Part shown: positions 1-64,000 of the stretch, piece by piece
Layout: each line of letters opens with the position of its first letter
Position numbering within the stretch: position 1 is the first letter of the stretch
Origin: Felis catus
Taxonomy: Eukaryota
Assembly (NCBI RefSeq): GCF_018350175.1
Contig: NC_058368.1
Coordinates: 88,662,001-88,726,000 of the forward strand
Direction of reading: 5' to 3'
Length of the DNA: 64,000 nucleotides
Made by a program: the position numbers and the translations under genes
The notes under the pieces: generated by a model
Told to the model about the DNA's origin: nothing
Databases searched by the model: none
What the model saw: the letters and a program-made list of their open reading frames with translations, nothing else

Positions 1-279
1 ACTGTGGTGTTAGAAATCACAAAGACAATGCTGTTAATGCAGGGAGGTCTGTCCACACTCATCTAACAATCTGACCTCAGATCCTAACGTGTTCAGCCAT
101 TCCCCACCTCAAATTCTCACGTGAATGCCAAGATCCTTTTTCCTACTGTGGGCACCCAGGTCTCACTCTTTCGACAAGTCACCGAAGGCTGGTGAGTTTG
201 GTCTGCATTCTGGACCCCAACCCTCCCGATGTCCATGGTGCTGTGTCTGACTTTGTGTCCCTCCTCTGTTCTATCTCGG

Positions 280-2973
280 GGTAAAAAGGCCGCACCCGTG
301 AACGAGAATGAGAACTGTGTGGAGTGGACCATCAATGCAGGCCTGCTGAAGCAGTGAGTGGAGCACCTGGTGCCCGCCTTCCTGTGGAGAGACCCCACCT
401 GCTTCTTCACATTCTTGGGCACGTACAGAGCTTTTGCTACCACCCAACAGGTCCTGGAACTATTGCTTATGAGGTGAGCGCCCTGCCCTTCACAGCCTAG
501 TGTGATTCAGCCCCTTAAAGCTTTGAGTCTAACGAAAGTCACCAAACCTCCCTGAGTCTCAGTTTGTTCCTCTGATCAGAGCAGAATAACTACAGGTACT
601 CAGTGGGGGCACTGCTTGGAAAGTGACCCTGGCCCTGTGGAAAGGTCTGCTGGACGGGCTGTGTATCTGCTGGGTGAGCTTTGTCCTCTTCCCCATGATC
701 AAGTTTCTGCCTCATCCCTCACTGTCACCAGGTGTTGAGTTGGGCTCTTTTCCCATTTGAAAAGGAGACGTGAGGGTCTATCTGTGTGTCTGAGTCCTGG
801 GTCAAACTAATCAAGGATGCCCAGGATGAGCAGGAGGCCCAGACCCACACCAATATGTGTGATGAAGCTGATTGGGGCCCTATCGTTCATCAAACATACA
901 GGAAGCCCCACTAGGTGCAGGCACTTCTGTAGGAGCTGACTGGGATCCAATGCACAGAGCAGACAGCACCCTCCTTTCCAGAGCTCCATTCTAGTCAGCA
1001 TTAAGTGACCCTGGATATGACAAGAGATAGTATCCACAGGACACCTGATATGATGCCCTTCTGGCCTCCTCCAAATATGGCTGCTTCCTTCCTGAGACTG
1101 AGGAGATGGCGGACCCCGGGAGCAGGAGAAAATGTGAGTAGGCTTGAGCTCATGCTGGAGGGCCTTCCTTCTCCAAGAAGGCAGTGCTGAGACTGTGAGT
1201 GGGAGTGGCTGCACAACCCAGCATCCCACACATCTAAGAGTCCTGTGTGAGGGAAAAGTTCTGAGGGTTTCTCCTTGGAAGCAAGGAATGGGTTCCTGTA
1301 CTGTCTGGTATAGGATGGGCTGTGGGCACAGTGAGACAGCAGATGGTGACAGAGGACAGATTCAGCCCTTTAGACAGTCCAACCCCATCCCCTCCCACTC
1401 CCAAGCCTGCCTCCATCGCCATCATGGGACCCAGAATAAAGGCTTTGAGGAGCATCACGCTCACCACGTTGTGGAACTTCAACAGTGGGTGCTTAGCAAT
1501 TGTTCAGGAGATCCAGTGAGGGCTCAAAACCAGATATCTCCTACCCTGTGAAAGACCAATGTCAGTGGGAGGACACCCACATGTGCAATAAATGAATGAG
1601 GCAGCATAGAGGCACAGATCGTCACGTTTAAGGTATGAGGAGGGTCCAAGAAAGCCCAGGTAAGAGACAGAGTACCTTTGTCCCGTATGTGTTCAGATTT
1701 TCATGGAGCGCTAGCGTATGAAGGCACTTACTCATCCTGACACCACCCCTCCACTCATTCACGGAGTTGAATTCTAGTGGGAGGTAGACAGGGGGACACA
1801 CCAAGGAGTATGTCTGGGTTCCCCAAGAAGGACAGAGATGACCACATCATTGGTTAAGGGGTTCCCGTCAAATAGAATTTTGACAGTTCCTCTTCAGTGA
1901 CCAGGACTCTCTCAGGCGGGCCTGCCAAATCACAGGTGGAAAAGGTGTAGAACCACCCTCTGTACATCCATGAGCAGGAGGTATAGAGGCCGGGTTCCAC
2001 AGGGCTGTCCTGAGACATCAGTGCGGGGAGGCACCCCATGTTGATTTTTCTGGTTACTTTTGTATCCTCAGGGCCATCTCCTCCATCCTGGGCACCTGAC
2101 TGGACCAGTACGCCGAGGATTTTTTCCAATGCACACATTTTATCAGCCTGAAGATGCTGCGGGCATATATAGGGGTCCACATGCCACACTCCGAGCTGCA
2201 GCGCCACGACCCCCTTCTCTACTCATCACAGAGAAACCATGAACCCAAAGAGCCAGGGTCTCTGGGTGAGGAAGGAGTCTGGGTGGGAGATGTGGGCATG
2301 TGGTGGGGACGGGGTATGCCACACAGAGCATGTTTCCTGAGACTGCAATTGGGCTAGGAAGAGTGTGTAGTCTCAAATCACTGTTCCATTAGCATGGCAT
2401 CTGGGAGATTTCCTCCTGGTGGGTTCTTTGACTCAGATGACAATGTCTGTGGGAGAGGTTTCCTTTATTTGGAGGTCCATGGAAAGGCAATCATGGTGAT
2501 GGCAATTTTTATTCTTAAAGCTATGGCATCAGCTCCAGAGCAAGATCCAGACGTCCCTCAGGAGCTAGCTCCTGCTATCTCTGTGATGCCCACTGCAGCT
2601 TCGCAGCTCAAGCTGGCTGAAGACACCACTCATCCTGGAGCTCAGCAATTAGAAGAAGCAGTGATGCTCCCTGCAGAGTCACCACCAGTACAGGTGGTAG
2701 TCCCAGCTCTGATTCACTGTCAGGAGCTGGAAGAGACACCTGCCCCTTTGGTGGACCCAGACCCTGAGCAGCCTCCAGCCCCAGCTGACAGGGTCACGGA
2801 AGTGCTGGAGCAACCACCTACTGCAACTGATCACCAGCCTCAGCTCCTGAGCAGTGGCGCATGTTGGCTGCAGCCCCAAATGATGGATTCCTTGACCCTG
2901 TCATTGAATTCTTTGTAATTTTTGTGTTTGTATAGATATACTTACTGTCCTTATGTATTGTTTTATAAATAAA
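280..2973 (+). pseudogene. RALGDS-like (ral guanine nucleotide dissociation stimulator-like) pseudogene, copy 1; exons 280-473, 1075-1133, 2072-2265, 2521-~2973
   Basis: Exon translations WTINAGLLKQ*VEHLVPAF...FLGTYRAFATTQQVLELLLMR, YGCFLPETEE and AISSILGT*LDQYAEDFF match RALGDS REM-domain exons (recalled) and have GT donors. Lesions: acceptor GG at 278-279, TGA 355-357, acceptor AA 1073-1074, 1-bp deletion in the 59-bp exon, TGA 2097-2099, frameshift near 2833. AATAAA at 2968-2973. Confidence 0.92.
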
Positions 2974-2974
2974 A

Positions 2975-3250
2975 TATAAATTAACTCCAAAAAATTTTAC
3001 TCTTATCCTTTTAAATTTTAAATTCAAGTGTCATTACATACATTCCCAGGATTTTACAACCGTGACCACTATGTACTCTTAGAACATTTCCATCACACAC
3101 ACGTGTACTACTAATCACCCACGGCTCATTCCCTCACCCCAGTCTCTGCAACCACCGATATCGGTTTCTGCTGCTGTAACTCCAAAATTTTCAGGTGTGT
3201 GCAGACACACAACATGGCCTGTTGTCTATGGCTACATAACATGAGAGTGA
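2975..3250 (-). mobile_element. Ancient L1 3'-end fragment, antisense (paralog ~15607-15880)
   Basis: ...ttttaaattcaagtgtcattacatacattccc...acaaccgtgaccactatgtactcttagaacatttccatcac resembles the reverse complement of L1M 3' UTR consensus (recalled). Boundaries are approximate. Confidence 0.6.
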
Positions 3251-3616
3251 CTAATAATTCGTTAAAAATTCAATGAAACTAAGATTTTTATGACAGAGGA
3301 ATATTCCCCACAGAACAAAGATTATGTGAAGCTCCTCCTTGAAATATCTTCATTATCTGGCATGGGGACCCTTTGAGGTTTGACACAAGACCAGAAGCCA
3401 GAAGATAAATGTCTGGACCAGAGGGATACCTTGAAAATGTTTCATTTTCCTGGACAGGCCATGTTGATTTGGTCTAATGTGCATATTATAAAAATATCTA
3501 AATAAAACATTCAATATTCCATTTATGCTAATCTATTACACAATAAAGTATAAAGATCTTAAAGGTTTTCTACAGGTGATGTTTACGTAGTAAACTAAAG
3601 ATTCAAATAATGAGGA

Positions 3617-3800
3617 CAGGCACCAAGGAGGCTCAATCGGTTGAGTGTCTGAGTCAAATTTGGCTTGGGTCATGATCTCATGGTTCTTGAGATCAAGTCC
3701 CAAGTCAGGCTCTGCGACTACAGCTTGAAGCCCTGGTCAGGATTCTCCTTCTCGCTCTTTCCAAATAAATAAATATGAAAAAAATGAATAAATACAAATA
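3617..3800 (+). mobile_element. Old CAN-SINE (paralog 16256-16442)
   Basis: Degenerate ggcacc..ggctcaatcggttgag head, catgatctc body and aaataaataaa tail. Confidence 0.85.
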
Positions 3801-5553
3801 AATATGGAGAAAAAAATTATATTCTTCGAAAAATAATTGCCCATAAGACATGGTGTCATCTTCCCAGTCGTTTTGCTTTGAGTGCAGCAGGTGTCTGTGT
3901 TTGGGTCTATGAGTAGTGTGAAAGGTTGGGTGTGGAAGGATCCAGGACTATGGTCTTGTAGTACGTGATGTTCCCACAGTGGACAGGCACAGTGCTGTCC
4001 CCTTCTGCATTCTCAGTGGCCACACACCATCATTTATTCTGTATCTCCAGAAGCTGAATGACTGAGCCAATTTCCAATACTTTGACTCTCATCATTGTAC
4101 TGAAGGGGACATCTGTACCACAAATCTCTCCTTCTCTAGATGTGTACACTGAGCACAGCTTTTGGAACATAATTCATATGCATTTTGCGGGTGCTACCTC
4201 CAGTTTCCAATATCTATAGACTATTACATTGGGGCCTTATGTGAAAAGAAGGGACCCCTAGGACTGACTGGATACCTGAAGAATTAGGAGGACAAGCCAG
4301 CACTGAGGCCATCAGGGTACCGAGGAGTGACCCATGGGGCAAGAAATAAACCACAGTCCTTCATTCTGACCTCCTGCACAGCATCCCTGCCCCATGTCCC
4401 GGAACACACTCGTCCAGGCCCCATCCCATGACAAACCCCAGCCACCTGTGCACCTCCTGTTCCATAGCTCTGCTTCTCAGTAGAGCAGCCAGTCCCTGCT
4501 TTCAGGCCAGTGGAGGATGCAGCCTGGGCCACTGCTGTCTGCTTGCTGGCCTTCCACCCAGGCTGGGTGCCTTACTCTCAGGAAAGTACCTATAAGTGCA
4601 GGTCAGGTCAATGAGTTAAAGACCATGACCTGAATGTGTTCACTTGAACCTCTGCAAGCAAGAGAATCCTTTACAAAGCACACCAGGAGCTCAAGGAGAC
4701 CTCAGGATGGAGACAGTCAAGGGTTTGATACCGAGTAAAGCCCCTCCACGCTTCAGGCTCCTCCAGCAGTGAGGCCCTGCACCTGCCAGCCCCATCTTTG
4801 GAGAACTGTGTCCTTGTCATGAGCAGCCACACAGCACCCTCTGGTGACCACAAGACACACAGGAATACTGCAGGGCTCCCTGATCTCTCAGCGAAGAAAG
4901 TGCCATTCCAACTTAGACATCCTCAGAGGATTCCAGGCAGATCAGAAACAACTCTGTACAATGAAGTGATTTTGAGGTGCCTTTCAGGAACTCTATGAAA
5001 AATATAGGTCTCTTCCCAACGGCAGTATTCTAAGATGAATTCACTGAACGTTTGAGTCAGGCACTGGGTTCCAGGACAGAAAATAGAGACAAGGCGGCTA
5101 CCTCCCAAGATGCACAGGGTGTGTTGTGGGAATGTGTTGGGAAGGATGTGTCTATGTCACAGCTCTCTGTGTCTGGTTAAAGAAAATGTATGTCCAAACA
5201 AACCTTATTTATGGAGTTGTGTGATTATATCAACCACAAAACATTTCAGAAAATCTGCATAGTATTACTCCGTATATCTGCTTCCTCTCATCTAAATTCG
5301 ATCACATCATCCTATATTCCCAGGCACTTTTTCGCTTATTAGGAGTGCATGATATGCTATACAGAGACCGAAGTGACTCTACACCATTACTGGTAGACCT
5401 AATAAATGATTTCCGTAATGTTAAGATATGTAGGTCGATGTATATATTGTGCTTCATTTCTATACATGAATAACAAGCTATCAGAGAGAGTATTAAGAAA
5501 TAATTAAAAATCCCTCCAAAAGAATAAAATACTTAAGAATAAATTTAGCCAAC

Positions 5554-5711
5554 GGGCACTTGGGTGGCACAGTCAGTGAAGCAACTGACTGTGGCTCAGG
5601 TCGTGATCTCACAGTTTGTGACTTGAGCCTTGCGTTGGGCTCTGTGCTGACAACTCAGAGTCTGAAGCCTGCTTCAGATTCTGTGCCTCTCTTTCTCTCA
5701 GCTCTTCCCCA

Positions 5712-5753
<42 letters not shown>

Positions 5754-5806
5754 CTATGTATCTCTCTCTCTCAAGAATAAATACACATAGAAAACTTAAA
5801 AAAGAA
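5554..5806 (+). mobile_element. CAN-SINE inserted in L1 (paralog 17897-18145, head partly deleted)
   Basis: SINE head, (CT)n tract and A tail. Imperfect TSD aagaataaatttagccaa / aagaatgactttaaccaa. Confidence 0.9.
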
Positions 5807-6444
5807 AAGAATGACTTTAACCAAGAAGATGAAGACCTCTTTAATGAAAACCAGAAATCAGTGGAGAAAAACTTTGAAGAGACAGAAATAAGTGGAAAGA
5901 CATTCCATGCTAGTGGATCCCAAGAATTAAGATGGTCAAAATGTCCACACTACTTAAAGCCATCTACACATTCCCTAGGTGCAGTCCCTATCAAAGTTTA
6001 AGCACGTTTCCAAAAATAGGATAACCCTTCAATGTGGACAGAACCACAAAAGGCTCTGAATAGCCAAAGTCATTTTGAGAAGGAAGAACACAGCTGGAAG
6101 CATCATGCTTTCTGATTTTAAAGTAGATCTCAAAGCTACAATAACCCAAGCAGTACAGTATTGGGGTAAAAACAGACACACAGATCATTGGAACAGAACT
6201 GAAGGCCCAGAAAGAAACCCACGCATATGTAAGCAATTAATTCACAGCAAAAGAACCAAGAATATAACATGAGGAAAAGGCAGTCTCCTCAATAGGTGGT
6301 GCCAGAAACACTGGGCAGCCACACACACAGAAAAACAACTTGACACCTATCTAACACCACACTCAGAAACGAAGTCAAATGTATCAAAGGCCTAAAGTTA
6401 AGACCTAAAACCAGGAAAATCATGGATAAAACTTGCGCAGAAGG

Positions 6445-6894
6445 TGGGGAAATCACAAAACTATGTCCTGAGTTAGGAGATTATAGGGAACGCTTTGCAA
6501 AGCAGATCACTGCTCTCTGGACTTGTTGCAAACAGCCAGCGGCAGTTCATTTATCTAGTTAGTGTGTATCTGGGGAACAGGCTGGACTTCGCTTCTCTGT
6601 TGCTGTGTATCCAGGGTTGGGTTCCGTATGTGCTCACAAAATACTTAGATCATGTTGTCACATGCAATATTATATACTGTCTTAACTTGGTTTTCACCAT
6701 GTCTTCAATACGTTCTTTCTAGCATGTGGCCCACTGACTTATTGCACACCGTTTGTATGAATACAGGAGCTTGAGAGCAGCTCGTGGAGATGTCCTTTAG
6801 CCTCCCTCTCACCTCTCTTGACTTGCATGGAGTCTTAAGCAATCCTTTCTGCTGCCCTTGGCTTTGCTGGAAAAAGCCAAAAGCCAAACCCACG
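6445..6894. mobile_element. Probable solo LTR (~450 bp) inserted in L1 (paralog 18788-19294)
   Basis: Non-L1 block splitting contiguous L1 ORF2. Ends are TGTGGG...CCCA(CG/TG), flanked by a near-repeat agaagg/agaatg consistent with a 6-bp TSD. Confidence 0.55.
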
Positions 6895-8171
6895 AGAATG
6901 GTTTTGATCTCAGTCTTGACACTGAGTTTTGGGATTTGACGCCAGAAGCCAAAGCTACAAAGGAAAAATAAAGAAGTGGGACTACATCAAACTAAAAAAC
7001 AAGTTCTGCACAGCAAACATATGTTCAACAGAATGGAAACACAACATAGTGAACGGGAGAAAATACTTGCAAACTATATACACGGTAAAGGGTTAATAGA
7101 CAAAAGATATAGAGAATTCCTACCGCTCCGCAACACAAGAGCAAAGAGCAATTACAAAACTGGCAGAGTCCTGAAGAGGCATTTTTCCAATGAAGACATA
7201 CAGATGGCCACTACATACATGAAGAGATGTTCAATGTCACTCCACATTAGAGTAATGAAAATCCAAAGTGAAAGAGATATCACCTCAAACCTGTCTGAAT
7301 GGTCTTATCAAAAAGACAAGAAATTACAAGTGTTGGGTAAAATGTGGAGGAAAGCGAATCATTGTGCTCTGTTGCTGGGATTAGAACTTGGTGCAGCGGC
7401 AGTCGAAAACAATATAAAGTTTCCTCAAAAAATTCAAACTAGAACATCCATAGCATCCAGCAATTTCCCCCAATTACCCTCCTAGGTATTACTCAGAACA
7501 CATGAAATCACTAACTCGCAAGGATATCTTCACACCTGTATTATGCCACATTATTTATACTAGCCTGGAGGGCATTATGCTAAGTGAAATAAATCACACA
7601 GAGAAAGACAAATACCAAATGCTCTCACATATATGTGGAATCTGAAACAAAAAATAAGAAAACAAAATACAAAAATTCTCAAAACATAATAAAATAAACT
7701 CATAAATACATAAGGATGATTGCAAAGGTGAGGGGCAGGAAGGAGGGAAATAGGTTAAAGGGCAAAAGACATCAGTGAATAAAAAAAGACCATGTCAAGA
7801 GGGAAACTAGAGAGTAAATATGACTTCAGTATCTTAACTTCTAGCTTCTTATATTTCAAAGACTTTAGTTCATTCCATTACATTCAATAGACCTACCTGA
7901 ATTCTTATTATGACTCAGCAGTTTTTGAAGATGAGTTCTGTATTCAGTATTTCATATCAATAAGGACAGAGTGCTTACATTACTAGGCATATTAGCCTTT
8001 CAAACCTTTTATGGTTTCTTGAAGTATCATTATGTGACAAAAATCTCCTTAGATCTAAGTGGACAATTTAATCACTCTTCACATATGTACATACCACTAA
8101 AGCAATCAGCATAATGAACGTAAGGTACACGTGTCCATCACACAAAAGTGATTCTTTTCTCCTTGTTGTAG

Positions 8172-8349
8172 CAAGTGCCAGTGGGGGAGAGACAGGCAGG
8201 CAGAGAGACAGAGACACAAAATGTGAAAGCAGGCTCCAAATTCTGAGCTGTCCACACAGACCCCAGTGCAGGGCTGGAGCTCAGGAACCGCGAGATCATG
8301 AGCTGAGCCCAGGTGGAAAGCTTAACCTGCTGAGCCACCCAGGCGCCCC
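8172..8349 (-). mobile_element. CAN-SINE lacking its tail, at the duplication junction
   Basis: Ends ...ctgagccacccaggcgcccc (reverse-complement SINE head). No poly-T tail on the left. Confidence 0.9.
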
Positions 8350-9973
8350 GGGAATGTTCCATTCAGGAGTACACTGCATACATCCAGACCCATTTCCGCA
8401 AGGACAGAGCCCTTAGAACAGATACTACTACGAAGGATATTATACAAGTGTCAACAACCTGACCTCTTTCTTAGAAAGAGGCTGCCCTGACAATACCTAG
8501 AAAACAAGGCGCTCTGATCAAAATCCCACGGATAAAAGTCATGCCTGCATACCCTTAGGGCCTGGTGACTCCCCAGGTTCCACCTCCAGCGCACTCCTAT
8601 TTGAAACTTTGTAGCTTTTGGTTTCTAAGGAGCCCTGCAGCTGTGCAGGCTGCTGGGAATGACCTCACCTGAGCTACCTATCAGGAGACAGCTTAGCACT
8701 GGTCACTCTTCCTGTAGGCACTGGGCTCAGGGCCTCGGATGAGCCAGGATGCAGGAGACAAGCAGAGAACGTTAGCATTTGAGGACACAAAAAAGGCTTT
8801 GGGGTTCCCCTACTCGGGGACCACGTTCATGACCTGGGCGCCTGCGACGTTGGCAGCTGGCACACAGGACAACGGGGAGTGTGAGGGAGATGAAATGAGG
8901 GCCCTCAGCCCCTTCGCATGCAATTCAGAGGGAACTCTGAGTTCATACAAAAGGAAAGGTCACTTCAGTCATGAGCTCCCAAGAAGCCTCCCTGCGGGAA
9001 GGGATGGTGCCGTCAACAACCTTTTCCTCCTTCCAGCCCTGCATGGGTTTCAGGGGGAGCACAGCACAGGGGTGTCCTAGGAAGGTCCCGCTGACCCATG
9101 CCCCCTGAACCTACTTCACTCAACCCCTGAGCTCACTTCAGGGTAGGGACCGGATTCAGTCCACATCGAATGCTTTACTTCTTGTCTGTCTGTTGTTGTC
9201 TCTCAGTGCTAGGCCATGTGTACCCGTCTGTGTCATTACTCAACACGGGGGTTGTTCCCCAGTGTGAGGATCTGAGAGACAACACAGAGAGTGACAGTGA
9301 GCACGTGGCTGGGCATGGACATTTTAGTCACCAAAACTTGGAATGGGCTTTGGGCCACATTGCCATCTTCTGTGGAACAGAAATCAAACACTACGTCCAT
9401 ATCACACCCCAGGAAAGATATTACACAAGGATGTGTTTACAGGATGTGGGGATCCCAGGGAGCCACTGAGGGGAGGAGAAAGTGAAGACCCTGCCAGGGT
9501 CAGTGCCTTGCTCAGAATCACAGACTGGTAAAAAGTCAGAACCAGGTATGAACCCAACTCCATGTCCTCAAAATGGGGTCCTTGACTTGATGCAGGTTTT
9601 CTGAGGGGGCTCTGGAAAAGGTTGTGTTACTATAACTGTGTGCAGACATGGAGGTGGTGTGGGGGTGAGGCTGAAGAGGAGTGTAACAGGGGGCATTCCA
9701 GCATGTTCTTCTCTGAGGAGCACTCCAGGCTACAGCAACCCACTGAGTGCAACCCTGTCCCCACTGTACCCAGTGCAATGGGAGGGAATGGTTCGTGGCA
9801 CACTACTGACAAAGTCTACGTAAAAGAGAGTTCTGACCTACTAGGCCACAACTCCAATCCCAACTGTAGCGATTGGTTTAGAAATTAGAGAGGTTAAGCT
9901 CTTAGGAAGTTTTTGGCCATCCTTCCCTAGGCAGAGCTGCTATCTTCTGGGACTGTAGAAAGTGAGCACTGGA

Positions 9974-10200
9974 GGGGCGCCTGGGTGGCTCAGTCGGTTA
10001 AGCGTCCGACTTCAGCTCAGGTCACGATCTCGTGGTCCGTGAGTTCGAGCCCCGCATCAGGCTCAGGGCTGATGGCTCGGAGCCTGGAGCCTGCTTCCGA
10101 TTCTGTGTCTCCCTCTCTCTCTGCCCCTCCCCCGTTCATGCTCTGTCTCTCTCTGTCTCAAAAATAAATAAAAAAACATTTAAAAAATTAAAAAAAAAAA
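9974..10200 (+). mobile_element. Young felid-type CAN-SINE
   Basis: Near-consensus, CpG-rich element with perfect TSD gaaagtgagcactgg (9958-9972 / 10201-10215). Confidence 0.97.
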
Positions 10201-13200
10201 GAAAGTGAGCACTGGTAAACACACACACACGCACACACACACACACGCACACACAAACACACACACCAGTATGGACTGTTGGGTGGGATCAGAGGAGCAG
10301 CAGAAACAGAGGAGGTGAGAAGTCAAAGTAAATATGGTTGGATAAATTTCCAACATGTGACACCACTCCTCCAATTTCACAGGTATCATCCCACATATGT
10401 CTGAGGACATCCTGAGGAAGTACATGCTAGAATTATCTCCACTGGGCAGAAAAGACATGGACTATCCCTGAGAAGCACAATCACGAATCTGGGACCAGAA
10501 AGAGGTAAGAATGAAGAGTGACGTCTCAACCCAGATATGTCTCAAAGCTGGGACCCTGGCTGCCCCAAGACCTTCCCTGGGGGCTGTGGAGAGGGGTGCA
10601 TTGGTGTAACTGTGGACTGATGTGACATTTCTTGGAGAATGGGGGTGAGCAGTCATCAAATAGAGGACTATTTGCATAGGTGTTATCCCAGGAGCGGACT
10701 CAGGAGGTGGATCCTAGGCAGTGACATCACTTTGCTCACAATAGGCCTCAGGAGAGCTTGGAACTCCTGTAACCCGGCACCCACGTTCTAGTTAGGTCCC
10801 ATACCAGTCTCACTTGTCTACAGACACAGAGAGTTTGGGATGTTCTCTTGTTGTTTTCCCAGTTACCAGGGCTCTGGATACCAGAAACCCCAGTGCGCAG
10901 GATTACTCAGATGTTGGAGAGGTTTCCTTCACCCATGCTGGTGGTGCCTCAGAATGTTTTCCAGGAGGTGACATAAGGTAATACAGAGCAGCCTAGAGCA
11001 GGCCAGGTCAGGTCAGGTCACAGCTCTGAGCCATCCCTGGGCACCCCCATCCCCTCGTGTTCAGTTTCAGGGAAAGGGGGACAAGTGAGGTACTCCTGTC
11101 CTGGACTGGAGGAGGTTGGATGGCAGTGGATGACCTGGTGGACCCATCATGGCCATGCAGATGTCATGCTGGGAAGGAGGGAAAAGGGATCTCTGTGGTG
11201 CCTCTAACGTATAACAGGGTTAATCCAAGGCCCTCCAACCATGTTGCTTCTCCTCCTTGGGGTGGGGGGGGCGGTGTGTGCACAATGTGGTGTCATATAT
11301 CTGGAATGAAGTCACATGGGTCTGAGGACAAGCAAAAGGAAGCAGACAGGGCTTTGAGTCCCCTGACTGCCTGCTAGGCACTGTCTTTACAGAGTCACAC
11401 GTCAGAGATGGTGGAGAAGGTGAATGATGAGAGCCCCTGCTCTACTTCCCTGAAGGACAGGAGGAAGCCCCGTGTCATCAGCAGGATGCAGAGCTGGCCC
11501 AGGGTGAGTGCAGGTACCGGGAAAACTCAACACGCACGGCCCAGAGGCAATGCAAAGAATCCCAGGGCACAGAAAACACACTGATACTCCCCTGGTCTCC
11601 CTCATACACTCCTGAATCCTGATGAACCTGGAACCCCATCTCTTCCCAAAACATGCACTCATGGCCCAGGCCCTGCCATGGCCAGATGGAAAGTCACTCT
11701 CCACTTATTTATGGGAATATCAGAAAAGAGATTAGAAACCGTATCACGTCCAATTCTGTCTAGAATATTTTGGCATTGTGTTGTACATGTTTCTTCAATG
11801 ACTGTTCCCAGGTGTCCTGGTTTGCCTGACCATCCTTCCACACCTTCTCTACATCTGACACATGTTCATGAGGAGCAGGGTGATTTTTACCCAAAGGACA
11901 TGGGGCTCATGGTATTATGTCTACTGCTCTGCACTTTGGTTGCCAAGGAACACGTCCCTGGGGCCCCTCCAGATCAGGAGCAAGGGCCTTACCACCTAGA
12001 CAACGTTCTGGAAATGAGACAAGGTACCTGACCCATTCAGCCCTTCACAAATGTGGGACTTTGACATGATTCCCTTCTGTTGCCATGTCACAGTGCTGCA
12101 CTGAACATACTACATGTCCTACTACCCTGATGTAACCTCTGCCAGGAAATATCCCTGTCTTCTGGTCCCTAGAATGGACTGTGGTGTTAGAAATCACAAA
12201 GACAATGCTGTTAATGCAGGGAGGTCTGTCCACACTCATCTAACAATCTGACCTCAGATCCTAACGTGTTCAGCCATTCCCCACCTCAAATTCTCACGTG
12301 AATGCCAAGATCCTTTTTCCTACTGTGGGCACCCAGGTCTCACTCTTTCGACAAGTCACCGAAGGCTGGTGAGTTTGGTCTGCATTCTGGACCCCAACCC
12401 TCCCGATGTCCATGGGGCTGTGTCTGACTTTGTGTCCCTCCTCTGTTCTACCTCAGGGTAAAAAATGAGAATTGTGTGGAGTGGACCATCGAAGGAGTCT
12501 GGATGCTACTGGAACAGCGGGTGGAGCACCTGGTGCCCGCCTTCCTGGGTAGAGACCCCACCTACCTCTGCACATTCTTGGGAATGTAGAGAGCTTTTGC
12601 TACCACCCAACAGGTCCTGGACCTACTGTTTAAGAGGTGAGCACCCTGCCCTTCACAGCCTAGTGTGTTTTAGCCCCTTGAAGCTTTGAGTCTAGGGAAA
12701 GTCACCAAACCTCCCTGAGTCTCAGTTTGTTCCTCTGATCGGGGTAGAATAACTGCAGGTACTCAGTGGGGGCACTGCAGGGAAAGTGACCCTGGCTCTG
12801 TGGAAATGTCTGCTGACAGGGCTGTGTCTGTGCTGGGTCATCTTTGTCCTCTTGCCCGTGATCAAGTTTCTGCCTCATCCCTCACTGTCACCAGATCGTG
12901 AGTTAGGCTATTCCCATTTGAAAAGACTTGAGGCTCCATCTGGGGGTCTGAGTCCTGGATGGAACCAGAGCAAGGATATCTGCAGATAAGCAGAAGGCCC
13001 AGGCCTAGGTCCACACCAATATGTGTGATGGAGCTGATTGGGGTCCTATCATTCACCAACCATACAGGAAGCCCCACTATGTGCAGGCACTTCTGTAGTT
13101 GCTGACTGGGATCCAAAGCACAGAGCAGACAGCACCTTCCCCTCCAGAGCTTCATTCTAGTCATCAGTCAGTGACCCTGGATATGACAAGAGGTGGTATC

Positions 13201-14593
13201 CAAAGGACACCTGATATGATGCTTTTCTGGCCTCCTCCAGATATAGCTGCTTCCTTCCTGACACTGAGGAGGATGGCAGACCCCGGGAGCAGGAGAAAAT
13301 GTGAGTAGGCTGTACCCATGCTGGCGGGCCTTCCGTCTCCAAGAGGGCAGTGCTGAGACTGTGCGTGGGAGGGGCTGCAGGACCCAGCATCCCACACATC
13401 TGAGAGTCCTGTGAGAAGGCAAAGGTCTGAGGGCTTCTCCCTGGAAGCAAGGAAAGGGGTCCTGTCCTGTAGGTTAGAGGATAGGTTGTGGGCACAGTGA
13501 AACAGAAAAGGGCACCAGAAAACAGAGTCAGCCCCTTAGAGAGTCCAACCCCTTCCCTTCCCACTCACAGGCTTGCCTCCACCCCGTATGGGAGCCCAGA
13601 ATAAAGGTTTTGGGGAGCATCATGCTCACCACCTTGTGGAACATCAACAGTGTGTGCTTACTTAGCAAGGGTTCAGGAGACACAGTGAGGGCTCAAGGAC
13701 CACATATCACCCACACTATGGGAGACCAGTGTCAGTGGAAGGACACTCACATGTGCACTGAGTGAATGAGTCACCATATAGGCACAGGTCGTCATGTTTA
13801 AGGTATGAGGAGGGTCCAAAAAGCCCAAGTAAGAGACAGAGTCCCTTTGTCCCGTCGTTGTTCGGATTTTCATAGAGCGCTAGTATATTCAGTGAAGGCA
13901 CTGACTCATCCTGGCACCACCCCTCCACTCATGCACGGAATTGAATTCTAGCGGGAGGTAGGCAGGGGGACACACCAAAGAGTATGTCTGGCTTCCCCAA
14001 GAAGGACAGAGACGACCACATCATTGGTTAAGGGGTTCGCGTCAAATAGAATTTTGACAGTCCCTCTTCAGTGATCAGGACTCTCTCAGGCAGGACTTCT
14101 TCCAAATCACAGGTGGACAAGGTGTAGGAACAGCCTCTGGACATCCAGGATCAGGAGGCAAGGATGCCAGGTCCCACAGAGGTGTCCTGAGACATCAGAG
14201 TATTGGGAACACCCCATGTTGATTGTTCTGGCCACTTTTGTATCCCCAGGGCCTTCTCCATACTGGGCACCTGGCTGGACCAGTACCCCCAGGATTTTTT
14301 CCAGCCCCCACATTTCATCAGGCTGAAGATGCTGCAGGCATATGTAGGGGTCCACATTCCAGGCTCCAAACTGCAGTGCTGTGCCTGCCTTCTCTACTCA
14401 TCGTGGAGAAACCGTGAGCCCCAAGAGCCAGAGTCTTGGGGTGAGGAGGACTCTGAATGGGAGATGTGGGCATGTGGAGGGGATGGGGTATGCCACACAG
14501 AGCACGTTTCCTGCGGCTGCGGGTGGGCTAGAAGCAGTGCGTAGTATCAGATCACTGTTTGATTAGCATGCCATCTGGGGAGAATTCCTCCTG

Positions 14594-15604
14594 ATGGGTT
14601 GTTTGACTCAGATGACAATGTCTGCGGGAGAGGTTTCCTTTATTAGGAAGGGCCATGGAATGGCAATCACAGTGATGACAGTTTCAATTCTTGAAACTAA
14701 GGCACAAATTCCAGGGCAAGATCCAGACATCCCTCAGGAGCTAGCACCTGATATGTCTGTGGTGCCCGCTGCAGCTTCGCAGCCCAAGTTGGCTGAAGAC
14801 ACCACTCACCCTGGAGCTCAGCAATTAGAAGAATCAGTGACCCTCCATGCAGCATCCCTGCCAGTGCAGGTGTTAGTCGCAGCACTAATTCACTGTCAGG
14901 AGCTGGAAGAGCCACCTGCCCCTTTGGTGGACCCAGAACCTGAGCAGCCTCCATCTCCAGCTGTCGGGGTCATGGAAGGGCTGGAGCAACCACCTGCTGC
15001 AGCTTCGCAGCCCAAGCTGGCTGAAGACACCACTCATCCTGGAGCTCAGCAATTAGAAGAAGCAGTGACCCTCCCTACAGCTTCACCACAAGTGCGGGTG
15101 GTAGTCCCAGTTCTGATTCACTGTCAGGAGCTGGAAGAGCCACATGTCCCTTTGGAGGACCCAGAAGTTGAGCAGCCTTCAGCCCCAGCTGTCGGGGTCG
15201 CAGAAGGGCTGGATCAACCACCTGCTGCAGCTTTGCAGTGCAAACTGGCTAAGGACACCACTCATCCTAGAGCTCAGCACATAGAAGAGTTGAGCCTCCC
15301 TGCAGCGAACCCACCAGTGCAGGTTGTAGTCCCAGCTCTGATTCACTGTCAGGGGCTGGAAGAGCCACCTGCCCCGTTGGTGGACCCACAACCTGAGCAG
15401 CCTCCAGCCCCAGCTGGCGGGGGCATGGAAGGGCTGGAGCAACCACCTGCTGTAGCTGAGCAACCAGCCTTAGCTCCTGAGCAGCGGCTCATGTTGGCTG
15501 CAGCCCCAAAGGATGAATTCCCTTCCGCTGTCATTGCAGTCTTTCTAATTTTTGTGGTTTGTATAGAGATATTTAACGGCCTTATGTATTTTCTTTGTAA
15601 ATAA
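14594..15604 (+). CDS. Open 336-codon ORF spanning the terminal Pro/Glu-rich exon of RALGDS-like copy 2, with hydrophobic C-terminus (translation unproven)
   Basis: ORF track 14594..15604. It contains three 76/76/75-aa repeats and ends SAVIAVFLIFVVCIEIFNGLMYFLCK*. The stop overlaps AATAAA at 15600-15605. The start codon lies in what is intron in the ancestral structure. Confidence 0.35.
   Translation: MGCLTQMTMSAGEVSFIRKGHGMAITVMTVSILETKAQIPGQDPDIPQELAPDMSVVPAAASQPKLAEDTTHPGAQQLEESVTLHAASLPVQVLVAALIHCQELEEPPAPLVDPEPEQPPSPAVGVMEGLEQPPAAASQPKLAEDTTHPGAQQLEEAVTLPTASPQVRVVVPVLIHCQELEEPHVPLEDPEVEQPSAPAVGVAEGLDQPPAAALQCKLAKDTTHPRAQHIEELSLPAANPPVQVVVPALIHCQGLEEPPAPLVDPQPEQPPAPAGGGMEGLEQPPAVAEQPALAPEQRLMLAAAPKDEFPSAVIAVFLIFVVCIEIFNGLMYFLCK
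14768..15448 (+). repeat. In-frame tandem repeat, 3 units of 228/228/225 bp
   Basis: Unit starts gctgcagct at 14768, 14996 and 15224. Copy 1 has a single 228-bp unit (2592-2819). Confidence 0.95.
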
Positions 15605-15627
15605 AACATAAATTAACTTCAAATAAA
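15600..15627 (+). terminator. Candidate polyadenylation signals (AATAAA at 15600-15605 and 15622-15627)
   Basis: Hexamers sit at and just after the stop codon. The first is conserved in copy 1 (2968-2973). Confidence 0.5.
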
Positions 15628-18049
15628 ATTTTACTCTGATCCTTTGAAATTATAAATCAAGTGTCATTACATACCTTCACAGGAATTTACAACCGTGTCC
15701 ACTATGTATTCCTAGAACATTTCCATCACACAGACACGTGTACTACCAATCACCATGGCTCATTCCCTCACCTCAGTCTCTGCAACCACCGATATCGGTT
15801 TCTGCTGCTTTAGCTCCTCCAAAATTTTCAGGTGTGTGCAAAAATACAACATGGCCTGTTGTGTCTGGCTACATAACATGAGAGTGATTAATAATTCATT
15901 AAAAATTCAATGAAACTAATATTTTTATGACAGAGGAATACCCACCAAAGAACAAAGATTATGTCAAGCTCCTTACTTGGAATATCTTCATTATCTGGCA
16001 TGGGGACACTTTGAGGTTTGACACAAGACCAGAAGCCAGAAGAGAAATGTCTGGACCAGAGAGATACCTTGAAAATGTTTCATTTTCCTGGACCGGCCAT
16101 GTTGATATTGGTCTAATGTGCATATTATAAAAATACCTAAGTGAAATATTCAATATTCCATTTATGCTAATCTATTAGGCAATAAAGTACAAGGATCTTA
16201 AAGGTTTTCTGCAGGGGACGTTTATGTAGTAAACTAAAGATTTAAATAATGAGGACAGGCACCAAGGTGGCTCAATCGTTTGAGTTTCCGAGTTGAATTT
16301 GGCTCAGGTCATGATCTCATGGCTCTTGAGATCAAGTCCCAAGTCAGGCTCCGCAATGACAGCTTGAAGCCCTGGTCAGGATTCTCCTTCTCGCTCTTTC
16401 CAAATAAATAAATATGAAAAAAAATAAATAAATACAAATAAACGCGGAGAAAATTTTATATTCTTCAAAGAAATAATCGCCCATAAGACATGGTGTCATC
16501 TTCCCAGTCGTTTTGCTTTGAGTGCAGCAGGTGTCTGTGTTTGGGTCTATGAGTAGTGTGACAGGTTGGGCGTGGAAGGATCCAGGATTATGATCTTGTA
16601 GTACGTGATGTCCCCACAGTGGACAGGCACAGTCCTGTCCCCTTCTGCATTCTCAGTGGCCACACATCATCATCTACTCTGCGTCTCCAGAAGCTGAATG
16701 ACTGGGCCAATTCCAATACTTTGACTCTCATCATTGTACAGAACGGTACATGTGTACTGTAAATCTCTCTTTCTTTATTAGGCTTGTACACCTAGCACAA
16801 CTTTTGGAACATAATTCATATGCATTTTGCGGGTGCTGCCTCCAGTTTCCAATATCTACAGTCTCTTTATTATGTTGGGGCCTTATGTGAAAAGCAGGGA
16901 CCCCCCGGGACTGACTGGATACCTGAAGAATTAGGAGGACAAGCCAGCACTGAGGCCATCAGGGTACCGAGGAGTGACCCATGGGGCAGGAAAGAAACCA
17001 CATTCCCTCACTGTGATCTCCTGCACAGCATCCCTGCCCCATGTCCCGGAACACACTCGTCCAGGCCCCATCCCATGACAAACCCCAGCCACCTGTGTGC
17101 CTCCTGTTCCATAGCTCTGCTTCTCAGTAGAGCAGCCAGTCCCTGCTTTCAGGCCAGTGGAGGATGCAGCCTGGGCCACTGCTGTCTTCTTGCTGGCCCT
17201 CCACCCAGGCTGGGTCCCTTACTCTCAGGAAAGTACCTGTAAGTGCAGGTCAGGTCAATGAGTTAAAGACCATGACCTGAATGTGTTCATCCTGAGGATT
17301 CAGTGGCAACAGCAAGAACCACTTGAGCCTCCACAAGCAAGAGAGTCTTTTACAAAGCACACCAGGAGCTCAAGGAGCCTGCAGGATGGAGACTCAGTCA
17401 ACGGTTTGATACCGAGTAAAGCCACTCCACGCTTCAGGCTCCTCCAGCAGTGAAGCCCTGCACCTGCCAGCCCCATCTTTGGGGAACAGTGACTTTGTCA
17501 TGAGCAGCCACACAGCACCCTCTGGTGACCACAAGACACACAGGAATACTGCAGGGCTCCCTGATCTCTCAGCGAAGAAAGTGCCATTCCAACTTAGACA
17601 TCCTCAGAGCATTCCAGGCAGATCAGAAACAACTCTGTAAAACTCAATGATTTTGAGGTGCCTTTCAAGAACTCTATGAAAAATATAGGTCTCTTCCCAA
17701 TGGCAGTATTCTGAGATGAATTCACTGAACGTTTGAGTCAGGCACTGGGTTCCAGGACAGAAAATAGAGACAAGGTGGCTACCTCCCAAGATGCACAGGG
17801 TGTGTTGTGGGAATGTGTTGGGAAGTATATGTCTATGTCACAGCTCTCTGTGTCTGGTTAAACAAAACATATATCCAAACAAACCTTATTTATGGACCTG
17901 GGTGGCACAGTCAGTGAAGCATCTGACTTTGGCTCAGGTTGTGATCTCATGAATTGTATTCTGAGTCCTGCATTGGGCTCTGTGCTGACAACTCAGAGTC
18001 TGGAGCCTGCTTCAGAATCTGTGCCTCTCTTTCTTTCAGCTCTTCCCCA

Positions 18050-18101
<52 letters not shown>

Positions 18102-21016
18102 ACCTCCCTCTCAAGAGTAAATAAACATAGAAAACTTAAAAAAGAAAATAATGAATTTAACCAAGAAGATGAAAGACCTCTTTACTGAAAACCAGAAATC
18201 AGTGGAGAAAGAAGTTGAAGGACGGAAATAAGCAGAAAGACATTCTATGCTAGTGGATCCCAAGAATTAAGATGGTCAAAGTGTCCACACTACTTAAAGC
18301 CATCTACACATTCCCTAGGTGCAGTCCCTATCAAAGTTTAAGCACATCTCCAAAAACAGAATAATCCTTCAATGAGGACAGAACCACAAAAGGCCCTGAA
18401 TAGCCAAAGTCACTTTGAGAAGGAAGAACACAGCTGGAAGCATCATGCTTTCTAATATTAAACTAGATCTCAAAGCTACAATAACCCAAGCACTATGGTA
18501 TTGGTGTTAAAACAGACACACAGATCATTGGAACAGAACTGAAGGCCCAGAAAGAAACCCACGCATAGGTAGCCAATTAATTTACAACAAAAGAACCAAG
18601 AATATAACATGAGGAAAAGGCAGTCTCCTCAATAGCTGGTGTCAGAAACCCTGGGCACAGAAAAACAACATGCACAGAAAAACAACTTGACATGTATTTA
18701 ACACCACACACAGAAACGAAGTCAAAATGTATTAAAGACTTAAGACCTAAAACCAGAAAAATACCGGATAAAAACTTGGGCAGAAGGTGTGGGAAATCGC
18801 ACAATACTGTCCTGAGTTAGGAGATTATAGGGAATGCTTTGCAAAGCAGATCACTGCTCTCTGGCCTTGCTGCAAACAGCCAGCATCAGTTCACTTACCT
18901 AGTTGGTGGGCCCCTGGGGGGTAGGCTAGACTACGCTGATCTATGTGTATGTAGGGTGTATGTAGATGTGTATGTGTATGTAGGGTGTATGTAGATGTGT
19001 ATGTAAGGGTTGGGTTCTGCACGTGCTCACAAAGTCCTTAGATCATGTTGTTGCATGGAATATTTTATCCTGTCTAAATTTGGTTTGCACCATGTCTTTA
19101 ATACATTCTTTCCAGCATGCGGCCCACTGACGTGTTGCACATTGTTTGTATATTTAATGACTACAGGAGCTTGAGAGCAGCTCACGGAGACGTCCCTTAA
19201 ACTCCCTGTCGCCTCTCTTGACTTGCATGGAGTTTTAAGCAATCCTTTCTGCTGCCCTTGGCTTTGCTGGACAAAGCCAAGTGCTGAACCCATGAAAATG
19301 TTTTTGATCTCAGTCTTGACACTGAGTTTTGGGATTTGACACCAGAAGCCAAACCTACAAAGGAAAAATAAAGAAGTGGGACTACATGAAACTAAAAAAA
19401 CAAGTTCTGCACAGCAAAAATATCTTCAACAGAATGAAAAGGCAACATAGTGAATGGAGAAAATACTTGCAAACTACATACATGGTAAAGGGTTGATAGA
19501 CAAAAGATATAAAGAACTCCTACAGCACAACAATGCAAAAGCAAAGAGCAATTATGAAACTGGCAGAGTCCTGAAGAGGCATTTTTCCAATGAAGCCATA
19601 CAGATGGCCAGCACATACATGAAGAGATGTGCAATGTCACTCCACATTAGGGAAATGAAAAGCCAAAAGCAAAGAGATATCACCTGAAACCTGTCTGAAT
19701 GATCTTATCAAAAAGACAGGAAATTACAAGTGTTGGGTAAAATGTGGAGGAAAGCGAATCATTGTGCTCTGTTGCTGGGATTGGAACTTGGTGCAGCGGC
19801 AGTCGAAAACAATATAAAGTTTCCTCAAAAAATTCAAACTAGAACATCCATAGCATCCAGCAATTTCCCTCAATAACCCTCCTAGGTATTACTCAGAACA
19901 CATGAAATCACTAACTCCCCAAAATACCTTCACACCTGTATTATGCCACATTGTTTATAATAGCCTGGAGGGCATTATGCTAAGTGAAATAAATCACACA
20001 GAGAAAGACAAGTACCAAATGCTCTCACATATATGTGAAAACTGAAACAGAAAATAAGAAATCAAAATACAAAAATTCTCAAAACATAATAAAACAAACC
20101 CATAAATACATAAAGCTGATTGCAAAGGTGAGGGGCAGGAAGGAGGGAAATAGGTTAAAGGGCAAAAGGCATCAGCGAATAAAAAAAGACCATGTCAACA
20201 GGGAAATAGAGAGTAAATATGACTTCAATAGCTCAAATTCTAGCTTCCTCTATTTCAAAGACCTTAGTTCATTCCATTACATTCACCAGACCTACCTGAA
20301 TAATAAGGAATTATTATGACTCGGCAGTTTTTGAAAGATGATTTCTTTACTTCCTATTTCATATCAAAAAGGACAGAGTGCTTAGATTACTAGCTATGTC
20401 AGATTTTCAATTATTTTTATGGTTTATTGAAGGATCATTATGTCGCAAAAATCTCCTTAGATCTAAGTGGACACTCTCGTCACTCTTAACATATGTACAT
20501 ACCACTAAAACAGTACAATAAAGGTAAGGCACATTGTCCATCACACAAAAGTTATTTTTTTCTCCTTGTTGTAGTGAGCCTTTTGTGATGAAAACGTTTC
20601 GGGTATCAAGCACATGTATCAAATTCCATGCGATGGGATATGAAGAATATAGTCATCATGGTAATTATGAAAATAATGATATTCAAGATAATCATAATCT
20701 CCTTGATTCCTGAGACAGACAACTCACCCCCCAGGGACAAAACAGATGCTTAGGAGCGTGAGCTGCTAAAAGTGGCCTACACCACACCATCTTACTGAAA
20801 ACATAAAAGTACCAGTCATCTTGATATGTAAGTTTGTGAAAGCCTCTGCTCTTAGGTTTTTGCTTTCAGTGAGGTCACGGTGCTGCCTTCAGGATGTTTT
20901 CAACCTTTGAGACAGGATTGGAACACTCTATTGAAATGAGAAATTCTATGCAACAAAACAGTCTTTGGAAAGAACTGGGTTCCTAACGCAGTCCGGACTA
21001 CATACAGGCCACAGCA

Positions 21017-21018
<2 letters not shown>

Positions 21019-21048
<30 letters not shown>
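21019..21048. repeat. (CA)n microsatellite
   Basis: Direct observation. Similar tracts occur at 10218-10266, 24418-24444, 41082-41122 and 52226-52264, plus (TA)n at 38555-38603. Confidence 0.95.
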
Positions 21049-21049
<1 letters not shown>

Positions 21050-24000
21050 AACAACCTGGGAGAGGTAGAACCCATGGAATGAAAGAGCATTTGCTCAAGA
21101 GCTGATTTCAAAAGGAGGCTGAGAGGCAAGCACTGGTTGCTCAAGTACACATGCACTGGTTTCTAGGGACACGGTGGGCTCAGAGTCACTTCTCCCTTGT
21201 GCTGCCTGGTGAGTCGCAGAGGAGATGTGATTCCTAAGGTCTGAAACTCTTGAAACACGGAATGAATGCAAGAGAGGAGGCGCTCCACAGAGACATGAAG
21301 CACCATGCCCCACAGATATGAAGAGCAAAACCGACAAGTCTGCCTGGAACAAGGAGCTTTTCCATCCACCTTCCTTGGGAGAGTACGAAGAAGACGTTCC
21401 CACCCCACATTTTCCAAAACTGATCTTGTACTGAATCCCAAAACCCCAGTCCTCTCCAGCACACAACTCCAAGTAGGAAAGAGTCTGGACCACCCTCTAA
21501 AAGAAAGGAGCTCCACGTGTTCATCGCCCATTTGCTTTGAGTTCATTGATTGAAAGTAAATTGCCTTCAGAAATGAAGAGCACAACAGGGAGTTGCACAA
21601 CCCCTAATTCAGACTCCCCACCCCATAGTCCCATTAACTCCCATGTTAGAGGACTGCCTTTAGCAAAAAGCAGCGTGGGATCTCCCCACCCCATCAGAGG
21701 GTGCAACTTTGCCACCAGGGGCGGGGCAGGGCAGGGGGTGTGCAGGGGGGAGGCAGGAGGCTTGTGTTCACCTGCAGCTTCCGCTCTACATCACTTCAAC
21801 AAGTTCCCTGGCTGGGCTCCAGCAACTCAGGCCCACTACCCTGACTCTCCCTGGAATGTTTCCTTGCACACTGAGGTCCCTGCGCTTCATTTTCACAGGC
21901 AGGAATGTTTCGTCCTGCTCATAGCTGTGACTTCCCTGGCTCTGCCTTGACATTTCCCCACAACCGCAGGTCCACGCATTCATGCCTTCGCACCTCCACC
22001 CTCCAGCCACCAACCCAGTCAGACCTCAAGGGCACTCAGGGAGCACCCCCCCCCCCCCCGTACCTGTGCCTCTCCCCACCACTGGAACCTAACCCCCCAC
22101 TCGATCTCGGCGCCCTCCTCCTCCAGGGAACCAGGGTAAAACCCATAAAGGTCACTCCTGAGTCCTCCAGACCTCAGCCAGAAAGGAGCGCAAGAAGAAT
22201 CCAGTAGTACGAGGGGGTGGGGGCTGGGGATGGAAGGGGAAGACAGAGAGGGGCAGGGGGAAGGCCACATAGGACCGTGTCACGAGGATCCCTATCTTGG
22301 CAGCACCACGACTGAGGCAGGTCCTGGAGAGAGGCTGTGGGTCTCAGCTGCTCCACCTTTAGGCTTCTTGCATATGGTCTTTCAGGGGCGCCTGGGGGCA
22401 TCGCATCGCCCTCAGCCCCTGGCAGTGTTGGCGCTCCAGGAGTGCAGCTGCAGCCTGGAGGCGCCTTTGGGAGTTGATCCTGCCAATTGGCCTCTGCCTC
22501 CAGGAGCTTCAGGAGCAGCAGGGCCACTACCCTCCTGGGCTGGAGGCTCATGGCTCCCAGTCCTCTGTGAGTGCCCCGCTACCACTACCTCCACAGCTAC
22601 CTGGATGCAGGCACCAGGCAGCAGCATGTCCCCGGCGGGGGAGTGGGGTGGGCATCAGCCCCTGGCTGGCTGAGAGACTTGGGAGCTTGGGCGGCAGGTG
22701 GTCTGGGAGCCAGGACACACAGAACAGCTGCAGCTTGAGCTGTGTCCCTCACCGGGCTCAGTACCTGGCCCACACGTCTGCGCGCAGCCATGGGCTCGCT
22801 CCCGCACACCCGCTTGGATCTGGGATCCAAGACCCCCGACCTCCCACAGAGGGCACAGCTGCTGGGCGCCAGGGTCTGCAACACCACACCTAGGTGCGCC
22901 CACCAGGTGGTATGACCGCCTGCCCGCCAACCTGACAGCCAGGAGCCAGGGAGAGGGCTCCAGAGACCAGACTAATGGGAGAGGGACTGTCAGGTGTCTC
23001 TTCCCCCGGTGGAGACCTCCTTGTCACCTCTGAAGAGACCCAGGAAGGTTTTGAAAAGCTGATTTCGCAGGGAGGTGGCTGTACATGAACCTAGTGCTCC
23101 CTCTTGCATCCTAGGCCCCTGTGTTTGTTCTTCACTCTCCCTCAGGTTCCTGCAAACCATGGACATCTGCAGCTGTGCACCCTCCCCACTTGGGACCCGT
23201 GACCGAAACAGCAGCCCTCAGGGACAGGGAGACACACTGGGAATACGAGACTCCTTCCACCTCCCTTCTCCTTGAAATGTTAGTGCTTTTCAGCTCTGCA
23301 TGCCCTTCCCATGGCCCTACCTGGACTACACCACCATTGGTCCCACCCTCAAGTCCAACCTGCCACTGCTGACTTTGTCATGTCCTTCAACTCTGTGGAA
23401 CCGTCTTTCCACCTCCACTACCTCCCACCCCCCATGTTTTCTTCACAATGTGCCTCAGATCCCAACTCATCCGTGTGATTTTTCTTTTCTTTTTTTTCAA
23501 TTATTTTTTCAATGTTTACTTATTTTGGCGACAGAGAGAGACAGGACATCCTACATGCGATTTTTCAACAAGCGTCTATTGAACGTGCAAGGTGTACCAG
23601 ACCCTGATCTGGAGGGCCAGTGTGCAGAGGTGGGCAAGAAAACTTATGCCTGAGGTTTCAAGGGTAGCCACAGGACTACCATACAGGGTGAGGAGGAGTA
23701 GAGAGACCAAGTAGTCAAGGGATTATACGAAAGGAGCATCAAGGGCACGGACCTACACAGCACTGGAAGGAGAGCAGGGAGTCACGGAAATATGGATCAT
23801 TGAAGGCTAGTCCCAATGTCCAGCCTTCATCACATGTCCTCACCTGAGGACTTGCAAATAGGCACCCCCAGACTGGACCTGTTAGAAGCAGGACTTACAG
23901 GAAAAGCACAAGACTTGTCTGTGGACTTCATTGTCATGGTAAGGGCACCATCACACAAGCCCACCAAGGGACTCTGGACTCTGGCAACTCTGACTTACTG

Positions 24001-24415
24001 TGTACAATGAGGACTTGTTAAGACTCTTTCAAGGGCACAAGTGAAGAGAAAACTAAGCCACAAGCCTAAGAGAATAGAGATGCAAAACCTTTCTCCCCCC
24101 AGGGGCAATGTAAATGATCTCATGCTATACAAACGCAAGAAACCTCTGCTAGCTTTAGAAACTTCACCAGTTTTCTGCCTCATTTATCAGTCTCATCCCA
24201 GAAGTAGACCCCCACTTCATTGGCTCTATACAGACCATTCGCCTGCATTCTCCTTGGAAGCAGCTTCCTACCTACCAGAACCCTGACGGGGGTCTCCATG
24301 TCATGGCACATATTCATATGTAGGTGAATGACGTTTCCATTTCATTTTGAACACTATGCTGATGCCTCCCTCCTGGCTCTGTATCTCCACTGAGAAGACT
24401 GTTTGCTGAGTTTAC

Positions 24416-24446
<31 letters not shown>

Positions 24447-25065
24447 ATATATGTTCTTTATCACTATGTAGGGCTCCCTAGTGTGGATGGAATGCTTTGT
24501 TTATCCATTCGAGGGACATTTTGTTTGCTTCCAGTGGTTTGGCTATTACACATTACCCCGCAGTGAACATTTGTGCCCAGTGTTTTGTGGGATTTTAAGT
24601 TTAAATTCTCTGGGATAAATAAATGTCCAGGAACCTGACCGCTAGGTTGTAGGGTTTATGTTCAGCTATCAAATTGTCTTACCACAGTGGCTGTGCTATT
24701 TACATTCCCACCAGTAATGCATGAGAGAGCCGCCTCTTTCCAACGTTTTATCTTTTCACTGTTTTAGTTGAACCAGCTCTTCTAACAGGCGGGGAGTGAT
24801 TACTCAGTCAGTTGTCATATGTATTTACCTCACGGCTAGTGATGTATAACATTTTCTCATGTGCTTATGCCACCTGTATGTTATCTTTGCTGAAATGTTT
24901 CTTCATGTCTTTTGCCCATTTCCTATTTGGAAAATGTTTTCCTTCTTATTTTTTGTTGCATTCTGAATTTTTTTATACTGTGTAGATACAAGTTCTTTGT
25001 CACATGTGTGGTTTGCAAACATGTTCGCCTTGTGTATAGCTTGTATTTTTATCCTATTAACAGGA

Positions 25066-25272
25066 TTTTTTTAATGTTTATTTATTTATTTTTGAGAGAG
25101 ACAGAGTGCAAGTGGGGGAGGGGCAGAGAGAGGGGAGACACAGAATCTGAAGCAGGCTCCAGGCTCTGAGCTGTCAGCACAGAGACAGATGCAGGGCTCA
25201 AATTCATGAACAAGGAGATCTTGACCTGAGTTAAAGTCGGACACTTAATGGACTGAGCCACTCAGGCACCCC
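25066..25272 (-). mobile_element. CAN-SINE
   Basis: tttttaatgtttatttatttattttgagagag ... actgagccactcaggcacccc. Confidence 0.93.
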
Positions 25273-25279
25273 TACATTA

Positions 25280-25580
25280 TTTTTAATATAATTTATATTA
25301 TAATCATGATAATTATAATAATTATTTAAATAATTATTATAATTATCATGATTATATTAATTATATATAATTATTATAATTATCATGATTATATTGTCAT
25401 GATTATATTAATTTTATATATATTATATAGTATATATTATATTAATTATATATATAACATATATTATATAATATATAATAATATATAATTAATAATAAAT
25501 ATATATATTTATTATTTACAAATAATAAATATATATATTTATTATTTACATAATTCATATAATTATAATAAGTTATATTA
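25280..25580. repeat. AT-rich low-complexity tract containing perfect palindromes
   Basis: 58-bp perfect palindrome at 25299-25356 and an exact 30-bp tandem pair at 25491-25550. Confidence 0.95.
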
Positions 25581-25729
25581 AGTTAGCTAACAAACAGGCT
25601 CTTTAAAAGAGCAAAATGTTTTAATCTTGATAAAGTCCCATTCACCATGTATTTTAGTTTCTGAATCTTGCTTTATTGCAATGTGTAAAAATGCACTAAG
25701 TTTAAGCCAATGGCTAAAAATCCATAATG

Positions 25730-26044
25730 CACATTCTTACAGTTGTCTAGGGTAGAAATCCAACAAGGGCACCAGTGTGGTCACGTTCTGGGAAGATTCA
25801 TCTTCTTGGCTTGCAGATGGTCACCTTCTGGCTTTGTGCTCACATGACCTCTCTCTGTATGTGTGCATGGAGAGAGAGTGCCAGCTCTCTGGCATCTCTC
25901 CTTGTAAGCATGCTAACCTCATGATGAGGGTCCTAAACTTGTGACCTAACATAACCTCATTATCTTCCAAGGCCCCACATGCAAGCTTATGGGGATAGAA
26001 CTGGAAAAATGTGAATGGGGTGGGAGCATAGTGTAGTCCTAGCA
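25730..26044 (-). mobile_element. MLT1-type (MaLR) LTR
   Basis: cttcttggcttgcagatggtcaccttct...ctcacatg and atcttccaaggccccacat match recalled MLT1A reverse-strand motifs. Confidence 0.7.
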
Positions 26045-28172
26045 TGTTTCCTGGTGGATTTCTTGAGGTTTCAACTCTTTGGTATTTACTCACTTTCTTA
26101 GATCATTAGGTTCACATCTTTTGTCAAATTCGGAAAATCAGCCATGATTTCCTGAAACAATTTTTTTATTTTTCTCTTGAAATATATTTTTAGTCCCTGC
26201 TTTTTTGTATTTTCTCTTTCTGAGATTCCTGTGACATAAACATTAGGTTTTATTCTTTGTGTGCTGTGTGTGTGGGGGGGGGGTTAAAAATTGTAGTCAT
26301 TATTCTTTTCAGTTGTAATTGTTGATTATGTACTTCTTTACACCTTTCTTCCTTTCCTGAGACTTATTCTCATTTTTTTCAAACACATTTGTAATTGCTT
26401 GCTTAAGCATTTTTTTTAATGATGTCTCCTTTCAAATCCATTGGGAATCCTAACACCTAGGTCATCATTGGCTTTGGGGGGGGTCTGTGAATCGTGTGAA
26501 ATATTAAAGATGACATTTCTCTGGGCTTTTATTTGGCGAGTGTTCTTAATTATTCATCTTTCACATTTGGGGTGTGTCAGAAGACTCTGGATGTTCTTAA
26601 ATCTGGTGTGTTAGCAAGTGGTGGGTCAATAAGACTGTGACTAGCAAATGCAGCCCCGGTTCTGTGCCCAAACCAGAAAGAGCAAAGTGAGCCCTGACCA
26701 GACACAGCTGGGAAAATACAGGGCAACCTGTGTGGAAAGTCACATCATCGTGGCTTTCTTCTCTCCAGGCAACGATGAGTGCATAGGATAGCTAAAACAT
26801 ATCGTTTGCCAACTGTATTTCCAAAGATGGAAGGATAAGTACTTGTAAAGCCCAAATGTCTGGTTGACAGTGGGAATTATTGAGGAAAAGTGTGTTCTGT
26901 GTGTTGAGGGCATTTTAGAAGTTTAGTTTATTCTAGTGGAAGGAGGTAATGATGGGTTTTAATGGGATGGTTGTCATTGATGTTGGGCTTACTCAAAACT
27001 TACATCGCATTGGCTCCTCTTACTGGTGTCTTTAGCCTAAATATCATCCCCCCCAAGACCTGTCAAAAGGAGCCCGGTCAGATAAGGGAGTGAGCCCTGA
27101 GCTGGTGTGCTGACTTGTGTGAGATGTGACACACCCACTCTAGCCACTCTTCCTGAATGCCTGCTTGGGAATGACCTTTGCCTCATGCCCACCACCACAG
27201 TGGAGTCACAGAGGAAAATGCTGGTGGTCAGCTCATCTGGCAATCTCAAGGCCAGTCCCTCCCTCTCTCTGCATAAACTTGGGGCAGGAGTGGGGTCCTC
27301 TGACATTCACCTTGGCACTCCATAGGAGATGTGGAACACTCACTGTTAATTACAGGACCAGAGGTCTCATGTTCTTCCTTCAGGCATACACCCAAGACCA
27401 TTTCCATCCCTAGTCTAGCCTTTTCTGGGGACCATGCCCCATGTGCTTGTTTCCTGACAGGTTAATTCTTCCTCTCTGTAGGCAAAACCAGCATCTTCAC
27501 TTACACTGGAGAACACAGTGACACAGAATGGCTGGAATAAGTTGACTTGTCAGAGCACCCCAATTAGACAGGATGAGGAGAATATCCTTGTACCTCCCAA
27601 TGTATGGATCATTCATTTAAACCCAAATATGTCCCTACCAGAACACTTTCCCCAATATTCCATCAGTCTGGTCCCAAAGATGGGGAACCCATTCATTATG
27701 GGCTAAGTAAAACATATCTTTGGGAAGTTTTTTGTTTGTTTGTTTTTTGTTTTTTGTTTTTTTCCAAAATTAACCCTGACCCTTTCCTGCAAGGAGTGGT
27801 TTTCCTGAAATGGAAGTGACGTCTATAACCACTTCTCAAAGTCAGACACTTCAGCTCCACATGGGAAACCTGAAGATGAGTTCAGCTTGTTTGTGCTCTG
27901 CGCCCCTCAGTGTGGCAGCAGTGGGAGGACTGGACTGCAGGCTGGAGGACTGGAAGGGCTGAGACAGGTACAGTTGAGCGATGCTCCTGATAGACTCGCC
28001 AGAAACAGGGTTGTGAGGGTGTCACAGGACAGTGAAGCTGAAGGTGGACCATGGTGGCACTTGTAGAAACCTTTGTAGACATCTTCTTTCTGCTCTGAAA
28101 ATGGAGGATGCACTGTGGAGTTATACAAATCCATAGAGATGTTGACACCAACTCCCCTTCAGCAAATGGCTC

Positions 28173-28238
28173 CCGAACCGTGAGACCATGACCTGAAGCC
28201 GAAGTCAGATGCTTAACCAGAGCCACCCAGGCGCCCCT
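28173..28238 (-). mobile_element. CAN-SINE head fragment
   Basis: gaaccgtgagaccatgacctgaagccgaagtcagatgcttaacc...cccaggcgcccc, with the body missing. Confidence 0.85.
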
Positions 28239-28239
28239 A

Positions 28240-28856
28240 ATATGTAAACATCATTAATCACAATCCACTGTGATTTTCGGAATGCATGGGTGGTTCACAA
28301 CTCACAGGTAAAACAATTTTATAAATCATATTAAAAAAGATGAAGGGGAAAAACCATAGGATCATCTCTATAGACGCAGACAAAGCATTTGACAAAATAC
28401 ATCATCTGTTCATTTTCACAACTCAACAAAGTGGGTTTAGAAAGTATACACCTCAACATGAAAAAGGCCATATATAAAAATAAAACATGCTAACATACTC
28501 AGTGGTGACAAAGTGAAAACCTTTCCTCTATGATCAGAAAGGAAGTACAAATATCTACTTTCACCACCTTTGTTCAACATAATACAAAAAGTGGTAAACA
28601 TAGCAATAGAACAAGAAAAAAGAAAGAAAAGTCATCCCAACATGGTAAGGGAGAATGAAAACTTACTATTTGCAGATGATAGGACACTATATAAAAAACC
28701 TTAATGAATCCACCAAGATACCATTGGAATTGAAAATTCATTCAATAAAGTTATACGATATACAATTATTATGCAGGAATCTGTTCATTTCTATAGTCAT
28801 GATGATGTAGCAGAAAGATAAAAAAATCCCATCTACAATGGCACCAAAAAGAAATC
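28240..28856 (+). mobile_element. Degenerate L1 ORF2 reverse-transcriptase fragment
   Basis: Encodes decayed IISIDADKAFDKI and LFADD motifs. Confidence 0.85.
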
Positions 28857-30445
28857 ACAGCTGAAGACTTCCATAATCGGAGACATCCAAATCCAAAAGA
28901 TATAGAGAAGCCCCATCAAACTCAACAAAACAAGCCAAAATCAAATACATATTGTAATAAAATTTGTAAAATATAGAGATAATAAAAACATCCTGAAAGT
29001 ATAAGAAGAAAGAAGTCCAACCTATAAGGAAAGACAAATGATGTTAACAGCAGACTTCCCCCACAGAAACCAGGCCAGCAGAAGGGAGTGGGATGATACA
29101 TTCAACACACTGAATGGGAAAAATATGTAGCTGAGAATACTCTATACATGAAGGCTGTCATTCAGAATAGCAGAGATAAATAGTTTCCCTGACAAACAAA
29201 ACTATATTGGTTCATGACCATTAAACCAGACCTTCAAGAAATGGTAAAAGGGAATTCTTTGAGTGAGAAAGACAAAAACAACAAAGACTAGAAGGAAAAA
29301 GAGAAAATCTCCATAAGCAATGACAAAACAAACATGGCAGTAAATTAATAACTGCCAATAGTCACTCTGAATGTAGACTACATACTCCAATCAAGAGACA
29401 TAGGGTGTCAGAATGCATAAGAAAAACAACACCCATCAATATGCTGCCTTTAAGAGAATCATTTTATACCTAAAGATACCTGCACATTGGGAGTGAAGGG
29501 ATGGAGAGATATTTATCATGAAAATGGATGTCAGAAGAAAGCCAGAGGAGCAATACTTATATTAGGGAAACTAGATTTTAAACCAAAGGCTAACAAGAGA
29601 TGAATAAGGTAACTATGTCATAATAAAGAGGTCTAATTAACAAAAAGATCTAACAATTGTAAATATTTATGCCCAAATTGGAACACTCAAATGCATAGAA
29701 CAATAACAAATACAAAGGAACTCATTAAGAGTATTAACAGATGTTAATGCCACAATTACAGCTGTGGACAAATAATCTAAGCAGAAATCAACAAGGTAAT
29801 AATGGCTATGAAAGACACACTGGACCAGATGGATTTAGCTGATGTATTCAGAACTATCCATATTAAAGAAGCAGACTACACATTCTTTTCAAGTGCACAT
29901 GGGACATTCTCCAGGGAGGATCAAATACTAGGTCACAAAAAAGGTCTCAATAAGAACAAAAATATTTAGATAATACCATGATTATTTTCTAACCAGCAGG
30001 CTATGAAACTGGAAGTCAGCCACAATTTTTCTTGAAAAACCATAAATACGAGAATGTTAAACAACATAATGCTAAAGAATAAATGGGCCAAATAAGAAAT
30101 TTAAAAACATAACGAAAAATACATGGAAACAAATAATAATGAGAACACAGCAGACTAAAACCTTGGGGGGGGGGGCACCTGGGTGGCTTAGTCGGTTGAG
30201 CGTCCGGCTTTGGCTCAGGTCATGATCTCACAGTCCATGGGTTCAAGCCCCACATCAGGCTCTGTGCTGACCTCTTGTTCGGAGCCTGGAGCCTGCTTTA
30301 GATTCTGTGTCTCCTTCTCTCTCTGACCCTCCCCGCACTGCACTAAGCTTTGTCTCACTCTGTTTCTCAAAAAAACTAAATAAGTGTAAAAAAAAATTTA
30401 AAACTTTTGGGATGCAGCAAAAGCAGTCACAAGAATGAATGATGA
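28857..30445 (+). mobile_element. Degenerate L1 fragment: ORF1 3' part plus ORF2 endonuclease, with inserted SINE
   Basis: aggctgtcattcagaatag (RLSFRI) and acattcttttcaagtgcacatgggacattctccagg (FFSSAHGTFSR). Confidence 0.85.
30165..30400 (+). mobile_element. CAN-SINE in L1
   Basis: ggggcacctgggtggcttagtcggttgagcg head and A tail. Imperfect TSD taaaaccttggg / taaaacttttggg. Confidence 0.93.
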
Positions 30446-30448
30446 CTT

Positions 30449-30662
30449 GGGGCGCCTGGGTGGCTCAGTTGCATAAGCATCTGACTTCAGATCATGTTGT
30501 GATCTTGCTGTTCATGAGTTTGAGCCCTGCATCTGGATATCTGCTGCCAAGCTCAGAGCCTGGAGTCTGGTTCAGATCCTATGTCTCCCTCTCTCTTTGC
30601 CGTGCCCCCACTCATTCCTCTGTCTCTCTCAAAAGTAAATAAACATTATTTTTTTTTAAAGA
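30449..30662 (+). mobile_element. CAN-SINE
   Basis: ggggcgcctgggtggctcag head. TSD aatgaatgatga on both sides. Confidence 0.93.
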
Positions 30663-30679
30663 AAACAATGAATGATGAG

Positions 30680-30997
30680 TAATTTAGCATCTTTCCATGT
30701 GTCTATTAGCTATCTCTATATCTTCTTCAGAAAGTGGCTATTCCTGCCTTGTGACCATGTTTAAGTTGATTGTTTTTTTGGTGTTCATTTTTATAAGTTT
30801 TTTTTTAATCTATTTTGGATACTAACCCTTTATCAAGTATGATGTTGGCAATATTTTCTCCCATTCTGAAGGTTGCCTTTTAGTTTTGTGGATAATTTAG
30901 TTCACTGTGCAGAAACTTTTTATCTAGATGAATTCCCAATACTCTATTTTTCTTTTATTTCCCTAGCACAAGAGACAGGTCTATTAAGAAGTTGCTT
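30680..30997 (-). mobile_element. Antisense L1 ORF2 3' fragment
   Basis: tattttctcccattctgaaggttgccttttagttttgt...tgtgcagaaactttt is a reverse-strand L1 motif. Confidence 0.85.
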
Positions 30998-32353
30998 CCA
31001 GAGGGGAAGATGGCGGTGTAGGAGGACATTGGGCTCACCTGGTCCTGCTGATCACTTAGATTCCACCCACATCTGCCTAAATAACCCAGCCAGAAGACTA
31101 GCGGAACGGACTCTCTGGAGCCAAGCATAGACAAGAGGCCCACAGAAGAGGGTAGGAAGGGCAGAGAGGTGGTGCATGCTACACGGATTGGCGGGAAGGA
31201 GACAGGGCAGGGGAGGGGCAGCCTGCCCTGCAAGGCAGATCCCCCGAATTCTGGCTTGCAAAAGCGGAGGAGCCAGACTCTGTGAGTTCTGACAGCCAGC
31301 AGGACTTAACATCTGGAATGTTAAAAGTCAACAGCTCTGCTCTCAGAGAGCAGGAGGGTGAGAGGATGCCAGGAGGGAGAGTTGTTGAGCCCAGGAAGAC
31401 AGAGCTCAGGTCAGTGGGGAACAAAGGCACTGGCAAGGGCCGTTTCCCTCTCCCATCCCCCAGCCTAAATTCCAAAGGGAACCAGTTCCCATCACTGAAC
31501 TTGCTTGCACCCTGCAAATGCCCAATGTTGTGCTTCTGTGGATCCATCTCTCTGACTGGCCTGCCTCTCTCACGGTGCTGTAGGGCCCCACCTGCAGGGG
31601 ACCACTGACATCAAAGCTAGCTAAGCCTGCCCCTCCAGCCCCTGTGCACCTTCCAGATCCACCTCTTCTAATACGCCCTTAGCCAGTTCCCATCGAAGCA
31701 GCACCACAAGCCTGGCAGTGTGGAAGTAGCCCAGACAAGGGCCACACCACTGCACAGTGAGTCCTGCCCCTGGGAGAGGGGAAGATAAGGTACACACCAG
31801 TCTCACTGTGGCCCCAGCGGTGGGCTGGGCGCAGACATCGGGTCTGATTTGGCCCCTCCCACCAACACAAGTTACTCCACACAGCACAGGGGAAGTGCCT
31901 GCAGTTTGGAGTCACCTCAGGGACTACCCAAAATGATGAAATGGAAGAATTCTCCTCAAAAGAAACTCCAGGAAGTAGCGACAGCTAATGAATGATCAAA
32001 AACGATTTAAGCAATGTAACGGAATAATAATTTAGAATAATAATTATAAAATTAATCACTGGGCTTGAAAAAAGCATAGAGGACAGCAGAGAATCTATTG
32101 CTACAGAGATCAAGGGACTAAGAAATAGTCATAAGGAGCTACACAATGCTATAAATGAGGTCCAAAATAAAATGGATGTGGCCATAGCACGGATTGAAGA
32201 GGCAGAGGGGAGAATAGGTGAATTAGAAGATATAATTATGGAAAAGGAGGAAGCTGAGAAAAATACAGATAAAAAAATCCAGGAGTATGAGGGGAGAAAT
32301 AGAGCACTAAGTGATGCAATCAACAGAACAATATCCATATCATAGGAATTCCA

Positions 32354-32392
32354 GAAGAAGAAGAAGAAGAAGAAGAAGAAGAAGAAGAAGAA
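32354..32392 (+). repeat. (GAA)13 expansion within L1 ORF1
   Basis: Direct count. It extends the IIGIPEEE Glu run. Confidence 0.9.
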
Positions 32393-34329
32393 GAGAGAGA
32401 AAGGGGCAGAAGGCGTACTTCAACAAATCATACCTGAGAACTTCCCTGATCTCCAGAAGGAAAAAGGCATTGCAATCCAAGAGGCACAGAGAACTCCCTT
32501 AAGAGGTAACTTGAATCGATCTTCTGCATGATATATCACAGAGAAACTGGCAAAATACAAGGATAAAGAGAAAATTCTGAAAACAGCTAGGGATAAACAG
32601 GCTCTAACTTACAAAGGTAGACCTATAAGAGTAGTGGCAGACCTATCTACTGAAACTTAGCAGGCCAGAAAGGAATGGCAGGAAATCTTCAATGTGATGA
32701 AGAGAAGAAATATGCAGCCAAGAGTCCCATATCCCTCAAGTCTGTCATTCAGAATAGAAGGAGAGGAAAAGGTTTACCAAACAAAAACTGAAGTAATTCA
32801 TCAACAATGAACCAGCCCTACAGGAGACTGTAAGGGGGATTCTGTGAGTGAAATGTTGCAAGGAATGCAAAGTACCAGAGACATCACTACAAGCATAAAA
32901 CCTACAGACATCACTATGACTCTAAACCCTTATCTTTCTATAATAACACTGAATTGAAATGGAATGACTGCTCCAATCAAAAGACATAAGGTATCAGAAT
33001 GGATAAAAAACAAGACTCATCTATTTGCTATCCATAAGACACTCATTTCAGACCTGGGGACACTTTCAGATTGAAAGTGAGGGGATGGATAACTATCTAT
33101 CATGCTACAGGAAGTCAAAAGAAAGCTGGAGTATCCATACTTGTATCAGACAAACTAGACTTTAAATTAATGGTTGTAACAAGAAATGAAGATGGGCCTT
33201 ATATAATAATCATAGGCTCTATCCATCAGGAAGAGCTAACAATTATAAATGTCTATGCACCAAATACAAGAGCCCCCAAATACATAAAACAATCAATCAC
33301 AAACATAAGCAACTTTATTGATAAGAATGTGGTAATTTCAGGGGACTTTAATACCCCACTTACAACAATGGATGGATCATCTAGACACAGGATCAATAAA
33401 GAAACAATGTCCCTGAATGATACATTGGATCAGATTGACTTGACAGATATATTTAGAAGTCTGCATCCCAAAGCAACAGAATATACTTTCTTCTTGAGTG
33501 CACATGGAACATTCTCCAAGATAGATCACATTCCCCAAGATAGATCCAAGACAGGTCACAAAACAGCCCTTAATCAGACTAAAAGAATTGAGATCACACC
33601 ATGGACACTTTCAGACAACAATGCTATGAAACTTGAAATCAACCACAGGAAAAAGTCCGGAAAACCTCCAAAAGCATGGAGGTTAAAGAAAACCCTACTA
33701 AAGAATGAATGGGTCAACCAGGCAATTAGAGAAGAAATTTTAAAATATATGGAAACTAATGAAAATGAAAACACAACAATCCAAGTGCTTTGGGATGCAG
33801 AGAAGGCAGTCCGGACAAAAAAATACATTGCATTCCAGGCCTACCTCAAGAATCAAGAAAAATCCCAAATACAAAATCTAACAGCACGCCTAAGGGAAAT
33901 AGAAGCAGAACAGCATAGACACCCCGAACCCAGCAAAAGAAGAGAAATAAGAAATATCAGAGCAGAAATAAATAATATAGAATCTAAAAAACTGTAGAGC
34001 AGATCAATGAAACCAAGACTTAGTTTGTTAAAAAAAATAAACAAAATTGATAAACCTCTAGCTAGGCTTCTCAAAAAGAAAAGGGAGATGACCCAAATAG
34101 ATAAAATCATAAATGAAAATTGAATTATTACAACCAATCCCTCAGAAATACAAGCAATTATCAGGGAATACTGTGAAAAATTATATGCCAACAAACTGGA
34201 CAACCTGGAAGAAATGGACAAATTCCTAATCACCCACCCTCTTCCAAAACTCAAACAGGAAGATATAGAAAACTTGAACACACCCATAACCAGTGAAGAA
34301 ATTTAATCAGTTTATCAAAAATCTCCCAA

Positions 34330-34544
34330 TTGTGGTGCCTGGGTTGCTCAGTCGGTTAAGTGTCCAACTCCGGCTCAGGTCATGATCTTGCGGTCTGTGA
34401 GTTGAAGCCCCACGTCAGGCTCTGTGCTGACAGCTCAGAGCCTAGAGCCTGCTTCGGATTATGTGTCTCCCTCTCTCTCTGTCCCTCCTCCACTCATGCT
34501 ATATCTCTCTCTCTCAAAAATAAATAAACATTAAAAATATTTTT
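34330..34544 (+). mobile_element. CAN-SINE inserted in L1 ORF2
   Basis: Perfect TSD aaaaatctcccaa (34317-34329 / 34545-34557). Confidence 0.96.
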
Positions 34545-37311
34545 AAAAATCTCCCAACAAATAAGAGTCCAGGACCAGATGTCTTCCCCAGGGAATTCTA
34601 CCAGACATTTACAGCAAAGATAATATCTATCCTTCTCAAACTGTTCCAAAAAATTGAAAGGAAGGAAAACTTCCAGACTCATCCTATGATGTCAGCATTA
34701 CTTTGATTCCTAAACCAGACAGAGATTCAGCAAAAAAATAGAACTACATAGAACTACAGGCCAATATCCCTGATGTATATGGATGCAAAAATTCTCAACA
34801 CGATACTAGCAAATCGAATTCAACAGCATATAAAAAGGATTATTCAACATGATCAAGTGGGATTCATTCCTGGGCTGAAGGGCTGGTTCAACATTCACAA
34901 ATTAATCAATTTGATACATTACATTAATAATAAAAAAAAGAAAATAACCATACGATTCTGTCAATTGATGCAGAAAAGCATTTGACAAAATGCAGTATTC
35001 TTTCTTAATAAAAATCCTCGAAAAGTCGGGATAGAAGGAACGTACTTAAACATCAGCAAAGCCATTCATGAAAAGACCACAGCCAATATCATCCTCAATG
35101 GGGAAAAACTGAGAGCTTTCCCCGGAGATAAGGAGCACAACAGCGATGTCCACTCTCACTGCTATTGTTTAACAGAGTGCTGGAAGAGTGCAATCAGACA
35201 ACAAAAGGAAATCAAAGGCATCCAAATTGGCAAAGATGAAGTCAAGCTTTCACTTTTTGCAGATGACATGATATTATACATGGAAAACCCGAAAGACTCC
35301 ACCAAATTCTGCTAGAACAGATACATGAATTCAGCAAAGTTGCAGAATACAAAATTAATGTACAGAAATCAGTTGCATTCTTATACACTAATAATGAAGA
35401 AACATACAGACAAATAAAGAAACTGATCCCATTCACAATTACACCAAGAATCATAAAATACCTAGGAATATACTTACCCAAAGATGTAAAAGATCTGTAC
35501 AATGAAAACTATAGAGAGCTTATGAAGGAAATTGAAGAAGATACAAAAAAGTGGAAAAACACTCAGGGCTCATGGATTGGTAGCATAAATATTGTTAAAC
35601 TGTCAAGACTACCCAAAGCTATCTACACATTCCATGCAATCCCAATCAAAATTGCACCTGCATTCTTCTCGAAGCTAGAACAAGGAATCCTACAATTTGT
35701 AAGGAACCACAAAGACCCTGAATAACCAAAGTAATATTGAAGAAGAAGTGCAAAGTGGGAGGTATCACAATCCCAGACTTTAGCTTCAACTGCAAAGCTG
35801 TCATCATCAAGGCAGCATGGTATTGGCACAAAAACAGACACATAGACCAATGGAATAGAATAGAGACTCCAGAATTGGACCCACAAAAGTATGGCCGACT
35901 AATCTTTGACAAAGCAGGAAAGAACATCCAATGGCAAAAAGACAGTCTCTTTAGCAAATGGTGCTAGGAGAACTGGACAACAACGTGCAGAAGAATGAAA
36001 CTAGACCACTTTCTTACACCATACACAAAAATAAGCTCAAAATTGAAAAAGGACCTGAATGTGAGACAGGAAACCATCAAAACCCTAGAGGAGAAAGCAG
36101 GAAAAAAAAACCTCACTGACCTCAGTCACAGCAATTTCTTACTCAACACCTCTCCAAAGCCAAGGGAATTAAAAGCAAAAGTGAACTACGGGGACCTCAT
36201 GAAGATAAAAAGCTTCTGCACTGCAAAGGAAACAACCAACAAAACTAAAAGGCAACCAAGGGAATGGGAAAAAAATATTTGCAAATGACATATCGGGCAA
36301 AGGGCTAGTATCCAAAATCTATGAAGAACTTACCAAACTCCACACTGAAAAACAAATAACCCAGTGAAGAAATGGGCAGAAAACATGAATAGACACTTCC
36401 CTAAAGAAGACATCCAGATGACCAACAGGCTCATGAAAAGATGCTCAACGTCACTCCTCAGCAGGGAAATACAAATCAAAACCACACTCAGATGTCACCT
36501 CATGCCAGTCAGAGTGGCTAAAATGAACAAATCAGGAGACTATAGATGCTGGAGAGGATGTGGAGAAACGGGAACCCTCTTGCACTGTTGGCGGGAATGC
36601 AAACTGGTGCAGCCACTCTGGAAAACAGTGTGGAGGTTCCTCAATGCATAGGGGCACTTGTACCCCAATGTTTATAGCAGCACTTTCAACAATAGCCAAA
36701 TTATGGACAGAGCCTAAGTGTCCATCACCTGATGAATGGATAAAGAAATTGTGGTTTATATACACAATGGCATACTACACGGCAATGAGAAAGAATGAAA
36801 TATGGCCTTTTGTAGCAACGTGGATGGAACTGGAGAGTGTTATGCTAAGTGAAATAAGTCATACAGAGAAAGACAGATACCATATGTTTCCACTCCTAAG
36901 TGGATCCTGAGAAACTTAACAGAAGACCATGGGGGAGGGGAAGGAAATAAAAAGTTAGGGAGGGAGAGAGTCAAGCCAAAAGAGACTGACTCTTCAAAAC
37001 TTAGAGTAAACTGAGGGTTGAAGGAGAGTAGGAGGGAGGGTGGATAATGGGAATTGAGGAGGTCACCTCTTAGGAGGACCACTGGGTGTTGTATGGAAAC
37101 CAATTTGACAATAAATTTCATATTAAGAAAAATGAGAATGTTGCCTTGGAGGTGAGTCTTTAGAGAAGACAGGGTGGAAACTCCACCCCAAGCAGGTGTG
37201 GTCAGGAAGGCAGTATTCCTCTCCTCCAGCTCCCAGTCCAGGGATATGACATCTCACTGGCGGGGGCAGGTCATCACCATATTTCATCTCCTCCAACTCG
37301 GCATTTTAATC

Positions 37312-37550
37312 TAGTTAAAACATTTTTTTGAATTCAGTTTTGTGAGACAGACAGAGAGAGAGATACAGAGACATAGCATGAGCAGGGGAGGGGAAGACAG
37401 AGAGGGAGACACAGAACATGAAGCATGTTCCAGGCTCTGAGCTCTGAGCTGTCAGTGCAGAACCCAGCAGGGGGCTTGAACCCACCGAACACGAGATGAT
37501 GACCTGAGCTGAAGTCGAATGCTTAACTCACTGAGCCACCCAGGCACCCC
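37312..37550 (-). mobile_element. CAN-SINE
   Basis: ...gcttaactcactgagccacccaggcacccc end and (GA)n tract. Confidence 0.92.
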
Positions 37551-38291
37551 CAACTCTGTGCTTTAGTGGTTAAATTGCCGCTGAGTATGGCTTCCATCTA
37601 GTCCCTACTCAAAAAGTGAAGGCTCTAACCCAGATGTGGCAGGCTGAGACTACTGGGACGACATCTGCCTAGCCCCAGCCCCCTCATAGGGCCCATCACC
37701 TGTGTCAGAGGTTCAGAGATTTGGGGCAGGGGGAGAAGATTTCTGTAAGAACAGAGAGCTCCTAAAAGGCACTGACTTTATTTGAAACTGTGGTGAAATT
37801 CAATTTTAAGAGCCCTCTCAAAAACAACTGAGACCTTGAGGATGAGCATTTAAGAGAAGGCTGACAGCTCTATGACAGCATTAAGGTAAACCACAGGTCA
37901 GTTTACTACAGAGAACCATGGAAGAGCCCTCTGGGTAGAAACAAGCCTCAAAGGCTGGCCTCAAAAGCTACCCCTGAAAAGGGGCCCAAATTTAATTGGA
38001 ACCTATTGTAGAGCAATCGATGTCCCAGGGCATTGTTGGAAACAACAGAGTAACCAGACTGCAGTTAGCTGATCTGAACTGCTGAGTATGACACCAAAAG
38101 AACAAATAGCAACAGAGAGACCGGGGAAAAAGAGAGTGATAGAGAGCCCTGCTAAAACTGCTATCATCCCATGCTCAAGGCTGTGCTCCCTGATGAGTGA
38201 CATCACTGACTACACACCACAGGGAAAATAGACTTCACTCAAATAGCCTAAGTCACTAAAGACATAAACAAGCAAAGAATGAAAATGAATG

Positions 38292-38345
38292 TAAACCAAT
38301 TTGTCAATAAATTTCATATATAAAAAAAAGATAAAAAAAAAGAAA
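38292..38345 (+). mobile_element. Extremely 5'-truncated L1 3' tail
   Basis: aaaccaatttgtcaataaatttcatat plus A tail, matching the end of the 31-37 kb L1. TSD gaaaatgaatg. Confidence 0.8.
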
Positions 38346-38552
38346 GAAAATGAATGTTGGAAAGGGAAGAAAAGGATCAGTACCCAGCACTGTACAATAT
38401 ATTACCTAAACTGTCCGGCTTTTAACAAAGCTATAATACATGCAAAGAAATAGGAAAGTATAACCCATCACAGGAAAGAAAAAAATAAGCAGACAATATA
38501 AGCTGAGTGGGCCCAGATGTCATACTCAACAGACAAAGATGTCAAAGGAACC

Positions 38553-38602
<50 letters not shown>

Positions 38603-40698
38603 TTCAAAGAACTAAAGGAAAGCATGCATAAAGACCATACTTTCTCATCAAGTAGACAATATCAATAACAAAATTTTTAAGAACCAGGAAGAAATTCTGG
38701 AATGAAAAAGTACAGTAACTGAATTTAAAAAAAAAATCAGTAGGTGGCTCAACAGTAGGTTTAAACTGGCAGAAGAAAGAATCAGTGAACTTTAAGATAG
38801 ACATTATGCAATCTAAAAAACAGAAAAATAATTTCTTTAAATGAAAAGAGCCTCAGAAAGGAGTGGGTTACCATGAAGGACACCAACATACGCATAATGA
38901 GAGTTCCAGAAAGACAGGAAAACAGAACAGAGCAGAGCAAACTTTTAGAATATCTAAGGGCTAAAAAGTTCCCAAATTTGATGAAAACCGTTAGTCTAAA
39001 AATCCATGAAGCTCAATGAATTCCCTCTAAACTAACCATAAGGAGACCCACTCTCAAACACATTTTAGTAAAGATGGTGAAAAACAAATACAAAAGAAAA
39101 TTTTGGAAGCACCAAGTGAAAAATGACTAATTGTATATAAAGGAACCCCAATAAGATTAACAAAACATCTGATTGCTCATCAGAAACAATAGAGGCCAAA
39201 ATGTAGTGGGATGATACGTTGCAAATACTGAGAGATGACAAAACTGTCAACCAAGAATCTTATATTTAGCCAACTTGTCTTTCAAAAAATAAAAAGCAAA
39301 ACATAGAGGCATTTTTAGATAAACAAAAACTTAGATAATCTGTTGCTAGCAGATCCACCTTATGAGCAATACTGAAGGAAGTTCTTAAGCTGAAAGCAAG
39401 TGACTCAGACAGTGACTTAAATTCATCAGAGAGCACCAGGAAAGGTAATTATACAATTATAAAAGACAGCTTAAAATGCATGTTTTCTTTCTTTTCTTAA
39501 CCGATTTAAAAAACAATTGTATAAAAGCAATGTGTACACAAATGTATTGTTGGATTTACAACAGATATAAATGAAATATATTTGAAAATAATAGCAGAAA
39601 GGAGGTAGGTGGGAGCAAAACTGAAAAGGAGTAAGGAAGTGATACCAGAGTAACTCAACAACAGGAACAAATGAAAAGAACCAGTAATCTAAATAAGGTT
39701 AAGATAACAAACTATGTAATTATATATTTACTCCCCTTTCTCTTTAACTTCTCTCATAGACATAAAATTATATAAAGTTATAGCAGTGTACTATTGCGAC
39801 TGTAATATATATCAATGTGATGGGTGCACAAAAATATGTGATATAACAGCACAGAGGTACTAGAGCTGTGGAGGAATAGTATTTGTATATTTCCCTGGAA
39901 ATACATTATCATAAAACTGAAGTATTTTCTGATAACTGAAGAAGTGTATGGTAAATCCTAGAGAAACCATTAGGAAAATAACTAAAAATTCTATTGTGAA
40001 AAAAATCATTAAAAGAATTAAAATGTTCCACCAGAAAATAGTCAGTAATGTAAATAAAGCCATAAAAGAGAAAAAGAAACAAAAGACAGGAGACCCAGAA
40101 AGCAAAAAGTTAAATAGCAGACATAAATCCACTGTGTCAATAATCACAGTACATGTGAATGGATTAAACAATCCAGTCAGAAATTCAGAGACTCTCACAC
40201 TGGATTAAAACAAGATCCACACATATGCTCTCCAAGGAGATATCAGATATAAACATGTTGCAAGTAAAGGATTGAAAAAAATACATCGTGCAGACAAAAT
40301 CCACATGAAAGCTAGAGTACTTATGCTCATATCAGAAGAAGCAAACACGAAGACAAAAACTATTATGGAAATAAATGGGGGCATTTATAATAATGAAAAT
40401 ATTAATAAAAAAGTATGAGGTGTCGCCAAAGTTCTCTTTCAATGCTTTCCTTTAAATGGCAAAAAATATAAATGAGTTAAACTTTCAACTCGAAAAGTTA
40501 CCAAAAAAGCACATAGGAGAACACAGAAGGAAATAAATATGATAAAAGCAGAAAAAATAAGACAAAATAGCAATGCGATGGCTAAAGTAATTTGAGAGGA
40601 GTACAGGGATAAATAAGAACTTTTCACAAATTTAATCAAGTTAACAGAGCAAGAAAAAATGAAAAGTATAAGGAGATATTATAGCAATCAAAGGGAGA

Positions 40699-40850
40699 CT
40701 CTTAAAAACTGAGAACAAACTGAGGGTCGATGGGGGTGGGAGGGAGGGGAGGGTGAGTGATGGGTATTGAGGAGGGCACCTTTTGGGATGAGCACTGGGT
40801 GTTGTATGGAAACCAATTTGACAATAAACTTCATATATTGAAAAAAAAAA
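40699..40850 (+). mobile_element. 5'-truncated carnivore L1 3' UTR insertion
   Basis: Matches the 3' UTR at ~36990-37125. TSD caaagggaga (40689-40698 / 40851-40860). Confidence 0.92.
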
Positions 40851-41080
40851 CAAAGGGAGAATCAAAAAAGGAACCAATTATAAGAAACTATTGATACAAC
40901 TCTATGCCAATGTATTGTAAATGTATGCAACAAGGGACAACATTTCCAATAAACTAGACCACTAACCACAGAAGAAACTAAATAAGCAATTTTATGTCAT
41001 ACCTCCATAAAAGCTCTAAGCCTAGAATGTTCTACAGTCTCTTAAATATAAAGATTCCCAAGTTACGTAATTTATTCCAG

Positions 41081-41124
<44 letters not shown>

Positions 41125-44068
41125 GGAAAAAATTAGGGAAATATTTGAAAGCTAGAACCCTTCCAGGTCTGGGACTCCCACCATGAGAGAGGGCCACCAG
41201 GCTGGCCACCCCAACTGGATCGCTGGGCCCCTGATCACTCTTCCACACTGGACCACATCATGTAGCAAGCCCTGTCCTGACCAAGTGCATCTCTGACTTC
41301 CTGGAGCCCTGGTGCCCCCACATGCCCTTGTCCATACCCTTTACCAGATCCAAGGAGGATGTTGACTACAGCCTTGAGAATGTCAGCCTTCAAGGTCAAC
41401 TCTGTAAACTTCAAGTCTTTGAGTGGAGTCACCTTGGGAGGCAGAGAAGGAGACCAGGTCAGGAAGGATTGGGAAGTGGGGCTCTGCCTTCCTCTCCCAG
41501 CAGCAGAGGTAGCAAGCAGGGAGAAACAGTCATGGCAAGAGGACCCTCCAGGGAAAGCCCGATCATAGCAGGTACTACCCCAGGCAGCTTCCCCACAGCT
41601 CCAGTGGAAAGTGGGGAGTAAGGCCTGCTCCCTCCTGTGTCTTCTAGTGACTTCTCCTGGCAGGCTCCAGCCTTTTAGCCAGGCTTGGCCCCTCCCTGAA
41701 TGTTCATACCTTCTTCATTCAGGGAGTGGAGCGATCCAGGACTGCCAGGAAGCAACTCAGTGCCAGGCAGTGCCCAGTGCTCCCTGGTGGGTGAGAGATT
41801 CTAATTACCACCTCGTGGCTGGAGGCCGTTGTCCTCCCAGCCCTGTGAGCAGTGGCTCCTCTTCTAACCCAGGTAATTTTCCTTGTAAAGGTTGGGTTGT
41901 GCCCCACCCACCACGTGGTCTTAGGCTGAGCCACAAAATCTGTGGGGTGCTGGCCCTGGGAGGGCACAGGCCTGCTACCAGGCCTTCTAGGGACAATTCC
42001 TGGATCTGTGCACAGCAAACCCCAATAATACGAGAGGTTATGGGTCATCTCAGGGGGTTGTTGCCATGCTCAAATAAGCAAACGTATGCAAAGTTTTAAT
42101 TTTCATGTAATTTGTTATGGACTAAAAGGCTGCCGCAGGGTGCATACTGTAAATGCTAGCTGTCGCTCTTGCTGGGTTGTAAATTATAAGTTTCTTGGAG
42201 CCAAGTTGCCCCAAAGCAGCCAGGAGACCTCCTGGGCACGCTTTCCAGAGCCACATGATGGAGCATCTTGCCTTCAGTCCCTAACACCCCTGGGGGCAGG
42301 CAGGGGACAGGCTGTTACTTTCAGTATACAGGTGAAGAAGCTGAGGCTCATGCAGGGGGTGTCCTCATCCTCAGGGGACCCTGCTCAGATCCTTCTAGCC
42401 TGCCTGAGTGACCCTGACATCTACCTGTGCAGCTTCTGTGTGAGGGGCTGGGCGCGGGGCGGGGGTGGGGGGAGGGTTGCAGGTGCACAAATCCCACCAC
42501 TCCCTTTGCTCCCTCCAGGACTTTCAGGCTCTGAAGCCAAATAAGGCACCAAAGCTTTCTCAGAGCATGGGGCCTGGACAAGGGATACCAAACAGGGTTT
42601 CTGCTCCCCCAAATCCAGAGGGCTCGTGTCTGTGGGAAAATCCCTAACTCTTCTCACCAAGTAGCCGCAGGTACACACATGGCTAACCTGACTCAGCCAC
42701 CCCATGGTCGAATGAACAGTCGTTGCCTACAGCCCACATTGACCCCTGCTGCGTGCTGCCTCTGCCGCTGTGAGCAGAGCCCATGGAAGGCCAGCCCTCG
42801 TCAGCAGTACCCTTCCTCTCTTGAGGAGATACCAGTCCTGGGCGGGCAAAGGGCCAAAGGGGGCACCTGTCTCCTCCTCTAAACTCCAATGGCCCTGCCT
42901 GGAACACACCAGACCCACCTGGGCAGGCTTGATCACCACTGTGTTCCCAGCAGCCAGGCAGGCAGCCATCTTCCAGGAAAGCATCATCAGGGGGTAGATT
43001 CAGGGGATGATGACAGACCCTGTGGTGCAAAGAAGTGGGTCTGCGTCTCTCCACTCAGTCTGGGTGCCAGACTGCACCTGCCAACTGCTTCCTCTCCCCA
43101 AGCCTGACACCCATTCCACTCCAAGCATCGTGATATGGTGCCCAAGGTCCCCCTGAGACAGCTCACCCCTGCCCTTCCAGTCCCTGATGAGGCAGTATGT
43201 CAAGCGTGGCAATAACCCCTCTTCCTGGCAGGGCACAATGCCAGGGAACATGGTTTCTCATCAGAACTGTCAGACCTGTCTAAGGACAGTCCAGTAGGGC
43301 ATGACACCAGGCAGTGTAAGAGTTGACAGCAGGCAGGGGCAGGGAGAAGGCCAGGGATCACCCAGGTGGGCAGAGAGAGTATGGTAGAGAGTTGGGATCA
43401 CATGGTTGGGCCAGAAGGAAGCCAGTGAGGGTCCTCTTGGGTGTGAGGCCAGGGTGCAGTCCCATGGAGAGAAGGAATCAGTCACATGGGGAGGCCTAAT
43501 AAGGCTTGTCTGCTTTGCATTAAGAGATGGTACCCAGCATCAGTGTGCCCCTTTGTCCCAGAGGAAGCCTCTGGCTGAGCAGTGTCTCCATCAAAGGGAG
43601 ACCCCTAATGGTAGCGGGGGGCCTAATGATGACACATGTGGTCCCAGCAGGCATGAGGCCCTGCTTTGCCCTGACTCCTGTAAAACACAGGGCAGAGTCT
43701 TCGTCCATGTCAGACAATTAATAAGCCGGTCCACGCAGAGTTGCTCAGGCTACCTAACTTGTTTTCTTCACCATATTCATGATCATCATCACCACAGAAT
43801 GTTTCCCTAAAGAGGACTTAGCTGAACCCAGGAAAGGGGAAGAGCGTGTGTGAAGGCTGAGGTCAGGATAATCTGGGGACCAGCACACCATCTGGGAACA
43901 ACAGGGTGCACTCAGGGGTTTGGAGAGCCACTCCCCACCCCATGTACACCCAGCAGACCCAACAGGATGAGAAGGTGGAGGGAGCACGGTGAGTGTATCC
44001 AGGGAAGAGGGGGAGGTCATCAGGGTTGTGGGGGCTCCAAAGGAGAAAAGACGTCAGGAAGTCCCACT

Positions 44069-44494
44069 GTCACGGCTGAACTGTACTCCCCACAATTCAC
44101 AGTTGAAATCCTAACTCCAGAACATCCTTATTCGGAAATTGGGCCATCCCAGATGTAATTAGGTAAGATGAGGTCATACTGAAATAGGGTGTGTACCTAA
44201 CCCAATAGGACTGATGTCCTTCAAAAAACAGAGCCATGTGAACAGACAGACATGCGCAAGGAGGACACCAAGTGAACATGAGGGCAGAGATCGGGGAACA
44301 CCCAAGATTGCCGGTAAGCCACCAGAAGCTGGGGGAGACGCCTGGAGCAGATTCTCCCTCATCCCCTCAGAAGAAACCAACACTCTGACAACTGAATCTG
44401 GAACTTCCAGCCCCAGAATGCTGAGGCAACAAATGTGTGCTGCTTGAGTCTCTTAGTTTCAGTACTTTGTTATGGCAGCTCTAGCAGACTCATA
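44069..44494 (+). mobile_element. MLT1-type (MaLR) LTR in ALDH1L1 intron
   Basis: gttgaaatcctaactcc...taagatgaggtcatactg...ccaccagaagct...tttgttatggcagctctagcagactcata. Confidence 0.85.
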
Positions 44495-46744
44495 AACCCA
44501 CCCATATAGGGACAACTTTCCCAGTCCCTCAACTCCCTGGGAGGCTCTGCATTAGTGTCCTCCTCAGTCTGATGGGGACAGACTCCTTGGGAAGCATCTG
44601 GAAGAGCAGTGGCCATGCAGATTCCTGTGACTGGCAGCCAGGTGGGCCCTGGTCTCCCTGCCCAGCCCTTCTCAAGGCCTGTGCCCAAGGAAGGGGCTCC
44701 AAGCACATGGGCTATGCAGGGCTCTCACTCTACACTCTGACACCTTGGCAGGGGAGTTCCTTGTTGTGGGGGCCTGTCCTGGGGCACGGTCTACATATTG
44801 TGTCCTCTGGGGGACAGGCTGGCTGGGAACCCCTGCCCTGGAGTCAGTGCGACTTCCCTCCCAGGCTTCCCCTTCTCTGGGGGCTACAGGACAGGGTTTT
44901 CCTATATCCACAGCCCACTCTCCCAACAGGGGCTGCCCTCACCAGCAGCCCTGTCCTTGAGGACCTGGTGTGTTCCTCTGTACTCATTTCTGTCAATGCC
45001 AATGACATCTGAACACATTCTCCTTCTGACACCCCCCCCCCGCCCACATTCCCAAAGAAGCTGAGTGCCCTTGACCACCATCCACAGGGATGTGAGGTCC
45101 CTGGTGGTGGATCCAAGAGGCCCCACGTTGTAAGGGGCACAGGGTAGGTGGGAATGCCTGCTGGGTGCTGACCACACTGGACCTCTGGTACACATTTGGT
45201 GATTTTAGAAGGCATTCGTCAGTGTGCTTCCCTCACACAAGTTTCTCCTGGAGCTGTTCCGTGTGGTCCCCATAGCTCTGTCCCACGCCTTCACACAGCC
45301 ACATGCCAAGCCCTGGTTAGGAGGCCACAGAGTTCAGCGTGGGTTGTGCAGGGTTTTGCTGTCAAGGCCCCAGCACAGCTGCTCTGAGTGCTCTTGGGCT
45401 CATCTCCTTGAGCACCTGTGCCAGTGAGCCACCATAGTTGTGCTTGTGGCAGGGTACATTTGGAGGCTGAACAGTCACTGCCAAGTTGCCTTTCACGAAG
45501 GTGGACCCTCTGCCTCCCGACCTCCCACAGGCAGTGTGAGGAGGCTTCTCTCTCCCTAGGCCTTGGGACCATCTGATGGTGAGGCACGGCCCCTCACGTC
45601 TGGGTTTACATCATTTCCTCAGTTCCTAGTCCTTTCTACGTTGATTGGACAGGTGTTTGTCTCCTGTTGAGCACTAGTTCCTATCCTTTGTCTATTTCTC
45701 TATTATTTTTACCCTACTCCTTGGTGCCCTGTAGTTCTTAATTTTCTGCATATTCATTATTATAATCTTTGCAGGGAAAATTTTTCAGGTGTACCCCCTG
45801 TTTCCCACTATGACACTGATGGTACACGGCTATTGTGAGGATTTAGTAAAATTATACTTATAAGGTCATTGAAACAGTGCTTGGCACAGAGCAGGTACTT
45901 TAAATGTGAAAGCTGTTTTATTTGCTAGAATATAAGTCCCCTGAGGGCAGGCATTGCCATCAGTTTTATCATTGTTGTATATCCCGCACCTGAAATGGAT
46001 GGCATGTAGTAATTGGTGAATAAATAGCGTTTGATAGATGTGTAAAAAGGGGATGAGCACTCACACTATGAATCACGCGAAAAGTGCGTAGTGTGTCACG
46101 AGTTTTCACCCTGCACTGTGACTCACCCAACAGGCTCCTTCCTGGTCAAGGTAGGTTGCAGCTTGCTCTGGCCTGGTTGATGGGGATGGTGGAGCCCTGG
46201 AAGAAGCAAGGGGAGTCACTGGTAGGGGACTCCATTGTTTCCTTCCCCCTTCCCCCTGGGCAGCCAGACTGTGCTTGGGCTCAGAAAGGAACAGGATCTT
46301 ATCTGCATCCTGAAACCCCCATGACCAAGACAGGTAGAAGACCCAAACCTTCCAGACTGGGAATGACAGGGGACTTCGGGTACAGATGGAGCAGGCAGCC
46401 ATCAGGGGCAAGGTGCCTCCGGTACCTAGCCTGGCTGAATCCTCAGACAAGAAGCTGGTCCAAGTACAGGTAAGCCCTCTGGCTTTGAAACTGGGGCAGA
46501 CAAGGGAGGAGGTGGGGAGCCACATTATCTCTGGAGGCTGTGCCGGCCCAGGAGGCCCCAGGTGGGCCAGCTCTAGCCAACAGTGATGCAGCAGAAGGAG
46601 GAGCAGAAGGTGGGCTTGCCATCACACCTGCACCTCTCAGCCCCATGGAGAGGATAAGAGGCGTGGAGCCCATTTCTGGCAGAGACCCCAATGAACCTGT
46701 TGGTGATGGGTATCTCTAGAGAAGGGTTGACCCATCCCTGCCTC

Positions 46745-47270
46745 TGGTGGGCAAACCTCTGGAAATGGCTCCCAAAGTCACATCCTGATCGCTGGGATGC
46801 AGGAGGTGGTGAGCTACCCCTTCTGCAAAGATGCAGAATGGCACAGTTGACCTTAGGATAGGGAGATGATGCAAATGACCCCAGCATGACCTCGGGAGCC
46901 TCCATAAAGGCAGAGTTTTCCCCAGTTTAAGAGAATCTGAAGGATGCCAAGCCTGAGAAAGGCAAGGGGAGTGGGGTACCAGAGGGAGGCCAGACTGCAT
47001 TAGCCTCAGCCAGCAGCCAGCAAGGACCTGGACCTTCAGTCCTACAACAACAGGAGCTGAGTTCTGCCAACACCTGAACAGGCCTGCAGGCAGGGTTTCC
47101 CCAGAGCTCCATATAAAGGCCAGCCTGACTACACCTTGACACTGACCTTGTGAAATCCTGGCATGGAGCCCAGCCAAGCCTGCCTGGACTTCCATCTGCA
47201 GAAATGTGAGCTGATGGTTGTTTTAAACCAATAAACTGGGGTCATTTCTTATGTAGCGTGTAGGCTAACA
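46745..47270 (+). mobile_element. MLT1-type (MaLR) LTR
   Basis: ggaccttcagtcctacaac...gagttctgccaacacctgaa...caccttgac...gaccttgtga motifs. Confidence 0.75.
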
Positions 47271-50200
47271 CCCTGCCCTAGAGTTTCCTGCTGAGCGGAG
47301 CCTGCCTGTGTGAGCTCTCACTTGGTGGGCAAGAGCCTCAGCCCCACCTGAATTTTGTCACACCAGCCAGCAAAGCAGTCGAAGATCTGGATGGACATGC
47401 CCACATGGGTCTTCAGAGCCAGTGTGAAGGCAGTGCCTGCATCCAGAGCCTTGATGGTGGCCAGTTCTTCCTGATGCTGTTCCATGAGGTCCGCCAACCT
47501 GGCCAAGGGGTGTGGGAGGGGAAGGAGATGGGCTCAGGTTGGGACCAGCCTTGCCTATTCTTTCAGGGCCCTACTTCAATGAACAAGGGGCTCTGGCCTG
47601 TACAGCCAGCTCTGCCACACTCAGAGGTGCTGACCTCAGTTTCCTGATCTATGAAATGGGACAGTAAGGTTTACTTTGCTGGATGGGCATGAGGATGATG
47701 CCATTCTGTCCATATCTGCTCTCTTCTCTTTTACTTTATCCCTTTGTAAAACATGGATGCATTTACTACTTTATAATAACACACATGATTCTGCAAAGCA
47801 GTCCTTCTGCCTCTGTAATAAGGAGGTCACCATCCAAAAAGGCCGCCTTCTCTGTCTATGGACAGCAGTGACCAGGGGAAAGCATGTCCAGCTACATGCT
47901 TGACCAGCTACAAGCACCAGCAGATCCAGTGAAATGTGCCCCAAGGATGTCATCCGTGGCGAGGGAGAGGGGGATGATAGGAGAAGATTCAAGGGAAGGT
48001 TCATCTACACAGCCCTCCTGAAGTGTGAGCTCTCTGAAATCCAGTTGCCCTCCTGTGATTCTGGTGGGTGTGCTGCTGTGGGCAGCCTGGGAGTTAGGAC
48101 TGTGCCCCCTTCTTTGATATAAAAGAGCCCAAAGAGCAGAGTGCCCAGGGTACAGGGTATCCAGAGGAAGGTGGAGGCCACAGACCCAGAGTGGCTCTCA
48201 AACTTGTACATGGGGGAGCTCTGGCCCAGAGATAAGTCTGGGACGAAAGACTGCTGACCAGCTCCTCTCTGCATTCAGCCATGGCATGGCCTAAACACCC
48301 CAAGTACACACTCCCACTCCCTGGGAAGCCAACCGGAATTCCTGCCCTCTCTACACCAATCACATATCCCTCCAGTGTCCTGATAGCATCCTCTACCTTT
48401 CTTCAAACCTTGCATGACTGTTACAGATATTCACTTAGTTGAGTATTCCAGTACTATTTGCCTCTCCCTGAGGCCTGGGACAGGATTTGGTCTGCTCCCT
48501 ACTGGACCTCCTACACCCACTGGGCACACAGTCAGTATGTAGCATAAGACTTGTGAGTGAAACTGTGGGCGGAACAGACACAAGCAATCTAGTGGCATAG
48601 CCACACGGTTACCTCAGACACAGTGACACACCCAGGTAACTTTCTAGTTAAGAATAGCAAAGGTGTAAGCCACTTTTTTAGAAGCATTATAGACCAAATA
48701 ACGAAAATGCCATGTTGTGGCATTTCAAAGACTAGGGTTGTATCAACTAGAAAAACAGATGTGTCACAGGTATAAATCTGTATTATAAACAAGCCAAAGT
48801 TGGTCTTTGTGTATTGGCCTCTAGTTGTTCAAGTCTTGACTGCAGGGTGAGACCTGTCAGCTTAAAAGCTTGCTGGATACACATTTATGTCTCCAATTAT
48901 TTTAAATGTAGCCCAAACAAGCAGAATTTAGCTATTTAAAGTCATCTTGCATTGCATCCCCCACTTGACAGCTATTATCAATGGAGAGACCGACTATTCA
49001 CTTACAGCTGCAGCTGCTGCCTTCCCAGCCCTCTGATCCAAAGATCCCTGCTCTGATGCTGAACAACATTGCCAGGACTTGGGAGCACCCCCTCTCTGAT
49101 CACGCAACCTCCGAAAGTTCCTTTACACCCTTCCCATTCTGAGTAGAGACCACCACACTACAGTCTCTGGAGCGTCTCCCACTATGGGAGTGTTGCCTCC
49201 TGAAGCCTGTTTTCTACTTCTCATAGTCCTATCTTTTCCCTCGATCAGCCCCAAATACCTCTAATTCTGCCAGACAATGTCACCTGCATGTGATGTGGCC
49301 ATGTCATAAAGCCCTGAAGTAACTATCACCTGAGCATGCCATTTGGGAGGCTCGGGAAGGAGAACTGAGTGGGATTGTTCATTGTCAACTTTGTTGAGGT
49401 GTACCTCTGCCTCCTGCATCCTGTCCCCAGAAAGCACCAGGAGGGAAGGCAGTGAAGCAACCACCTTCATCCCAGAGGTCCTCAGGACAGCCATGAGGAA
49501 GGGCAAGTGTGGGGTGCCACACAGGCTCAGCCTCACTCCCAGCAGCCTGGGCCACCACCAGATTCTTGTCTGTGGACCTAAGGAAGTGTCTGAACAAAAG
49601 GTGAAAGTTTCCTACAGACTCCGCCACCAACTCTTGGTGGCCCCACTCTGGCAGCTGTGGACACTGGTCTCTAGGTTCCCGAGAGGCTCTATCTTCTCCC
49701 TCAGTGGTTCTTGGGGCCTGTCTAGTGACTTTCTCTAACGCTCTTTTCTGGATCTTTCTTCCTAGTGTCTCCCACAATTGCATAATGTCTCAACCCTATA
49801 ATGTATTCTGTATTCTATAACATGTATCCGTGGTGGTCCTATTTTCCTTGTTGAACCAGGGGCTGCTCCCTCCTGAGCCAGCAATGGGCGAACCTCCACC
49901 ATGGGGACTGGGAGGGTTGCATGAGGCAGGACCAGGTTCCTAGGAGCTCTCAGGTCTAGGCTTGCGATGTCTGTCAAAGCTGTCCATGTCTCTACTTAGA
50001 ACTGTGCAGGAACTCAACCCTTCACTATCATGTTGCTGGTGGTGTTATTATGACACATGCCACTAGACGCCAGCAGAACTGCTCAAGGGACACACTCTTG
50101 GGTCTGCAAACATCTACCTCTGGAGTCCCTGCTTCAGGGCCAGAAGGCTCCTCTCAGCATCACCAGCCTGGGCTTGGATGTTTCAGTTTTGCCTACTCTG

Positions 50201-52223
50201 GGAGCACTAGGTCACTAGGCAATGGCTTCCTAAAATTGATAGGCTCTTCAAGGGGTCTTGAAACTAACTTGAGTTAGAGCAGACTGGGTGCACCCTTGCC
50301 TGCCCCAACCTGTACCATCTCTATTCCATTTTGAAAATAGACAGGCCCCTCTCTATGGTTTCCTGTGCTGGAGGCTGTCCTGGTGTTTCTGGTCTCTGAA
50401 TAGGAAAAAAAAATGACATTCTGACTGCAAGGCCAAGATGGAGCCTCTCTCCCACCAGATGACAAGTACATTTGGAACACATCATGACCAGCCTCTCTGC
50501 CTGATAGCTTCCCCAGGACCCAGAGCATAAAAGTCAGGTTCCTGAAATTGGCTTGTTCACTAGACTTTTTGACACTGTTTAGTTCATCTGCGCAGCACCC
50601 TCCCTTCTGAAAACACCACACCACTTCCTTGGGGGGGGGGGGCAACTGCTCCTCCCCCACTGGGACCACCTAGTTCTAGGGGAATAGTATGTCTCCTCCA
50701 GGCCGCACTCCCAAACCATAGTCATAAGTGGATCAACTCTACATCCTTCCTTAATAGTTCTGATGGAGCTAAGGGGAGAGAGACCCTTCTTCCCTGGTTT
50801 TAGAAAACAAGGAAAATGTAAGATTCCAGCAGTCAGGGAGATCTGAGCAAGGACCACCAGGAAGAACAGACCCCGTGCTTCTGTCGCTGGCTTCTATATA
50901 AAATAGGCCTCATCTCTCCTCTGGTCCAGTCCACTCAGGGAAGTGGTGAACATGTCTGAGACTGCCCAGGACTATCTGTTACCTTTGCCAGTTTACTGCT
51001 CCCATGTAATTAGCATCTCCACTTTTGTGCCTCCTCATCATTAATCACACTGTTCCCTCCACTGAGGACTATTTACCTTAAGGCTACTTGTGTCTTGTGA
51101 AATCCCTTCTGCGTCTCACGTCACTTCCTCTGAGAAGCCTTTTCTGAGTCTCAGACCCCAACTTACTCCTGGCAGAACCCAAGCATGCAGTTCCAACCTA
51201 AACAAAAGGTGGGGTAGCTGACAGGAGGTTGTGGGGCTCTCACATGTACAGGAGCTGGCCTCAATCCTGTGAACTGATCTTTCCCCACAATCCAATCTCA
51301 AAAGCATCCTTAGTGGCAGCCACTGCCTTGTCAATATCGCTGACCTGGGCCAGGGACACCTAGCAGATGACCCGTGGTAGAACAGTGCCACGAAGCCCTC
51401 CCTGGACTCTGTGTACACAGATGCCTCAAGTTGCTGCTCCCTGGCCAACTTGGTGGGCTCAGTGGGGACAACAGGTGAACAGGAGGGCCCTGGAAGGGTG
51501 TGCACAATGAGGAAAGGCAGGGACCTTCAAAAAGGCTTGTTCACGTTTCTCCATTCCAGGACCCTTCTTTTCACTTGCCCGCTGAGCCCAAAAAGGCAAA
51601 CAGACTCAGGCTGCAGCTTTGAGGCTGAGGATTAGCTTAAATTGTCAAACCAAGAGCAGAAGATGGTTCATTTGGTAAGTCCTAGGAAGAAAGTCTATTT
51701 CTTAAGTGAAATAGTCTACATGTTGAAGGTGACAGGGCCATTCCTGTCCCCCATCCTTGCTCTGTGTCTAAGAGTACCCACGTGCACTACAATGCAGGCT
51801 CCTATACCTACCGACACCTGGGCTTGACCAAAGGAAAGTCAGGAGGAGAGAGAAGTGGGAGGTGCAAGGCCAGGACCCTGCTGGATACCACAGGCATGGT
51901 ACACCCTCCCTGCCCAAGGGCCCAGCACCCAGGCAACCTTGCCCAAAGGCACAGCACCCAGGCAAACCTGTCCAGATGGCTTTCCTTCTGGGATTCCCCA
52001 AACAGGCCCCTCAAGGTAGTAATAGCTCATGTTTCTGCCTGAGGGCACTGCATCCCTTGTCTGTGTCCCCACACCCGGTCTACCCCTTTGTCAATTATTT
52101 TCTTTATACTCCCTTCAGTTGACCCAGTTGAGTGTGCTATATGCTTTCCAGAGTCCCTCAGGGATGCTATAGGTAGGGCAGAATGGAGACTAAGTATGCA
52201 CCTGTAGGAGTAAGTGTTGTTCC

Positions 52224-52266
<43 letters not shown>

Positions 52267-53518
52267 AATACAATATGTGCATACTAGGTCATGACATAAA
52301 AGGGTCAAGGTCAAGAAAGTCTGACAAACATAGGAATCAAGGAAGAATTCCCAACAGTGGAGTGTCACATATTCAAGAAGGTAAGACCCATGCTGAGGTT
52401 ATTGTTGACATGTGGAGGGGGAGGGAATGGCTTCATTTCTTCCATGGGGGATGTTAGCTCTGGTCCTAGTCTCTGAAGCAGGCTCCAGACCTTAGGAATC
52501 CTCCTGCCTCCCAGATCCAGCTCCCCTCTGGGCCATTCCTGCAGGGAGGACTCAAGACTTACTGCAACCATTCTGTGTGCAAGTAGAGGCCCCCTAAGCC
52601 AGGATCCCCAGACACCAGGTGGAGGAGTAGATGAGAGAGGAGGCCTTGGAGGAGGAAGGTGGAGGGAGAGCAGGAGGGAGTGCAGGAAGTGCACTCACAC
52701 TTCCAGCTGTTGAGTTGACAGTCTCATAGGTCTTGGCACCCTCAGCATCCACAAACACACCCCCAATGAAGAGCTGTGGGCATTTGGATGGTCAGCTGGT
52801 TCACCGCCCTTTCCACCTGGGAAGGGAATTTTTGCACGGATTCACTGCAGTGTGGAGTCTTCACAAGGTGCATTAGTGACAGATAATGAACCCACAGAGA
52901 GACACAGGAAACACAGACAGATAGATAACCACTCATACACACGCGTGCGCACGCACATGCACGCACACAAGCAGAGCCAAGGGGCCAGGGCTCAAGGCCC
53001 CTTGGCCTTCTCAGGTCTCTTCAGCCAAATCCAGTCCTGCTGCCCTCCTTAGCCCAAGGAGCTGTTATGTGGGCAGTGGTGGCAGCTGAGCAATAAGAAG
53101 CGATGATGAGCATGGAATCTGAGATCAGGCTGCTTAGGTTGCAACCCCTGTCCTGCCACTTACCCGCTGTGTGATCTCAGACTGGTTGCTAGGCCTCTGC
53201 AAGTAGGAAGTGCCAGTTGGCAGACAGACACTTGTGAGTCACCAGACATGACACCGACCCCATTGCTCACTTCCCTGTAGACCTGAAATCCCAGATTGAA
53301 TGGCATCCTTGAAACACCATTCTTCTCCTGAAATCTGTTCATCAGTCATCTGACCACAATCCTAAGGCCAACCTGGTATCCATCCTGGCCACCTACACTT
53401 TCTTCATCAGCTTTTGATCCAAACAAAGTATCCCAAAGTTAATTCCTATGACAGCTCATAGCCTACCAAGACACCTCAAGATGATTTTTCAAGAGTTTCT
53501 TTTAAAAACAAGCTTGCA

Positions 53519-53680
53519 GGGGTGCTTCGGTTATCTCAAGATTTATGAGTTTGAGCCCTGCATTGGGCTCTCCATGGTCAACACAGAGCCCACTTCAGAT
53601 ACTCTGCCCCTGCCTCTTTGTCCCTCCACACATACTCTCTGTCTCTCTCAAAATTGAATATAACATTAAAAAAATTAAAA
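53519..53680 (+). mobile_element. CAN-SINE with internal deletion
   Basis: gagtttgagccctgcattgggctc body. Imperfect TSD aaaaacaagcttgca / aaaaataagtttgca. Confidence 0.85.
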
Positions 53681-54689
53681 ATAAGTTTGCAATTACACCA
53701 TCACACTTCCATATATACAAGTTGAAAGTATAAGATCACTTGTTTCCCTTATTAGGAAAATGTTCCCAATTCCTCATTCTCTCCGACTCTCCTTCTCTTC
53801 CCATCTAGCTCCCTACCTCCCTTCCTTTCTCTCTTTCTTTTGACATTTCAACAAAAGGAATTAAATGCATGCAGTTGTTTGCACAGGTGATGAAAGAACT
53901 GAGAGGTTATGAGTCAAACCAGAGATGGATAACAGCAGGAAGCCCCTGCCATCACTAGTCTAGTGAGACTAGAAGGACAAATGAGGCAGTGGTGGTCCCA
54001 GAACTAGGGTTTCAGATCCCTAGCAAAACTAGAATCCTGGAAGGCTGATCTGGCAGGGGCCAGAGCCACAGCAGCGAGGAGGCAACTAATGGGAAAAAAA
54101 CACTATAGGGCATAGAGGGAGGGAAGTACTCTGTAAATTCCACTTCTTAATATCCTACTCTCATACCTTTGGGGGGTCAGAATTTGTCCCATCGACAACA
54201 ATTTCTTCTATTGTGTTTGCCTAACTGTGCTGGCAGCCTCAGGCTATCAGGGTTACCAGGGAGCTTTTGGGACATTGAAGGTGGGCTCTTGAGTGCCCTG
54301 GCTTCTGGGATGCCCAGGTTTTCCCCAAGTGTCATTGATATCCACAGATCTCAATGTGTTTGAGAGGTCTGCAGGGCCAAGCCCATGTGGAGGGTCCCAG
54401 GACTCACATAGTCAATGATGCACTCACTCTCTTTGTTGTCCCCTTGTAGCTTCCTCACTAATAGTTGGATGAATTCCCCAAAGGTGGTGGCCATGTAAAC
54501 ATCCTCATTTTCTAATTCCAGTCCATCACACATCTCCTTCATTTCCTCAACCAGTCTTGAGAAAAGAAGATGGAAAAGCAGGAGCATGGAAAGAGGCTTG
54601 GCAGACTTGCATCATTCTAGTGGCAGAAGTTATGGTGCCAAACATTTACCAGAAATAAACTTCATCTCAACAAACTGTGAGTGTTAATC

Positions 54690-54870
54690 TAGAACTGAGG
54701 TTAAGAGCCCAGTCCATGGATTCACAAGGCCCTAGTTTCAAGCTATGGTTCCACCACTTACTAATACGTGACCTTGGGCAAAGTGGAAAACTCTGAGCCT
54801 TAGTTTCTTCACCTGCAAAACTGCAATAATAGCTCCTCTACTATTTTCTGGTAAGTAAATGAGATAATCT
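54690..54870 (+). mobile_element. MIR-like SINE fragment
   Basis: ccaccacttacta...gtgaccttgggcaaagt...ctctgagccttagtttcttcacctgcaaaa core. Confidence 0.75.
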
Positions 54871-54940
54871 ACATGTTGCTAATAATCAATAGGATATTAA
54901 GAATAGTCACTGAAAAGTATGTTAAAAGAATGAAAAGGTT

Positions 54941-55140
54941 AGGACTCCTCAGCGGCTCTAGTGGTTAAGAGTCCAACTATTGATTTAGGCTCAGGTCATG
55001 ATCCCAGGGTCGTGGCAATGAGCCCCACACTGAGTTCTGCACTGAGCATGGAGCCTGCTTAAGATTCTCTGTCTGTTTCTCCGCCTCTGCCTCTCTCCCC
55101 CAATCTCTCATTCTCTCACTCTCTAAAAATAATAATAATG
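54941..55140 (+). mobile_element. Old CAN-SINE inserted in L1
   Basis: ggctcaggtcatgatcccagggtcgtgg body. TSD aaaagaatgaaaagg. Confidence 0.9.
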
Positions 55141-56540
55141 AAAAGAATGAAAAGGCAAAGCACAGATTGGGGGAAATATTTCCAAATAAAATATCTGATA
55201 AAGGACTTTCATTCAGAATATATAAAGATGTCTCAACTTTCAATACTAAGGAAAAAAAAAAACAATCAAAGTAAAAGTGGGCAAAAGATTGAAAAGATCC
55301 TTCACCAAAGAAGAAATGCAGATGAAAAAATAGCAGATGAAAATATGTTCAACGCCACAAGTTATTAGGGAAATTCAAATTAAAATGACAATGGGATATG
55401 TCTACACACTTACCAGAATATCTAAAATTAAAGTCTGACCATACGTATCAGTGGTAAAGATACAGAGCAACTGAGCTCTCATACACTGTTTGTGGGATTG
55501 TTTAAAATGGTACTTTGGAAACCATGCTGGAGAGAAGTTTGGCAGTTTCTTAAAAATTAAACATGTACTTCCCATGTCACTCTCAAATATTTACTCAAGA
55601 GAAATAAAAACCTACATACAGAAAGAAAATGGTAGAGTAGGAAGCTCTAAAGATCCATTCCTCCACCTAAACAGCTATTGAACTGGCAGAATTGTCTGAA
55701 TCAAATGTTCTGGAACTCTAGAGTCAGTCAAACATTTGCAACACCCAGGGAAGAATATGATGAAGAGGCTGGTAAATGTTAGCAAATTTCAGCATTTTGT
55801 GGGGTGTTAATCCTTATACTTCTGGTAGGAGGCAGTGGGGGAAGCTGAACTTGTTCCTGGTACAGCTTTCTGGAGCCAGGGTGGGCAGTAAGGACCTTCC
55901 CCTCCCTACATCTAGATTGTGTGTTCTTAGTGCCAATGCTCCTTTTGATCACTGAGGGGCCAGCACAAAGGCTGGAAGCCACAGTTTTAACCCTCAAAGG
56001 CTGAAGAAGCTCCCAGGGGATTTATAAGGCAGTACTTTCCCCCCTTCTTTTGGGATTCAGACACTTAAGAAAATCCTTTTTAGGCCACTGGCTGATCACA
56101 GAGATAAAAGAACATAAACTTCAATTACTGCATACAATGAGGAGTAGACACTTCACAAAAAAAAAAAAAAAAAAAAAAGAAAGAAAAAGAAGTTTGGAAA
56201 AGTCACAATGGATAAACCCAACCTTTCACAAGCAAGAACTAGCAATCACTGAGGGCTGAGAGGATTACATTTTTGGAATTACACAACACTCAAGATGTTG
56301 AGTTTTGAACAAAAAAATAGTAAAACATACAAAGAAGCAGGCAAATACAGTTGATTTGCAGAAAAAATAAAAGAATTTGGAAGTAATCATCCTCTAGGAA
56401 GACCAAATATTAGAATTATTTGTCAAAGATGTTAAATCAACCGTCTAAAAGATGTATAATGAATTTAAAGGAAACCCTGGACAAAGAACTAAAGGGAATG
56501 AGGAAAATGATGTAAGAAAAAGTGAGAATATCAATAAAGA
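55141..56540 (+). mobile_element. Ancient L1 fragments (ORF2 3' part followed by a 5'-region fragment)
   Basis: MKRQSTDWGKYF-type ORF2 motif. A-rich ORF1-like sequence ends abruptly at ~56540. Confidence 0.75.
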
Positions 56541-56998
56541 CTTATTCTGGACCCCTGCCAGGAGTTCTCTGAGGCCTGAGCTGGCGCCCCGTCCCTTCCA
56601 AGACATGGGACTGCTGCCTGCTCCAAGCTAACAGACCCTCCAGATTCAGCCCCAAGAGGATGAGCTCTGACCCCTCCTGTATCACCCCAGAGAGCACACC
56701 TGCATAAAGGGCCTCCAGGCTCACTCCCTGACTCCCTCTTGTCCTCCACTCTCTGCAGTGTGGACTCAGTTGTCCCCAAGGGATGGGACTCATCTCTCCT
56801 CTTGAGGTGACTGAGGAATGAGTGGAGCCTGTATGTCCAGAGCTGGCTGGGCCAGGCCCACCATCCCATCAAAGGTCAGGACATACACATTCCTCCCCTT
56901 CCCTATAGGAAGGGGTACCGGGGGCCGATGGGATGTGGGGGGGGGGGCTGGTGACTTGGGAGAGGTTGTAAGCCAGCATTCTTGTCCATTCTCTGAAT

Positions 56999-57097
56999 GG
57001 GATGAGCTCCATCTTCTTCAGCAAAGGTGAAAACTGCATTGCCATGGGTTGGCCCTTCATAGAGGACTTGATCCATGACCACTTTGTACACAAAGTG
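56999..57097 (+). pseudogene. ALDH1L1: Isolated ALDH1L1 exon (about human exon 19, catalytic Cys), inverted relative to the other exons
   Basis: 99 bp, GMSSIFFSKGENCIAMGWPFIEDLIHDHFVHKV, versus recalled human [33 protein letters not shown]. GT donor at 57098; acceptor mutated to AT. Confidence 0.92.
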
Positions 57098-58000
57098 GTA
57101 AATTGTGCTACAGAGCCCTCACTGGGAAGACTTGGTCTGCAGGGGTTTGGGGGCAGGGAGGCAGGGCTGGGCCAGCAGAAGTCGGGCACTGTTCATCTAA
57201 GCAAGGAAACCCTCAGGCAAAGCCATATCGTTTTTACTGGTTTATTATTATTTCAGCAAGAAATAGCAACCCTGCAGCTCACACTGACATAACCAAAAAG
57301 GGCCTGTGCTAAGGCAGGTCCCCAGCAGTGAAGCCTGAACCAGGAATTCGGGTGCATGTGGCTTACTAAGTGCGAATTCTCAGGTGAAGCCTGGGTGGTT
57401 GGAGAGCCCAGGAGAAGACAGAGACAGGACATGGTCTCAAGTGACATCCAGCCCTAGCCTGACCCACACATAGGATCTCTGGAGCAAGAAGGACAGCTCT
57501 TAGGTGTACCCCTGGGGTCAACGGGCCAGGCTTTCATCCTCTGTCAACAGTTGTTGGCTATGAGTGGCCATGGGCTAGAAGAGTTCTCCCTGGGACCTGG
57601 GACCATCAGGAGCCACTTCTCACAGCTGCTGTGGGATGGGTGCCCACAGGTAAAGAGGATGGGGCATGGTGCTGATAGCATAGAACCAGAGGGGAAGTCA
57701 CCCTGTGTCCACTGACTATGTTAGAAAAGTGTGTGGGGGAAGATTCTGGTTGGCATGATTGGGTCCCAGGTCCATCCCTGGTCCATTCAGTGATTGTGGG
57801 ACCCACAGGGCTCTGGTTGGCTCACCTTCACCAAAGAGTCCTTCCCCACATCCTGATCACAGTGGGTAAAAGAAGGGATGCTGGAACACAACCACTGTGC
57901 GCAGGTTTAAAGGAACTGTATTTACGAAGCCAGGAAAAAATGAGAGAGCAGGACTGAGACAAGGCAAGGCAGGTGTTAGGAAGGATTTCTGGAGAGAGTC

Positions 58001-58206
58001 TTTTTTTTTAGAGAGAGAGAGAGAGAGAGATAGAGCCTGCGCGGTTGAAAGGGGGAGGCACAGACAGAGGGAAAGAGAGAGAATCTCAAGCAGGCTCCAT
58101 GCTTTCAGTGCAAAGCCCAGCATGGGGCTCGATCCCACAAACAGCGAGATCACTACATGGTTCAAAATTAAAAGTCAGACGCTTAACCCACTGAGCCACC
58201 TGGAGT
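58001..58206 (-). mobile_element. CAN-SINE
   Basis: T tract, (GA)n, gagaatctcaagcaggctcc and gcttaacccactgagccacc. Confidence 0.9.
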
Positions 58207-58947
58207 CGGTCTTACCTAATGGGTAAAAATATGAAAGGCAGAGAGGAAAGGAGCAGACCTTCTAGAAGGGAGTGTAACAGCTTTTTCCATGTCACAAGCT
58301 ACTCTCCAAATGTAGTGGCTTGTGGTAAAAGCTGTTCGTGCAGTCACAGTCCTGTGGGTTGGCACCGTGGGCACCAGCCCAGGTTCACCTGAGGTTGGCT
58401 TGTGCATCTGTGGCCGGCAGGGGCACTGGTGGCTGCACTGGGAAGGCTCATCTTTGTCCTTGTGTTGCTTCCTCTCAGTGTGTGCTCAGGCACATGTGGG
58501 GCCGACGGCAGGATTCCCAAGAGTGAGAGCAGGAGTTGAGAGCCCTGCCAAAGCAAGTCACAGGCCAGCCCAGTTTCAGGGGGTAGGAAACCAGCTCCAC
58601 CCCAATGGGAAGTGCATACAGTGGTGTTCACTTGTATAACCCACTGTAGTTTGGGAGCTGGGCAGCCTGGCTAAGCAATTCTTTTGCTGTGACAAGCCCA
58701 GCACAGGAATAGTGGAATCTGGGGTATGGATGGAGAGTCATGATGGAGGGGGAAGCTCACTGAGCAGATGTGGTTATGGGGAGCACAACCCTTCTGTAGT
58801 CTGCAAGGAAGTCGTGAAACCCCCACAGGGTGAGTGCAGGTGTCAGAATCCCAGGATAACTGTCAGGATCGTCTCAGTTCTCAAATACAGCAAGGGAGAG
58901 GTGCACCCAGGACACGAGTTTTTGTAAACACTTTTGGACCTCTTTTT

Positions 58948-59184
58948 AAAAATTTTTTTTAAATGTTTGTTTATTTTGAGAGAGAGAGAGAGAGCGAGAG
59001 AGAGAGCGAGCGCTCATGAGGGGGGCAGGGCCAGAGAGGGAGGGAGATACAGAATGTGAAGCAGGCTCCAGGCACCAAGCCTTCAGCACAGAGCCCAACC
59101 TGGGGCTCAAACTCACACCTGTGAGATCAGATCGGACCTGAGCTGAAGTCAGACGCTTAACCTACTGAGCTACCCAGGCGCCCC
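58948..59184 (-). mobile_element. CAN-SINE
   Basis: Ends ctgagctacccaggcgcccc. TSD tttggacctctttt / tttgggcctctttt. Confidence 0.94.
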
Positions 59185-59377
59185 TTTGGGCCTCTTTTAA
59201 ATTGGTTACCTTGTCCCTGGTTATCCGGTGACTGTGGTGATGGATTATCTCTCCTACGCTTCCTCTGGTTCCTGATTTTCCCAGCGCTGTCTGACTTTTC
59301 CACTCCTTCCTGCTTGCATGTGTGGGTCTTCCTGAAGTGATGCAGTTGTGATCAAGTTGTCAAAGGGCCCAGCTGAC

Positions 59378-59435
59378 TAAAGTCAACAAAGGAAGGATTC
59401 TCGGGTAGTCTGTATCTCTTCCTTTGTTGACTTTA
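59378..59435. repeat. Perfect 18-bp inverted repeat with 22-nt spacer
   Basis: taaagtcaacaaaggaag (59378-59395) and cttcctttgttgacttta (59418-59435) are exact reverse complements. Confidence 0.95.
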
Positions 59436-60517
59436 ATTAGTGACTGATTTTGTCTGCTGTTTTATTTTATTCATTATTGGCTCTATATATTTTGTGTTAA
59501 TTTAACTTTTATGTTTTGATATTATAATGAACTCATGGTCCTTTGCAGATTCAACTTGTGAAGTGGTAACTATACTGTATTATTATTAGATGCTGAAGTT
59601 GTCACAGATCCACAGTGGTGGTCTGTTTACAATTTTGATCCTTTGCTATTTTAGTCTGTCCTCTGACACCTTTGAAAGCATCTTATTTTCTAGCAACACC
59701 AGAATGTTCCAGAGCCATCTTGATTTTTCCCCTGCCCTGAGTTATGGGATTTATTGTCCTCCAAGAGTCCTGTTCTCAGTATTAGAGATGAAAATCTGAG
59801 CACCAGAGATACATGGGGACACCACCACCGCCCCCCCCCCCCAGGTTAGGAGGAAGTCTTGTTGCTTTGGACTACTTTTAGAAGTGTCAGGCCCAGAAAA
59901 TACATTTTGTTTTAAGGTTAGAGTTCACAAGGACTTCCAGTGTTTTGATGTTATGTACCCAACTATCCTTGAAGTACATAGTGTCATGGGCAACTAAGGT
60001 GTTTCTCCCACATTGGCAGTCCTCAGCTCAGCACTGTCTCTCACCCCCAGAGGAGGGCAGCGGTAGTGTAACTGAAATCACAGAGCTGGAACATCATCAG
60101 TTATCTTTTGACGCATAACAAAGCACCGCCAAACCTAGGGACTTAAAAAGACAGTGATTTATCATTTCTCAATGTTCTGTGCATTACTGGGGTGTATCTT
60201 TGGCTTCACGAGGGTCATCTGGGGTCACTCAGGGACACTGATTCCTTTTAGTGGGGGAGGCAACAGAGTTGTCTTTTCAAAACACATACAGTCACTCTGA
60301 GGAAGAAGCATGTACTCCTTGCTCTACTTGTAAGACCCTACATGACCAGCCGCCTTGTCCTCCCTTCTTGTCATCCTCTTGTATCTACGTACCCCAGACG
60401 TGTTGGCTTCTTTGCCTTTCCTTCCTTGGAAGCACCAAGTTTGCCCTAACTCAGTGCCTCTGTACTCCCTGCTGTCTCTGCTTGCAGGGCTCCTCCCCTA
60501 GATCTTTGCACAATTGG

Positions 60518-60638
60518 CTTTTTTTTCAAGTTTTATTTATGTATTTTTTAGTAATCACTACACCTAGAATGGGGCTCAAACTTGCAACCCTGAGATCAAG
60601 AGCTGGATGCTTTTCTGGCTGAGCCAGCCAGGCACCCC
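60518..60638 (-). mobile_element. Short tRNA-derived carnivore SINE inside an L2-like fragment (~60300-60950)
   Basis: ggggctcaaacttgcaaccctgagatcaagag...ctgagccagccaggcacccc. Flanks show L2-like cctgagagcaggacc...gtgcctagaa...tatttgttgaat. Confidence 0.75.
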
Positions 60639-61690
60639 TGAACAGTTGGAATTTTTTTCTTTTTTATCACTTAGGGTTCATTAAAATGTCACCCTCTCTT
60701 CTAGGGCCTTCTTTGGTCTCCATCCATACCCTACCCTACACTTTCCCAGGATAGTCCCTGTCAATTCACAGTATTGAATTTATCTTGTTCACTTATTTGT
60801 TCTCTTGTTTATTTCTGCTCTGCGTCTAGAATACAAATTTCCTGAGAGCAGGACCTTTGTCTTGCTTTTCACTGTACTGGTGCCTAGAAAATGCCTCGCA
60901 TAAAAGGAAGAAGCAAAACATTATTTGTTGAATGGATGATGAATCATTTGTTCACCAAAGGAGGGGAGGGATGAATAGGTGGAGCATAGAGGATTTGTAG
61001 GGCAATGAGACTACTCTGCATGATATAATGATGGATACATGTCACTCCACATTTGTCCAAACCCACTGACTGTACAACAGAGGCATGGCCCCTACTGTAA
61101 ACTGGACTTGGGATGATCATGATGTGCCAGTGTGGGTTCAACATTGTAACATGCTCCTGTCTCGTGTGGGATGTTGGGGGCAGGGGTATATGGGCACTCT
61201 CTGTACATTCCTCTCAAAATCTCTGTGAACCTAAGACTGCTCTAAAAAATAAAGGTGTTTTTTCTTTTTTTTTTTTTAATAGTGCACATCCATTGGGAAG
61301 AAATCTGAACAATATAGACGTACATATAAAATCCAGAGGATTATATCCACACCTCCTGTACCCCAAGCCCTTTTTGTTTATATTTGCCCCTCCTGTGTTG
61401 ACTGGATGGGTGGCTGTGGTGCCTTTCTTGGGAAATATGAGATTGAGAGGCAGAATGGGGAAACTGGGAGCTCTGCGTTCGACCTAGGGTGCCTGAGTTG
61501 CCTCTCAGACCGATGAGTGGGAAGTTGGCTGTCCGTGTCTGGATTCCGGGGTAAGGGCCAAGCTGGGTGACAAGATTGGGAGGTAACTCATTGTTGTTAC
61601 TTCAGGCTATGGGACTGAAGACACAGCCTGTAGACAGAATACAAGTGAGGAGAGTCTAGAGTGTCAGCGTTAGAGATCAAAGGGAGAAGC

Positions 61691-62411
61691 TGTTGCATCC
61701 ACATGACTCCTGAAACAGAATGCTATGGGCACCAGTGACAGTCACAACAAAGTTTATTACAATGAGAGGCAAGGCTGACGGATTGGGACCAACACTCTTG
61801 ATAAGAGTGCGGCCCAGAACAGCCAAGGTACAGAGTTTTTATAGCGGATCACATCGTTTTATCATCACCTGGGAACAGAACAAAGAAACAGTTCCCAGAT
61901 GAGTTAGAAACAGTTGCCAGATGAGTTAGAAACAGTTGCCTAATGAGGTGTTTATTTTAGACTTTCTGCCTCTAAGTTGCAACCAGTGGATCTCTTTGAC
62001 CCTGCCTCTGATGCTCTTTTCTTTGAACTTTTGTTTCCTTAATTGGTGAAGCCTAATTTACAAGAGTATGAAGCGTAATTTACAAGAGTAAAGCAAGGCT
62101 GTTATCTTTTTTTTTTTTTCAAGTTTATTTATTTTTGGGACAGAGAGAGACAGAGCATGAACGGGGGAGGGGCATAGAGAGAGGGAGACACAGAATCGGA
62201 AACAGGCTCCAGGCTCTGAGCCATCAGCCCAGAGCCCGACGCGGGGCTCGAACTCACGGACCGCGAGATCATGACCTGGCTGAAGTCGGACGCTTAACCG
62301 ACTGTGCCACCTAGGCGCCCCAAGGCTGTTATCTTTTAACCTTAAGTGTCAACACAAAGCTGTTATTTTTCAAGCTAAGCGTTAGCCCTACATTACAATT
62401 TAACCCTTACA
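61691..62411 (-). mobile_element. 3' LTR of a gamma-type (class I) endogenous retrovirus
   Basis: The minus strand starts TGTAAGGGTT directly after the polypurine tract AAAAGGGGGAAA and ends GCAACA. TATAAAAA at ~61836-61843, AATAAA at 61753-61758, and tandem ccagatgagttagaaacagttg repeats in U3. Confidence 0.88.
62111..62320 (-). mobile_element. Young felid-type CAN-SINE inserted in the LTR
   Basis: CpG-rich, near consensus. Perfect TSD caaggctgttatctttt (62094-62110 / 62321-62337). Confidence 0.97.
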
Positions 62412-62444
62412 TTTCCCCCTTTTCTTGTCAGTGAATCAATCCCT

Positions 62445-63125
62445 TGATTCATCATTAGGAACTAAGGGGACATAATTGGACCTAATCATCATAATTTTTA
62501 TTTTACCAACTTGCCTCTTTTATTTTACCAACTATTAGCCTCATGGGCTAATAGTTAACCCGAGAAGTAACAACAGCAGTGGCCCAGCTATGGCGGTGAG
62601 CAGTGATGTGAGCCAGGGGGACCAAGAAGAGAATAAACTCTGATACCAATTATTGCTGGCCTCCCTGGCACATTCCCTGGTCCTAAGATTATCCCTGACC
62701 AAACTGAGAGTGTCTTGGATTACTCCGGAATTGTTGGCATAAAAATAGCATGTTTCCCTGAGGGACACGCAGAGGCCCCTTTCCTTCATGAAGAGTAAAT
62801 TAAGTCCTCTTCTGTTTTGTAATACAACCTCAGCTAAAGAGTCTACTTGGTGTTCTAGCCGAGAAATTGAAGTTTCCAAGTAGCCTAGGTCTCGTCTACT
62901 TGCTCACTTACAGTTTTGAAATTTTGGTCCCCCATGAGTCCCCCACCAAGTCGCATAAATCAAACAAAAAACAAGGCAGAGTGGAAGAGGTATTAGATGC
63001 TATCACCTTCCCTGTGACAGTGTCCCTGAATTCCATTGGTATGGCCAAAAACATAGGGGATGCAATTCCGTACAGTCCCCCACACTTATCATCATACAAA
63101 CCCAGACAATTATTATTATGCCCAC
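62445..63125 (-). pseudogene. env: ERV env remnant (SU N-terminus fused to TM), defective
   Basis: FLFDLCDLVGDSW (SU) is followed by SLAEVVLQNRRGLNLLF (immunosuppressive domain), CVSLRETCY (degenerate CX6CC) and the membrane anchor WLTSLLTAIAGPLLLLLLGLTI. Premature stop at 62541-62543. Confidence 0.92.
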
Positions 63126-64000
63126 ATCAGTCTTATCTTTAAAGATCCTCTGGGTGCCTTTGGACCTTCCATTGCCATTTGTTATCTGGATCTCTATCAG
63201 TCTGGGGTGTTGCCACCTTCAGGCAGTTTTTCTTAACCTGAGAGTGATAAATCCAGGTTTAGACACCATCTACCTTCACGGCCGTGGGCGTAGTCAGAAT
63301 CACAGTGTGTGGTCCTTTCTAGCACGGCTCCAGGGTTTTAGGCTCGTACCTCTTGACCTAGACTAAGTCTCCTGGTTGAAAGGCTGGGGAAGAACAGGAG
63401 GATGAGTGAAGGTTTCTTTCAAGGCCCTGGTTATTTCCTTTCATACATGTTGCAGGGCCATGAGTGAAGCCAGCAAGTGGTCCTGTTCCAACTGTTCCAT
63501 TACGTCGTCTCCTAGCCTCGGCAGGATAGGTGGAGGTCTGCCAAATAAAGTTTCAAAAGGGGAAAGAAAATCCCTTGACAAATGGAGGACAACGCGTTCA
63601 CAAAAGGGCAAAAGGCATGACCTCAACCCAATTTTCACTTGTCTCAAGGGACAATTTGATTAAGGTCTCTTTTAGGGTCTGATTCATCCTTTCTACTTGA
63701 CCTGAGCTCTGGGGTCTATATGTACAATGTAATCTCTAATATATTCCCAATGCCCGGGCTAGACCCTGGGACACCTGCACCGTGAAGTCCAGGCCATTGT
63801 CTGATCCTATGCTCAGAGGCAGCCCGAATCTAGGAATTATTTCATTTAATAATTTCTTAACTGTTGCCTGAGCCATTTCTGATTTAGTGGGGAACGCCTC
63901 GACCCACCCGGAGAAGGTGTCTACAAAAACAAGCTGGTATTTATATCCGTATTTCCCTGGTTTGATCTCAGTAAAATCTACTTCCCAAAAGTGACCTGGC
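63118..64000 (-). pseudogene. pol: ERV pol integrase domain (continues beyond window), defective
   Basis: [35 protein letters not shown]...[14 protein letters not shown]...[21 protein letters not shown] contains the DDE triad. Also SPFETLFGRPPP and GPHTVILTTPTAVKV. In-frame stops present. Confidence 0.96.

What the first reader, a model, noticed from the sequence alone, without database searches (positions are those of the whole stretch)
10824..15627. Tandemly amplified RALGDS-derived gene family with non-canonical architecture: Cys-motif N-terminus, REM domain, PE-rich stalk, hydrophobic tail, no catalytic domain
Seen: six phase-compatible exons ending in stop plus AATAAA right after the Pro/Glu-rich segment. 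I found no CDC25 (RasGEF) or Ras-association exons in the ~5 kb downstream of either copy. Known: in RALGDS this exon continues into the CDC25 domain (LVAEQFTLMDA...), and RALGDS-like families with MFSCC-type starts are expanded in several mammals. Inference: the ancestor of this array encoded a catalytically dead, possibly membrane-tethered REM-only protein, perhaps a decoy or scaffold. Intact paralogs may exist elsewhere in the array. This is the best candidate for an undescribed system here.
Basis: partly seen in the sequence, partly recalled or inferred. Interest (0 to 1): 0.7.

Follow-up and report, generated by a model that had tools for sequence, protein, structure and literature searches.

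The report
Broken copy of tail-anchored RALGDS offshoot
This is a broken copy of a many-copy carnivore gene family that descends from the signalling gene RALGDS, lacks its enzyme part, and ends in a predicted membrane anchor that likely arose from the tail of an old jumping gene; intact copies exist elsewhere in the same genome, but whether they are made into protein and what they do is untested.

Summary
The architecture is real, but the window's gene is broken: stop in exon 1, 20-nt deletion and second stop in the REM exon. All four copies in the local array are broken. Of 38 copies modelled, 7 elsewhere are intact six-exon ORFs (372-379 aa) and 4 more are intact without exon 2. No CDC25 or RA sequence lies at any copy. 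RefSeq already lists these proteins as 'RalGDS-like'; REM-only, Cys-headed forms occur across placental mammals. The hydrophobic tail is in models from six carnivoran families and 0 of 14 named non-carnivoran relatives checked; a colugo tail is unresolved. An old antisense LINE-1 3' end starts at the stop codon, so its T-rich tail likely gave the membrane helix. The intact lineage kept its frame (neutral P 0.001-0.005), yet overall pN/pS is about 1. Expression was not shown. A dog relative lacks REM but keeps head, stalk and tail, which weakens the decoy idea. Ten paper searches found no description. The scan noted similar camelid families before.

The parts
10722..10729 (+). CRE-like 8-mer 118 nt before the start codon (lead only; the label is recalled)
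   Evidence: present in 5 of 10 upstream regions (window copy and four C2-type copies); background 0.025 per 330 nt
10824..10977 (+). Exon 1, Cys-rich basic head (ATG 10840); premature TGA at 10969
   Evidence: a homologous first exon also starts the CDC25-bearing loci L045, L048, L053
11393..11503 (+). Exon 2 (111 nt), likely the diverged counterpart of the RALGDS exon before REM
   Evidence: this RALGDS frame hit only L034, L045, L048, L053, not the window, so the match is by position
12337..12368 (+). Cryptic 32-nt exon-like stretch; not part of the family's structure
   Evidence: GT donor only in the two window copies
12457..12636 (+). REM exon, first half; 20-nt deletion (frameshift) and TAG at 12587
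13241..13300 (+). 60-nt REM linker exon; its last two bases begin the Met codon of the RefSeq short model
14250..14440 (+). REM exon, second half (191 nt, open)
   Evidence: (PF00618 E=0.037)
14715..15604 (+). Terminal exon: Pro/Glu/Ala stalk, hydrophobic tail and stop (open frame; RefSeq model uses the acceptor at 14775)
14768..15457 (+). Three 228-nt (76-aa) stalk units, 85% matches
15518..15601 (+). Predicted C-terminal membrane helix, T-rich DNA
   Evidence: Kyte-Doolittle 2.63 over 19 aa; 49% T; helix in the model of paralog P0012
15600..15627 (+). Two AATAAA signals (15600 and 15622); use not shown
15584..15870 (-). 3' end of an old LINE-1, antisense to the gene (approximate limits)
280..2973 (+). 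Copy A: REM exons and terminal exon only, broken; an inverted broken copy lies just upstream of the window

Best explanation
The window holds a broken copy of a carnivore-wide RALGDS offshoot whose intact members lack the catalytic domain and likely encode a tail-anchored membrane protein that would act as a passive adaptor or spacer, not as an enzyme. Shown: a duplicate of RALGDS with a Cys-rich basic first exon (shared with CDC25-bearing paralogs) ends inside the Pro/Glu exon, exactly where an antisense LINE-1 3' end begins. Inferred: that one insertion cut off CDC25 and RA, and its poly(A) tail, read as T-rich DNA, became the hydrophobic tail, with stop and polyA signal at the junction, before cat-like and dog-like carnivores split. 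Predicted: the last 20-25 residues insert in a membrane with the rest in the cytosol; the head is palmitoylated and binds acidic membrane (from recalled knowledge of such motifs); REM folds but is dispensable; the disordered stalk sets the reach and varies in unit number. Selection appears to keep the frame open more than the residues. Copies are born and die in tandem arrays, and the window's full-length gene is one of the dead ones.
For: Exon and protein homology to RALGDS, with no CDC25 or RA. 7 intact six-exon and 4 intact five-exon ORFs among 38 copies modelled. PF00618 only, E=1.5e-14; model with REM helices 63-187, low-confidence stalk and helix 315-334; best folds Rgl2/Rlf 5cm8 and 4jgw, E=0.004-0.009. 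Terminal hydrophobic tail in 25 of 30 named carnivoran models and 0 of 14 named non-carnivoran ones (48 of 167 proteins picked by hand), plus mink, meerkat and ferret. Ferret XP_044943736.1 is colinear, 40% identical over 390 aa. LINE-1: 4 dispersed hits at E<0.001 in 578 kb, 0 in the reversed control, each beside ORF2 remains on the other strand. Neutral survival of the L004 frame: P=0.001, or 0.005 after calibration on broken copies.
Against: Overall pN/pS on intact lineages is 0.86-1.09, like the broken copies (0.90-1.42); stalk 1.3-1.75, tail at or above 1; REM's low ratio owes much to a high synonymous rate. RNA: 56, 1 and 2 reads in three raw runs, no joints, no piled ends; the few sense-side reads in X24 carry the letters of broken copy L035/L037. 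27 of 38 copies modelled are broken or incomplete within the stretch fetched. Two dingo, one sea lion and one elephant seal model lack the tail. All other-species evidence is automated gene models, found because they are open. T-rich DNA gives hydrophobic residues without selection. The poly(A) origin is by position; the tail DNA itself did not align to LINE-1. Membrane insertion, palmitoylation and partners were not tested.
Confidence: 0.45

Rival explanations
1. The family is a passenger of unstable segmental duplications with little or no protein function; open frames reflect recent copying, and the tail is a by-product of T-rich DNA.
For: Overall pN/pS about 1; intact cat copies differ by only 0.5-4% in exons, so they are nearly one lineage; most copies broken or partial; no spliced reads in three runs.
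Against: The stem lineage stayed open over 7.5% intron divergence (P 0.001-0.005; about six lineages were looked at). Long open frames ending in the same tail occur in seals, bears, mustelids and dogs.
Confidence: 0.25
2. One reading: the membrane-bound REM domain would bind in trans to a CDC25 domain (RALGDS or the RGL4-like paralogs) or to Ras-GTP and damp or redirect Ral signalling.
For: REM is the only part with pN/pS below 1 (0.52-0.67 against 1.08 pooled in broken copies) and is kept in REM-only relatives across placentals. In SOS the REM domain holds an allosteric Ras site (PMC3762125, passages read).
Against: That review calls the second Ras site unique to SOS. The dog model has no REM and the grey seal model has no Pfam REM hit. 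The contrast with broken copies has p=0.07.
Confidence: 0.15
3. The window copy is not dead but shortened: it would make a 340-360 aa protein (half REM, three stalk units, tail) from the Met at the exon 5/6 joint, as RefSeq models it, parallel to the REM-less dog protein.
For: RefSeq XP_044912832/4/5 ('protein app1-like') equals this frame with acceptor 14775. The terminal exon is open in tiger, lion, jaguar and clouded leopard models, 3.7-4.4% different. All 3 lesions lie in the 5' 489 nt and none in the 3' 1080 nt (p=0.03); neutral survival P 0.002-0.03.
Against: The part was chosen after the fact. pN/pS is 0.92 on this branch and 0.75-1.75 between units. No model from other small cats was found. 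No RNA was laid on this copy.
Confidence: 0.15

Closest known systems
RefSeq 'ral guanine nucleotide dissociation stimulator-like' REM-only models of felids (e.g. XP_044908094.1, 378 aa; XP_044907365.1, 335 aa) and other carnivorans (ferret XP_044943736.1, brown bear XP_026348653.2, grey seal XP_035953011.1)
   Same: Same family: Cys-rich head, REM, Pro/Glu stalk, hydrophobic tail, PF00618 only.
   Different: Automated names only; no paper found. The window copy is broken at the 5' end and has three stalk units.
RALGDS proper (L041) and the CDC25-bearing cat paralogs L045/46, L047/48, L053
   Same: REM exons of the same size and 50-69% identity to RALGDS; the paralogs share the Cys-rich first exon and about 150 nt upstream.
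   Different: No CDC25 or RA exons; new terminal tail; many copies.
REM-only 'RalGDS-like' arrays of horse, pig, cattle, camel, bats, rabbit, kangaroo rat, elephant
   Same: Head plus REM plus short stalk, no catalytic domain; 63 members in one horse cluster.
   Different: 0 of 14 named ones checked have a hydrophobic tail. A colugo model has one that did not match the carnivore tail profile.
Dog 'fibrous sheath CABYR-binding protein-like' XP_038540506.1, and human CDRT15/CDRT15L2
   Same: The dog model has the same head, stalk units and tail. A rabbit family member is named CDRT15-like by RefSeq. CDRT15 is described as 188 aa, three exons, predicted at the plasma membrane (PMC10403009, passages read).
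   Different: The dog model has no REM.

Membership tests
RalGDS/RGL exchange factors | REM domain (PF00618) | tested here: met
   E=1.5e-14 in intact paralog P0089; broken in the window copy
RalGDS/RGL exchange factors | CDC25 catalytic domain (PF00617) | tested here: not met
RalGDS/RGL exchange factors | Ras-association domain | tested here: not met
   RALGDS RA frames hit no family locus; no Pfam hit
RalGDS/RGL exchange factors | Nucleotide exchange on Ral | not testable with these tools
   needs an assay; not expected without CDC25
Mammalian REM-only 'RalGDS-like' multicopy family (RefSeq) | Cys-rich basic first exon | tested here: met
Mammalian REM-only 'RalGDS-like' multicopy family (RefSeq) | RALGDS REM exons without catalytic exons, in arrays | tested here: met
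Tail-anchored membrane proteins | One hydrophobic helix at the very C-terminus | tested here: met
   19-residue hydropathy 1.96-2.98, 1-19 residues from the end; helix 315-334 of 335 in the model
Tail-anchored membrane proteins | No N-terminal signal peptide | tested here: inconclusive
   head is basic and Cys-rich and the hydropathy peak is the tail; no signal-peptide predictor was run
Tail-anchored membrane proteins | Post-translational insertion, body in the cytosol | not testable with these tools
   needs cell or microsome assays
Unprocessed pseudogene (window copy, full length) | Premature stops or frameshift with introns kept | tested here: met
   stops at 10969 and 12587, 20-nt deletion
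Unprocessed pseudogene (window copy, full length) | No protein product at all | tested here: inconclusive
   pN/pS 0.92, but the 3' 1080 nt are open and modelled by RefSeq
CDRT15/CDRT15L2 | Sequence homology to the human proteins | not tested

The most novel reading that the evidence does not exclude
One LINE-1 insertion turned a Ral activator into a two-ended membrane tether in the carnivore ancestor: a palmitoylated basic head grips one membrane, a new tail helix sits in another, and a disordered stalk whose unit number changed separately in dogs and cats sets the gap, possibly in germ cells. The window copy would then be a cat-family variant that shed its front half.
Probability: 0.15. Interest if true: 0.8.

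Novelty: new variant of a known kind. Interest (0 to 1): 0.5.

Why it matters
Surveys that count RasGEF genes report this module as nearly fixed in mammals (PMC3141262, abstract and passages read). A catalytically empty, fast-turning RALGDS offshoot sits beside that count, under misleading automatic names. If expressed, it is a datable case of a membrane anchor born from a retrotransposon tail in the same event that removed an enzyme domain, and the tail-less relatives in other mammals give a natural control. The window copy itself is a damaged member; the interest lies in the family.

Tried and rejected
Splicing on to downstream CDC25 exons: rejected at DNA level, since none lies near any copy. 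A seven-exon model with the 32-nt exon: rejected, as it would shift the frame in all copies with a 194- or 200-nt REM exon. Sequencing-run search: no RNA holder listed. The source of X24's loose-ended reads was looked for in one tail-only remnant (L101) and not found. Unnamed ENA and Logan proteins were first taken as possible spliced products, but they read through intron 6 and are no such evidence. BLAST for the repeat behind the stop found only a family copy; a profile search found it; the genome search was filled by family copies. PDB sequence search 0 hits; Foldseek 0 hits at E<=0.001; Atlas no usable hit for the dog protein. The Pfam 'E+ motif' hit is below its cut-off and was ignored. 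No complex was predicted, as REM with CDC25 would pass by likeness to solved structures. Ten paper searches (listings and abstract starts only, apart from three papers read in passages) found no description of the family; supplements were not searched and may list these loci. Inoue et al. 2001 on CDRT15 was not held.
Full report
What is in the window. Self-comparison shows two copies of a unit, 86-90% identical. The second copy carries exons at 10824-10977, 11393-11503, 12457-12636, 13241-13300, 14250-14440 and 14715-15604, with a stop at 15602 and AATAAA at 15600 and 15622. They do not give a whole protein: TGA at 10969, a 20-nt deletion in the first REM exon and TAG at 12587. Copy A lacks the first two exons and is broken in several places; an inverted broken copy lies just upstream. 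The species is domestic cat: a RefSeq Felis catus model equals the window's 3' frame.

Origin. RALGDS proper (L041) has REM exons of 194, 60 and 194 nt, as in intact family copies, at 50-69% identity. Its CDC25 and RA frames hit no family locus and nothing in the window, while control loci were hit. None of 53 PF00617 matches lies in a family array. Three CDC25-bearing RALGDS-like loci start with a homologous Cys-rich exon and share upstream DNA, so the head is older than the loss of the enzyme domain (inference).

Family in this genome. One REM exon gave 40 matches, a lower bound; 38 were modelled and two (C5:136786, C5:140582) were not. Seven are intact six-exon frames of 372-379 aa (L003, L004, L006, L007, L022, L028, L021/L030) and four are intact without exon 2 (338 aa); three of the seven and all four use a GC donor. 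Only L006, L022 and L012 lie on a chromosome-scale contig; the rest are on small contigs and may partly repeat it. All four local copies (L001, both window copies, L031) are broken.

Other species. RefSeq holds the same proteins as 'RalGDS-like' with PF00618 only. Of 48 proteins picked by hand from 167, 25 of 30 named carnivoran models end in a hydrophobic tail, one lion model has it internally, four lack it, and 0 of 14 named non-carnivoran models have one. Of 130 further representatives, 6 have a hydrophobic tail: mink, meerkat, colugo and three unnamed. The colugo tail did not match the carnivore profile or align. A ferret protein is colinear at 40% over 390 aa. A dog model keeps head, repeated stalk and tail with no REM; a grey seal model has an out-of-frame REM stretch. 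All are automated models.

Where the tail came from. A profile of the DNA around the stop found 4 dispersed copies at E<0.001 in 578 kb of other loci and none in a reversed control; the best match starts about 18 bases before the stop. Each copy lies beside LINE-1 ORF2 remains on the opposite strand, so this is an antisense LINE-1 3' end. Its poly(A) tail would fall on the tail-coding DNA, which is 47-59% T. That step is inferred from position; the decayed tail does not align.

Shape. AlphaFold2 on P0012 with 27 sequences gives confident REM helices (63-187), a low-confidence head and stalk, and a C-terminal helix. The best fold matches are Rgl2/Rlf, none at E<=0.001. In carnivoran members the first 46 residues hold 5-6 Cys and 9-11 Lys/Arg; palmitoylation is inferred from recalled knowledge of such heads.

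Selection. From the inferred split with the local array to L004, introns changed 7.5% with 3.4 frame-shifting indels per kb, yet the 372-codon frame is open: neutral P=0.001, or 0.005 after scaling by broken copies. About six long lineages were seen, so this stays suggestive to good. Against: overall pN/pS is 0.86-1.09 on intact copies and 0.90-1.42 on broken ones; only REM is low (0.52-0.67; p=0.03, and p=0.07 against pooled broken copies), partly through a high synonymous rate. The method is rough: majority-vote ancestor, uncorrected counts, assumed transition bias of 4, and signs of mosaic exchange between copies. In the window copy the 3' 1080 nt are open (P 0.002-0.03, chosen after the fact) and are open in four big-cat species' models, so a shortened product is not excluded.

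Expression. Three raw RNA runs of unknown tissue gave 56, 1 and 2 reads on the 3' end of L004, with no joints and no piled ends; most X24 reads fit only partly, and its sense-side reads match a broken copy. RefSeq lists several isoforms per locus, which usually reflects RNA support, but that support was not seen here. Expression is open.

Mechanism and verdict. The most likely reading (0.45) is a tail-anchored, enzyme-less adaptor or spacer family of carnivores, of which the window gene is a dead full-length copy. Rivals: neutral passenger (0.25), REM decoy (0.15), shortened live product of this copy (0.15). It fails membership of the RalGDS exchange factors and belongs to the annotated REM-only family; the tail and its likely LINE-1 origin were not found in ten paper searches. 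Papers seen: PMC3141262 (abstract and passages), PMC10403009 and PMC3762125 (passages); all others as listings only. Earlier notes of this scan describe similar camelid families, including a T-rich tail and a two-anchor idea; they are not independent evidence, and whether those tails are homologous was not tested.

Noticed in passing
   Followed up: partly
L045/L046 and L047/L048 (C10:50.5 and 50.8 Mb), L053 (C21:32.46 Mb): RALGDS-like loci that keep CDC25 exons and start with the same Cys-rich exon; the first two are an inverted pair. Intactness not checked.
   Followed up: partly
L024, L025, L027, L028 (C4, C5) and L022 (C2): A 3.8-kb tandem unit holding the REM exons and terminal exon; RefSeq joins units into multi-REM proteins of 509-1408 aa. 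Rabbit relatives also have tandem REM repeats (P0168-P0170).
   Followed up: no
L101:3164-3533 and seven similar places: Tail-only remnants of the family; in L101 unrelated T-rich DNA replaces everything upstream.
   Followed up: partly
P0121, P0122 (canids); P0025 (grey seal); P0188 (meerkat): Stretches that read in another frame of the family sequence and then return to frame before the tail or the second REM half, as if by compensating indels; may be model artefacts.
   Followed up: no
L001 (frames of 1116 aa) and L077 (1216 aa): Long open LINE-1 ORF2 frames, one just downstream of the inverted copy.
   Followed up: no
window 10672-10729: An octamer-like and a CRE-like motif upstream of exon 1 (labels recalled); the CRE-like one is shared with the C2-type copies only.
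   Followed up: partly
tail helix of felid, seal, bear and dog models: A polar or helix-breaking residue recurs near the middle of the helix (Glu, His, Pro, Asn), which could matter for pairing in the membrane.
   Followed up: no
L032-L034 (C41:16.87 Mb): An older broken copy split by a large insertion; it lacks the LINE-1 piece behind the tail.
   Followed up: partly
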